From contig JAZDGJ010000028.1 in NCBI GenBank assembly GCA_043807015.1, positions 1,537-65,536 of the forward strand: 64,000 nucleotides of DNA. Direction: 5' to 3'. Each line of letters begins with the position of its first letter. Positions within the stretch are counted from its first letter, which is position 1. Origin of the DNA: Candidatus Woesearchaeota archaeon (GTDB taxonomy: Archaea; Nanobdellota; Nanobdellia; Woesearchaeales; UBA10216). Both the position numbers and the translations under genes were made by a program. Of this stretch, positions 1 through 64,000 are shown piece by piece. The notes below the pieces were generated by a model. That model was not told the DNA's origin, did not search any database, and saw only the letters and a list, made by a program, of their open reading frames with translations.

Positions 1-7
1 TAAGACA

Positions 8-2581
8 GTGAAAGAATCGCTGCTGATGCAGCTTATGGGCGGCGTGCAGAAAAAAAGAAGTGATGGAATTGTTTCCAGGGGGGATATCCATATTTTGCTT
101 GTTGGAGACCCTGGAGCAGGAAAGTCACAGATACTCAAGAGGATGAGCATGATTGCGCCTAAAGGAAGGTATGTTAGCGGAAAAGGAGTATCTGGAGCAG
201 GCATCACCGCAAGCGTTGTAAAAGACGAATTCCTTGGCGGCTGGAGTTTGGAAGCTGGAGCGTTAGTGCTTGCAAACAACGGCCTGGTAAGCATTGATGA
301 GATGGACAAGATGAGCCATGAGGACAGAGGCGCGATGCATGAGGCGATGGAGCAGCAATGCCTGCATTATGATTCGAGAATCACTCTCGCAGATGGTTCT
401 GAACAGCTAATCGGGGAATATGTGGAAAGGCTAATGAAAGCACATGAGGCAAAAATAATTCACGGAAAAGACTGCTTAATTCTGCCTGCCCACGACTTGA
501 ATTTAAGGATATTCACAACAGATTGGGAAAAAATATGCGAAACAAAAATCAACCGCATTAGCAAACATGTTGCCCCGAAGCAATTCATAAAAATAACGGC
601 AGGCAACGGGAGAACCGTAATAGTCACACCCGAGCACCCCTTCTTCTGCATGAAGAACGGGAAGATTATAACGAAGAGGTCTGACACCATCATGGCAGGT
701 GATTGGGTTCCGGTGCCCCTTAAGCTGCCTGTAGAAGGCGCAAAGCAGTTTTTTAACATTGAAAAAGAGGAAATATTCAATAAAAGGTCAAAACATCACA
801 TCATTGTTCCTGTGAGCAATTGCAGTGATTTCTACAAGCTTATCGGATATATCCTGTCTGAGGGCTCTAAAGAAACAAATAGGGGGAAACAGATAGGGAT
901 AAATTTTACAAACAAGAACCCGCTAGTTTTAGAGGAGTTCTGCAGGCTGATGAAAAAAGTTTTTGGGATTAAGCCTTATAAACAGGCGAGAATTGACGAA
1001 CATGGAACGAGGTGGATGCTCAGATATACATCAAGGGAGCTGGCAGAGTTTATCAGGAAGGCCTGCCCGTCAATAATAGAGAAAGCGAATAGAAAACAGG
1101 TGCCCCAACTGGCAATGAAAGCCAGGAAAAATGACGTTGCCTGCATGTTAACGCGCCTATTTGAAGGCGATGGCCACGTTTCTAAAAAGGAGAGAACCAT
1201 CAGGATCGGTTACACTACCAATAGCGGGGTTCTCGCTGAACAAGTGCAGGATCTTCTCCTGAGGTTCGGAATAAGAAGCAACATAACAAAAAATAAGAAA
1301 ACGCACAAGACGCTCATAACAGGGCGCGACAATTTACTAAAGTTCAACCAAAACATAGGATTTGTCAGCCACAAGAAAAACGAGATTGTAAGGGAGTATC
1401 TCGAGAAAGCGCAGCGCAGCAGAACAGTTAAGGACTTGGTTCCAGAGGTTTCGGAGCACGTCTATGGGCTTCTGAAGAAATATGATGTTAAAGCTGTAGG
1501 GAAATATAAACTCTCTGCTATAAGAGACAACTACATCCGCAGGAGAACGAGCATCCAAAGGAATCAGCTGCAAAAATACGTTATGCTTCTTGAGGGGAAG
1601 GTTTTTGGGAAAGACATGGAACTCCTGCAGAATTTGAGAAAGCTTGCATTTGGGGCGATAGGATTTGAAAAAGTCAGAAACGTGGAAGTAATTGAAAACA
1701 ACGATCAGGTATGGTGTTATGACCTCACTGTAGAGCCGAACCATACTTTTGTATCGCAAAATATGATTTTGCACAACACTGTCAGCATTTCAAAAGCCAA
1801 CATACAGGCGACACTGCTGGCTAAAACAACTGTGCTTGCAGCTGCAAACCCGAAGTTTGGAAGGTTTGACCCGTATGGCATAATTGCAGAGCAGATTGAC
1901 CTTCCGCCTACGCTGATAAACCGTTTTGACTTGATATTCCCAATAAAAGATTTGCCCTCGACAGAAAGGGATGAGAAAATGGCAAGGCATATTTTAAACC
2001 TGCACCAGATGCCTGAGACAGAGCTGCAGGAAATCCCAACTCCGTTTTTGAAAAAATATGTTGCTTATGCGAGGCAGCGAGTATCACCAAAGCTGACAGA
2101 CAGCGCGCTTAACGAGATTAAGGACTTTTATGTAACGATGCGAAACAAGGGCGGCGGAGATGAGAGAGCTGCAAGGGTAATTCCTATTTCTGCAAGGCAG
2201 CTTGAAGCTTTGGTGAGATTATCAGAAGCCTCTGCAAGGGTAAGGCTTTCTGATAAGGTCCTGAAAAAGGACGCCAGGCGTGCAATAGACCTGATTACAT
2301 ACTGTTTGCTCCAGGTTGGCCTTGACAGGGAGACTGGAAAAATTGACATCGACAGGATTGCTACAGGCATCGGCGCTTCACAGCGTGACAAGATATTCCA
2401 GATAAAGGAGATTCTGGCGACGCTTGAGAACAAGATAGGCAAGACAATACCAATTGACGACGTGCTTAAGGCTGCAACAGAGCGCGGCATAGGCGAGAGC
2501 GAGGCAGAGGAGATAATTGAGAAGCTGAAGCGCTCCGGCGACGTCTATGAACCAAGGTTCGGGTTTGTGAGCAAGATTTGA
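8..2581 (+). CDS. mcm: MCM replicative helicase, 5'-truncated by window edge; AAA+ core with Walker A GDPGAGKS, Walker B/sensor region and C-terminal winged helix; host of an intein
   Basis: Extein residues match the MCM AAA+ domain (ILLVGDPGAGKSQ, SIDEMDKM, arginine finger region SRFDLIF, C-terminal WH). The ORF begins at the window edge on a GTG, so the true N-terminus lies upstream. Confidence 0.9.
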   Translation: MKESLLMQLMGGVQKKRSDGIVSRGDIHILLVGDPGAGKSQILKRMSMIAPKGRYVSGKGVSGAGITASVVKDEFLGGWSLEAGALVLANNGLVSIDEMDKMSHEDRGAMHEAMEQQCLHYDSRITLADGSEQLIGEYVERLMKAHEAKIIHGKDCLILPAHDLNLRIFTTDWEKICETKINRISKHVAPKQFIKITAGNGRTVIVTPEHPFFCMKNGKIITKRSDTIMAGDWVPVPLKLPVEGAKQFFNIEKEEIFNKRSKHHIIVPVSNCSDFYKLIGYILSEGSKETNRGKQIGINFTNKNPLVLEEFCRLMKKVFGIKPYKQARIDEHGTRWMLRYTSRELAEFIRKACPSIIEKANRKQVPQLAMKARKNDVACMLTRLFEGDGHVSKKERTIRIGYTTNSGVLAEQVQDLLLRFGIRSNITKNKKTHKTLITGRDNLLKFNQNIGFVSHKKNEIVREYLEKAQRSRTVKDLVPEVSEHVYGLLKKYDVKAVGKYKLSAIRDNYIRRRTSIQRNQLQKYVMLLEGKVFGKDMELLQNLRKLAFGAIGFEKVRNVEVIENNDQVWCYDLTVEPNHTFVSQNMILHNTVSISKANIQATLLAKTTVLAAANPKFGRFDPYGIIAEQIDLPPTLINRFDLIFPIKDLPSTERDEKMARHILNLHQMPETELQEIPTPFLKKYVAYARQRVSPKLTDSALNEIKDFYVTMRNKGGGDERAARVIPISARQLEALVRLSEASARVRLSDKVLKKDARRAIDLITYCLLQVGLDRETGKIDIDRIATGIGASQRDKIFQIKEILATLENKIGKTIPIDDVLKAATERGIGESEAEEIIEKLKRSGDVYEPRFGFVSKI
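359..1777 (+). mobile_element. Intein (about 473 aa) with LAGLIDADG homing-endonuclease domain inserted in MCM after ...AMEQQ
   Basis: Starts with Cys (CLHYDSRITLADGSE, block A) and ends ...ILHN followed by Thr (+1 nucleophile). Two LAGLIDADG-type motifs (LIGYILSEGS and RLFEGDGHV) lie between the splicing blocks. MCM sequence resumes in frame (TVSISKANIQATLLAKT). Confidence 0.8.
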
Positions 2582-3117
2582 TTGCTCGGCTTCGGGAGGA
2601 GAATGATTTCTAGGGGGCTGGAAAAAAAGCTTCGGTCTCCACTTCGGTATTCAGCCCGTTTATACTTGTCCATGGGAGGGGGGCTGAGCGAGAATAACGC
2701 AACATCTTTTTCGCCAGCTCTTACAGTATAAGTATGAGCCTCAGGAGATTTTAATATACTCGCAAGTCTCTTTAATGACCCGAGGGATTCCGTTCCCTCT
2801 TCTTCTGAGTCAATAAATGGACCCAGTCCATTTCTGGAAAGTCTTATTATTCCCTCACTTTCATAGAGCTCCAATGGATAACGGCCCGTATACAGCCCAG
2901 CAATTCGGTTTAGACGCATAAGTCTCTTTTCAATATTTTCAATAAGGACTGAGTATCCTATTGAGCCGTCAGGCAGTAAAAACCATTCCAGATTTTCACT
3001 GCGAACAGAAGTATAATCTGTCAACACAGCAAACGCATATTTCCCATCAGCCTGCGCTCTGGACCGGTAACAGAACAATACCACATTGGTGGGTGTTCGG
3101 GCTGAATTAATAAACAT
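2545..3117 (-). CDS. hypothetical protein (only long ORF filling the 500-bp gap between mcm and eif2b; tail-to-tail 37-nt overlap with mcm)
   Basis: ORF of 190 aa with no recognisable motif. Start uncertain. Confidence 0.3.
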   Translation of the reverse strand: MFINSARTPTNVVLFCYRSRAQADGKYAFAVLTDYTSVRSENLEWFLLPDGSIGYSVLIENIEKRLMRLNRIAGLYTGRYPLELYESEGIIRLSRNGLGPFIDSEEEGTESLGSLKRLASILKSPEAHTYTVRAGEKDVALFSLSPPPMDKYKRAEYRSGDRSFFSSPLEIILLPKPSNQILLTNPNLGS

Positions 3118-3163
3118 TATGCCTGGGCAAATGTTTATAAAGCCGCGGCTGTTCCTCAGTTGT

Positions 3164-3565
3164 ATGGATTACGAAAAGCTCCTTGATGTTGCATATGAGA
3201 AAATGCCTAAGGATACACAGACGGCAGACCGGTTCCAGGTTCCTAAGGTGCTTGGGCATGTCCAGGGCAACAGGACAATAATCAGCAATTTCCACCAGAT
3301 AGCTGGCGTTCTCGGAAGAAAGCCCGAGCACGTAATGAAATACGTCTTGAAGGAGCTTGCCGCCCCTGGCGAGCTGAGCAAGACTGCGCTGATAGTCGGC
3401 ACAAAGATTTCTGCATCAAGGGTGAATGAAAAGGTGCAGGATTATGTAAAGAAGTTTGTGTTATGTCCTGTCTGCAAGAGGCCTGACACGGGCTTGAGCA
3501 AGGATGCAGGCGTTACATTTATGTTGTGCTCTGCCTGCGGCTCAAGGCAGGCTATCGGCAGCTAG
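3164..3565 (+). CDS. eif2b: translation initiation factor aIF2 beta subunit
   Basis: MDYEKLLDVAYEKMP...RFQVP...GNRTIISNF start and C-terminal C4 zinc ribbon (CPVCKRPDT...CSACGS). In-frame ATG at 3164 preceded by a TATA-like tttataaag at about -25. Confidence 0.8.
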   Translation: MDYEKLLDVAYEKMPKDTQTADRFQVPKVLGHVQGNRTIISNFHQIAGVLGRKPEHVMKYVLKELAAPGELSKTALIVGTKISASRVNEKVQDYVKKFVLCPVCKRPDTGLSKDAGVTFMLCSACGSRQAIGS

Positions 3566-6500
3566 TTTCTGCTGAAAACCACTTGCCTAGTCCTTCCTGC
3601 CGGTATTTTTCCTTGCCAAACACTTCTTCGACCCTGTTTCGGGTCAGCATGAGGGTCTGCATGAGATATGGTGAGACTGCATATCTCTCTGCAAGGCTTA
3701 TTGCGGGCTCAAGGTATTTTATTATGGTGCCTTCTGAGACTGTAAATATCAGTTTGCCTCCGCAGTTGTCACAGCTTCCTTTAAGAAGAGGTCTTCTGAA
3801 CTTCTTGTTGCATTTGACACACCTGAACTGCTGCGTGGAAAACTTCCTCAGGTTTCCTTTTATGTCCTTGAGAAGGTGCTTTTCTATCACCAGTGTGGCA
3901 ACGTCTTTCTCATCGACTGCCCTTATTTTTTTTGCCAGGTCCATCTGCCCCTTGATTTTCTCTTCCATTGATGGAAGCTTCTTGTATGCTGAAAATGTGA
4001 CTCCTTCGTTTATGCTCGCAAGGTCGTGTGTGAAGCCGATGCCTTCGTACTGCGCCTCTGTGCCGAGCCTTGCGCCGAGCAGCTCGATTTTTACATCTTG
4101 CGGCGCCTTGTATTGAAGCGCCGCTTCATACAACTCAAGAGGATAATGCCACGCAACATCAAACCGGTGAGCCATGTCATCAACTTCAGCAGGGACCAGC
4201 CTCTGTATAAGGACGAGCGGGCTGTCCATTGTCTTTGCGCCCCTGGAATCAGGCAGGAACTGCCTTGAAAAGTTTAGCAGCGCGTCCATCAGGAGAATGA
4301 CGCATGCTTCGTCGCCGTCTGCATCCCTTCTCATTGCCGCATGGAAGAGGGGATGCGCCAGTAATGCCTGCGTTTTTGAAAATCCAATCACTCTTCCAAT
4401 TATGCCTGCAGAAATATGCGGTGCGAGCCCGATTACAAGGTGCCCTACAATGTCTTTTTTCTCCTTCAGGCAGTAGAAGGGCTTCAGGTCGTAAAAGCTT
4501 GTAAGCAGCTCGTCAATAAACTGGGCTTCCCTGAAAAGCACTTCATCAGCTCTTTCATCCGCAGATTCGTAGTTTGCAGGCAGTATCAGGTCTTGGGGTC
4601 TTATCTCAAGAATCTGCTCTTCGCTTTCAAGGGGCATCCCTTTGCAGTCCTTCTCATACCCTAGCTCTTTAAGCTTTTCAACAGGAGTGCCTATTTCACT
4701 GGGCTTGAAATGCGTTATTGGCAACTCGCTCATGTCATATCTCGTTGTGCCGTCCTTGTTGACGAAAAGGTCGTATTTTGCCCTAAGGATGCCCTTGGCG
4801 AGGTTTTCGGGGATATGGTCCTTGTTTGAGGTGCCCCTTACGCCCTTGATAAGGTCAGGATGCGTCTTCATGTTGAGCTTTTTCAGCGCAGCGTCAAAAA
4901 AGTGCCCGATTTTGATGGGCTTGTTCATGAAAGCGGCAGTTTTTCCGTGCTGGCACTCTACCTTGTCTATAACGCCGCATTTTTTGCAGAAATATCTTCT
5001 TCTGGTTGGCTTGGAGCAGGTTTCGCATGTCGGGTATATTGTTTCTGCTGCGCATTTGGGGCAATAAAAGATTGGGAAGTCTGCGATCACCTTTCCGTCT
5101 TCAATAGCTGCGTTGAATGACCTGAGCCTTCCGCCCTCTTCGCCAACAGGGAAAAGGACCTGGGGGCTTCCTGTCAGCTTTCGCATCTTTGCCTTTTCAG
5201 GCCTGCCCATCCTTGCGCCTATGAATGTGCCTCCCCTGTCTCTTATTTTCAGGGGGGAAATTTTGTTCACTATATCGACGCATGATTCCTGCGGCTGAAG
5301 CTCCACAGCAAGATTTTCCCCAAACCTCAGGCATTTTGAAAGCACCTTGAAGTCGCTTGCGCCTATCACGACAAATTCGTTGCTTACCACAGTATGGGGC
5401 AAGCCAATCAGCTCAAGGCTTCTTTTTTCCGGGTTCTGGAGAGGCAAGACGTATTTTTCCCCGCCTCCTTTGAGTTCGCCTCTGCTGAGCCACTTTAGCA
5501 GAAGCTTAAGCTCTTCCTGGGAAATTGCATTCAGGTAATATGTATGCTTCGGATGGAGGGGTACGCCCAGCTTTTCAGATATTTTTATTGCTGTATCGAC
5601 GCTTACAGCCATTGATGGGTTCTTAAGCAGCGTGTTGATTTGCTCTGCCGGCAGCCCTAAATGCTCGGACAGCTTTTCTGCGTCAAGGGCTCCAAACGTG
5701 TTTACAGCAGCTTTTTCAATCTCCTGGACATACCACTCCTCGCAGTAGCCTGCAGGGATGAGCATATGCCCGCGGTCAAAAAAGTCGCCGTAGCTTATTA
5801 GAATGTCGCCAAGATAGAGGATTTCTTCAATCTGCTCACAGTACTGCTTGGCAGCGGACTCAGTTTCCAGCCGCATAACAGAGCCGTCTTTCAGCTTGAC
5901 AATTGGTCCGTCAATTGTTTCGCAGGGCGTAACAGCCGCAGCCTTGCCTGGGCGCTCCATTTTCAATTGTGTGCCTGTTGCTATGAATTTCTCAAGCACA
6001 GCCATTGTTGCAGGAGATAGCGCAATGGCGGAAAAGCCGCTCATTCTGGTTTTGCCATAGCGCATCCTCAGACCGCCCTGCCTTAAGGGAAATGATAGAA
6101 CCGGCCTTCCGGCTACAAGGTCTGAGATGTAGGTGAAATCAGGCGATATTTTCTGGGATGATTTTTCTCCTTGGCTTTTCCTGCTTTTCTGAACTGAGAG
6201 GAATTGTTCAAGAAAGGACCAATTTATTCCAAATTCCCTACCCAACTGGTCAAGGTATTTTTTCATTTTTTGTGCCTTGGCCGCAAGCATTGAAACGACC
6301 AGGCAGACCCCGCCCCTGATGCGGTTTGTCTCAACTCTTGGCAGGTCCTTGTAGTTGCTTACTTCAATCTGCTCAGTTGGTTCGCCGTCAACCTCAATCG
6401 GGAAGTGCTCCATCAGCGTTCTTATTTCATCACGGCTTGGCTTGTACTGCAGGTTTGTGACCCGTTCATGATAGTCTTCCAGCTCGGAAATATAGCGGTT

Positions 6501-7067
6501 AATCTCATTTTCAGTGGGGTCATATTCTGCATACCCCATTTTCATCCTGATGTAATCTGCTATAAGCATGCAAACGCCGATTGCAGTGCCGCCTGCGCCC
6601 CTAATGGGGCCGGCAAATGATGCTGCAAGGTATTCTTTGCCGTCGCGCCTCTTCTTTATTTTCAGCTCTATAAATCCCTCAAGCGGCGCCGAAACTACGC
6701 CGAGGGTATGGTATGCAAACCCTATCCTGATTCCTACTTCCATAGCCTCTTTTTGGCTGCTGAATTTGCAGAATTTCCCCTGCGCCACCTCTTCTGCTAT
6801 CAAGAGGGCCACTTCCCAGGACAATGCGCCATGTTTCTTTTCCAGCTGCTGGATTCTTTTTGAGACGCCTGAATTGACAATTCCTGGGAATATGATTGAG
6901 ACAAGCCCCTCAACGCGCTCTGCCATGTTTTTTGTCAGCGGGATGTCAACATCCAGCTCAGGGTCTAGGCCTTTCTTTCTTGCTTCTGTGGCAACAGAAT
7001 ACCCCCGCTTTAGTTTGACCTCTACCTCTGAAAAATACCTTTCAATGCCGGGGCTGGCTTCACTCAT
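3552..7067 (-). CDS. dp2: DNA polymerase II (PolD) large subunit DP2
   Basis: Protein of 1171 aa with the conserved DP2 architecture, including the C-terminal Zn module (CVKCNKKFRRPLLKGSCDNCGG). Overlaps the dp1 stop by 8 nt (operon). No intein. Confidence 0.85.
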   Translation of the reverse strand: MSEASPGIERYFSEVEVKLKRGYSVATEARKKGLDPELDVDIPLTKNMAERVEGLVSIIFPGIVNSGVSKRIQQLEKKHGALSWEVALLIAEEVAQGKFCKFSSQKEAMEVGIRIGFAYHTLGVVSAPLEGFIELKIKKRRDGKEYLAASFAGPIRGAGGTAIGVCMLIADYIRMKMGYAEYDPTENEINRYISELEDYHERVTNLQYKPSRDEIRTLMEHFPIEVDGEPTEQIEVSNYKDLPRVETNRIRGGVCLVVSMLAAKAQKMKKYLDQLGREFGINWSFLEQFLSVQKSRKSQGEKSSQKISPDFTYISDLVAGRPVLSFPLRQGGLRMRYGKTRMSGFSAIALSPATMAVLEKFIATGTQLKMERPGKAAAVTPCETIDGPIVKLKDGSVMRLETESAAKQYCEQIEEILYLGDILISYGDFFDRGHMLIPAGYCEEWYVQEIEKAAVNTFGALDAEKLSEHLGLPAEQINTLLKNPSMAVSVDTAIKISEKLGVPLHPKHTYYLNAISQEELKLLLKWLSRGELKGGGEKYVLPLQNPEKRSLELIGLPHTVVSNEFVVIGASDFKVLSKCLRFGENLAVELQPQESCVDIVNKISPLKIRDRGGTFIGARMGRPEKAKMRKLTGSPQVLFPVGEEGGRLRSFNAAIEDGKVIADFPIFYCPKCAAETIYPTCETCSKPTRRRYFCKKCGVIDKVECQHGKTAAFMNKPIKIGHFFDAALKKLNMKTHPDLIKGVRGTSNKDHIPENLAKGILRAKYDLFVNKDGTTRYDMSELPITHFKPSEIGTPVEKLKELGYEKDCKGMPLESEEQILEIRPQDLILPANYESADERADEVLFREAQFIDELLTSFYDLKPFYCLKEKKDIVGHLVIGLAPHISAGIIGRVIGFSKTQALLAHPLFHAAMRRDADGDEACVILLMDALLNFSRQFLPDSRGAKTMDSPLVLIQRLVPAEVDDMAHRFDVAWHYPLELYEAALQYKAPQDVKIELLGARLGTEAQYEGIGFTHDLASINEGVTFSAYKKLPSMEEKIKGQMDLAKKIRAVDEKDVATLVIEKHLLKDIKGNLRKFSTQQFRCVKCNKKFRRPLLKGSCDNCGGKLIFTVSEGTIIKYLEPAISLAERYAVSPYLMQTLMLTRNRVEEVFGKEKYRQEGLGKWFSAETSCR

Positions 7068-8493
7068 AGGAATCAGCCCCGAACTTCAAGATTTTTACAT
7101 CCCTTGTGTGGAGGTTTATTACAGGCACTCTTGCAGGCTCAGGATTGTGCCCCAGCTTTTCCTGGAAAGGCGTCTTGGACTGCCAGCATGAGCCGCATAT
7201 CAGCGTCACATTCTTGTAATGCGATGCTGAGGTTTTGTGAAGATGCCCTGTGGCAAATATGTCGGGCACAATGTCTATGAACAAGGGGTCTTTTTCAGCA
7301 TCAGGAAGGTAGAGCGTTGACGTGTGCGATGGCGCGAGGTGCCTTCTCTTCAGAAGGAACTTCATCACAAGGTCTGCACGGTCATACCCACCTTTCTGCC
7401 TGATGGAATCAATATTTGCGATGTAGTAGTCAAAGCTGTATCCGTGGTAGACGAGCACATTAAGCCCGGAGAATGAATTGCTCGAGTCTATGTTTACAAG
7501 AGCCGGGTTTGAAATGAGTGTTACGTTCGGCATTTTTGCAAGCCTTGCTGAAAACTCTCCTGCAAATGGGGGCTGGGGCTCTGAAATGCGCATTGCATCG
7601 TGGTTGCCCGGGCACATAATTATCTGTATGTGGCTTGGAATCTGCTCCATTAGCCTGGCATACTCTTCGTATTGGGCATAAATATCTGTGATTTTCAGCT
7701 CCGCCTGCTGGTTTGGGTAGACGCCGATTCCATCAACAGCGTCGCCTGCCATAAATATGTATTTGACCTTTAAGGCAATGTCTTTTTGGGTTTCGCTGCC
7801 AAGGTTGCCATTAACCCATTTAATGAAGCGCTCAAATTCTGCCGAGAGAAACATCTCTGAGCCAACATGCAAATCTGAAAGGAAAACCGCATACCCCTCT
7901 TCAGGTGATTTTTTCAGGGTTGCTTGGGTTATGATGTCAGGAAAAATTATGTTGTTTGCAAACATTATGTCCTGCTTAATGCTTCCAGTAATGCCAATAA
8001 TCTCGTCGTGAACAATCTCCTTTGCGGTTTGCAGAAGCTCTTTTTTTGTGCTGCTTACAAGCACCTTAATCAAACCCGTCCTGTCCTCAATCGTCAGCAT
8101 AATATTGCCGCTCTTGGTCTCATGTTTGTCGTAAACCGCGCCGATTATGGAAATGCTGTCCGCAGGTCTTCCTCTCACCCGGCTTATGGAGGTTATGTTA
8201 GAAAGCCCCTGCCTGTTGATGAGGAGCGATTCTATCAGAGAGTACCTTGAGTTAAAATATGAGATAAAGTCCTGGGCGTGCCTTTTCTGCGGCTTCTTGT
8301 TATACGAGAAAACCACTTTGACGTTGGCTGCGCTCTGCTTTTGGGCGGTTTTTTCCCCTGCTTTCCAGTCCATGTTATGCTCTTCAATCTCAACATATCC
8401 TTTTTCCTCAAGCTGGCTCAGCAGTTCTGGGGTCACCAGTATGTTCTGCCTCATTAATTGAGCCACTTTTGCTTTTTTTTCTTCAATTTCCAT
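7060..8493 (-). CDS. dp1: DNA polymerase II (PolD) small subunit DP1 (calcineurin-like phosphoesterase / exonuclease)
   Basis: OB-fold plus metallophosphatase motifs (GDAVDG, GNHD, GHLH). ATG at 8493 (MEIEEKK) chosen over the upstream extension that would overlap orc1. Confidence 0.85.
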   Translation of the reverse strand: MEIEEKKAKVAQLMRQNILVTPELLSQLEEKGYVEIEEHNMDWKAGEKTAQKQSAANVKVVFSYNKKPQKRHAQDFISYFNSRYSLIESLLINRQGLSNITSISRVRGRPADSISIIGAVYDKHETKSGNIMLTIEDRTGLIKVLVSSTKKELLQTAKEIVHDEIIGITGSIKQDIMFANNIIFPDIITQATLKKSPEEGYAVFLSDLHVGSEMFLSAEFERFIKWVNGNLGSETQKDIALKVKYIFMAGDAVDGIGVYPNQQAELKITDIYAQYEEYARLMEQIPSHIQIIMCPGNHDAMRISEPQPPFAGEFSARLAKMPNVTLISNPALVNIDSSNSFSGLNVLVYHGYSFDYYIANIDSIRQKGGYDRADLVMKFLLKRRHLAPSHTSTLYLPDAEKDPLFIDIVPDIFATGHLHKTSASHYKNVTLICGSCWQSKTPFQEKLGHNPEPARVPVINLHTRDVKILKFGADSYE

Positions 8494-8500
8494 TTTAAAC

Positions 8501-9736
8501 CTATATCTGCAGTGCAGATGCAAGGGTCTGCTGGAGCCTGGACGCTGTCTCGGCGGGTATTGAGACCTTAATTTCCCTTGTTCGCCCATACCTTCCTTTT
8601 GAAATAACCCGTGCAGTTATTACCCCCAGCATGTCAAGCTCTGAAACCATGTCAGAAAGCCTTCTTTGCGTTAGTGGCCTAAGCCCTGTTTTGCCGCAAA
8701 TCTCTTTATACAGCTCATAAACTTCGCCCGTGAATATGAGATGTGATTTTTTTTGGTCGTTTATCAGCAGTATTGCATAAAGGGCAGCCTGCATCTGGGA
8801 AGGCTGCGTTATTATAGCCTCAAATATTTTATCCCTGTCAATTTTGTTTTCCGCCTCATCAACGTTTTGTATCCGCACTTTGTCTTGGTTGTTTCGCTCT
8901 GCAAGCTCAGCAGCAACTCTGAGCAGTTCTAACGCTCGTCTTGCGTCGCCGTGCTCCATTGCGGCATATGCCGCACACTTTGCTATTACCCCTTCTTCCA
9001 GAGATCCTTCCCTAAACGCCACGTTTGCCCTTTCCTCAAGGATATCCTTAATCTGCAGGGCGTTATAAGGGGGGAATAGGATTTCCTCTTCAGATAATGA
9101 TGATTTCACCCTCGGGTCAACGTGGTCTATGAATGTCAGGTCATTGGAGATGCCAATGATGGTTATTTTGGAGTGCTTTAGCTCCTCATTCATCCTGCTT
9201 ATCGTGTAAAGTATGCCGTCGCCGGTTTTTTTCACCAACTGGTCTATCTCGTCCAGGACAATTATCATATTTTTCCCCGATTCATCCACAACACTGAAGA
9301 ACGTCTTGTAAATCTCTTCAGTTGGAAGCCCTGTTGGTGGTAGTTTTCTTCCGCATTTTTCTGAGAGATGCGCTATCAGTCGGTATTCTGTGTCTGCGAC
9401 TTTTTTAAGCTTGCAGTTGACATAAATACCGCCGAGGTTTATCTGGTTTTGCGCCGCAGTTGCTATCAGATAATTGAGCACATATTGGACAGAAACCGTT
9501 TTGCCCGTGCCCGTTTTGCCGTATATGAAAATGTTGGACGGTTTTTCAGATTTCAGCGCCGGAGCCAATATGTTTGCAATTTGGTTGATTTCCCCGCCCC
9601 TGTGCGGGATTTTTTCCGGGGTGTAAGCGGACTGAAGAAATTGTTTGTTTGAGAAGAACGATTGTTTCTTGAGGTATTCACCAAAGAACGCGCCTAAACC
9701 CTGTTGTTGCTTTTCTGGCACCAAAAACACCCCCAC
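8501..9736 (-). CDS. orc1: Orc1/Cdc6 origin recognition / initiator protein
   Basis: YTPEKIPHRGGEINQIANIL...IYGKTGTGKT Walker A, DEID Walker B, C-terminal winged helix. Starts on GTG at 9736 directly abutting the predicted origin. Confidence 0.9.
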   Translation of the reverse strand: MGVFLVPEKQQQGLGAFFGEYLKKQSFFSNKQFLQSAYTPEKIPHRGGEINQIANILAPALKSEKPSNIFIYGKTGTGKTVSVQYVLNYLIATAAQNQINLGGIYVNCKLKKVADTEYRLIAHLSEKCGRKLPPTGLPTEEIYKTFFSVVDESGKNMIIVLDEIDQLVKKTGDGILYTISRMNEELKHSKITIIGISNDLTFIDHVDPRVKSSLSEEEILFPPYNALQIKDILEERANVAFREGSLEEGVIAKCAAYAAMEHGDARRALELLRVAAELAERNNQDKVRIQNVDEAENKIDRDKIFEAIITQPSQMQAALYAILLINDQKKSHLIFTGEVYELYKEICGKTGLRPLTQRRLSDMVSELDMLGVITARVISKGRYGRTREIKVSIPAETASRLQQTLASALQI

Positions 9737-9756
9737 ACCCCTGTTTCCTTTGGAAC
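9728..9756 (-). repeat. ORB-like box 1 (TCCAnnGGAAACAGGGG-type, G-string)
   Basis: Reverse complement reads gttccaaaggaaacaggggtgtgggggtg. Confidence 0.45.
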
Positions 9757-10002
9757 ATGGGTGATGCGCGCTGTTTATAAAATACGTGTATATTTAAAGG
9801 TTATCTTTAAAAATGTATTTTTGAGAACAACAATTCTCCGTCCATATATATTATTTTCAATATTGAAAATATAAATAAAATAAAATAAACACCCACACAC
9901 CCCAAAAAACACAACAGCTATCTCCATGAGAAACAGGGGGGTAGGTCTTTCTGAGTTTGCGTGTCGCCACTGGGGAATAACAAAAAACAAAAGCTTTAAA
10001 TA
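9737..10002. promoter_or_regulatory. oriC: predicted replication origin (oriC): AT-rich unwinding region flanked by inverted ORB-like G-string boxes, adjacent to orc1-polD operon
   Basis: Positions 9790-9885 are very AT-rich. Flanking boxes are gttccaaaggaaacaggggtgtggggg (minus orientation, 9728-9756) and ctccatgagaaacaggggggtagg (plus, 9921-9945). They share GAAACAGGGG in inverted orientation, resembling archaeal ORB / mini-ORB. Confidence 0.5.
9921..9945 (+). repeat. ORB-like box 2, inverted relative to box 1
   Basis: tctccatgagaaacaggggggtagg. An upstream cacccacacacccc (9890-9903) mirrors the cacccccacacccc at 9728-9741. Confidence 0.45.
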
Positions 10003-10026
10003 TTGAATCGGGTTATCTTATCAACC

Positions 10027-10821
10027 ATGTTACTACAAAACGAATCACTACATCAATTAAAAGACTTCGGTCTTAACAGCTACGAGTCAAAACTCTGGCT
10101 AGCCCTCCTTTCCAGAGGCGCTGCAACCGCCGGCGAACTTTCTGATATAGCGAATGTCCCCAGGTCGAGGAGCTATGATGTTCTTGAGAGCCTTGAGAAA
10201 AAAGGATTCATAATGGTCAAGATAGGCAAGCCGATAAGATATATGGCAGTCCAGCCTGAGCACGTTATTGAGAGAGTTAAGAAGCGGATTGCAGAAGAGG
10301 CTGATGAGCGCATTGGTGTAATCTCTAAAATACAGGAAAGCGCCCTGTTGGATGAGCTGAATCTGCTCCACAATTCAGGAGCGAAGACCATAGATCCGTT
10401 GGAGCTGTCAGGCACGATAAAAGGCAGAAAGAATATCTATTCCCGCCTTGACATCGCCGCCAAACAGGCAGAAAAGGAGATAATCATTTCCACAACCGCC
10501 GACGGGCTGAAGAGAAAAAGTGATATTTTTAAGAACACTTTCAGGAAGGCAAAAAGCCACGGTGTTAAGATAAAAATTATTGCGCCAACAGAAGACCTCA
10601 ATTCCTACGGAGAGCTCGCCTCTGTTGCCGAGATCCGCAGCTCGCCGATAGAGGGAAGATACTGGATTATTGACGGCGAGCAGGTGTTTTTCATGCTTTC
10701 CAAAGACGTGCCAAACCAGGCGTATGATTCAGCAATTTGGGTGACATCCCCCTTCTTTGTTTCCTCTTTCAAAGCGCTGTTTGACAGGGCCTGGGGAAGC
10801 CTCAAACAGGCAAAAGCATAA
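10027..10821 (+). CDS. TrmB-family transcriptional regulator, TrmBL2-like size (264 aa), copy 1
   Basis: N-terminal HTH YESKLWLALLSRGAATAGELSDIANVPRSRSYDVLESLEKKGF. TATA gctttaaatatt at about -25 of ATG 10027. The ORF-track start 10003 is a TTG. Confidence 0.75.
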   Translation: MLLQNESLHQLKDFGLNSYESKLWLALLSRGAATAGELSDIANVPRSRSYDVLESLEKKGFIMVKIGKPIRYMAVQPEHVIERVKKRIAEEADERIGVISKIQESALLDELNLLHNSGAKTIDPLELSGTIKGRKNIYSRLDIAAKQAEKEIIISTTADGLKRKSDIFKNTFRKAKSHGVKIKIIAPTEDLNSYGELASVAEIRSSPIEGRYWIIDGEQVFFMLSKDVPNQAYDSAIWVTSPFFVSSFKALFDRAWGSLKQAKA

Positions 10822-10887
10822 GCAAAAACACAAAGCTTTTTAAACTACTATTTGTATAATCCCATAAAACTAAGAGAGGTGAATTAC

Positions 10888-11112
10888 ATGCCGGCGGATC
10901 TTCAAGTTATTACGTTGTCTGTGATAATAGGCACTCTTGCAGCGATAGTGTATTCGCTCAGGATACTGGTTCTTATGGAGCGCAGGATTGCAAGGATGGA
11001 TGAGAATCTCGTTGCAATCACCAAGCGTGTTGCTATAGAGGAAGTGAAGATTGAGAGGGAAGAGCAGAAGATTGAGAATATTTTTGGAAAAAGGAAGGGA
11101 AAAAGGCGCTAA
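10888..11112 (+). CDS. small single-pass membrane protein with charged coiled C-tail
   Basis: ATG 10888 preceded by gagaggtg SD-like and TATA ctttttaaac. One TM (ITLSVIIGTLAAIVYSL). Confidence 0.35.
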   Translation: MPADLQVITLSVIIGTLAAIVYSLRILVLMERRIARMDENLVAITKRVAIEEVKIEREEQKIENIFGKRKGKRR

Positions 11113-11606
11113 GCCTTTTCTTTTATCTTTTTTAATTCATTTTCAAGCAACTTAATTTTATCTCTATTATCCTCTTCGCAGAGGATTTCGCCGCATTCCG
11201 GGCATCTGAATTCAAATTCAAACGCTTTTTCAAAATCAAGCCTGACGCACTTGCGCTGGCACTGTAAATAGCCGCTGGCCCGCTCCCTCTTCAAGCGCTC
11301 TGATATCAGGTCTTCTTTCTGTGTTTTAAGCATTTTGGCAAGGTGCGGCGCATTTTCAGGTGAGAGCGTCCAGTAGTATATGTACCACCCTTTTTTCTTA
11401 TCTTTTTTCCTGATGAATGAAGCGAGATTAAGGCTGTAAAGCTTGTAAAGGGAATTCCTCGTGGCGTTCACATCCCTGTTTATCTTGTCGGCCAGCTTGA
11501 ACTCAGAAAAATTTTTCCTGCCTTTCATAGCCTTGACTACGGGCAGAATGTCTTCCCCCAGCTCTTCCACGACTACTGCCTCTAGCAAATCCAGGTTTTT
11601 TTCCAT
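11109..11606 (-). CDS. tfe: transcription factor E (TFE / TFIIE-alpha homolog), copy 1
   Basis: Winged helix (SEFKLADKINRDVNATRNSLYKLY) plus zinc ribbon (CPECGEILCEED). Confidence 0.75.
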   Translation of the reverse strand: MEKNLDLLEAVVVEELGEDILPVVKAMKGRKNFSEFKLADKINRDVNATRNSLYKLYSLNLASFIRKKDKKKGWYIYYWTLSPENAPHLAKMLKTQKEDLISERLKRERASGYLQCQRKCVRLDFEKAFEFEFRCPECGEILCEEDNRDKIKLLENELKKIKEKA

Positions 11607-11614
11607 ACAGCGCC

Positions 11615-12007
11615 TTATACTTCCTGCAGAAGCTCCTCAAACAGCAATCCCCTGTTTTTTGCAAATTCCAGATTTATGCTGAAGCCCTTTTCTGTTTTGT
11701 TCAGGTCTTCTGGGTTTATGAAAAACCACTTTTCGTTGTTGAACTTAATCGCAACCCAAGGCTCTGCGCCAAATACCGAGGAAAATGCCTTCAAGTCCTC
11801 AAGGTCATCTTGCTGGAAGTACTTTGATTTTGCCTTTGACGTTTTGCACTCTATTGCGAGAACCCTTACTTTGTTGCCGGCTATCAAGTCAGGGCTTGGG
11901 AGCCTCATTGAGCCCGATGCCGGGGTTCTTAATGCCGCCCATCCTTTCTCCCAAAACATGTGGAGCAGGTCCCTTTCTGCGTTAATGCCTTTTGACTTCC
12001 GGTTCAT
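11615..12007 (-). CDS. hjc: Holliday junction resolvase Hjc
   Basis: KGINAERDL...PDLIAG...IECK: PD-(D/E)xK catalytic motifs of archaeal Hjc. Confidence 0.8.
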   Translation of the reverse strand: MNRKSKGINAERDLLHMFWEKGWAALRTPASGSMRLPSPDLIAGNKVRVLAIECKTSKAKSKYFQQDDLEDLKAFSSVFGAEPWVAIKFNNEKWFFINPEDLNKTEKGFSINLEFAKNRGLLFEELLQEV

Positions 12008-12086
12008 ATGTTTTTAGCACCTCAGATATAATATAAACTTTGTGATGTCATAAACCTTAAATAAGCAGCTTCTTTGCTCCCTGACT

Positions 12087-12302
12087 ATGATCAAACGCGG
12101 CATACCCCTTGCGGCAGTTGAAAGGATTATCAAGCAGGCAGATCCTGAAATAAGAATTGCAGACTCTGCAAAGGAGGAAATCAAGGAAGAGCTTGAAAAA
12201 ACTGCCTCTGCCATCGCCGGCAAATCATGGAAGCTGGCTGAGCATGCCAAAAGGCGCACAGTCAAGGAAGAGGATGTTGCATTATCTTCAGAGCAGAGCT
12301 AG
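12087..12302 (+). CDS. archaeal histone (HMf-like histone fold)
   Basis: Histone-fold protein of 71 aa. LPLAAVERIIKQA...IADSAKEEI...LAEHAKRRTVKEEDVALS parallels HMfB. Confidence 0.8.
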   Translation: MIKRGIPLAAVERIIKQADPEIRIADSAKEEIKEELEKTASAIAGKSWKLAEHAKRRTVKEEDVALSSEQS

Positions 12303-13189
12303 ACGCTTATTCTCATAAAATCTTTTGCGCAGAGCGTATTATCAAATATGTTCCGAGCATCTTCGCCCAGCTGGTCCAGATTCTTGTATCTTGCGGAGAA
12401 ATGCGTTAGAATCAGCTGCTTTGCATCTGCGTCATTAGCTATCATTGCCGCATGCTTTGCCGTAAGGTGCTTGTACTCATTTGCCTTCTCTTCCAGATCA
12501 TCAGCATATGTGGCTTCGCAAACCAGTATATCTGCATCTTTCGCCAGCTTCACGCAGTTGCTGTTTAGAGATGTGTCCTCAACAAAAGCCACAATTTTGC
12601 CTTTTTTAATTGTGGTTACATCATCAGCAGCTATTTTTTTCCCTTTCAAAGTTATTGCTTTGCCAGCCTGCAGCTCGCCAAGCAGCGGTCCTGTTGGGAT
12701 TCCAAACTTTTTCACTACATCCATATCCATCTTCCTTTTGTCTTTCTCAACAAACCTGAAGCCTATGCAAGGCACAGAATGGTCAAGAGGCAAGCATTCA
12801 ATGTAAAAATCAGCATTATCCACAAAAACCCCCTTTTCAACCTCAGTTATTTCCGCCTCAAATCGCTCCTCAAAGAAAAACGCCTTTTTTATGTATTCAA
12901 AATGCTTTTTCGTTCCAACTGGTCCGTAAATTTCAAGCTTCTTTGAGTATTCAGATGCGCTCAGTGTCTGTATCAAGCCGGGCAAGCCCAAAACATGGTC
13001 GCCATGCCAGTGGCTGATCAGTATCTTTGTCACCTTTGGCATGGCAATTCCCGCAATCTTCATCTGCCTCTGCGTTCCTTCACCGCAGTCAATCAGTATG
13101 TTTTCAGCCCCATAAGTAAGCAAAAGCGCGCTGTGGTTCCGTTCCTTTGTTGGCACCATTGAGCTTGTGCCCAAAAACAGCAATTCCAT
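12299..13189 (-). CDS. rnz: ribonuclease Z (tRNA 3' endonuclease, metallo-beta-lactamase fold)
   Basis: HWHGDHVLGLPGL motif. ATG at 13189 (MELLFLGTSSMVPT). The upstream Arg-rich ORF-track extension is a GC-rich structured non-coding region. Confidence 0.8.
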   Translation of the reverse strand: MELLFLGTSSMVPTKERNHSALLLTYGAENILIDCGEGTQRQMKIAGIAMPKVTKILISHWHGDHVLGLPGLIQTLSASEYSKKLEIYGPVGTKKHFEYIKKAFFFEERFEAEITEVEKGVFVDNADFYIECLPLDHSVPCIGFRFVEKDKRKMDMDVVKKFGIPTGPLLGELQAGKAITLKGKKIAADDVTTIKKGKIVAFVEDTSLNSNCVKLAKDADILVCEATYADDLEEKANEYKHLTAKHAAMIANDADAKQLILTHFSARYKNLDQLGEDARNIFDNTLCAKDFMRISV

Positions 13190-13360
13190 AAGAAAAAGCA
13201 CTCTCGCAGCGTATTTAATACTTGCGGTGCGTAAGCGGTTAACCTGCAGTATTCGTCGTCGTGGTCCGTGGGGCTTCGCGAAGCGAATGCCCACTTGAAC
13301 GCGCAGACAGAGCGTCTGTCATAGCAAAGCTTTTAAACAACTCTCCACGACTTTGAAGGC

Positions 13361-13894
13361 ATGGGAAAGGAACATTTCAACGCCTATTTTTCAGAAGGAA
13401 TTGTCCTCTCTGAGAATTCAGATGCTGCCCGCGAGTTGTATGAAAAGAGCAGGTATGGTGCCATTAACAAGGAAAACCGGATAGAGCTTTCTCCTATTGA
13501 AACTCTTTACCTCATTGACAAGGGTTGGCTTAGCCTCTATGACGGGAGGAACAAACCCATAGCCCGGGATAAATTCCTGAAGAAGGCGGCAAAGCTTGAG
13601 CCAAAGATTATGGTAAAGTATGCCGTCTTCCGGGACATCCGTGACAGGGGCTACATCATAAAAACAGCGCTCAAGTTCGGCGCAGATTTCCGAATCTATG
13701 ACCGTGGCGTGAAGCCCGGCGAAGACCATGCAAAGTGGATTGTTTACCCTGTTAAGGAGGGCGAGCACCTTACCTGGCATGAGTTTGCTGCCAAGAACAG
13801 GGTTGCGCACTCAACCAAGAAGAGGCTCCTTATCGGCGTTGTCGATGATGAAGGTGATGTCAGCTATTGGGAAGTAAGGTGGATGAGGCCGTAG
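13361..13894 (+). CDS. endA: tRNA-splicing endonuclease EndA
   Basis: C-terminal catalytic domain LKFGADFRIYDRGVKPGEDHAKWIVYPV (catalytic Y/H/K triad region). Confidence 0.8.
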   Translation: MGKEHFNAYFSEGIVLSENSDAARELYEKSRYGAINKENRIELSPIETLYLIDKGWLSLYDGRNKPIARDKFLKKAAKLEPKIMVKYAVFRDIRDRGYIIKTALKFGADFRIYDRGVKPGEDHAKWIVYPVKEGEHLTWHEFAAKNRVAHSTKKRLLIGVVDDEGDVSYWEVRWMRP

Positions 13895-13930
13895 CACAAA
13901 ATATATAAAATTTCTTGAAATCGTGTTCTC

Positions 13931-14800
13931 ATGGAAAAAACAGAACAGGCTCTTGCCATAGTGAGGCAGCGTGGCCCAATAATCCCTTCCCAGATAGCCT
14001 CGGAAATAAAGACAGATATCCTTCTTGCTTCAGCAATACTCTCTGACTTATCATCTAGCGGAAAAATCAAGATTTCTTCGCTGAAAATGGGCGGGTCGCC
14101 CTTCTATTATTGTGAGGGGCAGGAAGAGCTTCTGCAGAATTATCTCAAGTATCTGAATCCCAAGCAGATGGAGGCTTTCAACCTGCTGAAAGCGAGCCAG
14201 ATTCTCAGGGATAAGGAGCTTACGCCTGTGCTTAGAGTTGCCTTGCGCGAAATTAAGGATTTTGCAAAGCAGCTGGAAGTTTCCCTTGACGGCTCAAAGG
14301 AAGTATTCTGGAAATGGTATCTTCTTGGAAAGGACGCGGCTGAATCCATCATAAAGCAAAAGCTCGGCGTTGCAGAGAAAAAAGAGGCAGAGAAGACGGA
14401 AATCCAGATGCCCCTGCCCGAAGCATTGCAGCAGCCTGTAGAGGCGCCGGTTCCGGCGAAGCCTGTAAAAAAAGAAGCCACGCCATCAGTTCCGTCAGGG
14501 GCATTCTTTGAAGAGATATTGAAGTTCTTTGGCGCCAACAGCATCCAAATTCTTGAGCAGAACGCAGTCAAAAAGTCAGAATTTGAGTTCACAATAAAAT
14601 TCCAGACGCCCCTCGGCGAAATGAAGTATTACTGCGCTGCCAAGAGCAAAAAGCGCGTGGATGCAGACGACCTTAGCTCAGCCTTTGCTCGCGGTCAGAT
14701 GAAAAACCTCCCTGTGCTTTTCCTGACACAAGGGGCACTTTCCAAAGACGCAGAAGCGATTGTTGCCAAAGGGCTCAACATAACTGTGAAAAAGATCTGA
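13931..14800 (+). CDS. hypothetical two-domain protein: N-terminal winged-helix, Pro/Ala/Lys linker, C-terminal Mrr-type restriction-endonuclease-fold domain
   Basis: wHTH-like N-terminus (ALAIVRQRGPIIPSQIASEI...SGKIKISS). C-terminus YYCAAKSKKRVD...PVLFLTQGALSKDAEAIVAKGLNI resembles Mrr_cat (QxK ... GifiTTs.F...A...A...I.LIDG). Confidence 0.5.
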   Translation: MEKTEQALAIVRQRGPIIPSQIASEIKTDILLASAILSDLSSSGKIKISSLKMGGSPFYYCEGQEELLQNYLKYLNPKQMEAFNLLKASQILRDKELTPVLRVALREIKDFAKQLEVSLDGSKEVFWKWYLLGKDAAESIIKQKLGVAEKKEAEKTEIQMPLPEALQQPVEAPVPAKPVKKEATPSVPSGAFFEEILKFFGANSIQILEQNAVKKSEFEFTIKFQTPLGEMKYYCAAKSKKRVDADDLSSAFARGQMKNLPVLFLTQGALSKDAEAIVAKGLNITVKKI

Positions 14801-14801
14801 C

Positions 14802-15821
14802 ATGGGAGTAAAGCTTACAGACCTGATGCCGAGGCACGAGATAAAGCCAGAGACGCTGGCAGGAAAAGCGGTTGCAATAGACGCCTCAAACCACCTTTAC
14901 CAGTTCCTTACAACAATACGCGCACCAGACGGCGCACTTTTTACAGATAAAGAAGGAAATGTAACTTCTCACCTTATCGGGCTCTTCTCGAGGACAGCCT
15001 ACCTTCTCCAGCTCAAGATAACGCCAATCTATGTTTTTGACGGCAAGCCCCCTGAGCTTAAAGGCAAAACCACAGAAGAGCGGAGGAAGCTGAAGCAGGA
15101 GGCAATAGCCAAATATGAGGCTGCTGTTGAAAAGCAGGATATTGAAGGAATGAGAAAATACGCTGCAAGAAGCCAGCGCCTGACTCAGGCAATGGTTGAG
15201 GATGCAAAAAGGCTCCTAAGCGTTCTTGGCGTCCCTTTCATCCAGGCGCCATCAGAAGGGGAGGCGCAGGCTGCAAGAATTGTCAAAGACGGTAACGCTT
15301 ACGCGGTTGCATCGCAGGATGCGGACTCGCTTGTTTTCGGCGCAGAGCGCCTTATAAGAAATCTCTCTGTCACCGGAAGAAGACAGGCAAAGGGCGTAGC
15401 ACGGGAGATCATGCCCCCTGAAATCATTTACCTCAAGGAGATGCTCTCACAAAATGGAATAACGCAGGAGCAGCTTGTGGCCCTTTCAATTCTCGTAGGC
15501 ACAGACTACAATCCAGGAGGCATAAAGGGCATAGGTCCTGCAAAAGGGCTTAAGCTCGTAAAAGAAAGGGCTGATTATGATAAGCTGTTTGAGGAACTCA
15601 AATGGGGGTTTGATTTTTCCTGGCGCGATGTTTATGATGCCATAGCCAAGATGCCTACAGTTCAGACAGCGCCGTTCTTCCTCAAGCCGTTCAAGAAGCA
15701 GGATGCAGTCGATTTCCTCTGCGGGGAAAAAGGATTCTCAGAAAACAGGATAGAAAGCACCCTTGACAAGTTAAGCAAGTCCTCTGATGCATCGCAAAGG
15801 CCGCTTGGAAGCTTCATATAA
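14802..15821 (+). CDS. fen: flap endonuclease 1 (FEN-1)
   Basis: MGVKLTDL...AIDASNHLYQFL N-domain, I-domain GIKGIGPAKGLKL (H3TH). Confidence 0.9.
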   Translation: MGVKLTDLMPRHEIKPETLAGKAVAIDASNHLYQFLTTIRAPDGALFTDKEGNVTSHLIGLFSRTAYLLQLKITPIYVFDGKPPELKGKTTEERRKLKQEAIAKYEAAVEKQDIEGMRKYAARSQRLTQAMVEDAKRLLSVLGVPFIQAPSEGEAQAARIVKDGNAYAVASQDADSLVFGAERLIRNLSVTGRRQAKGVAREIMPPEIIYLKEMLSQNGITQEQLVALSILVGTDYNPGGIKGIGPAKGLKLVKERADYDKLFEELKWGFDFSWRDVYDAIAKMPTVQTAPFFLKPFKKQDAVDFLCGEKGFSENRIESTLDKLSKSSDASQRPLGSFI

Positions 15822-15822
15822 A

Positions 15823-16653
15823 ATGGAAAAAAAGACAGTCAAGCATTTCCTGAAAAGCTCGCTATCTGAGCAAGAGCTTTCTTCCATCAGGCGGGCTTTT
15901 GATATAATCGGCGATATCGCAGTTACAGAAATTCCAAGAGGCATGGAAAAGAAGGCAAAGCTTGTAGCCCGGGCAATCCTCAGCATGAACACTCACATCA
16001 AGACAGTTGTCAGGAAAAAAGGCGGGCACACAGGCGTTCTGAGGCTGCAGAAATTCATGCACCTTACCGGCGAAAAGAAAAAGGAAACGGTTGCCGTTGA
16101 AAACGGCGTGAGGCTGAAGCTCAGCATTGAGAAGGCATACTACTCTCCAAGGATGTCGTCTGAGCGCAAAAGAATTTACCCCCAGGTAAAGCCCGGTGAG
16201 GAAGTTCTTGTTATGTTCTCAGGCATCGGCCCCTATCCTATTGAAATTGCAAAGCACACAGAGGCAAAATCAGTCTATGCCATAGAGCTCAATAAAGAGG
16301 CGCACAGGTTCGCGCTTGAGAACAACAGGCTGAACAAAACATCCGTCAATTTTTACTGCGGCGACGTCAAAAAAATCATGCCCAAGCTCAACAAAAAGTT
16401 TGACAGGATAGCAATGCCGTTGCCAAAAGGCGCAGAAAGCTATCTCCCTCTGGCGCTGAAGTACATACAGAAAGGTGGCGTTATCCATTTCTACGATTTT
16501 CTGGAAGAAAAAAGCATTCCCGTCGTTGCTACTGATAAAGTTAAAGTCGCGTGCAAGAAAAGCGGCTTAAAATGCAAAATCATTTCTGTTGTGAAATGCG
16601 GGCAGCTTGCACCCAGGGCTTACAGGGTGTGCGTTGATTTCAAAGTTCTTTAG
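15823..16653 (+). CDS. trm5: tRNA (guanine37-N1)-methyltransferase Trm5 / Taw2 (Met-10+ like) family
   Basis: Class I SAM MTase core VLVMFSGIGPYPIEIA ... ELNKEAHRFALENNRLNK ... CGDVKKI. ATG 15823 lies 1 nt after the fen stop. Confidence 0.7.
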   Translation: MEKKTVKHFLKSSLSEQELSSIRRAFDIIGDIAVTEIPRGMEKKAKLVARAILSMNTHIKTVVRKKGGHTGVLRLQKFMHLTGEKKKETVAVENGVRLKLSIEKAYYSPRMSSERKRIYPQVKPGEEVLVMFSGIGPYPIEIAKHTEAKSVYAIELNKEAHRFALENNRLNKTSVNFYCGDVKKIMPKLNKKFDRIAMPLPKGAESYLPLALKYIQKGGVIHFYDFLEEKSIPVVATDKVKVACKKSGLKCKIISVVKCGQLAPRAYRVCVDFKVL

Positions 16654-16762
16654 AAAATTGCGCGCTCACAAGTTACTCCCTTCTTCATCCTTGCGTCAGC
16701 GGGTGTTCTCTCGTTCATTGCGCGCAGTAGAGACAATCCAACCGAGTATTTAAGAATAGCGC

Positions 16763-17908
16763 TCAGCCAAACATTGTGACGTATTCCTTGCCTTCCTGCT
16801 CTTCCTTTTGCCTGACTTTTTCCTCAGCAAGCAGGAAATCAGAAGTCTTGACATAGGTCCTGTTTGACCGTATTGCAAAATATCCAGCTTCAGTGCAGAC
16901 GGCTTTGATTTCTGCGCCGGTGAAGCCTTCTGTTTTTCCCACAATCTTGTCAACATCAACATTTTCCAGGCTCATGTTCCTTGTGTGGATTGCAAATATC
17001 TCCTTTCTCCCTTCTTTTGTCGGCGCCGGAACAAAAATCATCCTCTCAAGCCTTCCGGGTCTGATGACTGCGGAATCAAGAATATCTTTCCTGTTTGTGC
17101 AGCCAATTACTTTGACGTTGCCCAATGGATGGAACCCGTCAAGCTCTGAAAGCAGCTGCATGAACGTTCTTTGGACTTCCCTTTCCCCAGAAGTGCCGAT
17201 GTCAACCCTTTTGGCTGCAAGCGCATCAAGCTCGTCTATGAAAACTATGCTTGGCGCCTTTTCCCTTGCAAGCTGGAATACCTCTTTGACAAGCTTTGCG
17301 CCCTCGCCAATGAACTTCTGGACAAGTTCAGAGCCGACAACCTGTATAAACGTGGCATTTGTTGATGTCGCAACTGCTTTCGCCAGCAGAGTCTTTCCTG
17401 TTCCAGGCGCGCCATAAAGAAGTATACCCTTTGGCGGCTCTATCCCGACTTTCTGGAAAAGCTCAGGCCTTTTCAATGGCAACTCAACAACTTCCCTTAT
17501 TTCATTTATCTGCTCCTCCATGCCGCCAACATCTTTCCATTGCACATTCGGTCTTTCCACAATCACAAACTTCTCAACATTGAAGCCCTTTGGTGAGCCG
17601 ACCTTCTTGAGGACTGTAAGGCTTTTCTGCTCCACCAGGACTGTGTCCCCTGGCGAGAGTTTTTTGCATTCCTTTGAAATTCCAACGAGAAACTGGTTGC
17701 CATTCGGTATCTTTATTATGGCGCTTTCCTTGAAAACCGCCTTGATTTCGCACACCATCAACGGCAGGAGCTTAAACCGGTCTATTTCCTCCTTCAAGTG
17801 CGCGATTGTTTCCCTTAGAAGCGCGTTTTCCTCTTCAAGGTGACTCCTCTCAGAGGTGTAGCCAAAGACAACATCACCCATTTTGTTTTCCGTTTTGATA
17901 TTAATCAC
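16763..17908 (-). CDS. pan: proteasome-activating nucleotidase PAN (AAA+ ATPase)
   Basis: N-terminal coiled coil, OB domain, GILLYGAPGTGKTLLAKAVA Walker A, DELDA Walker B. Confidence 0.85.
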   Translation of the reverse strand: MINIKTENKMGDVVFGYTSERSHLEEENALLRETIAHLKEEIDRFKLLPLMVCEIKAVFKESAIIKIPNGNQFLVGISKECKKLSPGDTVLVEQKSLTVLKKVGSPKGFNVEKFVIVERPNVQWKDVGGMEEQINEIREVVELPLKRPELFQKVGIEPPKGILLYGAPGTGKTLLAKAVATSTNATFIQVVGSELVQKFIGEGAKLVKEVFQLAREKAPSIVFIDELDALAAKRVDIGTSGEREVQRTFMQLLSELDGFHPLGNVKVIGCTNRKDILDSAVIRPGRLERMIFVPAPTKEGRKEIFAIHTRNMSLENVDVDKIVGKTEGFTGAEIKAVCTEAGYFAIRSNRTYVKTSDFLLAEEKVRQKEEQEGKEYVTMFG

Positions 17909-19233
17909 TCCACCGATTTTGTGATGTTTACGTTTTTCACAATCATCGGCGGCATGAATATTGGCGTTTCCACTTCCCAGCCGGTTATTTGCTCAGCCTC
18001 TGCGCCCACTGCAGAAACGTTCCTCAGCATATTTAGCAGGTTCTCGCTTATCCTTATGTCCTTGACGGGCTTTACAATCCTGCCGTTCTCGATCAGGAAT
18101 GCGCCATCGCGTGGAATTGTTGAAAAATCCCCGCTTTCATAGTTCATGAACCGGGTGTACCAAACATTTGTAATCCAGAGCCCCCTCTTGATCCGCTCAA
18201 ACAATTCGTCTTTAATAAAGCTTCCTGTTTTGAAAATAATGTTGAACGGCTCAGGCGCAATGATGCCTGCATTTGCCGTCGTGGAAGTTTTGTAGCGCTT
18301 TGCTGTGGATGTATTATGCAGATAAGTCTTCATGATTCCGTTTTCTATTATTGTGTTTCTCTGCGTAGGAACGCCCTCTGCGTCGAATTTCGCAGCCCCG
18401 GCAGTGCCTGGCAACGTTGCATCATCAATAACAGTTACATTCTCGCTCCCGACCATTTTTCCGATTTTTCCGTTGAGGCACGAAAGCCCGGCTTCAACAT
18501 TGAAGACAGACGCTGCATGCGCAACCTGTTCTATTATGTTTGCAGCTGCAAGCGGCTCAAACAACACATCATATTTTCCCTCACTTATTCGCTCAGGTCC
18601 CACTGCTTTTTTTGCTACAGCCGCAGCATTTTCTGCAGCCTGCTCAATTTTAAGGTCACTAAGCATCCTTGCGGTCGAGACATAGTGCCCTGACGCGTCC
18701 TTGTCTGAAAATGCCCTGCATGAGAAATGAATTGTCGTGCCTTTCTCCTCCCCGTCCACATTGTTTGATGTGTGAAGCCAGGTTTTTGAGGTTGTGGTTT
18801 CAAGAACCCCTGCGACTTTTTTCGCACCACGGCTTAGGCCGGCAATTATTCCTGCGTCAACAAGGTCCACGCCCTTTTCACCAAGGTTCTCAATAGCTTC
18901 GTCATAGGTTCTTTCAATCTGCTTGTGCCTGAAAGGCCCTTCAGCAATTCCCATGTACTCGCTGTTCTGCTGGGTTGCACTTGCAAACGCCATTATTTTT
19001 TTCAGTGCAGTATCTACAGCTTTGTCAGAATAGTCCTCTATTGAGGTTGAAACAAGCCTTTTGCCAATAGCGGCAAACAAACCTATGTGCAGTGACTTCC
19101 AGGTCTGGGTGGCGCTGATTTTGCTGTTTGAGAATTTCAGCTGGGTTTTGAGCTCTTCTGATATTGTGACTATTGAATCGTCTGCCCCGGCGCTTGTAAG
19201 TTTTCTCCCTATCTTCCTGGCAGTGTCAAGCAT
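17905..19233 (-). CDS. pmbA: TldE/PmbA-family metalloprotease subunit
   Basis: Protein of 442 aa paired with the upstream tldD. Typical PmbA length and a Gly-rich C-terminal half. Confidence 0.75.
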   Translation of the reverse strand: MLDTARKIGRKLTSAGADDSIVTISEELKTQLKFSNSKISATQTWKSLHIGLFAAIGKRLVSTSIEDYSDKAVDTALKKIMAFASATQQNSEYMGIAEGPFRHKQIERTYDEAIENLGEKGVDLVDAGIIAGLSRGAKKVAGVLETTTSKTWLHTSNNVDGEEKGTTIHFSCRAFSDKDASGHYVSTARMLSDLKIEQAAENAAAVAKKAVGPERISEGKYDVLFEPLAAANIIEQVAHAASVFNVEAGLSCLNGKIGKMVGSENVTVIDDATLPGTAGAAKFDAEGVPTQRNTIIENGIMKTYLHNTSTAKRYKTSTTANAGIIAPEPFNIIFKTGSFIKDELFERIKRGLWITNVWYTRFMNYESGDFSTIPRDGAFLIENGRIVKPVKDIRISENLLNMLRNVSAVGAEAEQITGWEVETPIFMPPMIVKNVNITKSVE

Positions 19234-19234
19234 T

Positions 19235-20647
19235 TTATCTCAGCCTTACCCCCCTCATTCTGAACGAGGGCCCTCCAAACCAGACAGGTATTGCCTGCAT
19301 CGGCTCTGCTTTCCCGCATGTTCCGGCGTGGTATTCTGTGTTGTTGGCAACAGCATCGACAGCGCCCCATAAGTCGTGTGTTGTGATTTCTATTGTCGGC
19401 AGTGCTGCAGGTTCAGTGAGCTTCCCATTTTCTATGACATACGCCTCTGAGCCGACATATTTTTGGTTGATTCTTCTGTCGTCTATATTCCATTCTGTGA
19501 AGTTTTTTATCAGGACACCATTCTTAACCCCTGCTATGAGTTCTTCTTCTGAATAATCGCCTTCTTGCAGGAATGTGTTGGACATCCTCACTATGGCTTC
19601 CCGGTCATAGGATGTTGCCCGTGCAGAGCCGTTGCTTTTGATGTTCATCGCTGCTGCAGTTTCCCTGTTGTGCAGGAGTTCGGCGCTCATGCCGTCTTTC
19701 AGCAGGTATTTTTTTCTTGCCTTAACACCCTCATCATCATAGAGGTAATATCCGAAGCTTCCCTCTATCGTCGGGTCGTCGCAGACAGTAACCACGCTGT
19801 TCCCGATTCTTGAGCCGAATTTGTCTTCTGTTAGGAAGGATTCGCCTGCCTGCGCAGCTTCCCTTCCCAGAATCCTGTCAGCCTCATGCGGGTGCCCAAC
19901 GCTCTCATGGGCCATTATCCCGGTCACTTGAGGTCCAACGATTACGTCAGTTTTTCCCGGCTGGATTTTTTTCCCGTGGCGCAGCATTTTGTCGGTTGTC
20001 TTCACTTCCTCCAGCATCATACTTGGAAAATTTTTTGTAGTCAATGTTTCAAATCCGCCGGAATATCCATACTGCCAGTAGCGCTGTGCGCTCTTAAAGC
20101 CGGCTTTGATGGTCAGGTAATAATAAAAGTTCGTCCTCGGTATTGTTGATTCAACTTTTGTTCCGTAAGAGTTCACAAAATACTTGTGCGTGACAGAGTC
20201 TGAAAGCGAGAAATATCTTCCAGGAACATCAACACCGCTTTTCTGCAGTTCCTTTTCTATGTCAAGAAGAATTGCAAGCTTTTCCTTAGGGCTCAAATCC
20301 AGCAGATTAATTTTCTGCTTGACTTCGTATTTCTGGCTGTGCGCGTCTTCCTCTGCAAGCTTTATCGCATCGCCAATTCTTGCAGCTTTTCCCGTTGTCC
20401 TGATGCCGAGCGCAATAAGATCTCCGATTTTTCCGCGCTCCAGCTCGTTTATAGAGACGAATCCCAGTGCATTGTTCACGATAATCCTCAATCCAAGCCC
20501 GCTTGAGGTGTCGAATCCTGATATTTGCGGAACTCCGTTCTTCAAAAGAAAACCGTTATTTGATGTTGACTCAATCCTTGCATCGGCGTAAGTCGCCCCA
20601 AGCTTCATCGCTTTGTCAACTGCGAACTCCGCAAGGTCCATATCCAT
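19235..20647 (-). CDS. tldD: TldD metalloprotease
   Basis: HESVGHPHEADR (HExxxH motif of TldD), 470 aa. Confidence 0.8.
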   Translation of the reverse strand: MDMDLAEFAVDKAMKLGATYADARIESTSNNGFLLKNGVPQISGFDTSSGLGLRIIVNNALGFVSINELERGKIGDLIALGIRTTGKAARIGDAIKLAEEDAHSQKYEVKQKINLLDLSPKEKLAILLDIEKELQKSGVDVPGRYFSLSDSVTHKYFVNSYGTKVESTIPRTNFYYYLTIKAGFKSAQRYWQYGYSGGFETLTTKNFPSMMLEEVKTTDKMLRHGKKIQPGKTDVIVGPQVTGIMAHESVGHPHEADRILGREAAQAGESFLTEDKFGSRIGNSVVTVCDDPTIEGSFGYYLYDDEGVKARKKYLLKDGMSAELLHNRETAAAMNIKSNGSARATSYDREAIVRMSNTFLQEGDYSEEELIAGVKNGVLIKNFTEWNIDDRRINQKYVGSEAYVIENGKLTEPAALPTIEITTHDLWGAVDAVANNTEYHAGTCGKAEPMQAIPVWFGGPSFRMRGVRLR

Positions 20648-20710
20648 GGGTTTTTGTGGTTGGGCCGCATGTTTATAAAGTTAATGATTGCATATTTTCA
20701 GAATTTTATT

Positions 20711-21790
20711 TCAGCGCGTGATTTCAAAGCCTTTTACCTGCTCAAGAAGTTTTTTTGCCTTTGAATTTTTCTCAAAATGGTCTCTCACAGGCGCGATAAG
20801 CTCGTTAATGTAAGACGCAACTGCAGTTTTCAGGTCCATCGGGTGCAGTTTTCCTGCCGCATAAATTTTCTCAAGCTCGCCGTAAGAGCCAATCGTTAGG
20901 TTTCCGCCGAATTTTTCAGGCCTCTTTATTTCCACAGACTTGAACTTCTCAAAGATTATGTATTTTGCATATTCCATTACAGGATTTTCATCAATCTTTT
21001 TCTCAGGGCAGTAGGCCTTGCTGATTTTTCTCTTGACGTCATCTTCAGAATCAGTCATGAAGATTGCAGAATCTGGAATGGATTTTGACATTTTAAGCGC
21101 TATTGCCCTTTCAAAGGCGTCTTTTATGTCTGTCTTTGGTTCTCCCAATCCCATAAGCATGTGGTGGCTTACAACAACAGGCTTCCACAAGCCGAGTTTT
21201 GGTCCGATTTCTCTGGCGAGCACGTTTACTTTTCTCTGGTCCATCCCGAGCTGGGTAATGTCTGCTTTCAGATGGAAAATATCAGCTGCCTGCATGCACG
21301 GATAGAAGATTTGGGATGCGCTGAGGTTTTCCTTTTCACTCCTGCCCATTATCTGGGCGCACCGCACTATTCTCGTCACCGTATTTTCGCGGGCAATATT
21401 GAGAACTGATTTCCAGTATTCAGAATTGCCAACGATATCTGAGGAGCGCACAAATTCGACATCTCCAATATCCATGCCGCAGGACTTCCATAGCTCAATC
21501 ATATAGTCGCCAACCTTCTGAATTTTCTCCAAATCGCCCCCCAGCTTATTATTCGCAAAAGCATGCCAATCAGCTGCGAGCACTTTAAACTTACAGCCCG
21601 CTTTTATCATTTTGTTGATGTTTATAGCCCTTAACAAACCTTGGGCAATGTGAATATCTGTTCCCGACGGCTCAAATCCATCGTACGCTATCGGATGCGT
21701 CTTTGTCTCAAGAAGCTGCCTAAGTTCATCAATCGTAATGATTTCTTCCCCGACTTCCTTTATTAGGGCCAGTCGCTCTTCAATGTCCAT
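20711..21790 (-). CDS. tyrS: tyrosine--tRNA ligase (archaeal type)
   Basis: GFEPSG..HIAQ (HIGH-like), ADWHAF, KMSKS, and C-terminal KRPEKFGGNLTIGSYGELEKIYAAGKLHPMDLK closely parallel M. jannaschii TyrRS. ATG 21790 (MDIEERL). Confidence 0.85.
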   Translation of the reverse strand: MDIEERLALIKEVGEEIITIDELRQLLETKTHPIAYDGFEPSGTDIHIAQGLLRAININKMIKAGCKFKVLAADWHAFANNKLGGDLEKIQKVGDYMIELWKSCGMDIGDVEFVRSSDIVGNSEYWKSVLNIARENTVTRIVRCAQIMGRSEKENLSASQIFYPCMQAADIFHLKADITQLGMDQRKVNVLAREIGPKLGLWKPVVVSHHMLMGLGEPKTDIKDAFERAIALKMSKSIPDSAIFMTDSEDDVKRKISKAYCPEKKIDENPVMEYAKYIIFEKFKSVEIKRPEKFGGNLTIGSYGELEKIYAAGKLHPMDLKTAVASYINELIAPVRDHFEKNSKAKKLLEQVKGFEITR

Positions 21791-21886
21791 GCAGCTTTTT
21801 TGTGATGTTGCGTTTAAAAATATTGCTACTCGCCACTGGACAAGCGCTAGTAACATATATAAATCCGGCTTGATGAGCATTTTGCA

Positions 21887-22732
21887 ATGCTACTCAATGT
21901 TACAGACCTTCCAGCTTACATCTTTTGCCCCAGAAAGCTCTATATGCGCAAGATTTTGAACATTATCGAGCCGCCAACTAAAGCCACAGTCCTGGGCACT
22001 TTAAGGCATGCAACCCATGAGCAGCTCAGCAAGATGGATGAGACTGTCATAAGGCAGCTTAACAAGGACCATTCTGAAGACGAGGCAGCAACTCTTTTTT
22101 CAAAGAATTACCTTAGGGCATTGAGAGATACTGTAAACTCGCATCGCAGCCATTTGAATGAAGTGGGGCTTGAGGCAGAGGATGTTTTTATTGATGTATG
22201 GCCGTTCATAAAAGAAGAGGCAGTGGTTCATGCGAAAGATGTTCTTTCAGTTTCAAAGGCAACAGGTCTTTTCGGAGATGATCTGCTAAAGCACCTCCCG
22301 AAAGTTATTTCCGAGCACCATGTCAAATCAGAAAGCCTTCAGCTGAAAGGAATAATTGACAGGATAGAAGTCGTGAAAGGGCAGTATATCCCCTATGAAC
22401 TGAAAACAGGCTCTGCTCCTGCTGATGGAGTCTGGCCTGGACATAAAATACAGGTTGCATGCTACATGATGATGCTTGAAGAGGCTTTTAAGATGCCTGT
22501 GAGGGAAGGTTATGTGAAGTATCTTGACTGCAGGGAAGACCGCAGAGTGGTTATGAACCCATTCCTTGAGATAGAAGTTAAAGAACTGATTGCAAAAGTG
22601 CAGAAGCTCCTTGAAAACAAGGAAATGCCCGACCCCTGCGGCAAAAAATTCTGCAATTGCTCTAATGTCAAAAACCACGATTTACAGAAGAATGGCAGTC
22701 TGCTGCAAACTAGCAAGCTCAGTGGTTTTTGA
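21887..22732 (+). CDS. Cas4-like / RecB-family PD-(D/E)xK nuclease with 4-Cys Fe-S cluster signature (standalone)
   Basis: N-terminal Cys (YIFCPRKLY), IIDRIE...YELKTG (D..ExK), QVACY (QhxxY motif), C-terminal CGKKFCNC. Confidence 0.65.
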   Translation: MLLNVTDLPAYIFCPRKLYMRKILNIIEPPTKATVLGTLRHATHEQLSKMDETVIRQLNKDHSEDEAATLFSKNYLRALRDTVNSHRSHLNEVGLEAEDVFIDVWPFIKEEAVVHAKDVLSVSKATGLFGDDLLKHLPKVISEHHVKSESLQLKGIIDRIEVVKGQYIPYELKTGSAPADGVWPGHKIQVACYMMMLEEAFKMPVREGYVKYLDCREDRRVVMNPFLEIEVKELIAKVQKLLENKEMPDPCGKKFCNCSNVKNHDLQKNGSLLQTSKLSGF

Positions 22733-22738
22733 GCATGC

Positions 22739-22780
22739 TCAGAATTCCACAAATCATACGTAAAAGACGTGGAATTCTGA
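22739..22780. repeat. perfect 12-bp inverted repeat tcagaattccac / gtggaattctga with 18-nt spacer at the 3' end of the Cas4-like gene
   Basis: Read directly. The same arms recur at 37505-37570. Confidence 0.6.
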
Positions 22781-22870
22781 CATTTTCCAGTAGCAACACC
22801 CTAATTTCACAATATTTATATATAACTTATGCCTTTTCCTGACTCAACAATTTCGGTGAAAGGTGCAAAA

Positions 22871-23137
22871 ATGGCAGAGGGAGATGACAAGAATTTTTCT
22901 AAGAAGCTTATAGGAAAGACAGTGGTAAGCAAGACTGGAAAGCGCTTCGGCGAAGTAGGGGATATAATATTCGAGACAAGGACTGGAGAGCTGATACACC
23001 TTGTCCTGGCAAACCCGACGCCTTACACGGCAAAGCTTGAGCTCGAAAAAGACCAAGGCGGCAATATTCTGATACCCTTCAGCGCAGTAATCGCAATAGG
23101 CGACTTCATGGTTATAGCAGAAGAAGATATCATATAG
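22871..23137 (+). CDS. PRC-barrel domain protein
   Basis: LIGKTVVSKTGKRFGEVGDIIFETRTGELIHLVL...LIPFSAV is a PRC-barrel-like pattern. ATG 22871. Confidence 0.5.
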   Translation: MAEGDDKNFSKKLIGKTVVSKTGKRFGEVGDIIFETRTGELIHLVLANPTPYTAKLELEKDQGGNILIPFSAVIAIGDFMVIAEEDII

Positions 23138-23204
23138 GTTTTTCTCTTTCTTTTAATTTAATTCTGCAGTTAGATTTATAAACCCCTAAATCGCACAATA
23201 TCCG

Positions 23205-23648
23205 ATGCAGGCTGCTTTTAATCAAGACCTGGATAATGAGCTGAAAAGGCTTAAGACTCCTCAAGGGAAAAGATTCACTTATATCTGCATGGCTTTCTTT
23301 GTTTTCCTGATTTTATTTTTTATTCTCAACTATTTGCATGACCTGAACCGGTTTTCCTCTTCAGCTGGGCTTTATCGCCCATTTGGATACATATCAATTT
23401 TCTGCGCATTCCTCTCAGCCATTGTCGCGGCTTGGTATTACAAGCACATTTGGAAAGAACCGATGGGAGTTGATTTCCTTATACCGAGAAAATACATCAA
23501 GTATATCTATATGGGCGGTGGAATAATCTTTGTGTTGATCGGAGCAGGACTCTTCATCATGGATATCTCAAATATATCAAAATATTCGATTTTAGGAGCA
23601 TCCCTACTTCTGATTCTAGGCATTGTGATATTCTTGTACGGGAAGTAA
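23205..23648 (+). CDS. hypothetical integral membrane protein (about 4 TM)
   Basis: Hydrophobic segments FTYICMAFFVFLILFFIL, ISIFCAFLSAIVAAWYY, GGGIIFVLIGAGLFIM, ILGASLLLILGIVIFLY. Confidence 0.4.
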   Translation: MQAAFNQDLDNELKRLKTPQGKRFTYICMAFFVFLILFFILNYLHDLNRFSSSAGLYRPFGYISIFCAFLSAIVAAWYYKHIWKEPMGVDFLIPRKYIKYIYMGGGIIFVLIGAGLFIMDISNISKYSILGASLLLILGIVIFLYGK

Positions 23649-23687
23649 GCAGAAACCTTTATATTGCTTCTTTTGTTCTCAGGGATT

Positions 23688-24641
23688 ATGAGCACGTTGT
23701 GGGCGGAGAAGTACAGGCCTTCTGATTTTTCTGAAATAGTCGGCCAGGATGAGATAGTCAGCAGGCTGAAGGCTTTCGTCAAGCAGAAGAACATGCCCCA
23801 TCTTCTGTTTGCAGGTCCTCCTGGAGTGGGTAAGACCAGTGCAGCCTTGGTTGTTGCGAAGAAGCTTTATGGCGAGAGCTGGCGTGAGAATGTTCTTGAG
23901 CTTAATGCTTCTGATGAAAGAGGCATTGATGTGATTCGTGTCAAGGTCAAGGACTTTGCAAGGACAAAGTCAATGGGTGATGCGCCTTTCAAGATTTGCC
24001 TTCTTGACGAGTGCGACTCACTGACAAAGGAAGCCCAGCAAGCCTTGAGAAGAACGATGGAAAATTACTCAAATACCTGCAGGTTCATACTTCTTGCAAA
24101 TTACTCTTCAAAAATCATTGACCCCATACAGAGCAGGTGCGCTGTATTCAGGTTCAAGCTTCTGCCGAAGGAAAGCATATTCAAAATCATTGACGAAATC
24201 ATCAAACATGAAGGGCTGAAGATTGATGAAAAGGCAAAGGAAGCGCTTTACATAGTCAGCGAAGGCGACTGCAGGCGCCTTGAGAATGTTCTCCAGAGCT
24301 CTGCTTCGGTTTCCCAAACCATTACGTCAGAAACAATATACTCTGTCGCGAGCGTTGCAAAACCAAAAGAAATAAAAGAGATAATTTCCTTGGCTTTGAA
24401 TAACAAGTTCATTCCTGCTAGGGAAAAGCTTATAGAAACAATGCTCTCTTACGGGCTTTCAGGGCTTGACATCATAAAGCAGATCCAGAAGGAAGCTGTT
24501 GAGCTTGATGTTGAGTCTTCAAAGAAGATGAAGATAATTGAGAACTGCGCTGAAATAGAGTTCAGGATGGTTGAGGGCGCAGACGAGTTTGTCCAGCTCG
24601 AGGCATTGTTAAGCAGTATAGCGTCCTTAAATGACAAGTGA
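23688..24641 (+). CDS. rfcS: replication factor C small subunit
   Basis: WAEKYRP...LLFAGPPGVGKTS Walker A, DECD Walker B, SRC motif (QSRCAVFRF). ATG 23688. The ORF-track start is TTG. Confidence 0.85.
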   Translation: MSTLWAEKYRPSDFSEIVGQDEIVSRLKAFVKQKNMPHLLFAGPPGVGKTSAALVVAKKLYGESWRENVLELNASDERGIDVIRVKVKDFARTKSMGDAPFKICLLDECDSLTKEAQQALRRTMENYSNTCRFILLANYSSKIIDPIQSRCAVFRFKLLPKESIFKIIDEIIKHEGLKIDEKAKEALYIVSEGDCRRLENVLQSSASVSQTITSETIYSVASVAKPKEIKEIISLALNNKFIPAREKLIETMLSYGLSGLDIIKQIQKEAVELDVESSKKMKIIENCAEIEFRMVEGADEFVQLEALLSSIASLNDK

Positions 24642-26655
24642 AAAAAGAGGGGTTTGGGAGGAGCATGCTTCTAGTGAGAGTCCTTTATCTAGAAACCTTC
24701 AGGACCAAGCCGCTGAAATTCTGAGAAAACAGCTTGACAAGTCGATAAGCGCGCAGGAAAGCATTCATTCAGAGCTGAAAAGCCAGCTCGCACTCAAGGA
24801 AAAAGACATTGAAACCCTGAAGTCAATAATCCTGAGAAAAAATCAGGAGGTTGCAGCCCTTTCAAAAAGCCTGCAGGCAAAAAACGAGACAGACGAATAT
24901 TACGTCAAACGCCTGAAAGAGGCGCTTCTGAAAAAAGATGCCGCCAACCAGCAGATTTTCTCAAGCCTGAGGCAGCAGCTCTCTGCGAAAGACGAGGAAA
25001 TCAGGAAAAAGGGGTTTTCCTCAACAGAATCCAGCAGGGCAAATGAGCAGCTTCTGAAACAGCTGAATGAGCATCTTGCCCAGGCATATGAGCAGATTGA
25101 CCAGCTCAAGACTTTTGTCGCTAATGAGACAGCGCGCTCGGAAAACCTTTCCAATGTCTTTGAAAAAGAGATTGCTGAAAAGGAAGCCATCATCGCAGGG
25201 CTGCAAAAGTCAAAGCTTAATGCCAGCGGCAATTCTGCCCTGGCAGCGCAGTTGGAGCAGTCTGAAAGAAAACTGAAGGAGAAAGAGGCAACCTGCAGGA
25301 ATCTCCAAATGGAGCTTGCAAAGCTGAGATACCATCATGAAGACGTGTCAAGGCAGCTGCAGGAAAAAGACAACATGCAGGATTATCCCGATTATGGAAC
25401 GCAAATAGGCGTCCTTAAGATGAGCCTTGCTGAAAAGGATTCTGAAATAAAGCGCCTTGAGGCAGCAGCATTTGAAGCACACCGCTCCAATGAGAGAATT
25501 GCCCGGCAGCTGAATGCCCAGCTTAGAGAGGCATATGAAGAAATAGACCAGCTCAAGCATTTTGTTACTTCAGAATCTGTTAAATCCTCAGGTCTTGAAG
25601 AGGAGTTTGACAAGCAGCTTGCGGAAAAGGACGCAAGGATAGCTGAGCTTGAACAGAGCCTTAGGGAAAGCTCAAGACCGAAGTCTTCAGGCAGGGAAAC
25701 CGCTGAATTAAAGCAGCTCCTGAGCGTGAAAGAAGAGAGCTCTGCAGCTTTGCAGGCAGACCTGCTGAAGCTTAAAGCCCAGAACACCAACCTTTCAAGA
25801 AAGCTTGAAACCAGCAGAAAGATGATTGCCCAGAGCGAAGAAAATTTTGCAAAGCTGGCTGAGGAGATCAACTCCCAGCACCAGCAGCGAATCAAGGATT
25901 TGATAACGAAAAATTCAGTAAATGAGGCTGCGCTAAGGTCAGAAATGGAGCAGATCAAGGCTGAGATGAAAAAGAAAGACAGCCTCATTGAGGCTGAAAC
26001 CCTTAAGGTTGATGATGCTTTGACCCAGTTCTCTGTCAAGTACCAGCAGCTTCTCAAGCTGAGAAACTCAGAGGGAATGGTTTCTCACGTTGAAGAGATT
26101 GAGAAATCCAGGATTGAAAAAGAAAACATGTCTGAGCTTCTGAAGGACGCAGAGGCAAAGCTTCAGCGCGCAATTGAGAGGGAAGCTGCTGTTGACAGGA
26201 GAGAGCAGATGATTATGAAAGAGCAGGACGCCATAAACAAGCAGCTTGACCTGTTGAACGCAGCAGGCTTTGAAATCGGCAGGACTAAGGATTATCTGAA
26301 GAAGAAGCTTGCCGAAGTTGAGCTGCCTGCGCCTGAAAGCCTGGCTTCTGTGATGGAAGAGTTTTCCACAGAGCACGTTCCTGAAGAGATACGGATGGAA
26401 ATTCCCGCGCCAGAGAAGCTAATGCCTGTGCAGAGGCTAAAACCAGCGGAAAAGCCAAAGCTCTTCCAACCCAAGAAAGAGGAATTCTTCAACGCAAACA
26501 CATATTCTGAGATTGACGAGCTTAAGTCAGTCATTGAGATAGCAACCCAGCAGGGCGAATCCCTTGAAAAGGTAAGGCAGTCGCTTATCGACTCAGGCTA
26601 CTCAAAAGCCAGCATAGAAAAAGCCTTCAGCAGCATGCAGACTGTTAAGCGGTAG
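24631..26655 (+). CDS. large coiled-coil protein with internal ~70-aa tandem-diverged repeats; function unknown
   Basis: 674 aa, almost entirely heptad/charged. Repeat A ...AYEQIDQLKTFVANETARSENLSNVFEKEIAEKEAIIAGLQKS and repeat B ...AYEEIDQLKHFVTSESVKSSGLEEEFDKQLAEKDARIAELEQSL. Start overlaps the rfcS stop by 11 nt. Confidence 0.6.
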   Translation: MTSEKRGVWEEHASSESPLSRNLQDQAAEILRKQLDKSISAQESIHSELKSQLALKEKDIETLKSIILRKNQEVAALSKSLQAKNETDEYYVKRLKEALLKKDAANQQIFSSLRQQLSAKDEEIRKKGFSSTESSRANEQLLKQLNEHLAQAYEQIDQLKTFVANETARSENLSNVFEKEIAEKEAIIAGLQKSKLNASGNSALAAQLEQSERKLKEKEATCRNLQMELAKLRYHHEDVSRQLQEKDNMQDYPDYGTQIGVLKMSLAEKDSEIKRLEAAAFEAHRSNERIARQLNAQLREAYEEIDQLKHFVTSESVKSSGLEEEFDKQLAEKDARIAELEQSLRESSRPKSSGRETAELKQLLSVKEESSAALQADLLKLKAQNTNLSRKLETSRKMIAQSEENFAKLAEEINSQHQQRIKDLITKNSVNEAALRSEMEQIKAEMKKKDSLIEAETLKVDDALTQFSVKYQQLLKLRNSEGMVSHVEEIEKSRIEKENMSELLKDAEAKLQRAIEREAAVDRREQMIMKEQDAINKQLDLLNAAGFEIGRTKDYLKKKLAEVELPAPESLASVMEEFSTEHVPEEIRMEIPAPEKLMPVQRLKPAEKPKLFQPKKEEFFNANTYSEIDELKSVIEIATQQGESLEKVRQSLIDSGYSKASIEKAFSSMQTVKR

Positions 26656-26791
26656 TTCTAGCAACATCAGACTGCGGCAATTGACAGATATAGGCTAAAT
26701 AAACTGCTCGAGCTTACACTGTCGCCTGCAGAATACACAGCAACGAACAACTCTTCTGTCAATTAGTTACTAAAAAAAGAGAAAGTTCTGC

Positions 26792-27808
26792 TCAGCCGAG
26801 CAGGCGCTGTACAATCAGGCTTGAGGATCTTACCTCGCTGTAGTCGAACAACACTTCGATAAGTACTTCTCTTACAGCATCCACCTGGGCGTTGTTGGCA
26901 ATTTTGCAGCTGACCATAGCATTGCCCTGGTTGTCAAGCCTCACTGCACCCTTGTTCTTTTGATCGCCGCTTGATGACAGGCCATAGCAGGTGATTTTGA
27001 CCCGGTCTTCTGGGGGGGTGGCGGGGTCTTCTGGCACTCCGACAGTTACGTTTACAATGTTCTGGTCACTCACTTTGCTGCCGGCAGTTTGACCGCAGAC
27101 TGCGCCTTCATTGTCTGGTGACCACTTGAATACATTGCCGTTGCCTTTCTTTGATATCCTGAAATTGATGTTAATGGTGTTCCCTCCAGCAAAGCTCTCT
27201 ACAAGCGAATCAACTCCTATCGGCGATGCAGAGCTGAATATCTCCTTTGGACCTGATGCCTCACAAACTCCTGCAACAGTTGAGACGGGGTTCTGCCTGA
27301 GGCAGTATTTCCCGCTTGCCATTGTTTTATACGAATAGCATACATTAGTCTGTATTGGCAGCTCTATATTTCCTGCGCTTAGCGAGCGCTTGAACGCGAG
27401 TTGTTTTCCTTCTGTTTTCGGAATTATCACTTGCGCCGTCATGCCCTGTATTTTATTGCCTGCAGAATCCTTCTTCATCCCAATAATATCATCTTCATTT
27501 GAGTTGCTTAGTTCAGATTGAGCAACGCCAAAGTCCGAAGGGTACAGCCCCGAGATAGTCACATTGGCTTTTTTCTTCGATATGTTTGCCTCTCCGGCGT
27601 TCTCAAGGAGGACAACTATCTGGAATGGGAATTGCCCTCCGTCAGACACCTGTGCCGGAGGGGAATTGTCAAGGAAACTTATAAGCAATCCATTTGTGCC
27701 CCCTATGTAGGGGGTACCCGTTGAAGTTGTTCCGCTATCACCAGTCTGGCATCCTGCCAAAAAAAGAATTGATATTATAACTGCTGTTATTAAGATAAAG
27801 TTTTTCAC
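26792..27808 (-). CDS. secreted lipoprotein LP1 (lipobox LFLAGC), Cys-rich beta-type domain; paralog of LP2
   Basis: MKNFILITAVIISILFLAGCQT signal/lipobox. Six further Cys. GTG start homologous to the LP2 ATG. TATA tttatttaaag about 25 nt upstream. Confidence 0.6.
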   Translation of the reverse strand: MKNFILITAVIISILFLAGCQTGDSGTTSTGTPYIGGTNGLLISFLDNSPPAQVSDGGQFPFQIVVLLENAGEANISKKKANVTISGLYPSDFGVAQSELSNSNEDDIIGMKKDSAGNKIQGMTAQVIIPKTEGKQLAFKRSLSAGNIELPIQTNVCYSYKTMASGKYCLRQNPVSTVAGVCEASGPKEIFSSASPIGVDSLVESFAGGNTININFRISKKGNGNVFKWSPDNEGAVCGQTAGSKVSDQNIVNVTVGVPEDPATPPEDRVKITCYGLSSSGDQKNKGAVRLDNQGNAMVSCKIANNAQVDAVREVLIEVLFDYSEVRSSSLIVQRLLG

Positions 27809-27826
27809 GCACTCTTTTTGGCATCT

Positions 27827-27838
27827 TTTTATTTAAAG
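27827..27838 (-). promoter_or_regulatory. TATA box of LP1 promoter
   Basis: Minus-strand ctttaaataaaa about 25 nt upstream of the start. Confidence 0.45.
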
Positions 27839-27908
27839 CTTTCTGTACATCTATTCTTTAGTTTATTCTAAAAGCATAATTTAAGAAAATAAAAATAACG
27901 ATCAGCCC

Positions 27909-28898
27909 TTAGCCGATCGTTGTTTTCTGCACCAGTAGGCTTGAGGTTCTTACTTCGCTGTAGTCGAAATTCAAGACAATACTTATTTCCCTTACAGCAT
28001 CAACGGGCGGCACTGGGGCGGCAATCTTGCAGCTTACTACAGCATTTCCCTGGTTGTCAAGCCTGACAAATCCAGTGTTTATGGCGGTTGTTCCTAATCC
28101 ATAGCAGGTAACACTACCTGCACCGGCGCCAGGCACATCAACAGTCACTCCTACCACGTTCTGGTTAGTCAAAAGGTTGGTCGCTGTAGTTTGCCCGCAT
28201 ACAGGCGTCGATGGAGAGTTAGGCCTAAACACATTGCCGTTCCCTTTCTTCGATATCCTGAAGTTGAGGTTGACAGCACCGCTGCCTGCATAGCTTTCTA
28301 CAAGCGAATCAACTTGTATTGGTGATGCAGAGCTGAATATTTCTTTAGAGCCGCTTGGTTCGCAAACTCCCTGGGCAGTTGAGGAGGGATTGCTCCTGAG
28401 GCAGTATCTTCCGCTTGCACGCGTTGAATAAGCATAGCATACGTTTGTCTGAATAGGCAGAACCAGGTTGCCTGTGGTGAGTACGCGCTGGAAGTTGAGT
28501 TGGTATGGGGTTGGAGGAATCTGGATCTGTATTGTGCCTCCCTGTATCGTGTTTCCTGCAGGATCTTTCTTCGCACCACTAATTGCCTCTATGCTTGTTG
28601 CCGTCAATTGTGCGCTCGAGACGCCAAAGTCTCCAGGATATAATCCAGAGATAGTTACACTCGCTTGCCCTGCGGGTATGTCATACTCTCCTGCGTTCTC
28701 AAGGAGCACAATTATGTTGAAGGGGAATGTTGCCCCGTCAGACACCTGCGGAGGTGGAGAGTTGTCAAGGAAGCTTATAAGCAATCCATTTGTTCCCCCT
28801 ATGAAGGGGGTGCTTGACGAACTTGTTGTGCTGGTCTGGCATCCTGCTAAAAAAAGGACCAAGATAACTACTGCCGCTATTAAGATAGAGTTTTTCAT
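27909..28898 (-). CDS. secreted lipoprotein LP2, paralog of LP1 (co-linear, about 55-60 percent identical by eye)
   Basis: MKNSILIAAVVILVLFLAGCQT. Shared blocks PFIGGTNGLLISFLDNSPP, ISGLYP.DFGV, NFRISKKGNGNVF, VDAVRE. Own TATA ctatttaaag at about -28. Confidence 0.6.
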   Translation of the reverse strand: MKNSILIAAVVILVLFLAGCQTSTTSSSSTPFIGGTNGLLISFLDNSPPPQVSDGATFPFNIIVLLENAGEYDIPAGQASVTISGLYPGDFGVSSAQLTATSIEAISGAKKDPAGNTIQGGTIQIQIPPTPYQLNFQRVLTTGNLVLPIQTNVCYAYSTRASGRYCLRSNPSSTAQGVCEPSGSKEIFSSASPIQVDSLVESYAGSGAVNLNFRISKKGNGNVFRPNSPSTPVCGQTTATNLLTNQNVVGVTVDVPGAGAGSVTCYGLGTTAINTGFVRLDNQGNAVVSCKIAAPVPPVDAVREISIVLNFDYSEVRTSSLLVQKTTIG

Positions 28899-28920
28899 AT
28901 GCCCTCCTTTTGTATTTTGC

Positions 28921-28930
28921 TATTTAAAGT
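28921..28930 (-). promoter_or_regulatory. TATA box of LP2 promoter
   Basis: Minus-strand ctttaaatag about 28 nt upstream of ATG, followed by ggaggg SD-like. Confidence 0.45.
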
Positions 28931-28941
28931 TTTCTATTTAA

Positions 28942-29940
28942 CTAACTTTGCCCTTCGATTTTAATGATCTTGCTGATAGTCTCCGTGTAACCGTATGAAA
29001 GCGTAAGGTTGATATCTGTTACAAATGAGCCGGTTGTCTCGCCGATTGGGTTGGAGCTTTGGCAGAGGAAATAGTTTTCATCTGAGTTGTCTGTTATTGT
29101 CCTCTTGCCGTCAGTGCCAGGGGCAAAGATATCGCAATCCAAATCATCTTCCCCCAATTTTCCTTTAATATAAACCACATTATACAAGTCTTTTGTCACA
29201 TCGCTTGTGGCGCTGCTGCATGCAGATAATATCTTGCCTGGGTCAACGGTAAGCCCTCTGCCAAGATTCTGGAAAAATATTTTGAATTGAGGGGTTTTCG
29301 TCTTTGTAGCGCCATCACCTTTAACCACAACACTTGTTCCTATTTTTGTGACTGCTATTGGCGCGCCCTGGTCTTTAAGTGTCATTGTTTCCATCTCGCA
29401 AGCCTTAACAGTATTTTTAAGAGTGTATGGCTCAACATCTATGCATGCGCTTGTGCTGAATTTTGTTGTGTAATTATAACATACCGTAGCCATTATGACG
29501 CCATTCAGGCTTGATGGTTGGTCTACTGTTCCTGTCGGGAATAGGGCTGCGGTTTCCTTAACTTCGTACATTAGCATGCCTCCTACATAATTTGCTTCTT
29601 TGCCCTCAAGTGGCTCCTCCCGAGTTCCAATAATAGTGTTGTAATTGAGCGTTTCAAACCTGGGGCTCTCAGCAGTTATTACTAAAAAAGCGCCAACAAC
29701 ATTAACTGCGCCCTTGTTTGTGAGCTTTACAAGTATTGGAAACTCCTGCCCTGCAGTAACCCTCTCCGGCGGTGCATTGAGCGCAAACTCCAACATAACT
29801 CCTTCTGAGCCTGAATAAATAATCTTCCCAGGGTCAAGAACATCTCCCTTATTCTTTCCGCAGCCGGATATTAACAACGTTGCTATAAACAGTAAGCAAA
29901 GCACCTTCAAATTATTGCTACTAGGGCAATTTTCCATCAT
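28942..29940 (-). CDS. secreted lipoprotein LP3 (lipobox LLISGC), divergent family member
   Basis: Signal peptide plus GCGKNK lipobox, same length class and Cys spacing pattern. Only 6 nt downstream of the polytopic gene stop. Confidence 0.55.
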   Translation of the reverse strand: MMENCPSSNNLKVLCLLFIATLLISGCGKNKGDVLDPGKIIYSGSEGVMLEFALNAPPERVTAGQEFPILVKLTNKGAVNVVGAFLVITAESPRFETLNYNTIIGTREEPLEGKEANYVGGMLMYEVKETAALFPTGTVDQPSSLNGVIMATVCYNYTTKFSTSACIDVEPYTLKNTVKACEMETMTLKDQGAPIAVTKIGTSVVVKGDGATKTKTPQFKIFFQNLGRGLTVDPGKILSACSSATSDVTKDLYNVVYIKGKLGEDDLDCDIFAPGTDGKRTITDNSDENYFLCQSSNPIGETTGSFVTDINLTLSYGYTETISKIIKIEGQS

Positions 29941-29946
29941 GACTCA

Positions 29947-32187
29947 TCAGGTTGTCGCGCTATTCTCTGGTCTCACAATTTCTATGCTGGTTGAAGTCTG
30001 AAGCGTGAACTCATATTCTGCGTTAGCGGTTATTGTGACTGGCGTGCAGAGGGCATCTCCCAGAAGCGTTGTTTCCAAAGCACCAACTATATCCTCCAGT
30101 TGGCACCTATAGGAAATTACCTCGCCTTTTTCAGGATTAGATAGAACTTTTGGTCTGCCCGTGTATGTTCCGCCACTCCCGGTAAAATCACAAAGTAGTG
30201 GGTCTGCAGTATTCTTCATTAGAAGTCCAGCGGGCAACGTCACAGTCAAGCCATTGTCCTTTACCTTGCTAATATATCCATTGTGAATTCCTTTCAGCGA
30301 TACAAGCAGCGTAAGAGGTGCTGGTGCCTCTCCAGTCAAACCTAAGCCAACAACTACCGGCATTGTCTTCTGGCTAAGCGTAATGCCGAGAGCTACAGGG
30401 GAGTTTGAAGGCACGTATGTGGCAACTGGCATTGCATATTCCTGAAGCCCGCATTGAGTCAATACACTTTCCCCGCCCTTTTCAGCAGCTATTCGCTTTA
30501 CCTTGTTCACAAATACTGGCGTGTAAGAGGAACTTGTTGCCATATTGTAAGCTGCCCTTGCCCTTACTGAATGGCTTCCGAGAGTCAGGCAGCCACCTAC
30601 ATTGGTATCTGGCAGAGGTTCGCAGACTTCCTTTGAATCAGCAGCCGTTGTGCAACATTCGCTACCCTTTGGGGTTGCACCTTCAGGGCACTTTGCTTCT
30701 TCGCAGGTAGTAGCGGCTATAGGCGGGCTTACTCTAGGGGCAAAAAAAACACACCGGAATTCAGTGCTTTCAGGATAATATAAGAAAAATCCTTTCGTAT
30801 CCCGGCAATCCGTCCACGGATTAATGTCCAATTTATACCTTGTCTTGACGAATTCAAGCTTATCCTGTATTTTTTGTGATTCTGTAATCTGGAAGTCTGC
30901 ATAGACATTTACGGGCGTGCTAGACGTGCTTACTCCAAACGTTTTTTTAGAGTATTCCGAAGGCGCAAGCTCCAGCCCGGTTTGAACCACGGTGGTGTCT
31001 GCCGCCTGTGACGGCGCTATGGTGTTCGCCATGGCTTGGGCTTGTATAGGCACATTTGTCACGATGCTGAACAAGCCCGCAATGCCGGCATACACCTGGT
31101 CCATCACAGGCACGCCGTTGAACAAATTACGACCATTCTCAATTATATCGTTTAACTGCTGTTTGCCTTCTTCGGTTACGAGGGGCGAATTAACTCCTGG
31201 CAAGCTCATTCCTGCGGCTGTTGCTGGACCCCCTGCAATGAACACAAACGCGATCATAAATACAATCACCCTAATAATGGTTGCTCCAACCCTGTTGCTG
31301 GTGTTTTTCAGGGCTCCGATGTAAAATATCCAGGTTATATTGAGGAACTGGTTTGTGAATGGGTAAAGGAAGCTGCCCCAAAGGCTGTCTTTGCTAACGC
31401 CTCCCCATTGGGGCCAATTTTGGCTTAGATGCAGAACATTTGTAAGGTATGCGGTTATGGTGAGGACGATAAATGTCAGTTCAACTCCCAATGCAAACTT
31501 GTTTCTCAAGAACTGCCTTATCTGCGGTATTACCATTGAAAAAACAACGACTACAAGAACTATAGTCCATACGGGCACACCCTCGCCGCTAACAATTCCG
31601 GCAGCAAATACAGGCACGAAGAAAGAAATCATGAAGACATATGTCGCTTGCTTCCCGTATATGCTCCAGCAGTAAAGGAGCATAATGAAGTCTGCCATGA
31701 AAGCCGTCATTGTGTTTGGCGCCCGCAATTTCAGCCAGTAACAAAATACCGCCAACCCGAGTGCCACCAGAAGGCTTATCGTAGAACCCGTGTTTGGGTT
31801 TGCGTTATTGCCGATAACGCCTGCGCCAGACTTTACCTTGCCCCAGGCTTCTGCAAGCTTGCTTTCTCCTTTTGCCTGGTCTTTTTCAGCGTTTGCTTCT
31901 TTTCCAGCTGTCTTGTTTGCTTCATTCCTGTCAGCATCTTCCTGCTTGGCTCTTGCAACTTCTTCCTGCCTTCTTTCTTCCTCTATCGTTGCAAGCCTTT
32001 GCTGTGCTTCAGCATTCTTTTCCTGTGATTCAACCCACCTTTTGAACAGCTCCTTGTCTGTGCTATCGGCAGGGTTTGCAGCTATTCCTGCAAACTGCGG
32101 CGGTCTTTCCTGGACAGCTACAGCTCCCCTTTTAGCCTCTCTTTCTTCGTGGAGTTTTTCTAACCATGCGTCCCAGTCGCGTGTCAT
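29947..32187 (-). CDS. large polytopic membrane protein: charged coiled-coil N-terminal (cytoplasmic) domain, about 7-8 TM helices, about 400-aa Cys-rich extracytoplasmic C-terminal domain
   Basis: N-terminus EERRQEEVARAKQEDADRNEANK. TM block from ISLLVALGLAVFCYW to IRVIVFMIAFVFIAGG. C-terminal region with CEEAKCPEGATPKGSECCTTAADSKEVCEP. Confidence 0.6.
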   Translation of the reverse strand: MTRDWDAWLEKLHEEREAKRGAVAVQERPPQFAGIAANPADSTDKELFKRWVESQEKNAEAQQRLATIEEERRQEEVARAKQEDADRNEANKTAGKEANAEKDQAKGESKLAEAWGKVKSGAGVIGNNANPNTGSTISLLVALGLAVFCYWLKLRAPNTMTAFMADFIMLLYCWSIYGKQATYVFMISFFVPVFAAGIVSGEGVPVWTIVLVVVVFSMVIPQIRQFLRNKFALGVELTFIVLTITAYLTNVLHLSQNWPQWGGVSKDSLWGSFLYPFTNQFLNITWIFYIGALKNTSNRVGATIIRVIVFMIAFVFIAGGPATAAGMSLPGVNSPLVTEEGKQQLNDIIENGRNLFNGVPVMDQVYAGIAGLFSIVTNVPIQAQAMANTIAPSQAADTTVVQTGLELAPSEYSKKTFGVSTSSTPVNVYADFQITESQKIQDKLEFVKTRYKLDINPWTDCRDTKGFFLYYPESTEFRCVFFAPRVSPPIAATTCEEAKCPEGATPKGSECCTTAADSKEVCEPLPDTNVGGCLTLGSHSVRARAAYNMATSSSYTPVFVNKVKRIAAEKGGESVLTQCGLQEYAMPVATYVPSNSPVALGITLSQKTMPVVVGLGLTGEAPAPLTLLVSLKGIHNGYISKVKDNGLTVTLPAGLLMKNTADPLLCDFTGSGGTYTGRPKVLSNPEKGEVISYRCQLEDIVGALETTLLGDALCTPVTITANAEYEFTLQTSTSIEIVRPENSATT

Positions 32188-32350
32188 TTCCTCTTTTTTT
32201 ATTCCTCGCTCTATCCCTGAGATTTCTCATTTATAAACTTGTTTATTTGCTGCAGCTTTGGCAACAGTAAGTGGCAGTCGCGGTAGTAGTCGTTACGGCT
32301 ACTACTAAGATTCGTAGTAGTAGAAGTCGTAGCTTGAATGAAGAACCAGT

Positions 32351-33505
32351 TTATTTAAGCTCAATCCGCAGGTTGATTATCGGCAGGTTTGTCTGCGGCT
32401 CTATCCTTATGAAGTTGGAGTCCTCAACTATAAAGTCGTTTATTGTTTTGTTGTACCTGTCTGACCTTGTGTCAAGGAATGTCCTGATGTTGTTAATGTT
32501 CAGGGCTGCAGCCTTTTTCTCCTTGTCGTCAACAAAGCTCATTGTGAGCACTGCCTTGAGTGTGTTGTTCTTTACAAGTGTGTATCTTGTCTCGTTGACC
32601 TCAAAGAAATATACGGGATAAATGGGTTCGCGAAGCTCTGTCTTTACAACAACCTGGTCTACCAAGTAAGTGCCTTTCTCTGCGAAGAACTTCAGCTCAT
32701 TCCTTCCCTCCCTTAAGTCATCGGGGTCAAGGATTATTTTTTCAGGAGACCCGCAGTCAGGCACCTTTGATGAAATAAGCAGGTCATTAAGGTAAACGCT
32801 GAGCCTTTCAGTCTGCCCTGTTTTGCAGTCAGGCAGGTAAAGCAGGTATGCTTCCTTCAGGTTGCTCTTTTCTTCCCTGCTGATAATGAATGTTGTTGTC
32901 GCTTCCCTGCTTGAGTATGTCTCAACAGTTCCTGTGAGCTTTATATCGCTGAGCTCATAATAGTTTTTCTTCCAGAACATCCAGCCGACAGGCTGGACTT
33001 TGAATTCAATCACATTCTCTTCCTGCAGGTTTTCAAGCCTTATTGGCGTGAATATGCCCTTTGCCTCGCCGCTGAATATTTCATCGCCATTGAGGAGTAT
33101 TGTAAGCATGCCGCTGTGGCGCACTATATTCATGCTCAGCTGCACATTTGTTGTCCTGCCCTTAAGCAGCAGCGGGATTGACCTTGAAAGGGCATCTTTT
33201 TCAGATGAGATGTAGACTGACTGGACCTCTTTCAGGACAGTGTCTTCTGTCCTTGTGAACAGGTTGAATGAGGGCAGCTTGTGCTCAAACTTCAGGTTTT
33301 TTGATTCAAGCAGCGTTCCTGGGTTTTCATCAAGGAGAATTCCCTTGTTTGCAGTCACTGTTTTTGTGGAAACATTCTTGCCGTTGTTGTCACCGATAAG
33401 GTCTTCCCTGACATCAGGCGGCAGGAATAGTATGTAAAGAATCATCACAATTCCTATCATCAGCACTAACAGCCCCGCACTGGACCCTGACTGCGCCTTT
33501 TTCAT
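32351..33505 (-). CDS. bitopic (N-terminal signal-anchor) extracytoplasmic protein, first gene of surface cluster
   Basis: ATG 33505 (MKKAQSGSSAGLLVLMIGIVMILYILFL) with TATA atttatatat at about -30. The upstream ORF-track extension is rejected. Confidence 0.5.
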   Translation of the reverse strand: MKKAQSGSSAGLLVLMIGIVMILYILFLPPDVREDLIGDNNGKNVSTKTVTANKGILLDENPGTLLESKNLKFEHKLPSFNLFTRTEDTVLKEVQSVYISSEKDALSRSIPLLLKGRTTNVQLSMNIVRHSGMLTILLNGDEIFSGEAKGIFTPIRLENLQEENVIEFKVQPVGWMFWKKNYYELSDIKLTGTVETYSSREATTTFIISREEKSNLKEAYLLYLPDCKTGQTERLSVYLNDLLISSKVPDCGSPEKIILDPDDLREGRNELKFFAEKGTYLVDQVVVKTELREPIYPVYFFEVNETRYTLVKNNTLKAVLTMSFVDDKEKKAAALNINNIRTFLDTRSDRYNKTINDFIVEDSNFIRIEPQTNLPIINLRIELK

Positions 33506-33559
33506 GCAGTTACTTTTAACAGTTAGATATATAAATGCTTTTCTCTTTTCACAGTGGTT

Positions 33560-34615
33560 ATGAAAGTATTGAAAAGGGATCTTAAGCACGGAACAGTTTC
33601 AGTTATTTCGCAGACTCCTGATGACCTGTGGTATCTTAGCCAGATAATCAGCCCTGGTGACATAGTTTCTGCGAAGACTGAGCGGAAAATAAGGATTGGA
33701 AGCAGCGAAGACCGCTCAGGCAAAGTTGTGAAGAAGACAGTCAGGCTCTCCATAGCTGTTGAAAGGCTGGATTACTCAGGAAACACGCTTAGAATTTCAG
33801 GAAAGATAACAGAGGCTCCTGAAGACATACCAAGAGGTTCTTATCACACGATAAATGTCGAGTCTGGCTCTTCGCTTACAATAAGCAAGGAGCGTTTCGG
33901 TCCCTATGAGCTTGCCAGGCTTAATGAGGCAGCGGAGCAGTTGGCGCAAAACATCCTCATAGTGGTCTTTGACCGGGAGCAGGCAATCTTTGCCCTGCTT
34001 AAGTCAAAAGGCTATGAGGTGCTTTCTGAAGTGAAAGGCGATGTCCAGAAAAAGCGCTTTGAGTCAAAGGGCACGAATTTTTACAGGGAAATAATCTCCA
34101 TGATGAAGGATTATTATGAAAAATACACGCCGGACAATATTGTGCTTGCAAGCCCTGCTTTCTGGACCGAGGAGCTGATGAAAGAGCTCTCTGACAAAGC
34201 CCTTGCTGCAAAAATTGTTCGAGCGTCATGCGGAGATGTTGGCAAAGGCGCCATTGATGAAGTGCTGAAGCGGCCTGAGCTCGCTTCTGTCCTTAAAGAG
34301 GGAAGGGCTGCGAAGGAAGCCAAGTACGTTGATGAGGTTCTGGCAGAGATAAGGAAAAACGGGGCTGTGGCTTACGGCATAAAAGAGGTGAAGCAGGCAA
34401 TCGATGCCGGGGCGGTTTCAAAGCTTTTTGTCACGACAGGGCTTATCTCAAAGGCAAGGCAGGACAAATTTTTTCAAAAGCTTGAGTCCGTAATGCGCAC
34501 TGCAGATTCAATGAAAGGCGACGTGATAATAATAAATTCTGAAAACGATGCAGGCCAGAAGCTTGACGGAATCGGCGGAATAGCCGCGCTTCTTAGATAC
34601 AGGCTTAATTACTGA
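33560..34615 (+). CDS. pelA: Pelota / Dom34 (mRNA surveillance, ribosome rescue)
   Basis: MKVLKRDLKHGTVSVISQTPDDLWYLSQIISPGD N-domain. eRF1-like central and C-terminal domains. Confidence 0.85.
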   Translation: MKVLKRDLKHGTVSVISQTPDDLWYLSQIISPGDIVSAKTERKIRIGSSEDRSGKVVKKTVRLSIAVERLDYSGNTLRISGKITEAPEDIPRGSYHTINVESGSSLTISKERFGPYELARLNEAAEQLAQNILIVVFDREQAIFALLKSKGYEVLSEVKGDVQKKRFESKGTNFYREIISMMKDYYEKYTPDNIVLASPAFWTEELMKELSDKALAAKIVRASCGDVGKGAIDEVLKRPELASVLKEGRAAKEAKYVDEVLAEIRKNGAVAYGIKEVKQAIDAGAVSKLFVTTGLISKARQDKFFQKLESVMRTADSMKGDVIIINSENDAGQKLDGIGGIAALLRYRLNY

Positions 34616-36552
34616 GACTGGCTTTTAACAGCAGCGGTTATTTTTCCAACAACTTCTGGGTGTGCAAGCGTTGAAGTGTCGCCAACATCAGTCTTTCCCT
34701 CAGCAATTGCCTTGAGCACGCTTCTCACAAGCTTTCCTGATTTTGTTTTCGGAAGCTCTTCCACAAATAATACTCTGTCAGGTCTTGCTATGGGCCCAAT
34801 TTCCTTTGTCACCTGCTCGCCCAGTTCCTTTCTTAAGGCGTCAGACTGCACAGTGCCTTTTTTTAAAACAATGAAGCCGCATATTGCCTGCTCCTTAATT
34901 TCGTGGGGGAATGGAACAACTGCAGCCTCGGCAACAGCCGCATGGGTCTTAAAAGCAGATTCAACCTCGTCTATGCCTATGCGGTGCCCTGAAACTTTCA
35001 TCACATCGTCTTTTCTTCCAGTCATCCAGAAGTAGCCGTCTTTGTCTCGCCTTGCGCCATCGCCAGTTAAGTAAGCATCCTTGAATTTGCTGAAATATGT
35101 TTTGACGTATTTTCTCTGGTTCTTCCACATGGTTCTTGCGATTGAGGGCCAGGGTTTCCTTATTACGAGGTATCCCTCCTCGCCGACTTCAGCAACTCTG
35201 CCTTTTTCAGTGAGCACTTCTGCAACAATTCCGGGGAAGGGAAGCGTGGCAGAGCCAGGCTTCAATGGCGTTGCGCCCGGCAGGGGGCTTATTACTATCC
35301 CGCCGGATTCTGTTTGCCACCATGTATCAACTATGGGGCATTTCTTGTTGCCTATTACATTATAATACCACAGCCAGTCTTTTGTACTAATCTGCTCGCC
35401 AACCGAGCCCAAAAGCCTAAGTGAACTGAGGTCATGCCTGAGCACAGTTTCTTTTCCATCTTTCTCAGCAAGCCTGATTACTGTCGGCGCAGTGTAGAAT
35501 ATGTTTACCCTGTATTTTTCAACGATGTGCCAGAATCTGCTTGGTCCTGGATAGCTTGGAACGCCCTCAAACAGGATGGTTGTGGCGCCGTTTAGCAACG
35601 GACCGTATACGATGTAGCTGTGCCCGGTTATCCAGCCGATGTCTGCGGTGCACCAGTAGGTGTCTTCTTCCTTCAGGTCAAAAATCCATTTTGCAGTTAT
35701 GTAGACGTAAGTCATATAGCCGCCTGTTGTGTGAACCTCACCCTTTATTTCATCGCCTGCACCACTCGTGTATAATATGAACAGCGGGTCTTCTGCATCC
35801 ATTTTTTCTGCAGGGCTGTTGTCATCAGAGACATATGGAGCTGAGATTTCATCATGCCACCAGCTGTCCCTTCCCTCAACCATTGTGACAGGGTTCTTTG
35901 CCCTCTGGTAGACTATGACGCTCTTAACAGATTTGCATTCCTTAAGAGCCTCGTCAGCAGCATCTTTCAGAGGAACAACGCTGCCTTTCCTCATGCTGCC
36001 GTCTGCCGTGATAAGCACTTTCGCGCCTGAGTGCTGGATTCTTTTCTGCAGGGCTTTTGAGGCAAATCCCCCGAAAACTATTACGTGGATTGCGCCGATT
36101 CTTGCGCAGGCAAGCATCGCAATAGGGAGTGCAGGAACCATCGGCAGGTATATGCAGACCCTGTCGCCTTTTTTCACCTCTTTTTTCCTGAGGACATTTG
36201 CAAACCTGCAGACTTCGTGATGAAGCTGCTCATAGGTGTATGTTATCACGTCTTCTTCAGGTTCGCCCTGCCAGATTATTGCCGCTTTGTTTTTCCTTGC
36301 GGTTGAGAGGTGCCTGTCGATGCAGTTGTAGCATATGTTCGTCTTTCCGCCGGCAAACCATTCGCAGAAGGGCTTCTTTGTATACCTGAAAACCCTGTTC
36401 CACTTCTTGAACCATTGCAGCTCTGAGGCAATGCTTGCCCAGAACTTTTCAGGGTTCCTGACAGAATAACTGTAAATCTTCTTGTATTCTGCAAAGCTTC
36501 TTATGTGGGCGTTTTTTGAGAATTCTTTGGGCGGGAGAAAAACGTTTTTCAT
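34609..36552 (-). CDS. acs: acetyl-CoA synthetase (AMP-forming)
   Basis: YTSGAGDEIKGEVHTTGGY (AMP-binding motif), TGDGARRDKDGYFWMTGRKDD, C-terminal PKTKSGK. ATG 36552 with TATA ctatataaaac at about -30. The longer ORF-track start is TTG. Confidence 0.85.
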   Translation of the reverse strand: MKNVFLPPKEFSKNAHIRSFAEYKKIYSYSVRNPEKFWASIASELQWFKKWNRVFRYTKKPFCEWFAGGKTNICYNCIDRHLSTARKNKAAIIWQGEPEEDVITYTYEQLHHEVCRFANVLRKKEVKKGDRVCIYLPMVPALPIAMLACARIGAIHVIVFGGFASKALQKRIQHSGAKVLITADGSMRKGSVVPLKDAADEALKECKSVKSVIVYQRAKNPVTMVEGRDSWWHDEISAPYVSDDNSPAEKMDAEDPLFILYTSGAGDEIKGEVHTTGGYMTYVYITAKWIFDLKEEDTYWCTADIGWITGHSYIVYGPLLNGATTILFEGVPSYPGPSRFWHIVEKYRVNIFYTAPTVIRLAEKDGKETVLRHDLSSLRLLGSVGEQISTKDWLWYYNVIGNKKCPIVDTWWQTESGGIVISPLPGATPLKPGSATLPFPGIVAEVLTEKGRVAEVGEEGYLVIRKPWPSIARTMWKNQRKYVKTYFSKFKDAYLTGDGARRDKDGYFWMTGRKDDVMKVSGHRIGIDEVESAFKTHAAVAEAAVVPFPHEIKEQAICGFIVLKKGTVQSDALRKELGEQVTKEIGPIARPDRVLFVEELPKTKSGKLVRSVLKAIAEGKTDVGDTSTLAHPEVVGKITAAVKSQSQ

Positions 36553-36577
36553 TGCAGAACTGCCTTTCGTAAAGTCG

Positions 36578-36588
36578 CTATATAAAAC
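36578..36588 (-). promoter_or_regulatory. TATA box of acs promoter
   Basis: ttttatatag on the minus strand about 30 nt upstream of ATG 36552. Confidence 0.45.
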
Positions 36589-36679
36589 TTTTGGCAGTTT
36601 TTCAGCCGAAAACAAAACCGCAACATTTTAATATGAGTGTTGTTACTTACCTGTTACGCAACATTTGTGAGGTAACTAA

Positions 36680-37501
36680 ATGATAGTAAAAGAAGAGTTC
36701 CTGAGCAAGTTAAGAACTTATTTTTCTTTAAACCTTTATGAAGTCAAGGTATGGACTGCATTGCTTTCCCGCGGCGTAGCAACCGCCGGAGAACTTTCTG
36801 ATATTGCGAATGTTCCTAGGTCTAGGAGCTATGATGTTCTTGAAAGCCTTGAGAAAAAAGGATTTGTCGTCATGAAATTCGGCAAGCCGATAAAATACCT
36901 TGCGGTGCAGCCTGCCGAGGTTGTTGAAAGGGTAAAGAAACACATGAAGTCTGAGGCTGACATCAAGATAAAGAGGCTTGACGAGATAAAAAACACTGAA
37001 GTTATTGACGAGCTAAAAACATTGCACACCCAGGGCATTGAGCTTGTTGAGCCGTCAGACCTTTCAGGAAGCCTGAAGGGAAGGCACAACCTTTACAATC
37101 ACCTTGACTTGATGATTAGGAACGCTGAAAAGTCTGTTGTCATTATGACGACAGAGCAGGGGCTTATGAGGAAGATAGAAGGGCTTAAGCCCTCAATGGA
37201 AAAAGTCAAGAAGCGCGGCGTGAAGATAAGGATTGCAGCGCCTGTGACTCGCGAGAATAAAGATGCTGTGAAGGACATTGAGGAAGTTGCAGAAGTCCGC
37301 AATACTGGTGCAAAGGCAAGGTTCTGCATTATTGACGGAAAAGAGCTTATGTTCATGGTTCTGGACGACTCAAACGTGCATCCGACTTACGATGTCGGCA
37401 TATGGGTCAACACGCCATTCTTTGCTTCAGCGCTGGAGTCGCTGTTTGACGAGACGTGGAAGACGTTGAAGCCTGCAAACGAAATACTGAGAAAGCTCTG
37501 A
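36680..37501 (+). CDS. TrmB-family transcriptional regulator, TrmBL2-like, copy 2
   Basis: HTH VKVWTALLSRGVATAGELSDIANVPRSRSYDVLESLEKKGF is nearly identical to copy 1 over about 40 aa. Confidence 0.75.
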   Translation: MIVKEEFLSKLRTYFSLNLYEVKVWTALLSRGVATAGELSDIANVPRSRSYDVLESLEKKGFVVMKFGKPIKYLAVQPAEVVERVKKHMKSEADIKIKRLDEIKNTEVIDELKTLHTQGIELVEPSDLSGSLKGRHNLYNHLDLMIRNAEKSVVIMTTEQGLMRKIEGLKPSMEKVKKRGVKIRIAAPVTRENKDAVKDIEEVAEVRNTGAKARFCIIDGKELMFMVLDDSNVHPTYDVGIWVNTPFFASALESLFDETWKTLKPANEILRKL

Positions 37502-37504
37502 GCA

Positions 37505-37570
37505 TCAGAATTCCACCATTCTGAGAATGGTGGAGTAAGCTGCTGAAGTTAATGGCTAGTGGAATTCTGA
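37505..37570. repeat. second copy of tcagaattccac / gtggaattctga inverted-repeat element with nested 10-bp palindrome, at 3' end of trmB copy 2
   Basis: Arms at 37505-37516 and 37559-37570. Inner ccaccattct g agaatggtgg at 37513-37533. Outer arms extend imperfectly (tgagca ... tgctca). Confidence 0.6.
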
Positions 37571-37681
37571 CTGTGCTCAAAGACCACCTTGCTGCATAAC
37601 CTACCGCAACATACCTCAAATCTCTGATTGGTGGTCTTTGACATGCAAAATTTTTAAATAGGCTTCTTTATTCTTATCTTT

Positions 37682-39190
37682 ATGCCGTCTGATGAGCTTT
37701 TAGCTTCATTGCATCCGCTTGAAAGGAAGGTTCTCTCAATCCTATCGGCAGAATCCTCTTCAAAGCAGCTTTCATCGCTTTCAGGGCTTGATGAGGCTTC
37801 TGTGTTGCGTGCAATACAGTGGCTTGAGAAGCGCGGCTTGGTAAAGTCTTCTGAAAAAATTCTTGAGATTGCTGAGCTTGGCGCCAATGGAGCAGCATAT
37901 TTGAAATCATCAATTCCAGAGCGCAGGCTTCTGAATGCTCTCAAAACACCAACGCCATTGCAGGCATTAATGTCAAAGTTTGCTCCTGATGAGCTTAACA
38001 TAAGCATAGGCGTGCTTAGGAAGAAAGGGATTATAGCTTTCAGCCCTGATAAAGTAATTTCGCTGACAAAGGCGGGCGCATTAGCATTATCCGTTGAGTT
38101 TCCAGAGGAGGCTCTGCTAAAGAAGCTCGCCTCATCGCCCGAAGCAGCTTCATTGTCCAAAGATGAGAGAATGATTTTTGACGAGCTCAGAAAAAGAAAA
38201 GAGCTTGTCGCCCTCTCGCTGAAAAAGGAAACTTTGGCTGTGCTTACAGAGCAGGGGAAGAAAGCCAAGCTTATTGTCTCAAAAGCATCCGAAACTTTTG
38301 AGGACAGGCTCACTCCAAAGATGCTGAGGGATGGCTCCTGGAAAAATGTTTCCTTCAGGCACTATGACCTTTCCTCGCAGGCGCCGAAAGTTTATGGTGG
38401 CAGGAAGCAGCCTTACAGGAAATTCCTCGAGGATGTAAGGGAGAAATTCATCGGTCTTGGTTTTGAGGAGCTATCAGGACCGATTGTTGAGACAGAATTC
38501 TGGAACATGGATGCGCTGTTCATGCCCCAGTTTCACTCGGCAAGGGACATACATGATGCATACTACATTAAAGAGCCGAAATATTCTGCGCCGCTTCCAG
38601 CCGATGTTCTTGCTGCTGTCAAGAAAGCGCACGAGTCTGGAATTCCAGACGGCAAAGGCTGGAGATACAGTTTTGATGTCAAAAGGACACATAGGCATGT
38701 CCTAAGGACTCAGGACACATCAATCTCTCCAAGAATGCTCTGCTCTCCTGAGCTAAAAGTCCCTGGCAAGTATTTCCAGATGGTGAGGTGCTTCAGGTAT
38801 GATGTTGTTGATGCAACTCACCTTGCTGATTTTAACCAGACTGGCGGCTTTGTTGTTGAGGAGGGCATTAACCTGAGGCATTTGTTTGGCCTGCTGAAAA
38901 TGTTTGCAGAAGAATTCTGCCAGACTGACAAAATAAAGATCGTTCCGGGCTATTTTCCATTCACAGAGCCCTCGGCAGCGCTCTATGCAAGGCATCCGGA
39001 TATGGGCTGGATGGAATTGGCAGGAGCTGGAATATTCAGGCCAGAGATGTGCATTCCCCTCGGCGTTAAGGCTCCTGTTATTGCCTGGGGCATCGGTCTT
39101 GATAGGGTTGCAATGTTCAGGATGGGATTAACAGACATAAGGCAGCTTTTCAGCCAGGACCTTCAGTTTTTGAGGAATTCAAAGGTGTGA
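37682..39190 (+). CDS. pheS: phenylalanine--tRNA ligase alpha subunit
   Basis: Class II core FNMDALFMPQFHSARD, motif 3 GAGIFRPE...GIGLDR. Confidence 0.9.
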   Translation: MPSDELLASLHPLERKVLSILSAESSSKQLSSLSGLDEASVLRAIQWLEKRGLVKSSEKILEIAELGANGAAYLKSSIPERRLLNALKTPTPLQALMSKFAPDELNISIGVLRKKGIIAFSPDKVISLTKAGALALSVEFPEEALLKKLASSPEAASLSKDERMIFDELRKRKELVALSLKKETLAVLTEQGKKAKLIVSKASETFEDRLTPKMLRDGSWKNVSFRHYDLSSQAPKVYGGRKQPYRKFLEDVREKFIGLGFEELSGPIVETEFWNMDALFMPQFHSARDIHDAYYIKEPKYSAPLPADVLAAVKKAHESGIPDGKGWRYSFDVKRTHRHVLRTQDTSISPRMLCSPELKVPGKYFQMVRCFRYDVVDATHLADFNQTGGFVVEEGINLRHLFGLLKMFAEEFCQTDKIKIVPGYFPFTEPSAALYARHPDMGWMELAGAGIFRPEMCIPLGVKAPVIAWGIGLDRVAMFRMGLTDIRQLFSQDLQFLRNSKV

Positions 39191-39191
39191 A

Positions 39192-40853
39192 ATGCCCAAA
39201 ATAACTTTCCAGCTAAATGACCTGAATGCTCTTGTGGGTAAAAAGATTTCTGAAGAGGAATTGGAAGAGATGATGAGCTATTATGCGAAGGGCGAGCTTG
39301 AGTCATATGATGAAAAAACAGATGAGGTCATAGTCAGCCTTGATGACACAAACCAGCCAGCCTTGTGGAGCGTTGAAGGCTTGGCAAGGCTTTTCAGGCA
39401 TGTTCTCGGGCTGCAGAAAGGGATTCCTGAAATGCAGGTGACGAAAGAAGGCTATGTGATTGAAGTTGACCCTTCGGTAAAGAATGTCAGGCCATTTATC
39501 TCTGCATTTGTGTTTAAGGGAAAGCCCCTTGATGATTACCTGCTCAAGCAGCTTATCCAGCTGCAGGAAAAGATTGCCGAGGGCTATGGGAGAAAAAGGC
39601 AGAAATTGTCCATAGGGCTTTATCCGGCAAGCAAGGTCAAGTTCCCGATAAGGTATACAACAGTAGCTCCTGATGGAATCAAGTTTGTGCCTTTGGAGTT
39701 CTCAAAAGAGCTGACTCCTGCAGAGATACTTGAGCAGCATCCTAAAGGAAAGGAATATGCCTGGATTCTCAAGGGTGCAAAGCGCTATCCGCTTCTTATT
39801 GACAGCAACAACCACGTGCTGAGCATGGCACCCATCATTAATTCAGAATTCACAGGCAAGCTTGAAGTTGGCGACCGCGAGGTCTTATTTGAGATTACAG
39901 GCACTGATGAAGAATCGGTTTACCTTGCAACCAATATTTTTGCGCAGAATCTTTCCGAGAGGGGATATGAGATTTTCAGCACAGCAATACTTTACAAAGA
40001 CAGGAAAGTGATTTCTCCTCATCCTTTTAATGAAAAAATCAGGATATCAAAGGAGCAGGTAAAGCGTCTTCTTGGGCTTGACCTGTCTGACCTGGAGATA
40101 AAGCGCCTTGTGGAGAAGGCAGGCTATGATTTCTCCAATTACACAGTTTCAATTCCGCCATACAGGGCAGACATCATGCACCCATTTGATGTTATTGAGG
40201 ATATTGCAATAATGTACAACTTTGGCAGGATTAAGCCGTTGCCTCTGGAAAGCTATACTGTCGGCTGCACAACGCCTGAAGTAAAGTTTGCCGACAAGGT
40301 AAGGGAGCTTGTAATTGGTCTTGGATGCCAGGAAATCCTGAGCACTGTGCTTTCCAACACAGACGCTATTTGCACAAAAATGGGCGTGCCGAGTTCTGGC
40401 ACAGTTGAGATTGAGAATTACATGTCTGAGACTTATTCAGCAGTCAGAAGCTGGCTTCTTCCAATGCTTATGGAGTTCCTTTCAAAGAACAAGCATGTTG
40501 ATTACCCGCAGCGGATTTTTGAGCAAGGTCTTGTGGTGGTGAAGAGCGGCAATAAGCTTGCTGACGTGGAGAAATTAGCTGTCGCTTTCGCGCATTCAAC
40601 TGCAGACTTCACAGAGATTAAGCAGGCTATGGAGGCTTTGTTCAGGGCTCTGGGTGTTGATTACACCATCAAGCCTGAAGAGCACAGCTCTTTCATCAGG
40701 GGAAGATGCGGAAGTATTTACGTCAACAAGAAGGCGGTTGCCATAATCGGCGAGATTAGCCCTGCAGTGCTTTCCGCATGGGGCATAGAAGTTCCTGTTG
40801 CCGCATTGGAAATTGACTTGACTAGCTTGATGGAGTCTATTGGGAAGAAGTAG
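39192..40853 (+). CDS. pheT: phenylalanine--tRNA ligase beta subunit
   Basis: 553 aa, B3/B4 and B5 domains. Immediately follows pheS. Confidence 0.85.
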   Translation: MPKITFQLNDLNALVGKKISEEELEEMMSYYAKGELESYDEKTDEVIVSLDDTNQPALWSVEGLARLFRHVLGLQKGIPEMQVTKEGYVIEVDPSVKNVRPFISAFVFKGKPLDDYLLKQLIQLQEKIAEGYGRKRQKLSIGLYPASKVKFPIRYTTVAPDGIKFVPLEFSKELTPAEILEQHPKGKEYAWILKGAKRYPLLIDSNNHVLSMAPIINSEFTGKLEVGDREVLFEITGTDEESVYLATNIFAQNLSERGYEIFSTAILYKDRKVISPHPFNEKIRISKEQVKRLLGLDLSDLEIKRLVEKAGYDFSNYTVSIPPYRADIMHPFDVIEDIAIMYNFGRIKPLPLESYTVGCTTPEVKFADKVRELVIGLGCQEILSTVLSNTDAICTKMGVPSSGTVEIENYMSETYSAVRSWLLPMLMEFLSKNKHVDYPQRIFEQGLVVVKSGNKLADVEKLAVAFAHSTADFTEIKQAMEALFRALGVDYTIKPEEHSSFIRGRCGSIYVNKKAVAIIGEISPAVLSAWGIEVPVAALEIDLTSLMESIGKK

Positions 40854-41226
40854 CTTTCTCAATTTTCTTCTTTGCAGGGGCTTTCTTTACTGCCTTTTCT
40901 TTTTTGGCAGCAGGCTTCTTCTCGTTAGCCGGCTTTGCGCTTTTGTTTTTTCTCGCTTTTTTCGGCTTCTCTGCTTTCTGCTTTGATTTTTTCTCCTTTA
41001 CTTCAATGCCTGCCTTTTTCAGTTCAGAAACAACAGCCTCATGAGGCGCATTTTTTTCAATTGCAATCTTTTCAGTCATTGGCTCAAGGTGCATTATGTT
41101 GCATCTCTTCCGCCTGAGCTGGCCATCCACAAGGACAAAAGTATCGTCAATTATGTCTATTACCGCTCCCTTTTTGCCAGCATCCCTGCCGGCTACCTTT
41201 ACAACGATTCTTCCGATTTCAATCAT
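40837..41226 (-). CDS. rpl14e: 50S ribosomal protein L14e with about 50-aa Lys/Ala-rich C-terminal extension
   Basis: MIEIGRIVVKVAGRDAGKKGAVIDIIDDTFVLVDG KOW core. Tail KEKKSKQKAEKPKKARKNKSAKPANEKKPAAKKEK. Confidence 0.75.
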   Translation of the reverse strand: MIEIGRIVVKVAGRDAGKKGAVIDIIDDTFVLVDGQLRRKRCNIMHLEPMTEKIAIEKNAPHEAVVSELKKAGIEVKEKKSKQKAEKPKKARKNKSAKPANEKKPAAKKEKAVKKAPAKKKIEKATSSQ

Positions 41227-41227
41227 T

Positions 41228-41494
41228 TTATTTTCTCATCAGCTGCTTTATTTTCTCTCTTGAGCATCTGCTGCACAGCACTCCGCCGTAAGGCCTTTCA
41301 GGCCTTCTCTTGCTTTTTGCAGTATGGGCAACTTGAGATGGCCTGAGCTGCTTAAAACCGTGCAATACCTGGCCGCATTCTGCGCAGAGCACTCTTGCCG
41401 GCTTCCTTCTTCTGTATGCTAGCTTGGTTTCTCCGCCAGGGGTCTTCCTGAAGACCCTTCTGAACGTCCTCGATTTGTGTTTTCCTGTTGGCAT
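41228..41494 (-). CDS. rpl34e: 50S ribosomal protein L34e
   Basis: Zn-ribbon CAECGQVLHG...CSRC. Start MPTGKHKSRTFRR. Confidence 0.8.
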   Translation of the reverse strand: MPTGKHKSRTFRRVFRKTPGGETKLAYRRRKPARVLCAECGQVLHGFKQLRPSQVAHTAKSKRRPERPYGGVLCSRCSREKIKQLMRK

Positions 41495-41532
41495 GGTTTC
41501 CTGTGAATTAGCACTTGTTTAAAAAACTTTGT

Positions 41533-42306
41533 TTAATATACCTTGAGAACCTTTCTCAGTGGGAATGTGAACAGCATCGTCAATATGAAGTATGTGGCAA
41601 ACCAGCCTGGCTGCCAGCCGAATATGCTGAATCCAAAAGGGTGCACGGGCTTTAGGTTCACGGTGATGCTATTTACGCTGCTTTCTTTTGGAATTCCCTT
41701 GTTGGGAGCGGCATTGGCGTATTTCCACTCTTTTGAGATGATCACATCCCTTAAGTAGATTTCCTTGCCGTAAGTGTATTCGAGCGAGTATCCACCGGCA
41801 TCGCCCTTAAGTTTCCACACAACCTTATTGTCGCTGATTTCCTGCGCGGCAGGCGAGAGCATCTCAAGACCAGGTGCGCTAAGAGTTATGTTTTCAGCAC
41901 TTGCTCCTTCTTTGAAAACTACGGTTGTGGTAAACTGTTCGCTGGGCATTATTGGGTAGTAAGCTATGTGCCCCTGAAGCCAGCCGAATATCAGTATTAC
42001 TGGCAGGAATGTGAAGATGTATGACTTGAGCGTGTGCTTCATCTGCTGGCTTGTCATCTTCAGGAGCCTTTGGTTTAGCTCTGTCATTTTCTGCATGTCG
42101 CCCTTTGCAGCCTTCATCTCGTTCTGGATGGTCTTTGTTTCCTCTCGGATATTCTTGAGCTCTTTCTGGTTTGTAGTGTATTTGTAAATGATTGTTATGA
42201 GAATGGAAAGAACAAGAGCAACTACCATTATTGCCCAGAAAGGCGGCAGGCTGAGTAGTGGGGAAAGTGCAAAGTCCATCGCGTTTCCTATTGATTCGAA
42301 GACCAT
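41533..42306 (-). CDS. DUF106-family membrane protein (archaeal YidC/Oxa1/EMC3-like insertase homolog) with C-terminal extra domain
   Basis: TM1, then coiled coil (KELKNIREETKTIQNEMKAAKGDMQKMTELNQRLLK), then TM2/TM3 topology. Conserved position downstream of secY. Confidence 0.55.
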   Translation of the reverse strand: MVFESIGNAMDFALSPLLSLPPFWAIMVVALVLSILITIIYKYTTNQKELKNIREETKTIQNEMKAAKGDMQKMTELNQRLLKMTSQQMKHTLKSYIFTFLPVILIFGWLQGHIAYYPIMPSEQFTTTVVFKEGASAENITLSAPGLEMLSPAAQEISDNKVVWKLKGDAGGYSLEYTYGKEIYLRDVIISKEWKYANAAPNKGIPKESSVNSITVNLKPVHPFGFSIFGWQPGWFATYFILTMLFTFPLRKVLKVY

Positions 42307-42307
42307 T

Positions 42308-43696
42308 TTACTCCATGAACCTCCTGAGCAGAGGATTCATGTCCATCATGTGCTGCTGGGCGATTTCCTCGTAAAGCCTGTAGATTATCATTACTGTAAG
42401 CAGAAGCCCTGTGCCGCTTGTCAATGCGCCTGAGATGTCTGCCAGTGCTGCAAGGAAGCCTACTGCAATAGCGCCCATTACAGTCAATGCGGGAATATAC
42501 CTGTTGAGCAGTGTTTCAAGCACCCTTTCATCCCTTCTGAAGCCTGGAATCTGCAGCCCAGAAGCCATCATGTTCTTTGCCTGCGAAGCCGCATCCATGT
42601 TGGCTGTCTTGACCCAGAAGATTGAGAAAAGCACAGAGCCTGCCATCATGAAGATTGAGAATGTAGCTGCATGCGCAACATCTATCCATTGGAGTGAGCC
42701 CCTTATGGCATTCGCGACAAGGTTTGGGGAAAATACCCAGGCTATGAATCCGCTTTCAGGCGCACCTCCTGAGCTGAAAGTGCCCAGGAACGGTATACCT
42801 TGATTCTGCAGGAGCCTTGCCCAGAGCTGGAAATTTGCCAGCAATGCTGCCGTGAGTATTACCGGAATGTTGCTTGTGTATATGAATGCCAGCGGCCATC
42901 TTATGCCGTGGCCTCTTACTCTGCCGAATGACAGGGGAATTTCAACTTTCATTGCCTGGGAATATACTGCCACCACAAATACTGTTACTGTGGCGATGAT
43001 TGCGAAAAGCGCTACTGCAACCTCTTTAAGGTCGCCTAATGGCAGGAAGTGGAATATTGACAGCAGTGCGCCAACAGGGGCTTCTCCCGATGCCCAGAAA
43101 AATGCACCTGAAGCGCTTACAGGGCTGATGAGCCTCACCACAAGCCCTTTTGAGACTCCTGCAGCAATGAAGAGGCTGACTCCTGAGCCAAATCCCCACT
43201 TGCTTACGACTTCGTCCATGAAGAGTATGAGCACTCCGCCTACGCACAGCTGGAAGAAAAGTACGAATGAGCTCATGAAGCCCGGCACTGCCGGAGAAAG
43301 CCCGCCCATGAAGACGTAAATGAATGCTTCTATTACAATAAACAGGAAAGCCATCAGCTTTTGCGTTCCCTGGAATTTTATTTTGCCCTCTTTTGAGGTC
43401 ATGTCAAATTTCAAGATGCCTGCGCCATTCATCAGTTGCAGCAGTATGGATGCAGTAACAATAGGTCCTATTCCGAGGGATATCAGCGAGCCGAATTCAG
43501 CGCCAAGGATTAGTGACATGAATTCAAACTGTGCTAAGGAGTTGCTGCCTAGCCCATAGAGCGGAATTACCCCCAGGACAAAGAATATTAGTAGAACTAT
43601 GCCTGTCCATTTCAGCTTCTCGGAGAATGAGAGCTTTTTCTCAGTAGGCCTTTTTACCTCTGGCAGGTTTGATAATATGTTTTCAATCAGAGACAT
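42308..43696 (-). CDS. secY: preprotein translocase SecY
   Basis: 462 aa, 10 TM, conserved plug and TM2/TM7 regions. Confidence 0.9.
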   Translation of the reverse strand: MSLIENILSNLPEVKRPTEKKLSFSEKLKWTGIVLLIFFVLGVIPLYGLGSNSLAQFEFMSLILGAEFGSLISLGIGPIVTASILLQLMNGAGILKFDMTSKEGKIKFQGTQKLMAFLFIVIEAFIYVFMGGLSPAVPGFMSSFVLFFQLCVGGVLILFMDEVVSKWGFGSGVSLFIAAGVSKGLVVRLISPVSASGAFFWASGEAPVGALLSIFHFLPLGDLKEVAVALFAIIATVTVFVVAVYSQAMKVEIPLSFGRVRGHGIRWPLAFIYTSNIPVILTAALLANFQLWARLLQNQGIPFLGTFSSGGAPESGFIAWVFSPNLVANAIRGSLQWIDVAHAATFSIFMMAGSVLFSIFWVKTANMDAASQAKNMMASGLQIPGFRRDERVLETLLNRYIPALTVMGAIAVGFLAALADISGALTSGTGLLLTVMIIYRLYEEIAQQHMMDMNPLLRRFME

Positions 43697-43700
43697 ATTT

Positions 43701-44150
43701 TCACTCTTTCTTTGCTGCGGTTATTACTTCCCCGCCCGCTTCCTTAACCGCCTCGACAGCGTTTTTGGAAGCTGAATCAACAGCAACCTTGACCTTGATG
43801 CCCAACTTCCCTGATCCAAGCAGTTTGCCGATTCCCAAGGCGCCCAGGTCAATAACATAGATGCCAGCTTCTATTTTAGCCTTTTTATCTTCAACAAGTT
43901 TCGGGAGCTTTTGCTCAAGCTCGCTTATGTTGATGGTGCCGAGCTCTTTTCTTCTTTGGTTCACAAAGCCGTGCTTGCCCTGCCATCTTTCTGCCCAGAG
44001 GGATGGCATCTTGGTGTCAGCCCTTTTGCCGCTGCCTGCATTTCCAAAGCCTCCTCTGCTCCCGCTGCCGCGGTGGTGCTTCTTTGTTCCCCAGCCGCAG
44101 GTATGGGAGCCGCGCTGCCTTGAGTTTTTCTTTCTCTTGTTTATTGTCAT
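43701..44150 (-). CDS. rpl15: 50S ribosomal protein L15 (uL15)
   Basis: Gly-rich N-terminus RGSHTCGWGTKKHHRGSGSRGG. Confidence 0.85.
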   Translation of the reverse strand: MTINKRKKNSRQRGSHTCGWGTKKHHRGSGSRGGFGNAGSGKRADTKMPSLWAERWQGKHGFVNQRRKELGTINISELEQKLPKLVEDKKAKIEAGIYVIDLGALGIGKLLGSGKLGIKVKVAVDSASKNAVEAVKEAGGEVITAAKKE

Positions 44151-44494
44151 CTTATCATCCTTTTGAGCAGCAGGTCGATTTTTTCTCTCCTATTGCCGAG
44201 GGCTCCTTTAGGAAACGCTCTTTTTATTCCGCCCCTGTAGCCGCCTATAGGTGGGTTGAGGTTGAAGAATTTCTTTTCCTTGTATTTCTGTTTAAGCAAG
44301 TTAAGCATTTCTTCGCTTATGATGCCCCAAGTAACATAGTCCTTTACTTTGTGTATCATGCCCTTGTTTGAAGGAGTATCTTCAATTACTACGCAATAAT
44401 TTTTTCTGTACAGGCGGAGCATTTCAAGTGTTGAAACTACGTCGCCCGAGGCTTTTATTGCGCTCCTTAGTCTGATTATTGCAATTTTTGTCAT
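44147..44494 (-). CDS. rpl30: 50S ribosomal protein L30 (uL30)
   Basis: IAIIRLRSAIKAS...TLEMLRL pattern. Position between S5 and L15. Confidence 0.75.
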   Translation of the reverse strand: MTKIAIIRLRSAIKASGDVVSTLEMLRLYRKNYCVVIEDTPSNKGMIHKVKDYVTWGIISEEMLNLLKQKYKEKKFFNLNPPIGGYRGGIKRAFPKGALGNRREKIDLLLKRMIR

Positions 44495-45288
44495 GCTGCC
44501 GCACCGTTAGCTTTTCCATCCTGAACACCAAGCTCTTCAATATCTTTTTGGGTGACTTTTGTTTCTGTAAGGCTCTTAAGCGCCATGAAGCACGCCCGTG
44601 CAAGGTTTCCAGAGGATCGTGTCTGTCCCTTTGTTTTCGTCCATACGTCCTTTATTCCTGCGATTGCCAGCATCTTCTGGCATTCGCTCTGTATTTTCAG
44701 CCCTGTTCCCTTTGGAGCGGGCATTAACAGTATTCTTATTGAGCCGCATTTGCCGCTGACCTTGAAGGGTATTGTGTGTGGCTCTTTGCAGCCGCATACC
44801 CATGAACCGCATCCCCGTCTTATTTTTATTATGTTGAGCTTTGCCTTGCGCAGTGCCTTTTCCCTTGCGGGAACTGTCTCGCGGCCTTTCCCGATTCCCA
44901 TTCCGACAAAGCCGTCCTTGTTGCCGACTATGATGCAGGTTGAGAAGCTTGGCTTGTTGCCCTCATTTGTCTTCTTCTGCGTCTGGTTGAAGACCCTCTT
45001 CTGGCCGCCTCCGAATTTTCCCTTTGCCTGCCCTATCATTATGACATCTGCCTCAAGGTTAGGTATGAGTATGTCAACTATTTCCTGCTCCATTATTTTG
45101 TTGCCGCTGTCAAGTATTTGCCCCAGTTCTGTTATCTCTCCTGACTTGACTTTCTTGCCAAGGGATGTTCTTGGAGTCCATTCTTCCTTTCTTGCGGCAA
45201 CTACTGCGCCGAGCTCAATCTTTTCAAGATCTTCCTCGGCAATTGCAGGCACTATTACTGGTTCCTCAACAGTCTCTTCTTTTTTCAT
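44491..45288 (-). CDS. rps5: 30S ribosomal protein S5 (uS5)
   Basis: dsRBD plus S5 C-terminal domain (GKFGGGQKRVFNQTQK...IGKGRETVPAREKA). Confidence 0.85.
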   Translation of the reverse strand: MKKEETVEEPVIVPAIAEEDLEKIELGAVVAARKEEWTPRTSLGKKVKSGEITELGQILDSGNKIMEQEIVDILIPNLEADVIMIGQAKGKFGGGQKRVFNQTQKKTNEGNKPSFSTCIIVGNKDGFVGMGIGKGRETVPAREKALRKAKLNIIKIRRGCGSWVCGCKEPHTIPFKVSGKCGSIRILLMPAPKGTGLKIQSECQKMLAIAGIKDVWTKTKGQTRSSGNLARACFMALKSLTETKVTQKDIEELGVQDGKANGAAA

Positions 45289-45872
45289 TTGGATCCCTTC
45301 AACACAGACTCTTTTACTTTGTTGAACATTTCTACAATCTGTTCAGGCGCTGCGTTGTTCTTTATGTAGCCTGAAAAAATCTTTTTGTAAAGCTCCGGGT
45401 TTCCATTCTTCAGTTTTGCAGCATAGTCTGCAATGTGCTTTCCAGATAACCGCTCATTTGACGGAAAGTTATCTGCTGAGAAAGGAGTCTTCAGCCCGCC
45501 GTCAATAGCGCCCTTAAGCGCAGCATAAACCCTGGCTCCCTTGACAGATTTGTTGAATCCGATGTCTGCCACGCATTCGCCGACTTTGGCAGCCTTGGCT
45601 TTCTGCGCCAGAAGCAGCCCTGCAAGGTATGCTGATGGAACGTTTCCTGTGTTGGTAGTCCAGCCGAATTTTTTCAGCTCAGATGCCTTTGCATTGGCAA
45701 GTATCCTGTCGCCTGTTTCAGTGTATTCTGAAACTTGCAGGACAACATCATTGAGAGAGCGCCTGATTACAAGCCTCGGCTTTTTGGAGAGCAGCAGCTT
45801 TAGGCGCTTGCGGTAATCAGTAAGCCCTTCTCGCCTTCTCCTGAAGCTGACAACCTGTTTTGTGTTTTTCAT
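45285..45872 (-). CDS. rpl18: 50S ribosomal protein L18 (uL18)
   Basis: RRRREGLTDYRKRLKLL start. Confidence 0.85.
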   Translation of the reverse strand: MKNTKQVVSFRRRREGLTDYRKRLKLLLSKKPRLVIRRSLNDVVLQVSEYTETGDRILANAKASELKKFGWTTNTGNVPSAYLAGLLLAQKAKAAKVGECVADIGFNKSVKGARVYAALKGAIDGGLKTPFSADNFPSNERLSGKHIADYAAKLKNGNPELYKKIFSGYIKNNAAPEQIVEMFNKVKESVLKGSK

Positions 45873-46315
45873 TTCTTAAGTCCCCTTTCTTCTATGTAAA
45901 GCATCATGTGCCTCTTGCTTCTGAAGAAGCCGCCTTTGACTTTCATGTAAAGCTCCCTGTATTCTTCCTGGTTCACTTTCTTTGACTCCTTGAGCTCTCT
46001 GAGCGTACTTCTCTGCAGCCTAACCTTTCCCATCCATTTTTCCTTGTCGCGCATCCTTGCGCCGTAGGTGCCTTTTCTTGTTCCATGCCCTCGCCTTCTT
46101 CCTTTTTTGCGCTGTTCAATTCTTAGGATTGCCCTGTATCTTGAGATTCCTTTCTCAGGTGCCCTGGTTATCAGCCCTTTTTTTATGAGCCCCTTTACAT
46201 CCTTATTGGTGATGGCTTCCTTTATCTGTTCAAGGCTGCCTGTGTCAAACCTTATCCTGTCCAAGCCGCAGTTCATTATCTGCGATGCTAGCCTTTTTTG
46301 CAGTGTGAGATTCAT
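45869..46315 (-). CDS. rpl19e: 50S ribosomal protein L19e
   Basis: MNLTLQKRLASQIMNCGLDRIRFD start. Confidence 0.85.
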   Translation of the reverse strand: MNLTLQKRLASQIMNCGLDRIRFDTGSLEQIKEAITNKDVKGLIKKGLITRAPEKGISRYRAILRIEQRKKGRRRGHGTRKGTYGARMRDKEKWMGKVRLQRSTLRELKESKKVNQEEYRELYMKVKGGFFRSKRHMMLYIEERGLKK

Positions 46316-46317
46316 TT

Positions 46318-46884
46318 TCAGACCCTCTTTGTGATAGTCTTCTCCAGGTCTTTGGTCTCCTGTTTTTTCTTGTCTTCCTCGCTGAGCTCAGGAGCCTTTT
46401 CTGCAGGCTTTGCTTTTGCTTCAGGAGTTTTCTTTACAACCTTTGCCTTCTTTTCCTTTGCCGCCTGCTGCCTATTCTTTACGTTTTCAAGAACTGCTGT
46501 AACGAATTTCTGCGGTTCCTTGAAGTTTGACACTTTCAGCCCCTTTTCCGAGGCTGCGTTTATTATGGCTATTTTTTTCCTGTTGCCTACAGAGCCGCTG
46601 ATTACCACAGTATTTTCCTTTGTCAGCCCGGCAAGCTCGTTTACGTTGCTTACAACCACTGGCTTTAATCCGTTGTGATCAAGATATTTGACTGCTGCCG
46701 GCGAGCCGTAGCCAGTCCTTACAGACTTGGGCTTCCCTCTCCTGTTGAGCCGTATCTTTGACTGGTTGCCCCTGGGTTTTCTCCACCTGTCTTTGTTTAC
46801 TTCTTTGCGCTTGTGCCAGTCAATCATCAGGAAGGATGGCTTTTTTGCCTTCATTCTGTTTCTTTGCTCCAGCAGCGCGTTCAT
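46318..46884 (-). CDS. rpl32e: 50S ribosomal protein L32e with Lys/Ala/Glu-rich C-terminal extension
   Basis: KRKEVNKDRWRKPRGNQSKIRL core. Tail AKEKKAKVVKKTPEAKAKPAEKAPELSEEDKKKQETK. Confidence 0.75.
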   Translation of the reverse strand: MNALLEQRNRMKAKKPSFLMIDWHKRKEVNKDRWRKPRGNQSKIRLNRRGKPKSVRTGYGSPAAVKYLDHNGLKPVVVSNVNELAGLTKENTVVISGSVGNRKKIAIINAASEKGLKVSNFKEPQKFVTAVLENVKNRQQAAKEKKAKVVKKTPEAKAKPAEKAPELSEEDKKKQETKDLEKTITKRV

Positions 46885-47432
46885 GGTTTTGATGTTATGT
46901 ATATTCCGTCCTGGAATACCCTCCTGTCATAGTTAGCTCTTTTTGTGATTTTTTCCAAGCCTGCTGCGGTACTGCCGGCCTGTTCCTTGTCAACGCCCTG
47001 AACTGTTATTTCAGATCCTTCCACTTTTACTGTCACGTCCTTTGAAAATGCAAGCTTTTTGGCAACTTTTGCGCCGACCAGGTTTTTGATTATCACTTCA
47101 TTGCCCGCCACGGTTACATTCATTGGGAAGTGGCTGGAGCAGATTTTTAGCTTGTACGTATGGGGTTCTTTGCAGCCCAACATCATGTTTTTTACATGAG
47201 CTCTAAGGCTTCCGAGCAGCTTTTTTTCCTTCTTGCCGCTTTTTGCTGCCTTGATTGTTATCTTGTCCCCTGCGATCTCCATGCTCATCTTCTTGTGCCC
47301 AATGTCGCGCCTTACTTCGCCCTTTGGGCCCTTCACAACAATCATTCTTCCTTCCAAGGCTACAGTTATTCCAGGCTCTATCTGGATCTCGTGCTGCATT
47401 GCTTCCTTTGCGCTTTTCTTTTTGTCTTTCAT
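46881..47432 (-). CDS. rpl6: 50S ribosomal protein L6 (uL6)
   Basis: Two-domain L6 pattern. Operon position. Confidence 0.85.
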   Translation of the reverse strand: MKDKKKSAKEAMQHEIQIEPGITVALEGRMIVVKGPKGEVRRDIGHKKMSMEIAGDKITIKAAKSGKKEKKLLGSLRAHVKNMMLGCKEPHTYKLKICSSHFPMNVTVAGNEVIIKNLVGAKVAKKLAFSKDVTVKVEGSEITVQGVDKEQAGSTAAGLEKITKRANYDRRVFQDGIYITSKP

Positions 47433-47434
47433 TT

Positions 47435-47824
47435 TTAATAACAGTAAGCGAGCAGTTTTCCGCCTATGCTTCTCTCCTTCGCAGTCTTATGAGTCATGAT
47501 GCCCTGCTGGGTTGTGACTATGAGTATGCCGAAGTTTCTTGCCGGAAGGAACCTGTTTTCGAATTTCTCATAGCTGTCGTTCTTGACTGAGAACCTTGGC
47601 TTCACAGGACCGCACTTGTTTATTGTTCCAATAAGGTTTACTACGAGCTTTCCTCCTGTGGCATCCTCTTCGAATGTGCTCTCGCCTATGTAGCCGTTCT
47701 CGTTGAGTGTTTTCAGCACTTCGCGCACGAGCTTTGAGATGGGCTTTATTGTTACTGTTTTCCTGCCCCTTTGCTGGCCGTTCATTATTTTCGAAAGCAC
47801 GTTTGAAAGTATGTCGTTAAGCAT
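47435..47824 (-). CDS. rps8: 30S ribosomal protein S8 (uS8)
   Basis: MLNDILSNVLSKIMNGQQRGRK start at ATG 47824. The longer ORF-track form overlaps S14. Confidence 0.8.
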   Translation of the reverse strand: MLNDILSNVLSKIMNGQQRGRKTVTIKPISKLVREVLKTLNENGYIGESTFEEDATGGKLVVNLIGTINKCGPVKPRFSVKNDSYEKFENRFLPARNFGILIVTTQQGIMTHKTAKERSIGGKLLAYCY

Positions 47825-47832
47825 TTTTTCCC

Positions 47833-48063
47833 TCAGCTGTATTTTGTAAAGCCAATCCTGCTGGCTGTGTCCCTGAAGCATCTCCTGCACAGGTTTATGC
47901 CGTATTTTCCCACGTGGCCCCTAGGATTTCCGCAACGGGTGCATCTTTTTGTTTCCCTTCCGAACTCCCTTTTCTTTGGCGTGTTGAATTTTTCAAAGCG
48001 CTTCATCTTTGCCGGCTTATTTTTGAGCTGTTTCAGCATGTTAAGGTATGTTCCTACAGTCAC
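47833..48063 (-). CDS. rps14: 30S ribosomal protein S14 (uS14, zinc-binding type)
   Basis: [24 protein letters not shown]. Confidence 0.8.
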
Positions 48064-48581
48064 TCTTCTTCACCCACCTTTATGTTAAACTCTTTTTTCA
48101 TGTACTCTATGGCGTCTTCCCTCTTTATCCTGTGCGACTTTGGTATTGGCGTTTGCCTGAAGCTTCTTTTCTTGACCCTGAAGCCAGGCCTTTCCAGTGT
48201 AATGCAGACCTCAAGTCCCGTTATTCCGATTGAAGGGTCATATTCTACGCCGGGAATGTCAATATATTCTGGTATTCCGAATGCAACATTGCCTTCATTG
48301 TCAAACTGCGATGGCTTTAACATGTTTTCCCTCGCCTGAAGCAGCCTTCTCAGGAGCTCTGCTGCCTTTTTCTTTCTAATGGTAAGCTTGCAGCCTATTG
48401 CGAGCCCTGGCCTCAAGCCCCAGTTTGGGATTCTCTTGTTTGTGAAAGTCTTGACTGGCTCGATGCCAGTCATGTTCTTGATTAGCTTTATACCCTTGTC
48501 AAGCCTTTCCTGGCTCTTGCCAGCACCTATGTTCAAGGTGATCTTCTCTATCCTGATTGTTTTCATTGGATTATTTTCCAT
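48060..48581 (-). CDS. rpl5: 50S ribosomal protein L5 (uL5)
   Basis: [21 protein letters not shown] start. Confidence 0.85.
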
Positions 48582-49263
48582 TCTCTGTCACAGTTACTGC
48601 AGGCTTCTCGTTGCCTATAACTATCGCAAACTTTTTGAGCGTTTCAAAGGTGTCCTTTCCAGACTTGATTACCAGCTTGTCCTTGTCAATGCCTTCCACA
48701 TTTCCGGTTGTTCCAGCATGCTCTCCTCCGAAGAGGTATGCAATTGCGCCCTTTTCAAGCTTGAAAAAACTTTTTACCTCGCGCTTTGGCAGCGCCAGCA
48801 CGGCACTGTCGCCTGTTTTGCAGTCCTTGTTGTCTGAAAGCACGTTTGTGCCGTCATTAAGGTTAAGCTGCATCTTTCCTTTGTTGAGGGTTTTCTTGTT
48901 GTTTATCCTGCAGACTTTCACAATAGACTCCTCCTTGCTTATCTTGACAAGCTTCAGCTTCTTGTCTTCGCCAATGACCATCCTGAAGGCTGCTTCAAGG
49001 TCTGGGAAATCAAGCGTGCTCATAAGGGCAACGGCTATTTTTTCGTCCTTCCTTCTTGTGCCGTCCACTAAAACTTCCCTTGTGTTGAGTATGTATTTTG
49101 CCTCTCTCATTGTCTTTGCATAGCCGAGCACATCCCTCAGCACTATGCCTAGGGGCAGCCCGTAGCGCAACTCGCCGCGAGGCCTGAGTATGAATTTTGC
49201 GGTCTTTCTGGCTATCGGCCATTCCTTTGGCGCTGCAAGCCTCTTAAGGTATCCGGTTGTCAT
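48571..49263 (-). CDS. rps4e: 30S ribosomal protein S4e
   Basis: MTTGYLKRLAAPKEWPIARK start. S4-like, KOW. Confidence 0.85.
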   Translation of the reverse strand: MTTGYLKRLAAPKEWPIARKTAKFILRPRGELRYGLPLGIVLRDVLGYAKTMREAKYILNTREVLVDGTRRKDEKIAVALMSTLDFPDLEAAFRMVIGEDKKLKLVKISKEESIVKVCRINNKKTLNKGKMQLNLNDGTNVLSDNKDCKTGDSAVLALPKREVKSFFKLEKGAIAYLFGGEHAGTTGNVEGIDKDKLVIKSGKDTFETLKKFAIVIGNEKPAVTVTENGK

Positions 49264-49661
49264 TTTTTTCCTCTGGATTTTTTCATGCTTGAGACTCTTT
49301 TCTTGTCCTCAAGCACGAGCTGCATAATCAAAACGTTTGCAGGGTCTATGGCTGGGAAACTCTTTGTCCCTTCCCTCTTTGTCACATCAATGCCTGCGAC
49401 GTAGATTTTGCTATTTTTCAGGTCAAGGCGCTCAATCTTTCCTTCCTTTCCCTTGAAGTCGCCCTTGGTTATTTTGACAGTATCGCCTTTCCTCAAGGGG
49501 AAGCTCCTTCTTCCGTATTTTGTCCTGAGCTCTTTTGCCAAATGGCCGCTAAGGAAGCTCCGCCTTATGTTCAATGGTGCGTGAATCCTGTATTTTCTCT
49601 GCTTCCTTATGCTCTTGCTTCCCTTCCAGTATCGTGAAAATTCTTTCATGGTATCACACAA
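49260..49661 (-). CDS. rpl24: 50S ribosomal protein L24 (uL24)
   Basis: KOW motif LRKGDTVKITKGDFKGKEGKI. Confidence 0.8.
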   Translation of the reverse strand: MCDTMKEFSRYWKGSKSIRKQRKYRIHAPLNIRRSFLSGHLAKELRTKYGRRSFPLRKGDTVKITKGDFKGKEGKIERLDLKNSKIYVAGIDVTKREGTKSFPAIDPANVLIMQLVLEDKKRVSSMKKSRGKK

Positions 49662-50055
49662 TTGAGCTCGCCAGCTTTGCTATTGGCGGCCATCTCTCGC
49701 ACACTTCCTTTGGTATTGGACCCTTGAGGATTGTTCCTTTTGGGTTTCCTTTTTCATCCTTTGATATGACAACTGCGTTGTCCTCAAATTTTATCCTGTC
49801 GCCGTTCAGTCTCCTGTATTCTTTCCTCTGCCTGACTATGACTGCGTAGACAACCTGCTTCCTCATTTCAGGCGTTCCTTTTCTTACGGCAACAAGCACC
49901 AGCTGCCCCACTCCGCCGGAGGGCTTTCTTCCCTTCACTGTCTTTGAGCCTATAAATGAGACTATCCTCACGAGCTTTGCTCCTGAGTTGTCGCACGGCT
50001 CAACAAAGCTGCCGTGGCTTAAAGCGTGAGTGATCCTTGCCTTTACTGCTTTCAT
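49654..50055 (-). CDS. rpl14: 50S ribosomal protein L14 (uL14)
   Basis: MKAVKARITHALSHGSFVEPCDNSGAK start. Confidence 0.85.
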   Translation of the reverse strand: MKAVKARITHALSHGSFVEPCDNSGAKLVRIVSFIGSKTVKGRKPSGGVGQLVLVAVRKGTPEMRKQVVYAVIVRQRKEYRRLNGDRIKFEDNAVVISKDEKGNPKGTILKGPIPKEVCERWPPIAKLASSIV

Positions 50056-50056
50056 C

Positions 50057-50353
50057 TTACTGCACCTTCTCCATGACTACGAATTTTTTGGTTTTGCTGA
50101 GCGGCCTGCATTCTGAAACTTTGACAATGTCGCCTTCCTTGGCTGCGATGCAGTCAGGATTATGGGCTTTTATGTTTGTGAGCCTATTCTCATACCTGTC
50201 ATACTTCTTGAGGTAGTTTCTCCTTTCAATCTGTATCGTGACAGATCTCCTCATCTTTGCAGACTTCACCCTTCCTGTCAGGACCTTGCCCCTTATCTTG
50301 AGGCTGCCATGTACAGGACAGCGCGCATCTCCGCAATCTTTTTTTTCGCTCAT
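50057..50353 (-). CDS. rps17: 30S ribosomal protein S17 (uS17)
   Basis: OB-fold GKVLTGRVKSAKMRRSVTIQIER. Confidence 0.8.
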   Translation of the reverse strand: MSEKKDCGDARCPVHGSLKIRGKVLTGRVKSAKMRRSVTIQIERRNYLKKYDRYENRLTNIKAHNPDCIAAKEGDIVKVSECRPLSKTKKFVVMEKVQ

Positions 50354-50619
50354 CAGTTCACCTTTATTCTTTCTTCAGGCCTTTTTGCCAGTGATTTTCC
50401 TTCGATCATGATTTTTTTCCCGCCAGCGTCAAGTTCGATTTTGACCTGCGCCTTCAGGATTTTTTTTATCCCGCTGGCAGTCTCAACCGTTATGGTGTTT
50501 TTTGTCTCGTCTATGGCTTTTCCTCGGATGCCCACGAGGGACTTATTCAAGGCATCTACTACCATTATCTCGCAGCCTATTATTTCATCTCTGAAAGCTT
50601 CCAATTTGCCTTCCACCAT
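50353..50619 (-). CDS. rnp1: RNase P protein component 1 (Rpp29/Pop4 homolog)
   Basis: EIIGCEIMVVDALNKSLVGIRGKAIDETKNTI Sm-like fold. Conserved operon position. Confidence 0.7.
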   Translation of the reverse strand: MVEGKLEAFRDEIIGCEIMVVDALNKSLVGIRGKAIDETKNTITVETASGIKKILKAQVKIELDAGGKKIMIEGKSLAKRPEERIKVN

Positions 50620-50621
50620 TT

Positions 50622-50930
50622 TTATTGCACTTCGATGCTGTCTTCGGCAAAGCCAAGCTGGACGAGCAGTTTCTTGGCCTTATGCTTGTGGTCGCCTTGC
50701 AGCTCTATTTTGCCTTCCTTGGCTGTGCCCCCGCACGCCAAAGTTGACTTGAGCTTTTTCGCCACGTCCCTGAGGTCAATTTCCTTCTCGTCAAGCCCCT
50801 CCACAATTGTGCAGATCTTCTTGAATTTCTTGTTCTGGGTGTAAACCTTTATCTTTTGGTTTTCCTTCGCTATGGTTTCGCACACACATAGGGGCTTTGG
50901 AAGCCCGCATCTTGGGCAAATCTCGCTCAC
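50622..50930 (-). CDS. sui1: translation initiation factor aSUI1 (eIF1 homolog)
   Basis: CPRCGLPKPLCVCE N-terminal Zn knuckle plus SUI1 domain (ACGGTAKEG). Confidence 0.75.
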   Translation of the reverse strand: MSEICPRCGLPKPLCVCETIAKENQKIKVYTQNKKFKKICTIVEGLDEKEIDLRDVAKKLKSTLACGGTAKEGKIELQGDHKHKAKKLLVQLGFAEDSIEVQ

Positions 50931-51133
50931 TTTGGTGTTTTCCTCCTTTGGTTGTTAAGCGTTAGTATCCTTGCGATTTGTCTTTTGATTTTTCTTATTG
51001 TGCCCGGGCTTTTCGGAACTGTGCCTGAGGCTACCTGTGCGTTGATTTTCATAAGCTCCTTTCTCATTTCAACGAGCTGTTTTGCGAGCGCGTCCTCTTT
51101 CAACGGTTCGAGTTCACGCATTTTTTTGTTCAT
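50927..51133 (-). CDS. rpl29: 50S ribosomal protein L29 (uL29)
   Basis: Helical protein of 68 aa, LRKELMKINAQ. Confidence 0.75.
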   Translation of the reverse strand: MNKKMRELEPLKEDALAKQLVEMRKELMKINAQVASGTVPKSPGTIRKIKRQIARILTLNNQRRKTPK

Positions 51134-51782
51134 TTTTCTCCTCTGCCTTCTCTGCTTTTTCAGCCGGCTTCTCTTCCTTTGGAGCTGTTTCTTCCTTGAA
51201 TGTCATGTCATCAGGTCTTGTCATCTTTGGCATTATTCTTACTCTTACGCCGACGGTCCCGGATTTTAGCTGAGCCTCGGCCATAGCCCTCTTGACATCT
51301 TTCATTGCGGTGTCTCCGCACTTCTTTAGGTAGCCGCCTAATACTCTCCATGATCTTGCCCTCGAGGAGGGCACTTTTCCTGAGATTATAACTTCAATGC
51401 CCATCGCGCCGTTGCTCAGGGCGTCCTGCACCGCTTTGTGCATTATTCCCTTGAAGCGCTTTATCCCGAATCTTTCCAGTGCAGACGCGATGTTTTCTGC
51501 GACTATCTGGGCATCAGCCTGCGGGTATTCAACCTCGCTTATCTCTATCTGCGGGTTTTCAAGCTTGAACTTGCTTTTGAGCGTGCTGGTGAGCCTGCTT
51601 ATGTTCTCTCCTTTCCTCCCGACAATCAGGCCCGGCCTTGAGGCATAGATTACGATTTTCTCGCCGAGGGGCGTTCTTTGGAGCTTTGTGTGGCTGTGCC
51701 CGACGTTTTTCAGTGTCGTTGCTATGAACTCCTGTATTTCAAATTCCTTCTTGTACTGCTTCACAAACTCGCGCTCAATCAT
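51114..51782 (-). CDS. rps3: 30S ribosomal protein S3 (uS3)
   Basis: KH domain GLIVGRKGENI. Confidence 0.85.
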   Translation of the reverse strand: MIEREFVKQYKKEFEIQEFIATTLKNVGHSHTKLQRTPLGEKIVIYASRPGLIVGRKGENISRLTSTLKSKFKLENPQIEISEVEYPQADAQIVAENIASALERFGIKRFKGIMHKAVQDALSNGAMGIEVIISGKVPSSRARSWRVLGGYLKKCGDTAMKDVKRAMAEAQLKSGTVGVRVRIMPKMTRPDDMTFKEETAPKEEKPAEKAEKAEEKNEQKNA

Positions 51783-52240
51783 TTCTGTGCCTCTTTCTTC
51801 GGAGCAGTTTTCTTGGTTTCTTTCCCCTCGACTACTGCTATTTCAATGTGAGTTCGCTTCATTTGCCCGCGGTGCCTTCCGTAATGCATGGTCTTTTGGG
51901 CTTTGTTCGCCATTAGCCTGCTTATGACGAGGCTTTCCTTATTCAGCCCTTTCTGCTCTGCGTTCGCCTGCACATCCTTTACAAGCTTTATCATTGCCTT
52001 GCAGACATTGACAGGGTATCTTGCAGGTCCGTAACCAACCTTATGTCCCAAGCCGCCCTTGTTGTATCTCTTGAAAGGTATGCTCTCTTTCAGCTTTGAA
52101 ACCCTTTCAAGCAGTATGAGGGCTTTCTTTACGCTTTTGCCTCTCAGTGAGCTGCATACTTCAACAGACTTCTTGAATGACAATGGCATATGCAACGCCT
52201 TTGACACTGCTTCCTGTGGTTTTTCCATTTTCATCCTCAC
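51779..52240 (-). CDS. rpl22: 50S ribosomal protein L22 (uL22)
   Basis: Operon position and size. Basic extended loop. Confidence 0.8.
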
Positions 52241-52620
52241 TTCACTGACAGGCTTGCGCTGCTTCTTGTTGCGCCTATGCCTGGAGCAGAGTGCGTTACT
52301 TTCTTTCTTGTGAGTGCAAACTCTCCGAGGTAATGCCCTAGCATCTCCGGCTGTATGATAACATCTAAAAAGCCCTTTCCATTGTGGACTCTTATTGTCT
52401 TGTCAAGCATCTCTGGCAGTATTATCATGTTTCTTGCGTGCGTTTCAAGGTTCTTCTTGCCCTTCTTTATGTGCTGCAGGAAGTCCTTCTGCAAATCATC
52501 AAGTCCCCTCTTCAGGCTTCTTCTCTGCCTTGCGGGAAGAAGCTCTGCAAATTCCTTCAGGGTCATCTTTTTTATTTCGTCAAGCGTTTTTCCCCTGAAT
52601 GTGAATTCTTTCTTTGTCAT
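52237..52620 (-). CDS. rps19: 30S ribosomal protein S19 (uS19)
   Basis: [27 protein letters not shown]. Confidence 0.85.
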
Positions 52621-52622
52621 TT

Positions 52623-53339
52623 TTACCTTCTCCTTCCGCTCCTTCTGGGCCTTATGCTGCCGACTTTTGCTCCTGGGCAGGCGAACCTTCTGGCCGCCAT
52701 TGGCTTTCCTTTCTTTGATTTTCTGGAGCCCCCGAATTTATGTGCAACAGCGTTCATTGACATCGCGCATACGATCGGGTAATACCTGTTCCTTGCTTTT
52801 GACTTGTGATACTGGTTTCCTGCCTTGAGCAGCGGCTTCTCCGTTCTTCCGCTTCCTGCGATGATTCCTATCGCTGCCCTGCACTGGGGATTGAACAGGC
52901 GCTCCTTCTTTGAAGGCAGCATGACCAATATTCCTTTTTCGTTTTTTCCTGTGATTCTTGCGAAATTCCCTGAAGACCTTACGAACTTTCCGCCGTCTCC
53001 AGGCGTGCTCTCGATATTAAAAATCCCGGTTCCCTCAGGTATTTTTTCCAGCGGCAGAATGTTGCCTGCGTTTATTTCAGCACCAGGACCCATCTGTATT
53101 GTGTCGCCAACTTTCATTCCCTCTGGCGCGATTAGCAATTCTTCCTTCTTGTCTGCAAATTGGACTTCGGCTATCGGCGCGTAATGCCCCTGGCTGTGGA
53201 CTATGTCCCTTACTATGCCCTTGGCAACCCCTTCTGCCTGTATGCCTGGATGCCTGACGTCTCCAATGTACCTGAAGCTTGGAGCCCTGAATGTGGTGCT
53301 GCCCTTTCCCCGTCTTTGCTGGACAAGATTCTTACCCAT
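52623..53339 (-). CDS. rpl2: 50S ribosomal protein L2 (uL2)
   Basis: [19 protein letters not shown]... C-terminal [10 protein letters not shown]. Confidence 0.9.
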
Positions 53340-53340
53340 T

Positions 53341-53598
53341 TTACATCATTCCCATTTGAGTGGCAACATCAATTGCCGGCGTCTCGGGTGACAGCCTTAC
53401 ATATGCCCTCTTTTTGCCGCCCTTGAGCAGTGTATTTACTTTTGTTACCTTGACGTTGAATAAGCTCTCAATCGCCTTCTTTATGTCCTGCTTCTTTGCC
53501 CGCTTTGAGACTGAAAACAGCAGCTTGTTCTCTGATTCCATGAGCCTGATTTCCTTTTCAGTTGAAATCATGTGGTTGATTACTTCGTAATTTTCCAT
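53341..53598 (-). CDS. rpl23: 50S ribosomal protein L23 (uL23)
   Basis: 85 aa. Operon position. Confidence 0.8.
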   Translation of the reverse strand: MENYEVINHMISTEKEIRLMESENKLLFSVSKRAKKQDIKKAIESLFNVKVTKVNTLLKGGKKRAYVRLSPETPAIDVATQMGMM

Positions 53599-53600
53599 TT

Positions 53601-54407
53601 TTATCTCGCGTATATCTTTTCTTTTTTCATCCTTTCAATGGCAGTTGTTGTTATCAGCACAGGCCTTCCAGGTATTGTGCCGGGAGCAAGCAGTTCTGCA
53701 TTTAACTTGTTTACCGAAGATACATCAATCCCAGGTATGTTTCTTGCTGCCTTCATGAGGCTGCAGTCGTTTGAGACGATTATGAGCAAACCCTTCTTTA
53801 CCCTGTATTTTCTTCCGCGCATCCTGCCTCTTCCAGCCCTTTGAACTTTTTCAGAAGTTCTTTCAAGCTCCTTTTCCATGCCCACTTTTTTCAATGCAGA
53901 GAAAATTTCCTTTGTCTTTGAAATTTTTTCAAAAGAGTCGTCTGCTGCAAACGGGTAGTTTGCAGGCACATTGTGTATTTTGCTGACAAGTTCCTTTGAC
54001 ATTACTGCGGTGAGGGCAGAGCGTATTGCTTTTCTCTCTTCCTGCCGGTTCATTTTTCTTTCAAGTATCTTCCAGGACTTTGGAGGATGCGCCCTGTGTC
54101 CGCCAACCGTGCTCGGCACGAATGCGCCGACCCAGTTGAATTGAGTTCCGCGGTGGCTCATAATTTTCCTTGGCACCCTTGATATTCCGTGCCCATATGC
54201 CCCTCTGTAATCATGCCTTCTCCTTGACAATGTGGCAGAAGCCCTCTTTCCAGCTTCAGGAAAGTTGCCGTATGGCTGCCAGTTCCTGCTTTGCTCTGCA
54301 AGCACTGCCCTTGCTATAAGGTCTGCGTTTACAGCTTCATTGAACTGCTCAGGCAGCTCAATCTCGCCGGTTTTCTCGTTAGCCGCATTTCTTACTTCGA
54401 TTTTCAT
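53601..54407 (-). CDS. rpl4: 50S ribosomal protein L4 (uL4)
   Basis: 268 aa. GRGRMRGRKYRVKKG loop. Confidence 0.85.
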   Translation of the reverse strand: MKIEVRNAANEKTGEIELPEQFNEAVNADLIARAVLAEQSRNWQPYGNFPEAGKRASATLSRRRHDYRGAYGHGISRVPRKIMSHRGTQFNWVGAFVPSTVGGHRAHPPKSWKILERKMNRQEERKAIRSALTAVMSKELVSKIHNVPANYPFAADDSFEKISKTKEIFSALKKVGMEKELERTSEKVQRAGRGRMRGRKYRVKKGLLIIVSNDCSLMKAARNIPGIDVSSVNKLNAELLAPGTIPGRPVLITTTAIERMKKEKIYAR

Positions 54408-54408
54408 T

Positions 54409-54468
54409 GGTTCACTGGGCTTTCGCCTTAGTCTTTTTACACAGGTTCACTGGAACCGCCAGTGAACC
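54409..54468 (-). promoter_or_regulatory. structured L3-L4 intergenic RNA element: 10-nt stem GGUUCACUGG with two alternative CCAGUGAACC partners, the distal one abutting the L4 AUG
   Basis: Plus-strand ggttcactgg at 54409-54418 and 54444-54453, ccagtgaacc at 54459-54468. An adjacent cccaa-caa-ttggg hairpin flanked by A/T runs at 54469-54495 overlaps the L3 stop. Confidence 0.5.
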
Positions 54469-54493
54469 TTAAAAATCCCAACAATTGGGGTTT

Positions 54494-55480
54494 TTATTGT
54501 TTTGATGACAAGTCTATTGTTGTTATTGAAGGAGCCTCAGTCGGGAGCTTTTTGTTTGGCCTTGCCGCAGGAGTCATCCTTATCAGCCTTTTTGAGGCTC
54601 CGAATACAGAGCCCTTTAGAAGCATGTAATTGCTCTTGACAAGCCCGTATCTTATCGCGCCGCCTTTTGGGTTCACAGTTTCAGGGTTTTCTGACATCTT
54701 GACAATCCAGCTGTTTCTCTGCAGCCTGTTGTGGAAGCCCATCTGACCTGCATGTGCCACAGTCCAGCCGCGGTTGCCGTTCCATGGGCCGTAGTTTCCC
54801 GGTCCTCTAACGCCTTTCTCAGATTTGTGCTGTTTTAGATCAACTCCAAATCTTTTTACAGGGCCTTGGAAGCCTTTTCCTTTTGTGACTGCGTGAATGT
54901 CAACCTGCTGCCCTTCCTTTAAGACATCTGCTGCCTTGATTTCCTTTCCAAGGTTCTGCTTTGCATAGTCGAACTTTGCATTGATTTCCTTTCCGCCGAT
55001 TGCAAGCTCGAAAACCTCAGGCTTCTTCTTGCCTGTTGCAGTAAGCTCTGGCTGTGTGCAGACATTTATCCTTACGTCAGCATATTCGCCCAGCTTCTGC
55101 TCGGCAGCTGCGATTTTAGGCAAAGCATCTTTTTTTGGCAGCCTCATGGTGCGGGCAAGCGCTTTATAGTCAGAATGGAATATTTCATTTGCAAGGGCAA
55201 GTCCCCTGTCAGTTTTTTGGTAAAGGCGTATTGATATGAGCCTGAGCGGCGGGCACTCAATTATTGTTGTCGGGATTGAGATTTCCTCGCCTTTAGTCAT
55301 TGAGTTTTTTCCGTTGTCGACCATTATCACGTGGGTCATGCCGACTTTGTAGCCGGCAAATCCAATCGGCTTAATTTCTGGAATAGAAGGATAGCTTCTC
55401 ACTCGGGGATACATCCTGTGCGCCCTCTTCCTTGGCGCAAACTGCAGGGTTCCTCTTCTCGGGTGCCTTGTTGTTGCCAT
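54494..55480 (-). CDS. rpl3: 50S ribosomal protein L3 (uL3)
   Basis: 328 aa. First gene of the operon. Confidence 0.9.
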   Translation of the reverse strand: MATTRHPRRGTLQFAPRKRAHRMYPRVRSYPSIPEIKPIGFAGYKVGMTHVIMVDNGKNSMTKGEEISIPTTIIECPPLRLISIRLYQKTDRGLALANEIFHSDYKALARTMRLPKKDALPKIAAAEQKLGEYADVRINVCTQPELTATGKKKPEVFELAIGGKEINAKFDYAKQNLGKEIKAADVLKEGQQVDIHAVTKGKGFQGPVKRFGVDLKQHKSEKGVRGPGNYGPWNGNRGWTVAHAGQMGFHNRLQRNSWIVKMSENPETVNPKGGAIRYGLVKSNYMLLKGSVFGASKRLIRMTPAARPNKKLPTEAPSITTIDLSSKQ

Positions 55481-55567
55481 TTTGGATTCTTATCTCTTTG
55501 AAACTTGCCGTTGGAAAAAGCCTTTTAGTGAGTCCTCTTATTCAGAAACCAGAGCCGCAACTCAGTA

Positions 55568-55618
55568 CTGAAAAGGTCCCTTTTCAGGCTTAACGCGGTA
55601 TTCACCGAGTGAATACCG
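55568..55618 (-). promoter_or_regulatory. two strong hairpins in about 170-nt leader / priS 3' region upstream of rpl3 (stems ctgaaaagg/ccttttcag and cggtattcac/gtgaataccg)
   Basis: Perfect 9-bp and 10-bp stems read directly. Minus-strand TATA-like ctttaaata overlaps the priS stop at 55644-55654. Confidence 0.45.
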
Positions 55619-55651
55619 TCGGATTAGCGAAGGGAGAAATGGGAGGGGTAT

Positions 55652-56950
55652 TTAAAGATTGCTCTTTTTTCTTGGCGTTCCTGCCCGCCTTCTAGCATAG
55701 TTCACAGGGTTCCTAACCCTGCACACTGCAGAATCGCATTTTATCCCCATATCGGAATAATATGCCTTGTTGTCACAGTTCGGCGGCAGTATTGCTTTTT
55801 TCTGGTATTTCTGATAGCGGAGCTGCCCGACAATGTAGACGTCCTTAAGCGGCTGCTTGTTTTTCAAGTTCCATTCTTTCAGCCTTTTTTCAATGCTCTC
55901 AAAGTCCCATCCGCAGCTTCTCAGGAAGTTTGAGAGTATGAACAGGCTTCTTTTCCTTCCATCGTCTACTCCTTCAAGCAGTTTCAGTATGCAGGGAGGG
56001 AAAAATTTCTCTGGGATTGCCTCCTCAGGGATATCATATTCTTTCTCCTCAGAAGCCTTTTGTTCTATCTTTGGAGAAAAGTCCATTGCCTCTGTGAGAA
56101 GCAGCGCTGCCTCGTTCTTTTTCACATTTTTCCTGTCAATGAAAACCAATCCTGCCTTGACTTTTGAGGGCATTGCGCTTTCCTTGCTGAAGCTCAGGAT
56201 CTCTTCTTCCTTTATCGGTAGGGAAACAAGACCTGATTTTTCGTGCAGGGAATATGGCATCCTGTAAAGGTGCCTTGAAGAGATAAGCAGCGTGTCTATT
56301 GCAAGGAATGGCTCAACATTTAGGATTAATGTCTCGCCTGATTTCATCCTTATCTCTTCCTGCTTCTTGCCTGTCTTCTGCATTATTGCCGAGAAGTCAT
56401 TTTTCTCAAGCTTCATTATTGCCTCGCCAAGGGGCTTTTTTATCATCTCCTTGATGTAAAAAGCAATTCTTCTTGCTGCTTCAGGAAACATAAGCCTTGT
56501 CTCAATGCTGCCGATTTTCTCAGGAAACGCCTCGTATGGCACGCCTATGTGAAAGCCCTTGTTGCCTGAGAACTTTATTGAGCAGGATTTTATGCCCATT
56601 TTCTTCAGTGTCTTGGCAACAAGGTCTGCAGCAACCTTTGAATATTCTATGAACTGGCAGTCTATGTCCAGCACCAAATCCCACCCGGTTCTTAAAGCTT
56701 CAATTTCGCTCTTCTGCATCATTGGATTCAGCTGCATCGGGTTGCTCCACAGCTCTTCTGAGGCGTGAAAAGAAGTCGCGCCCTGCTTTGCAAACTCAAG
56801 TATGTCTCTGGGATAGTTAAGAACATCAGGCCTTTTGCCAAACTGATCGTTAAACCTTACGGCAACTTCCTTGTTCTTGGCATGCTCAACCATCGTCTTC
56901 TGGATATCTTCCCTTTTGTAGTAAGTCAGAAGCGTGCTGAGGTGAATCAT
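55652..56950 (-). CDS. priS: DNA primase small (catalytic) subunit PriS with C-terminal Cys-containing extension
   Basis: DLVLDIDCQ (catalytic Asp motif) and FSGNKGFHIGVP (SGxRGxH). 432 aa versus the usual ~340. C-terminal PPNCDNK...IKCDSAVC. Confidence 0.8.
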   Translation of the reverse strand: MIHLSTLLTYYKREDIQKTMVEHAKNKEVAVRFNDQFGKRPDVLNYPRDILEFAKQGATSFHASEELWSNPMQLNPMMQKSEIEALRTGWDLVLDIDCQFIEYSKVAADLVAKTLKKMGIKSCSIKFSGNKGFHIGVPYEAFPEKIGSIETRLMFPEAARRIAFYIKEMIKKPLGEAIMKLEKNDFSAIMQKTGKKQEEIRMKSGETLILNVEPFLAIDTLLISSRHLYRMPYSLHEKSGLVSLPIKEEEILSFSKESAMPSKVKAGLVFIDRKNVKKNEAALLLTEAMDFSPKIEQKASEEKEYDIPEEAIPEKFFPPCILKLLEGVDDGRKRSLFILSNFLRSCGWDFESIEKRLKEWNLKNKQPLKDVYIVGQLRYQKYQKKAILPPNCDNKAYYSDMGIKCDSAVCRVRNPVNYARRRAGTPRKKSNL

Positions 56951-57003
56951 ACATTCTTGGAAAAAGGGTAATGTATTTAATAGTTGTTGCTTGACATATC
57001 GCT

Positions 57004-57369
57004 ATGGCGGCAGTTGAGAAACAGGAATTTCAGGAAATGATCCAGAAACTCTCTTCCTCAGGCAAAGCCATAATCGTTGAGGGCAAGAAAGACAGGAAAG
57101 CGCTTGAGGCATTAGGATTACAGAACAGGATTTTCATCTTGGGCAGACCTTTATACGTAGTGGCCGAAGACGTAGCTACTACTACGAAAGACGTCGTTAT
57201 CCTTACTGATTTGGACCGCAAGGGAAAGGAGCTTTATGGAAAACTGAATACGCAGCTGCAGCGCCTGGGCGTCACTGTGGACAATAAGTTCAGGACTTTC
57301 CTTTTCAAGAAAACAAAGTTCAGGCAGATTGAGGGGTTAAGGTGTAACATTTTTGAAGGAGTCCTTTGA
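57004..57369 (+). CDS. small standalone Toprim-domain protein
   Basis: IIVEGKKDRKAL (Toprim Glu) ... VVILTDLDRKGKELYG (DxD). ATG 57004 with TATA gtatttaatag at about -25. Last 50 nt antisense-overlap small paralog A. Confidence 0.6.
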   Translation: MAAVEKQEFQEMIQKLSSSGKAIIVEGKKDRKALEALGLQNRIFILGRPLYVVAEDVATTTKDVVILTDLDRKGKELYGKLNTQLQRLGVTVDNKFRTFLFKKTKFRQIEGLRCNIFEGVL

Positions 57370-57679
57370 AGTCTTCAAATGTGGAAACAAGGCCTACCTC
57401 TGACTTTATTGCTTTATTCCTTAATATTCCCGCCAGAATAATCTGCAATGACTTTGCTTCGTTTATATTGTCGGACTCAATGTGGCATGGAGAATCATAA
57501 GGTCTTCCGCCAAGAGAATTTGGGTAAGTAAGTACCCCGTGATAATTCCTGATTTCAGTTACGTAATGCCCTTCTTTGCATTCTGGTTCAAGGGTGCGCA
57601 GGGTGTAACGCATTCTGTGAAGCTTGATAGAATTGATGAATGGTTTCCGCGCCGCCTTAACTCTTGCCTCAATCCCCAT
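57320..57679 (-). CDS. hypothetical small protein, tandem paralog A (119 aa)
   Basis: MGIEARVKAA...ECKEGHY...GGRPYDSPCHIESD...EAK...TPQSA. Own duplicated TATA upstream. Confidence 0.5.
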   Translation of the reverse strand: MGIEARVKAARKPFINSIKLHRMRYTLRTLEPECKEGHYVTEIRNYHGVLTYPNSLGGRPYDSPCHIESDNINEAKSLQIILAGILRNKAIKSEVGLVSTFEDFKGLLQKCYTLTPQSA

Positions 57680-57741
57680 AGAAACGGGAAATCAAGCCAC
57701 GCTTTTAAGGTTTATTAAAAGAATAAGTCAGAAAACAAGAT

Positions 57742-58113
57742 TCAGGCAGATTGAGGGGTTAAGTGTGTAGCCGCGTCTTTTAAAGAAATGTACCGTTCTT
57801 TGAATTCTCGAAATGTATCAACAAGGTCCGCCTCTGTTTTCTTATTCCTTAGCATTTCAAACAGAATAGTATGCAACGCCTTTGCTTCGCCTCTTTTGTC
57901 GGACTCAATAAAGCACGGAGAAGGATAAGTTCTTCCGCCAAGAGGCTTTGGGTAAGTAATAACTAAATGACCATCATTCCCGATCGAAGTTACGTAATAA
58001 TGCCCTTTTTGGCATTCTATCTTATAGGTGAGTAGGGTGTAAGTCATTCCGTCAATCACGATAGTATCGGTGAGTGGTTTCACCGCTGCCTTAACTCTTG
58101 CCTCAATTCCCAT
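57742..58113 (-). CDS. hypothetical small protein, tandem paralog B (123 aa)
   Basis: MGIEARVKAA...ECQKGHYY...GGRTYPSPCFIESD...EAK...LTPQSA. About 50 percent identical to paralog A, with conserved N- and C-termini. Confidence 0.5.
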   Translation of the reverse strand: MGIEARVKAAVKPLTDTIVIDGMTYTLLTYKIECQKGHYYVTSIGNDGHLVITYPKPLGGRTYPSPCFIESDKRGEAKALHTILFEMLRNKKTEADLVDTFREFKERYISLKDAATHLTPQSA

Positions 58114-58172
58114 AGAAACGGAGAATCAAGCCGCACTTTTAAGTTTTATTATAGGAATAATCAAAAAGCAGC

Positions 58173-58682
58173 TTAAGCCGCAGCTTCTGACTCTATCTCC
58201 CGTATCTTTTCTTTCAGGAAGTCAATCGTTCTTGCGTTGTCCTGCTGCTCCATTACGCAGCCGCATTCAGGGCATTTGAAGTTCGCTTCTGCAGCCTTGT
58301 CAAAGTCCATCCTTGAGCAGGCTTTTGGGCAGATGTAGAAATTGTTAATGTTTGCTTTTTCAGCTTCAAGCCTTTGCCTGAAGTGCTCAAGCTTCTCCTT
58401 TTTCAAGCCGTCAATGAGCTCCTTTATCCTGTTCTTCTGGAAAGTCCAGTAGCTAATATACCAGCCCTTTTTCCTGTCCTTCCTGCGCTTGTAGCTAACA
58501 AGGTTGTAAGTGTGAAGCCTGTAAAGCACGTTCCTGACTACTTGGATGTCTTCTTTGAAAGTGCCAGCCATCTTAAACTCAGACACGTCCTTCTTTCCCT
58601 TTAGAAAGCGGACTATCTTGAGTGCATCCTCGCCAATTATCTGGCTGATAACGTCATCTGTTTTCTTGTCAGTTATTCTCAT
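58173..58682 (-). CDS. transcription factor E (TFE) paralog, copy 2
   Basis: WH (SEFKMAGTFKEDIQVVRNVLYRL ... KGWYISYWTF) plus Zn ribbon (CPECGCVMEQQDN). About 40 percent identical to copy 1. Confidence 0.7.
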   Translation of the reverse strand: MRITDKKTDDVISQIIGEDALKIVRFLKGKKDVSEFKMAGTFKEDIQVVRNVLYRLHTYNLVSYKRRKDRKKGWYISYWTFQKNRIKELIDGLKKEKLEHFRQRLEAEKANINNFYICPKACSRMDFDKAAEANFKCPECGCVMEQQDNARTIDFLKEKIREIESEAAA

Positions 58683-58841
58683 CGTCCTAACCTTCTAACT
58701 ATGTTTTAGTGCGAACGAGAGCCCAATCCCTAACAACCATAGGCTCTTGCACCCCCGGCACTCTTACTGGTGTTTTAGATATAAATACATTCTGCTTCTG
58801 AAATATATATTTCAGATAATTATTTTCTATATTGAATATTA

Positions 58842-61031
58842 TTATCCTTCGTACTCCTTATCCATAATTCGCCTTAAGTCTGCTGCTTTCTTTTCTCCTA
58901 TCTTCTCCACTTCTTTGAGCTCTTCTTCAGAGGCATTAGCAATTTTCTTTATGCTTTTGAAGCGCTTAAGCAGCGATTTGGCAATCACTGACTCCACCCC
59001 TGGAAGGGCAGAAACAATGTATTCCTGAAGCTCGTTTTCAGTTAATGGCTTTTTCTCAGCATGAAGCGAGAAGCTTTCCTTTTCAATCTGTTCCCTTTTT
59101 GCCAGCGCAATCAGTATTCCTGCAGTCTCATTGTAGTCCTTTGTTTTCAGCAGGGGTATTCCATAGCTGCCAACAATCATTGCCAGCATGCCCATTATTG
59201 CATTCGGGTGCACATTTCTGACAGAGTAGATGTCTTCCTCGCCTTCTATGAGCACAAGCGGCCTTTCAAAGTTATACTTCAGGTTCTTCATCTGCTGGAC
59301 AAGCCTGCCGTCAAGTATTGAATTGACAAAGTCATCAGTCCTTTTCACCTCTACCCCCACTCTGCTGCTGCACAAATAGTCTGCAACTTGGAGAGTCGTC
59401 ATCTCAACATCTACGCCTTGCTCTATCAGCTCTTTAATCACTCCAGAGCCCTTTTCCCTTACATCTGCGATTATTTTCACTTTCGCGTCTGTGTAAGTCT
59501 TTAGCGGCTGCTGCTTCTCCAGCTTTATGTGGTCTTTCAGATTCTCAAGTATTCTGTGCATTTTCCTTTCCTTTCCTTGTGAGACATACCTGAAAACCTC
59601 ATCCCTTGTATTCCGGGTAACGAGTATTATCACCCTCCCCTTCTCCTGCCTTCCAGTCCTTCCTCTTCTCTGTATATGCCTTATGGCAGAGGGGATTGTC
59701 TCATAGAATATGACCAGGTCAACTTTTGGAATGTCCAGCCCCTCCTCGCCGATAGAAGTTGCAATAAGTATGTTGAAGCTGCCATCCCTGAACAGGTCAA
59801 GCAGCTCCTTCTGCTCATTCTGGCTCATTCCTGTTTCTCCCTTTTTCATCTGCCCGACAAAAATCTGTGCTTTGGCGCCTTCAGCCTTGTCCAGTTCCTC
59901 TTTTATCCTCACCGCAGAGTCCCTGTATTGCGTGAAGATAATCATCTTCACTTCCTTATCTTTCCCAATCTCATTGGTAACAAGCCTCTTGAGCTCTGCT
60001 ATTTTCGGGTGCTCAATTTTGTTCTCATACAGCCTTTCAATTTTTATGAATGCAGACCTGAAGTTTAAGTCTGCAACAAGGTTCTTGACCGCTTTTACTT
60101 TTGAGCTGGCTGCCTCCAGCATCAGCTTCTCCATGTATTTGTGCAGTGATGCAATGCCCTGTGTCTCAAGCAGTTCCAAAGCATGGCTTGCCTTTATTGC
60201 CTCAGCCAGCAATGAGATTGACTTCAGCACCGGAAAGTCTCTGTTGCCGCGGGCCATTTCGCCATGAAGTGATGCCTGCAGCTCCAGCAGTTCGATTTTC
60301 CTTACTCCAGATGCCTGCCTAAGAAAACCGTATTTTTTGACTTCCTCAAGCTTTGACTTTATGCAGCTCTCAAGGAACTTCTTTATCTCAAGCATTTCAA
60401 CTGGCAGGTCTACTTTTACAAAGTCTATCTGCAGCTCCTGCACGTATGGCTTTACGTCAGGGTCATTTTCTGTCCTTACCTCAATTTTTTCAATTCCAAG
60501 GTTCTTGCAGACTTCCTTTATCTTCTCAAGGTCGCTTCCTGGCGAAGCTGTCAGGGCAAGTATTCTTGGAAACTTTGCAAGCTTCAGGTATTGCTTTGCA
60601 ACCCATCCGTAGCTGTAGTCGCCAACTGCGCGATGCGCCTCATCAACACCCAAAAGCGAGACTTCCTCAAGGTTTACTTTCTTGTTTATTATGTCATTTT
60701 CCAAGCCCTGGGGCGTGCTGAATATTATTTTTGAATTCTTCCACAGCGCAGCCCTTTTTTCAGGCGAAACAAGCCCAGTCATGATAGCCATCTTATCCTC
60801 TTCAATCTCAAAGTGCCTCTTGAACACCTCAAAGTACTGCTCAATAAGCGGCCTTGTTGGCCCAATCAGAAGTATCTTTGAATCAGGATGCTGCCTCAAC
60901 CTTTGTGCCGCAAGCATAAGGAATATGTTTGTCTTGCCCATGCCAGTAGGCAGCACCACAAGAGTGTTGTAATTCACGGCAGTGCCAAGTATTGTTTCCT
61001 GGTAGAGCCTTGGCGTAAAGTCCTTAATCAT
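58842..61031 (-). CDS. hef: Hef-type helicase-nuclease (FANCM/XPF-like: SF2 helicase + ERCC4 nuclease + HhH)
   Basis: LVVLPTGMGKT Walker A, DEAH, helicase C motifs. ERCC4-like VGVEVKRTDDF. C-terminal HhH (IANASEEELKEVEKIGEKKAADL). Confidence 0.8.
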   Translation of the reverse strand: MIKDFTPRLYQETILGTAVNYNTLVVLPTGMGKTNIFLMLAAQRLRQHPDSKILLIGPTRPLIEQYFEVFKRHFEIEEDKMAIMTGLVSPEKRAALWKNSKIIFSTPQGLENDIINKKVNLEEVSLLGVDEAHRAVGDYSYGWVAKQYLKLAKFPRILALTASPGSDLEKIKEVCKNLGIEKIEVRTENDPDVKPYVQELQIDFVKVDLPVEMLEIKKFLESCIKSKLEEVKKYGFLRQASGVRKIELLELQASLHGEMARGNRDFPVLKSISLLAEAIKASHALELLETQGIASLHKYMEKLMLEAASSKVKAVKNLVADLNFRSAFIKIERLYENKIEHPKIAELKRLVTNEIGKDKEVKMIIFTQYRDSAVRIKEELDKAEGAKAQIFVGQMKKGETGMSQNEQKELLDLFRDGSFNILIATSIGEEGLDIPKVDLVIFYETIPSAIRHIQRRGRTGRQEKGRVIILVTRNTRDEVFRYVSQGKERKMHRILENLKDHIKLEKQQPLKTYTDAKVKIIADVREKGSGVIKELIEQGVDVEMTTLQVADYLCSSRVGVEVKRTDDFVNSILDGRLVQQMKNLKYNFERPLVLIEGEEDIYSVRNVHPNAIMGMLAMIVGSYGIPLLKTKDYNETAGILIALAKREQIEKESFSLHAEKKPLTENELQEYIVSALPGVESVIAKSLLKRFKSIKKIANASEEELKEVEKIGEKKAADLRRIMDKEYEG

Positions 61032-61228
61032 GCCCTAAAGTAGTCTTTCCTGTTTTATAAGCTTTATCCGTGGTTGTCCAGTGTGCCAGCAAAGTCTGGC
61101 TACCTTGCGCAATATGGGACATCACTTCGTGAGTCCCATGGAACGACGAAGCTGCAGTATTTAGCTGCAATGGCGCCTGCGGGCGCACGTTGAAAAACAA
61201 TATATAGCTCCTAAGTAGAGTTCTTCCC

Positions 61229-61855
61229 ATGTACCCAAAAGCCCAGTGGTGGATGGAGCGCTCGTTATTTCCAGAATACCAGCTTGCCTATGATGAAATC
61301 CTGAAATACATCCCGAAGTGCAATTACCTCCTTGATATCGGCTGCGGAACAGGCGAGCTTCTAAAGCGCGTCTCAAAATCCCAAAAAGCCAGATACATCA
61401 CAGGACTTGACATCTCAAAAGAGCTTCTCGCAAAGGCAGCCGAAAACCTAAGATGCTGCAAAGTCAATCTTGTCTATGACAATATCCTTGACACAAAGCT
61501 TCCCAAGGAAGCATTTGACTGCGTTACTTTCACCTTTCCGGCAATCGTTGCGCCAAAAAGCCTTCTCACAAATGCCTCTCCTGAGCAGGTCACCAGAGCG
61601 CTTCTTTACAAAACTTTGGCAAACATTGCATCCCTGATAAAGAAAGGCGGTACTTTTGTCCAGGTGGAGTTTGATGCATATGATGAAAATCCTGAGGCAA
61701 ATGCCCGCGTTATCTACGGGCAGCTCTGCAGGCAGCATGGCTTAACCCTCCAAAGCCTAAAGTTCTATCAAAACGAGAAAATAACTGATGTCGTTGACAT
61801 AAAAAAGGAGGCAAAATACAAGGGATATGTTGTCATTGTCTCAAAGAAGCCTTAA
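61229..61855 (+). CDS. class I SAM-dependent methyltransferase
   Basis: LDIGCGTGELL motif I. TATA aatatatag at about -25. Confidence 0.6.
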   Translation: MYPKAQWWMERSLFPEYQLAYDEILKYIPKCNYLLDIGCGTGELLKRVSKSQKARYITGLDISKELLAKAAENLRCCKVNLVYDNILDTKLPKEAFDCVTFTFPAIVAPKSLLTNASPEQVTRALLYKTLANIASLIKKGGTFVQVEFDAYDENPEANARVIYGQLCRQHGLTLQSLKFYQNEKITDVVDIKKEAKYKGYVVIVSKKP

Positions 61856-62169
61856 ACCCCGAATTTCTTGTGGGCGTAATAGCTGCCCATAATTCCAGCA
61901 ATAAATAACAGCAGAATCAGCACTGGCGAGCCTTCTTTGTTGCCTATTATGTATCCGAGTATGAAGCCGGTCATCAGCAGGATGTGGGGAAAAAAGTTGT
62001 CCTTTTTCTTGTGGTATAGGATTTTTCCAGACGCAAGCCCTGCCAGCAGCACTGTGCCATAGCTCAGGAAAACGTTGTTTATGAAGAGTGACATAAGGAA
62101 GCCTATGAGAAGGAGTATTATGAATGATACCTCAACCCAGTTTGTCAGGAACTCAAAGGCTTTTTTCAT
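61852..62169 (-). CDS. small membrane protein (3 TM)
   Basis: Hydrophobic ORF of 105 aa. Confidence 0.35.
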   Translation of the reverse strand: MKKAFEFLTNWVEVSFIILLLIGFLMSLFINNVFLSYGTVLLAGLASGKILYHKKKDNFFPHILLMTGFILGYIIGNKEGSPVLILLLFIAGIMGSYYAHKKFGV

Positions 62170-62203
62170 CCGATAGCATTAATAACCTGTTTTTTATCCC
62201 GCT

Positions 62204-62485
62204 ATGAAAATGAACCCGCTGCTTGTCTTCATGGCAATACTTGACCTTGTAGCAGCCCTTTCGCTGATGCTTATCCAGTACAGCTTTTTTCCCGCCCGGT
62301 TCGCTTATGTGTGTGTTGTTTACCTTGTTTTTAAAGGTTTTCTATTCTTCAGTGATGTTGCTAGCAAGATAGACTTGATTATCGGGCTATACCTTCTTTG
62401 CTCAGCAATTTTCGGGTTCCACAGCTTTGTAAATTACATCATGGCAATATACCTTGTCCAGAAAGCAGTACTCAGCTTTTTTTAG
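62204..62485 (+). CDS. small membrane protein
   Basis: Hydrophobic ORF of 93 aa. Confidence 0.35.
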   Translation: MKMNPLLVFMAILDLVAALSLMLIQYSFFPARFAYVCVVYLVFKGFLFFSDVASKIDLIIGLYLLCSAIFGFHSFVNYIMAIYLVQKAVLSFF

Positions 62486-63236
62486 GCCACCCGTCGCCGT
62501 GCCAAAACTGGTCATTCATGACAATTGCTGCAACTATTGTACCAAGGACAAATCCGATTGCCAGTATCCATATCAGGCTTAGCCAGCCGGTCAGCAGAAG
62601 AACACCAACAACAGAAACAAACACAAAAATCGAGAAGTATATTATCCTGCTTGCATAAAGCAGGTTTACTCCGTCAAGCGGCGGTATGGGCAGAAGGTTT
62701 GTTATCGCAAAAAGCACATTTATCAGGATCATTTTGTGCACAAACGCATCCGGAAGAAAAGTCATCATCTTGAAAATCATCGCCACGAAAAGGTTTGCCA
62801 GGCAAGCCAATGCCGAGACCCTGCCCAGCACAAATAAACTCGTGCGGTGCCTGAAATATCCCAGCCTGTGCGCCTCCAGCATATGGAACTGTATTCCGCC
62901 GTAAGCAAGGAAAATGAGCTTTCCGTAGGACATGAAAGAAAGAACCAGCCCTGCAATAAGCCCGTACATGAATGGCTTGAATTCAACCCTAAAACCCTGC
63001 TCAAGCCCCATTATCCTTCTGACAGACTCGTGCACAAAAATCGCCACCGCCACTGCGATAAGGCATAAGAAAAAATTGCCAAGCCAGCTGAAGAAATTGA
63101 AAACCTCGCTTGGGTCATTAAAGCCTGCAATAAACGCGAGCAATACGGCAGACGCTACAAGCCATGCCTTCTCAGATGTGCTGAATGCATAATACCTCTT
63201 TATCTTGTCCACAAGGTTGAAAAAACCATAGACCAT
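62472..63236 (-). CDS. site-2-protease (M50)-like polytopic membrane protein; LDG motif present, HExxH apparently degenerate (HESVR)
   Basis: NLLPIPPLDGVNLL matches the S2P NxxPxxxLDG motif. FVHESVRRIMG lacks the second His. Confidence 0.5.
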   Translation of the reverse strand: MVYGFFNLVDKIKRYYAFSTSEKAWLVASAVLLAFIAGFNDPSEVFNFFSWLGNFFLCLIAVAVAIFVHESVRRIMGLEQGFRVEFKPFMYGLIAGLVLSFMSYGKLIFLAYGGIQFHMLEAHRLGYFRHRTSLFVLGRVSALACLANLFVAMIFKMMTFLPDAFVHKMILINVLFAITNLLPIPPLDGVNLLYASRIIYFSIFVFVSVVGVLLLTGWLSLIWILAIGFVLGTIVAAIVMNDQFWHGDGWPKKS

Positions 63237-63242
63237 GGCGGT

Positions 63243-63929
63243 TTAATCGCGCTTGAGCTTTTTAAACTCTTCGCTTAATCTGCTCCTAAGACCTTCCTCA
63301 TGCCCCGCTCCGACAACCGCCACTATTTTCTTGCCCTGCTCAACTCTGCTAATCTCAATAAGGTTCTTTGCCATTATCTCGTCCCTTTCAGCAACCAACA
63401 CCCGATAGATGCTTGGATAGCGCCTCTTCATGTAATTCATAACTCCCGTTATTACTTCAGAAGGGGGCACCTTTGCCAGGTCAAACTTGTTGAGCTCCAT
63501 TACTTCTCCTCTGCCGAGCAATCCGTTGAAAAAATCAGCGGCAAACCTGAACTTTTCCCTCCAGGTGAGGGCTTTTGTCAGCCTTTGGACCGTTACCTCA
63601 ATCCTTCTGTCTATCAGCGCAATTTTTGCTCCGGAATCCCGTGCAGCCATCACAGCTGCCTTCATCTCTGCGCCAGGCATCACGCCAACCATCCTGCCTA
63701 TCTTTTGCTGCAGAATCCTCGCTATGGTAAAGAACAGGTAGCTTGCTATGCCTATCTTGAATATTGCAGAAATTGGGATTGAGCGTTGCTTCTGGAAAAG
63801 CCCCATGAGCCTGTTCGGGTCAAGCTCCACAGCGACTATCTCAGGCTTCTCTTCAGCTATAGTGCGCTTTACCCTTTCAACGCTTTCCTTTGCAACGTGG
63901 GAAGTGCTGACGATGATTATGTTTTCCAT
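63243..63929 (-). CDS. TraB/PrgY-family protein
   Basis: IIIVSTSHVAKESVERV...EKPEIVAVELD matches the TraB family N-terminal signature. Confidence 0.65.
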   Translation of the reverse strand: MENIIIVSTSHVAKESVERVKRTIAEEKPEIVAVELDPNRLMGLFQKQRSIPISAIFKIGIASYLFFTIARILQQKIGRMVGVMPGAEMKAAVMAARDSGAKIALIDRRIEVTVQRLTKALTWREKFRFAADFFNGLLGRGEVMELNKFDLAKVPPSEVITGVMNYMKRRYPSIYRVLVAERDEIMAKNLIEISRVEQGKKIVAVVGAGHEEGLRSRLSEEFKKLKRD

Positions 63930-64000
63930 ACCCTACGTTAACACCGAATTAGTTATAAACCTTGTTTCTTTTAATACTCCTCAACATCCCCTTGGCAATA

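Follow-up and report, generated by a model that had tools for sequence, protein, structure and literature searches.

The 64,000-nt window that we analysed, from a contig of a Candidatus Woesearchaeota archaeon, contains a fused PriS-PriL primase gene (432 aa; 55652-56950, minus strand) and, divergent from it, a gene for a small stand-alone Toprim protein (121 aa; 57004-57369, plus strand). After the Toprim gene come two head-to-tail units of 422-434 bp, which encode the small paralogues A (119 aa, pI 9.2; 57320-57679, minus strand; NCBI MFH1181876.1, V1702_02870) and B (123 aa, pI 8.5; 57742-58113, minus strand; NCBI MFH1181877.1, V1702_02875). The right-hand border of this variable slot is formed by the gene for TFE-alpha (169 aa; 58173-58682, minus strand).

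An earlier note on this DNA had named the primase gene priS; a primase is indeed present, but as a fused protein, with Pfam DNA_primase_S (6.6e-7) and DNA_primase_lrg (7.6e-4) in one ORF and NCBIfam matches to PriS as well as PriL. Its orthologues in related loci are 42-87% identical. TFE-alpha is matched by Pfam TFIIE_alpha (2.5e-15) and NCBIfam TFE (7.7e-38), and orthologues that are 78-90% identical occupy the equivalent position in relatives. The same note had treated this gene as a TFE paralog; nothing shows paralogy, and it is the syntenic TFE-alpha of the clade. The tfe stop codon lies within a terminator-like site with a hairpin and a T-run (58160-58181).

The mini-Toprim protein and its primase partner

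The existence of a stand-alone 121-aa Toprim protein with a conserved Glu and a DxD motif, as claimed in the earlier note, was borne out. The protein passes the Pfam thresholds for Toprim_4 (PF13662; 28.8 bits, cut-off 25) and Toprim (PF01751; 25.5 bits, cut-off 23.1), and the Glu (E26) and both aspartates of the DxD (D69 and D71) are invariant in an alignment of 14 homologues. The NCBIfam PRK04017 models match it at 2e-17 to 3e-12, the best being PRK04017.1-1 (2.1e-17, residues 5-102). Nevertheless, its score against the curated PRK04017 equivalog model is 63.1 bits, below the cut-off of 120, and the other four models also score below theirs. Consequently, the protein belongs to a related, divergent DPANN branch of PRK04017 and is not an equivalog.

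More than 335 homologues of the protein were found; those of 110-130 aa number in the hundreds among Woesearchaeota and Nanoarchaeota. The motif RQIEGL is conserved across the family. A family profile matches PDB 1T6T, an archaeal stand-alone mini-Toprim of 118 aa described as a 'putative protein', at 1.5e-19 over its full length (positions 1-112), and the window protein resembles these PRK04017/1T6T-like proteins throughout while keeping the Glu and the DxD. JGI annotation labels mini-Toprim proteins as COG1658-type 'RNase M5'. The RNase M5 equivalog model TIGR00334 scores the window protein at only 14.8 bits, where the cut-off is 110.65, and the match of the family profile to RNase M5 in PDB 6TG6 is marginal (E 0.0044, over the Toprim core). 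Literature searches for small Toprims of archaea turned up nothing specific to them. The Toprim protein of the window is an unremarkable representative of a mini-Toprim family that is widespread in archaea. The Toprim gene had previously been grouped with A and B as a separate island; it is instead a conserved gene of the housekeeping type.

Its most constant companion is the primase. The earlier note had asked whether the Toprim and the small proteins co-occur next to the primase. For the Toprim gene the answer is positive, since it adjoins the primase throughout a whole clade, at 18 of 47 informative loci; the small genes are not coupled to it. Among reference genomes approached through the primase, the two loci with readable flanks (L001 and L002, about 60% identical) have a different gene on the Toprim side of it and so carry no information about the slot. 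Conserved synteny identifies the divergently transcribed fused primase as the predicted partner of the mini-Toprim. The 53-nt region between the two genes contains a TATA-like box, TATTTAATAG (56974-56983), about 30 nt from both start codons, and its position and likeness to other upstream regions in the window suggest that it may act as such. This divergent pairing of PriS-PriL and mini-Toprim across a Woesearchaeota clade is the only conserved context signal at the locus, and it promises to say more about what the mini-Toprim family does than the small proteins do.

Anatomy of the duplicated unit

The tandem duplication of about 425 bp and its two ORFs were as the earlier note had described them, with direct-repeat families spaced 422, 428 and 434 nt apart. 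No third copy of the unit occurs within the window. A and B are 55% identical as proteins by BLASTP (E 7e-39), or 59% in a MAFFT alignment, and their DNA is about 75-80% identical. With 20-25% of positions differing between the copies, an assembly artefact is an unlikely source of the tandem. The opposite strand of A and B contains no conserved ORF.

Conservation is concentrated at the ends of the unit (59 of 66 positions, compared with 223 of 299 in the interior; Fisher p = 0.009). Each copy has its own A/T-rich, TATA-like box, as had been proposed, and the 50 nt upstream of the two start codons are 82% identical. In A the A/T-rich boxes, CTTTTAATAAACCTTAAAAGCG on the minus strand, lie 21-42 nt upstream of the ATG (57700-57721); those of B were located from its sequence and its alignment with the A copy (58134-58155, minus strand). 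A promoter role for them is probable from this arrangement. The proteins themselves are identical at their first ten residues (MGIEARVKAA) and last six (LTPQSA).

A 34-nt repeat is present at 57308-57341 and, 94% identical, at 57730-57763 (family D3). The first copy is the genuine 3′ end of the Toprim gene, where it encodes KKTKFRQIEGL, and its antisense supplies the last seven codons and the stop of A. The second is a duplicated, non-functional fragment of that 3′ end; its plus strand reads QKTRFRQIEGLSV followed by a stop, and its antisense supplies the last seven codons and the stop of B. LTPQSA is accordingly the antisense of the invariant RQIEGL motif of the Toprim family, copied along with the unit, and is not evidence of a conserved C-terminus in A and B. 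The earlier note had counted both ends as strictly conserved and had placed the 3′ flank of the first copy antisense within the last 16 Toprim codons. The overlap exists, but its 50 nt (57320-57369) are the coding end of A, to which the 3′ flank of the repeat adds 12 nt (57308-57319). The two repeat copies differ at 2 of 34 nt, fewer than the 25% divergence of the interior would give (binomial P = 0.004).

Searches for relatives of A and B were uniformly negative. There was no match in Pfam or NCBIfam (E ≤ 1) or in PADLOC, and the best in PHROG had an E of 0.13. No PDB sequence was matched at E ≤ 10 by B or by two-sequence and three-sequence profiles. A word-indexed search of 5.8 billion clusters returned only self-matches, as did HMMER run in full against 1.84 billion representatives, apart from one protein (P0003). 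That candidate was rejected as spurious: it is a low-complexity repeat protein that matches the VITYP..LGG segment only, eight times. Two scans of viral contigs gave no relatives, and with filters off an A/B HMM found nothing better than E 1.8 among 4848 stop-to-stop segments of at least 40 aa in 84 related loci. Assignment to a known, unrelated family, which the earlier note had named as grounds for abandoning its reading, was thus not obtained in Pfam, NCBIfam, PHROG, PADLOC or PDB. The note's failure to assign a fold was likewise repeated by structure prediction, with AF2 models from B-first and A-first runs reaching a pLDDT of just 44-46; Foldseek comparison of these low-confidence models with PDB gave nothing below E 2.4.

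Two other origins for the region were considered and rejected. Descent of A and B from tfe received no support from hhalign (P = 0.32). A structured non-coding RNA was discarded after the window gave no Rfam match and folding z scores were 0.08 and -1.11. Neither integrase nor transposase genes nor inverted repeats bounding the units were found, and the neighbouring ORFs are core genes.

The slot in related genomes

In genomes of moderate relatedness, whose tfe is about 51-78% identical, the junction between the Toprim and tfe genes, which lie tail to tail, is empty: Toprim directly abuts or overlaps tfe. For example, in L085 the two genes overlap by 21 nt and synteny is otherwise identical, and in L020 they are 160 nt apart. 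In the closest relatives the position of A and B is taken, in the same orientation, by one or two genes of 156-176 aa that have no annotation. A gene occupies the slot in at least five related contigs, four of the five slot-gene relatives, from JGI sample 3300075153, being known from gene tables alone. We assume that the slot genes of these relatives form one family with A and B, here called S.

The most informative comparison is with L086 (Logan SRR27458548), whose Hef, TFE and primase are 90%, 90% and 87% identical to those of the window and whose flanking DNA is 82-83% identical. Between these flanks lies unalignable DNA with a single 156-aa ORF (P0244) and no Toprim gene. The ORF is immediately downstream of tfe in the orientation of B, and has no Pfam match. 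Its local alignment with B scores 64, compared with 27.6 ± 4.5 for shuffled sequences (0 of 3000 as high), and hhalign gives P = 6e-4; A alone is not significantly similar to it (P = 0.12). The likeness to B rests on one 33-residue segment in the C-terminal helix region, with the intervening DNA near noise. In a forced alignment the two Cys columns of A and B are also Cys in the L086 protein, which differs in having about 60 extra residues in its N-terminal region and is about 26% identical over aligned columns. It lacks the LTPQSA tail because its genome lacks the Toprim gene from which that tail is read. B and the L086 gene, both next to tfe, are likely to be positional counterparts.

These comparisons bear directly on the proposal, drawn from the surrounding genes, that the small proteins take part in DNA transactions. 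The presence of small genes is not coupled to that of Toprim: the majority of relatives have Toprim without them, and L086, the closest readable relative, has a small gene without Toprim. The proposal is not upheld, and nothing links A and B to DNA replication or repair.

Origin and possible role of the small proteins

The explanation that we favour, and consider moderately probable, is that A and B are tandem paralogues of S, a young, clade-restricted and very fast-evolving small-protein gene at the mini-Toprim/tfe tail-to-tail junction of one narrow Woesearchaeota sub-clade. S would have been gained at this junction in the ancestor of the sub-clade and then tandemly duplicated, plausibly through unequal recombination between Toprim-tail copies, and selection on it may be relaxed or diversifying. 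It would encode a soluble, basic protein with a mass of about 13.5 kDa that most likely binds something, in a non-enzymatic and dispensable accessory role outside the primase/Toprim machinery. Such non-enzymatic binding is the most likely role as a default, given that no motif or fold was recognised, and not as a positive result. Counting against the S-gene explanation are the high conservation of the Toprim-tail copy beside B, for which it accounts only in part, the dN/dS near 1 and weak codon bias, which would also suit decaying ORFs, and a link to the L086 gene that is significant for B only.

In evolutionary class, though not in mechanism, A and B resemble taxonomically restricted (orphan) genes and strain-specific islets. 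Like these, they are short, lack detectable homologues outside a narrow clade, have weak codon bias, low GC3 and a dN/dS near 1, and sit in a slot whose content varies between close relatives. Unlike plain orphan genes, they are tandemly duplicated, and a conserved motif of the neighbouring gene, read in antisense, provides their 3′ end.

Two alternatives seem to us improbable, each to a similar degree. The first is that the interval from Toprim to tfe and Hef is an insertion hot-spot, that A and B are accessory cargo (toxin-antitoxin-like, immunity or anti-virus genes) and that the slot genes of neighbours are unrelated cargo. The distance from Toprim to Hef does range from 79 nt to 4.9 kb among relatives, and the interval contains a variety of genes, among them a PemK/MazF toxin and its DUF7557 partner in L018, along with HtpX and LemA. 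The GC3 of A and B is also atypical (0.40-0.42, compared with 0.47-0.60 in the three host genes scored), and rapid divergence between tandem paralogues is typical of immunity-type genes, which we count in favour of cargo. However, A and B match nothing in PADLOC or PHROG, have no relatives in viral contigs and are paralogues of each other and not a two-component pair, and the locus shows none of the integrase, transposase or flanking inverted repeats of a mobile element. Further, the significant similarity of B to the positionally equivalent gene of L086 argues for descent in place over independent insertion.

The second is that A and B are non-functional, annotation-level ORFs in a duplicated and neutrally drifting stretch, representing a dying gene or one that never functioned. 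Between A and B, dN/dS is 1.01 and differences are spread over the three codon positions as 38/27/27, with no third-position excess. About 49% of codons are identical, near the 51% expected under neutral divergence of 20%, and the codon-usage score is positive but weaker than that of host genes. The dN/dS near 1 and the weak codon bias also fit decaying or never-functional ORFs, and the lack of homologues beyond the sub-clade and of a confident AF2 fold points the same way. Against this, both frames have stayed open after about 92 substitutions (chance about 0.05) and all four indels between A and B are in frame (P about 0.01 if lengths were random). In addition, conservation of the promoter boxes and of the first 30 coding nt exceeds that of the interior, the opposite strand offers no conserved ORF, and a gene has been kept at the slot in the related contigs.

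A more elaborate version of the S family is less likely still. It would make A, B and the sister genes of 156-176 aa a hypervariable, positively selected family with a new fold, kept beside tfe and primase/Toprim to modulate one of them or to oppose some viral or host factor directed against them. The tandem copies would then be diversified alleles, and the Toprim-tail repeat a recombination substrate that amplifies or swaps them.

We consider it very doubtful that A and B act with primase, Toprim and Hef in a DNA transaction, as small nucleases of PD-(D/E)xK or Hjc-like type. This likeness, suggested in the earlier note, drew on conserved acidic and Lys residues (IEC..GH; IESD...EAK) and on replication and repair genes as neighbours, but permissive searches of Pfam, NCBIfam and PDB gave it no profile match. 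In PD-(D/E)xK sites, the D and the (D/E)xK residues lie on successive strands of an alpha-beta-beta-beta-alpha-beta core. D72 and E76-x-K78 are only four residues apart, at a strand-to-helix transition or helix start with no beta-hairpin in the low-confidence AF2 models (pLDDT 44-46), where E76-x-K78 falls in a helix and misfits this geometry. The equivalent segment of L086 is HEKDMARAL, in which the Lys is not kept, and the presence of small genes is uncoupled from that of the Toprim gene.

Equally remote is an origin of A, B and S as degenerate Toprim-fold paralogues through inverted duplication of the adjacent Toprim gene. It is hinted at by similar lengths (119/123 and 121 aa), convergent orientation, E...ExD residues in collinear order and local scores of 53 and 46 between B and two distant Toprims (P = 5e-4 and 4e-3 from shuffles), with an alignment that runs collinearly through the DxD-helix-FRxF region. 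Profile and aggregate tests led to its rejection: the score of B against the Toprim of the window itself is a non-significant 29, comparison of the A/B profile with the Toprim family by hhalign yields P = 0.38, an HMM of 120 Toprim sequences assigns 1.4, -1.2 and -1.2 bits to B, A and the 156-aa S protein, and aggregate scores against 120 Toprims equal those of shuffles (P 0.06-0.86).

As things stand, little changes: the locus holds a member of a known, conserved Toprim family together with a further pair of orphan genes from a DPANN archaeon. The young S gene that we favour would nonetheless make it a clean and datable case, absent at an intact tail-to-tail junction in moderate relatives and present in the closest. 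S appears to evolve so fast that neighbours of 90% identity flank an almost unrecognisable gene; in A and B its last codons are taken, in antisense, from a motif conserved in the adjacent Toprim gene. The locus is therefore useful material on the birth and turnover of orphan genes in reduced archaeal genomes. The Toprim tail may also have left a third, degenerate remnant at the tfe stop (58160-58177), a tentative identification made by eye against the Toprim/tfe junction of L085 and covering a very short stretch.

Organisation of the duplicated unit

Paralogues A and B belong to a Candidatus Woesearchaeota MAG and are surrounded by core chromosome. The ribosomal-protein operon, its visible end formed by L4 and L3, reaches the primase (55652-56950, minus strand), a 432-aa protein with PriS and PriL domains in a single ORF. 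Beyond it lie the Toprim ORF (121 aa; 57004-57369, plus strand), paralogue A (119 aa; 57320-57679, minus strand; NCBI MFH1181876.1, V1702_02870) and paralogue B (123 aa; 57742-58113, minus strand; NCBI MFH1181877.1, V1702_02875). The flank opposite the primase carries TFE (58173-58682) and Hef (58842-61031), both on the minus strand. The window also encodes the PolD subunits DP1 and DP2, and an MCM helicase ORF (8-2581, plus strand), truncated by the window start, that holds an intein (Pfam Intein_splicing, 1.2e-18) with a LAGLIDADG homing-endonuclease domain (LAGLIDADG_3, 7.3e-28).

A Toprim ORF followed by two duplicated small-protein units, as described in the earlier note, is borne out by the ORF calls, by direct-repeat families at spacings of 422, 428 and 434 nt, and by the identity of the A and B proteins (55% by BLASTP, E = 7e-39; 59% by MAFFT). 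No third copy of the unit occurs within the window. DNA identity between the units is 82% in the 50 nt upstream of the start, 90% across the first 30 coding nt, 75% in the interior, and 89% over the last 21 coding nt and 3′ flank; the interior has thus diverged more than the ends have (Fisher p = 0.009).

A 34-nt repeat (57308-57341 and 57730-57763, 94% identical) reads on the plus strand as KKTKFRQIEGL, the conserved Toprim C-terminus, and on the minus strand as ...LTPQSA-stop. The identical ends of A and B are present as first noted, but LTPQSA is the antisense of Toprim's conserved end and not a strictly conserved terminus in its own right. The stop of A falls inside the genuine Toprim tail, with an overlap of 50 nt, and that of B inside a copied tail fragment whose plus-strand reading is still QKTRFRQIEGLSV-stop. 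Because both genes end in Toprim-tail sequence, the duplicated segment spans from within the 3′ end of Toprim to a little way upstream of the A promoter, which is the layout expected from a simple tandem duplication. The tail copy beside B carries 2 mismatches in 34 nt, where about 9 are predicted from the interior divergence (P = 0.004). Three explanations are possible: the copy is under selection as B's own end or terminator, it has undergone gene conversion against the Toprim tail, or it descends from a lineage where it still belonged to a Toprim gene.

The sequence TCAAAAAGCAGCTTAAG at the tfe stop (58160-58181) aligns, if two deletions are allowed, with the overlap of Toprim tail and tfe stop at the empty site of a relative, L085. 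This short sequence may be a degenerate third Toprim-tail copy, which would give the order repeat-A-repeat-B-repeat.

A variable slot between Toprim and tfe

L085, an NCBI Woesearchaeota MAG with TFE 78% and Hef 74% identical to those of the window, has the same gene order (L22...L3, primase, Toprim on the plus strand, tfe on the minus strand, AhpC, Hef, methyltransferase). Its site is empty, since the convergent Toprim and tfe genes share 21 nt at their 3′ ends. A second locus, L020, has a 160-nt gap at the site. All closer relatives found, located via TFE (87-90% identical) or the Toprim protein (72-75%), have one or two Pfam-less genes there, oriented as A and B in all contigs but one and often overlapping the Toprim tail. 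Their products are of 171 aa; 168 aa; 159 and 176 aa; 164 (plus strand) and 107 aa (minus strand); and 156 aa.

The 156-aa ORF, from locus L086 of Logan SRR27458548, is the slot gene covered by sequence comparison with A and B. Here Hef and TFE are each 90% and primase 87% identical to the window, and flanking DNA 82-83%. The stretch from the tfe stop to the primase promoter measures 540 nt in L086, with this one ORF, compared with 1172 nt in the window. In the C-terminal helix region B matches the ORF with a local score of 64 against 27.6 +/- 4.5 for shuffles (0/3000), with hhalign P = 6e-4 and BLASTP E = 0.009; A alone is not significant (P = 0.12), and DNA identity is near noise. The ORF forms a cluster of its own and lacks Pfam matches. 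No Toprim gene lies between it and the conserved primase promoter (L086:3223-3803). From this arrangement, the mini-Toprim may be dispensable at the L086 locus, or may have relocated in that lineage.

As Toprim is found without small genes (L085, L020) and a small gene without Toprim (L086), the two are uncoupled. The idea of a DNA-transaction island is unsupported given this uncoupling and the small genes' want of homology or fold support. Judging from the loci compared, the slot that the small genes occupy is variable, and their gain probably took place inside one narrow sub-clade. We lean towards reading A and B as shortened, tandemly duplicated forms of one small gene at the junction of Toprim and tfe, a gene that is young, confined to the clade and evolving very rapidly. 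Its putative product most likely has an accessory, dispensable role and no enzymatic activity, and the locus represents a tidy case for orphan-gene evolution.

Among more distant relatives, the Toprim-to-Hef interval ranges from 79 nt to 4.9 kb and contains HtpX, LemA, a PemK/MazF pair and other genes. We consider it rather unlikely that A and B are cargo of an accessory or defence type sitting in a hot-spot.

Some of the Toprim-to-Hef intervals in these distant relatives house compact two-gene modules. A PemK/MazF toxin and a DUF7557 partner occupy the interval at L018:7474-8002 (minus strand). L021:8910-9448 (plus strand) and L029:7337-7869 (minus strand) have in common a conserved pair of 106-aa and 68-71-aa proteins without Pfam matches, the former with an N-terminal CxxC...CxxC, zinc-ribbon-like motif. 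Pfam-less ORFs (1e-5) in the window encode 746 aa (29947-32187, minus strand), 674 aa (24631-26655, plus strand), 254 aa (62472-63236, minus strand) and 105 aa (61852-62169, minus strand); unannotated ORFs of 105-106 and 255-256 aa stand at matching positions in L085 and JGI contigs, matched by position and length alone.

Coding status and affinities of A and B

Evidence against coding comprises a dN/dS of 1.01 between A and B, differences spread 38/27/27 by codon position, a codon-usage score that is positive yet lower than that of host genes, and a GC3 of 0.40-0.42 where the three scored host genes have 0.47-0.60. That A and B are non-functional ORFs nevertheless seems improbable. All four indels are in frame, the simulated odds of the frame staying open after the 92 observed substitutions are ~0.05, and the plus strand has no ORF common to both copies. 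Both copies also retain an A/T-rich box, 21-42 nt ahead of the ATG and similar to those preceding other window genes, and the units give no sign of structured RNA (Rfam, folding stability). These observations support a coding reading, in which A and B are real genes, weakly constrained or diversifying.

Searches with A and B returned zero matches in Pfam, NCBIfam, PHROGs, PADLOC and the PDB, only themselves and one spurious repeat protein in two very large protein collections, and no relatives in viral contigs. AlphaFold on the two-sequence alignment gave low-confidence models (pLDDT 44 and 46), with an N-terminal beta region and then two long C-terminal helices in common; Foldseek returned only noise. 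In these models the D...ExK residues fall at the start of the first long helix and so match a PD-(D/E)xK site poorly. With no profile or PDB match either, the weak PD-(D/E)xK or Hjc-like resemblance once suggested is unsupported, and a PD-(D/E)xK nuclease is very unlikely. Scores of 53 and 46 for B against two distant Toprim proteins, in collinear alignment, raised the prospect of an inverted duplication of the Toprim gene, but profile-profile comparison (P = 0.38), a 120-sequence Toprim HMM (<= 1.4 bits) and aggregate scores against 120 Toprims gave no support, leaving degenerate Toprim paralogues highly improbable. No relationship of A or B to TFE was detected.

The mini-Toprim protein and its primase partner

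The standalone Toprim protein, with its Glu and DxD, is confirmed by Toprim_4 and Toprim scores that exceed their Pfam thresholds and by E26, D69 and D71, which are invariant in a 14-sequence alignment, as is a C-terminal R-Q-x-E-G. Five NCBIfam PRK04017 'hypothetical protein' models match it at 2e-17 to 3e-12, all below their equivalog cut-offs. The 14-sequence profile matches PDB 1T6T ('putative protein', 118 aa) over its full length (1.5e-19), and RNase M5 at only 0.0044. There are at least 335 homologues of ~110-130 aa, and those with a named source are annotated as Woesearchaeota, Nanoarchaeota or Nanoarchaeia. The window protein is an ordinary member of this family.

A fused primase is divergent within 1.5 kb of Toprim, usually 45-100 nt away, in 18 of the 47 metagenomic loci having enough upstream sequence. 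The pair occupies 55652-57369 in the window and recurs in L008, L014, L016, L021, L023, L029, L032-L036 and others. Its spacer in the window is 53 nt and contains just one TATA-like box, TATTTAATAG (56974-56983). This pairing is the sole conserved association in the region. The divergent arrangement suggests that the two genes are co-regulated and functionally linked, which gives the uncharacterised mini-Toprim family a more useful lead than the small genes do. Fused primases range from 430 to 499 aa among relatives (window 55652-56950, L085:3448-4947, L001 and L002 compared), and their PriL-like part is weakly detected by Pfam and NCBIfam (E = 7.6e-4 to 5e-2).
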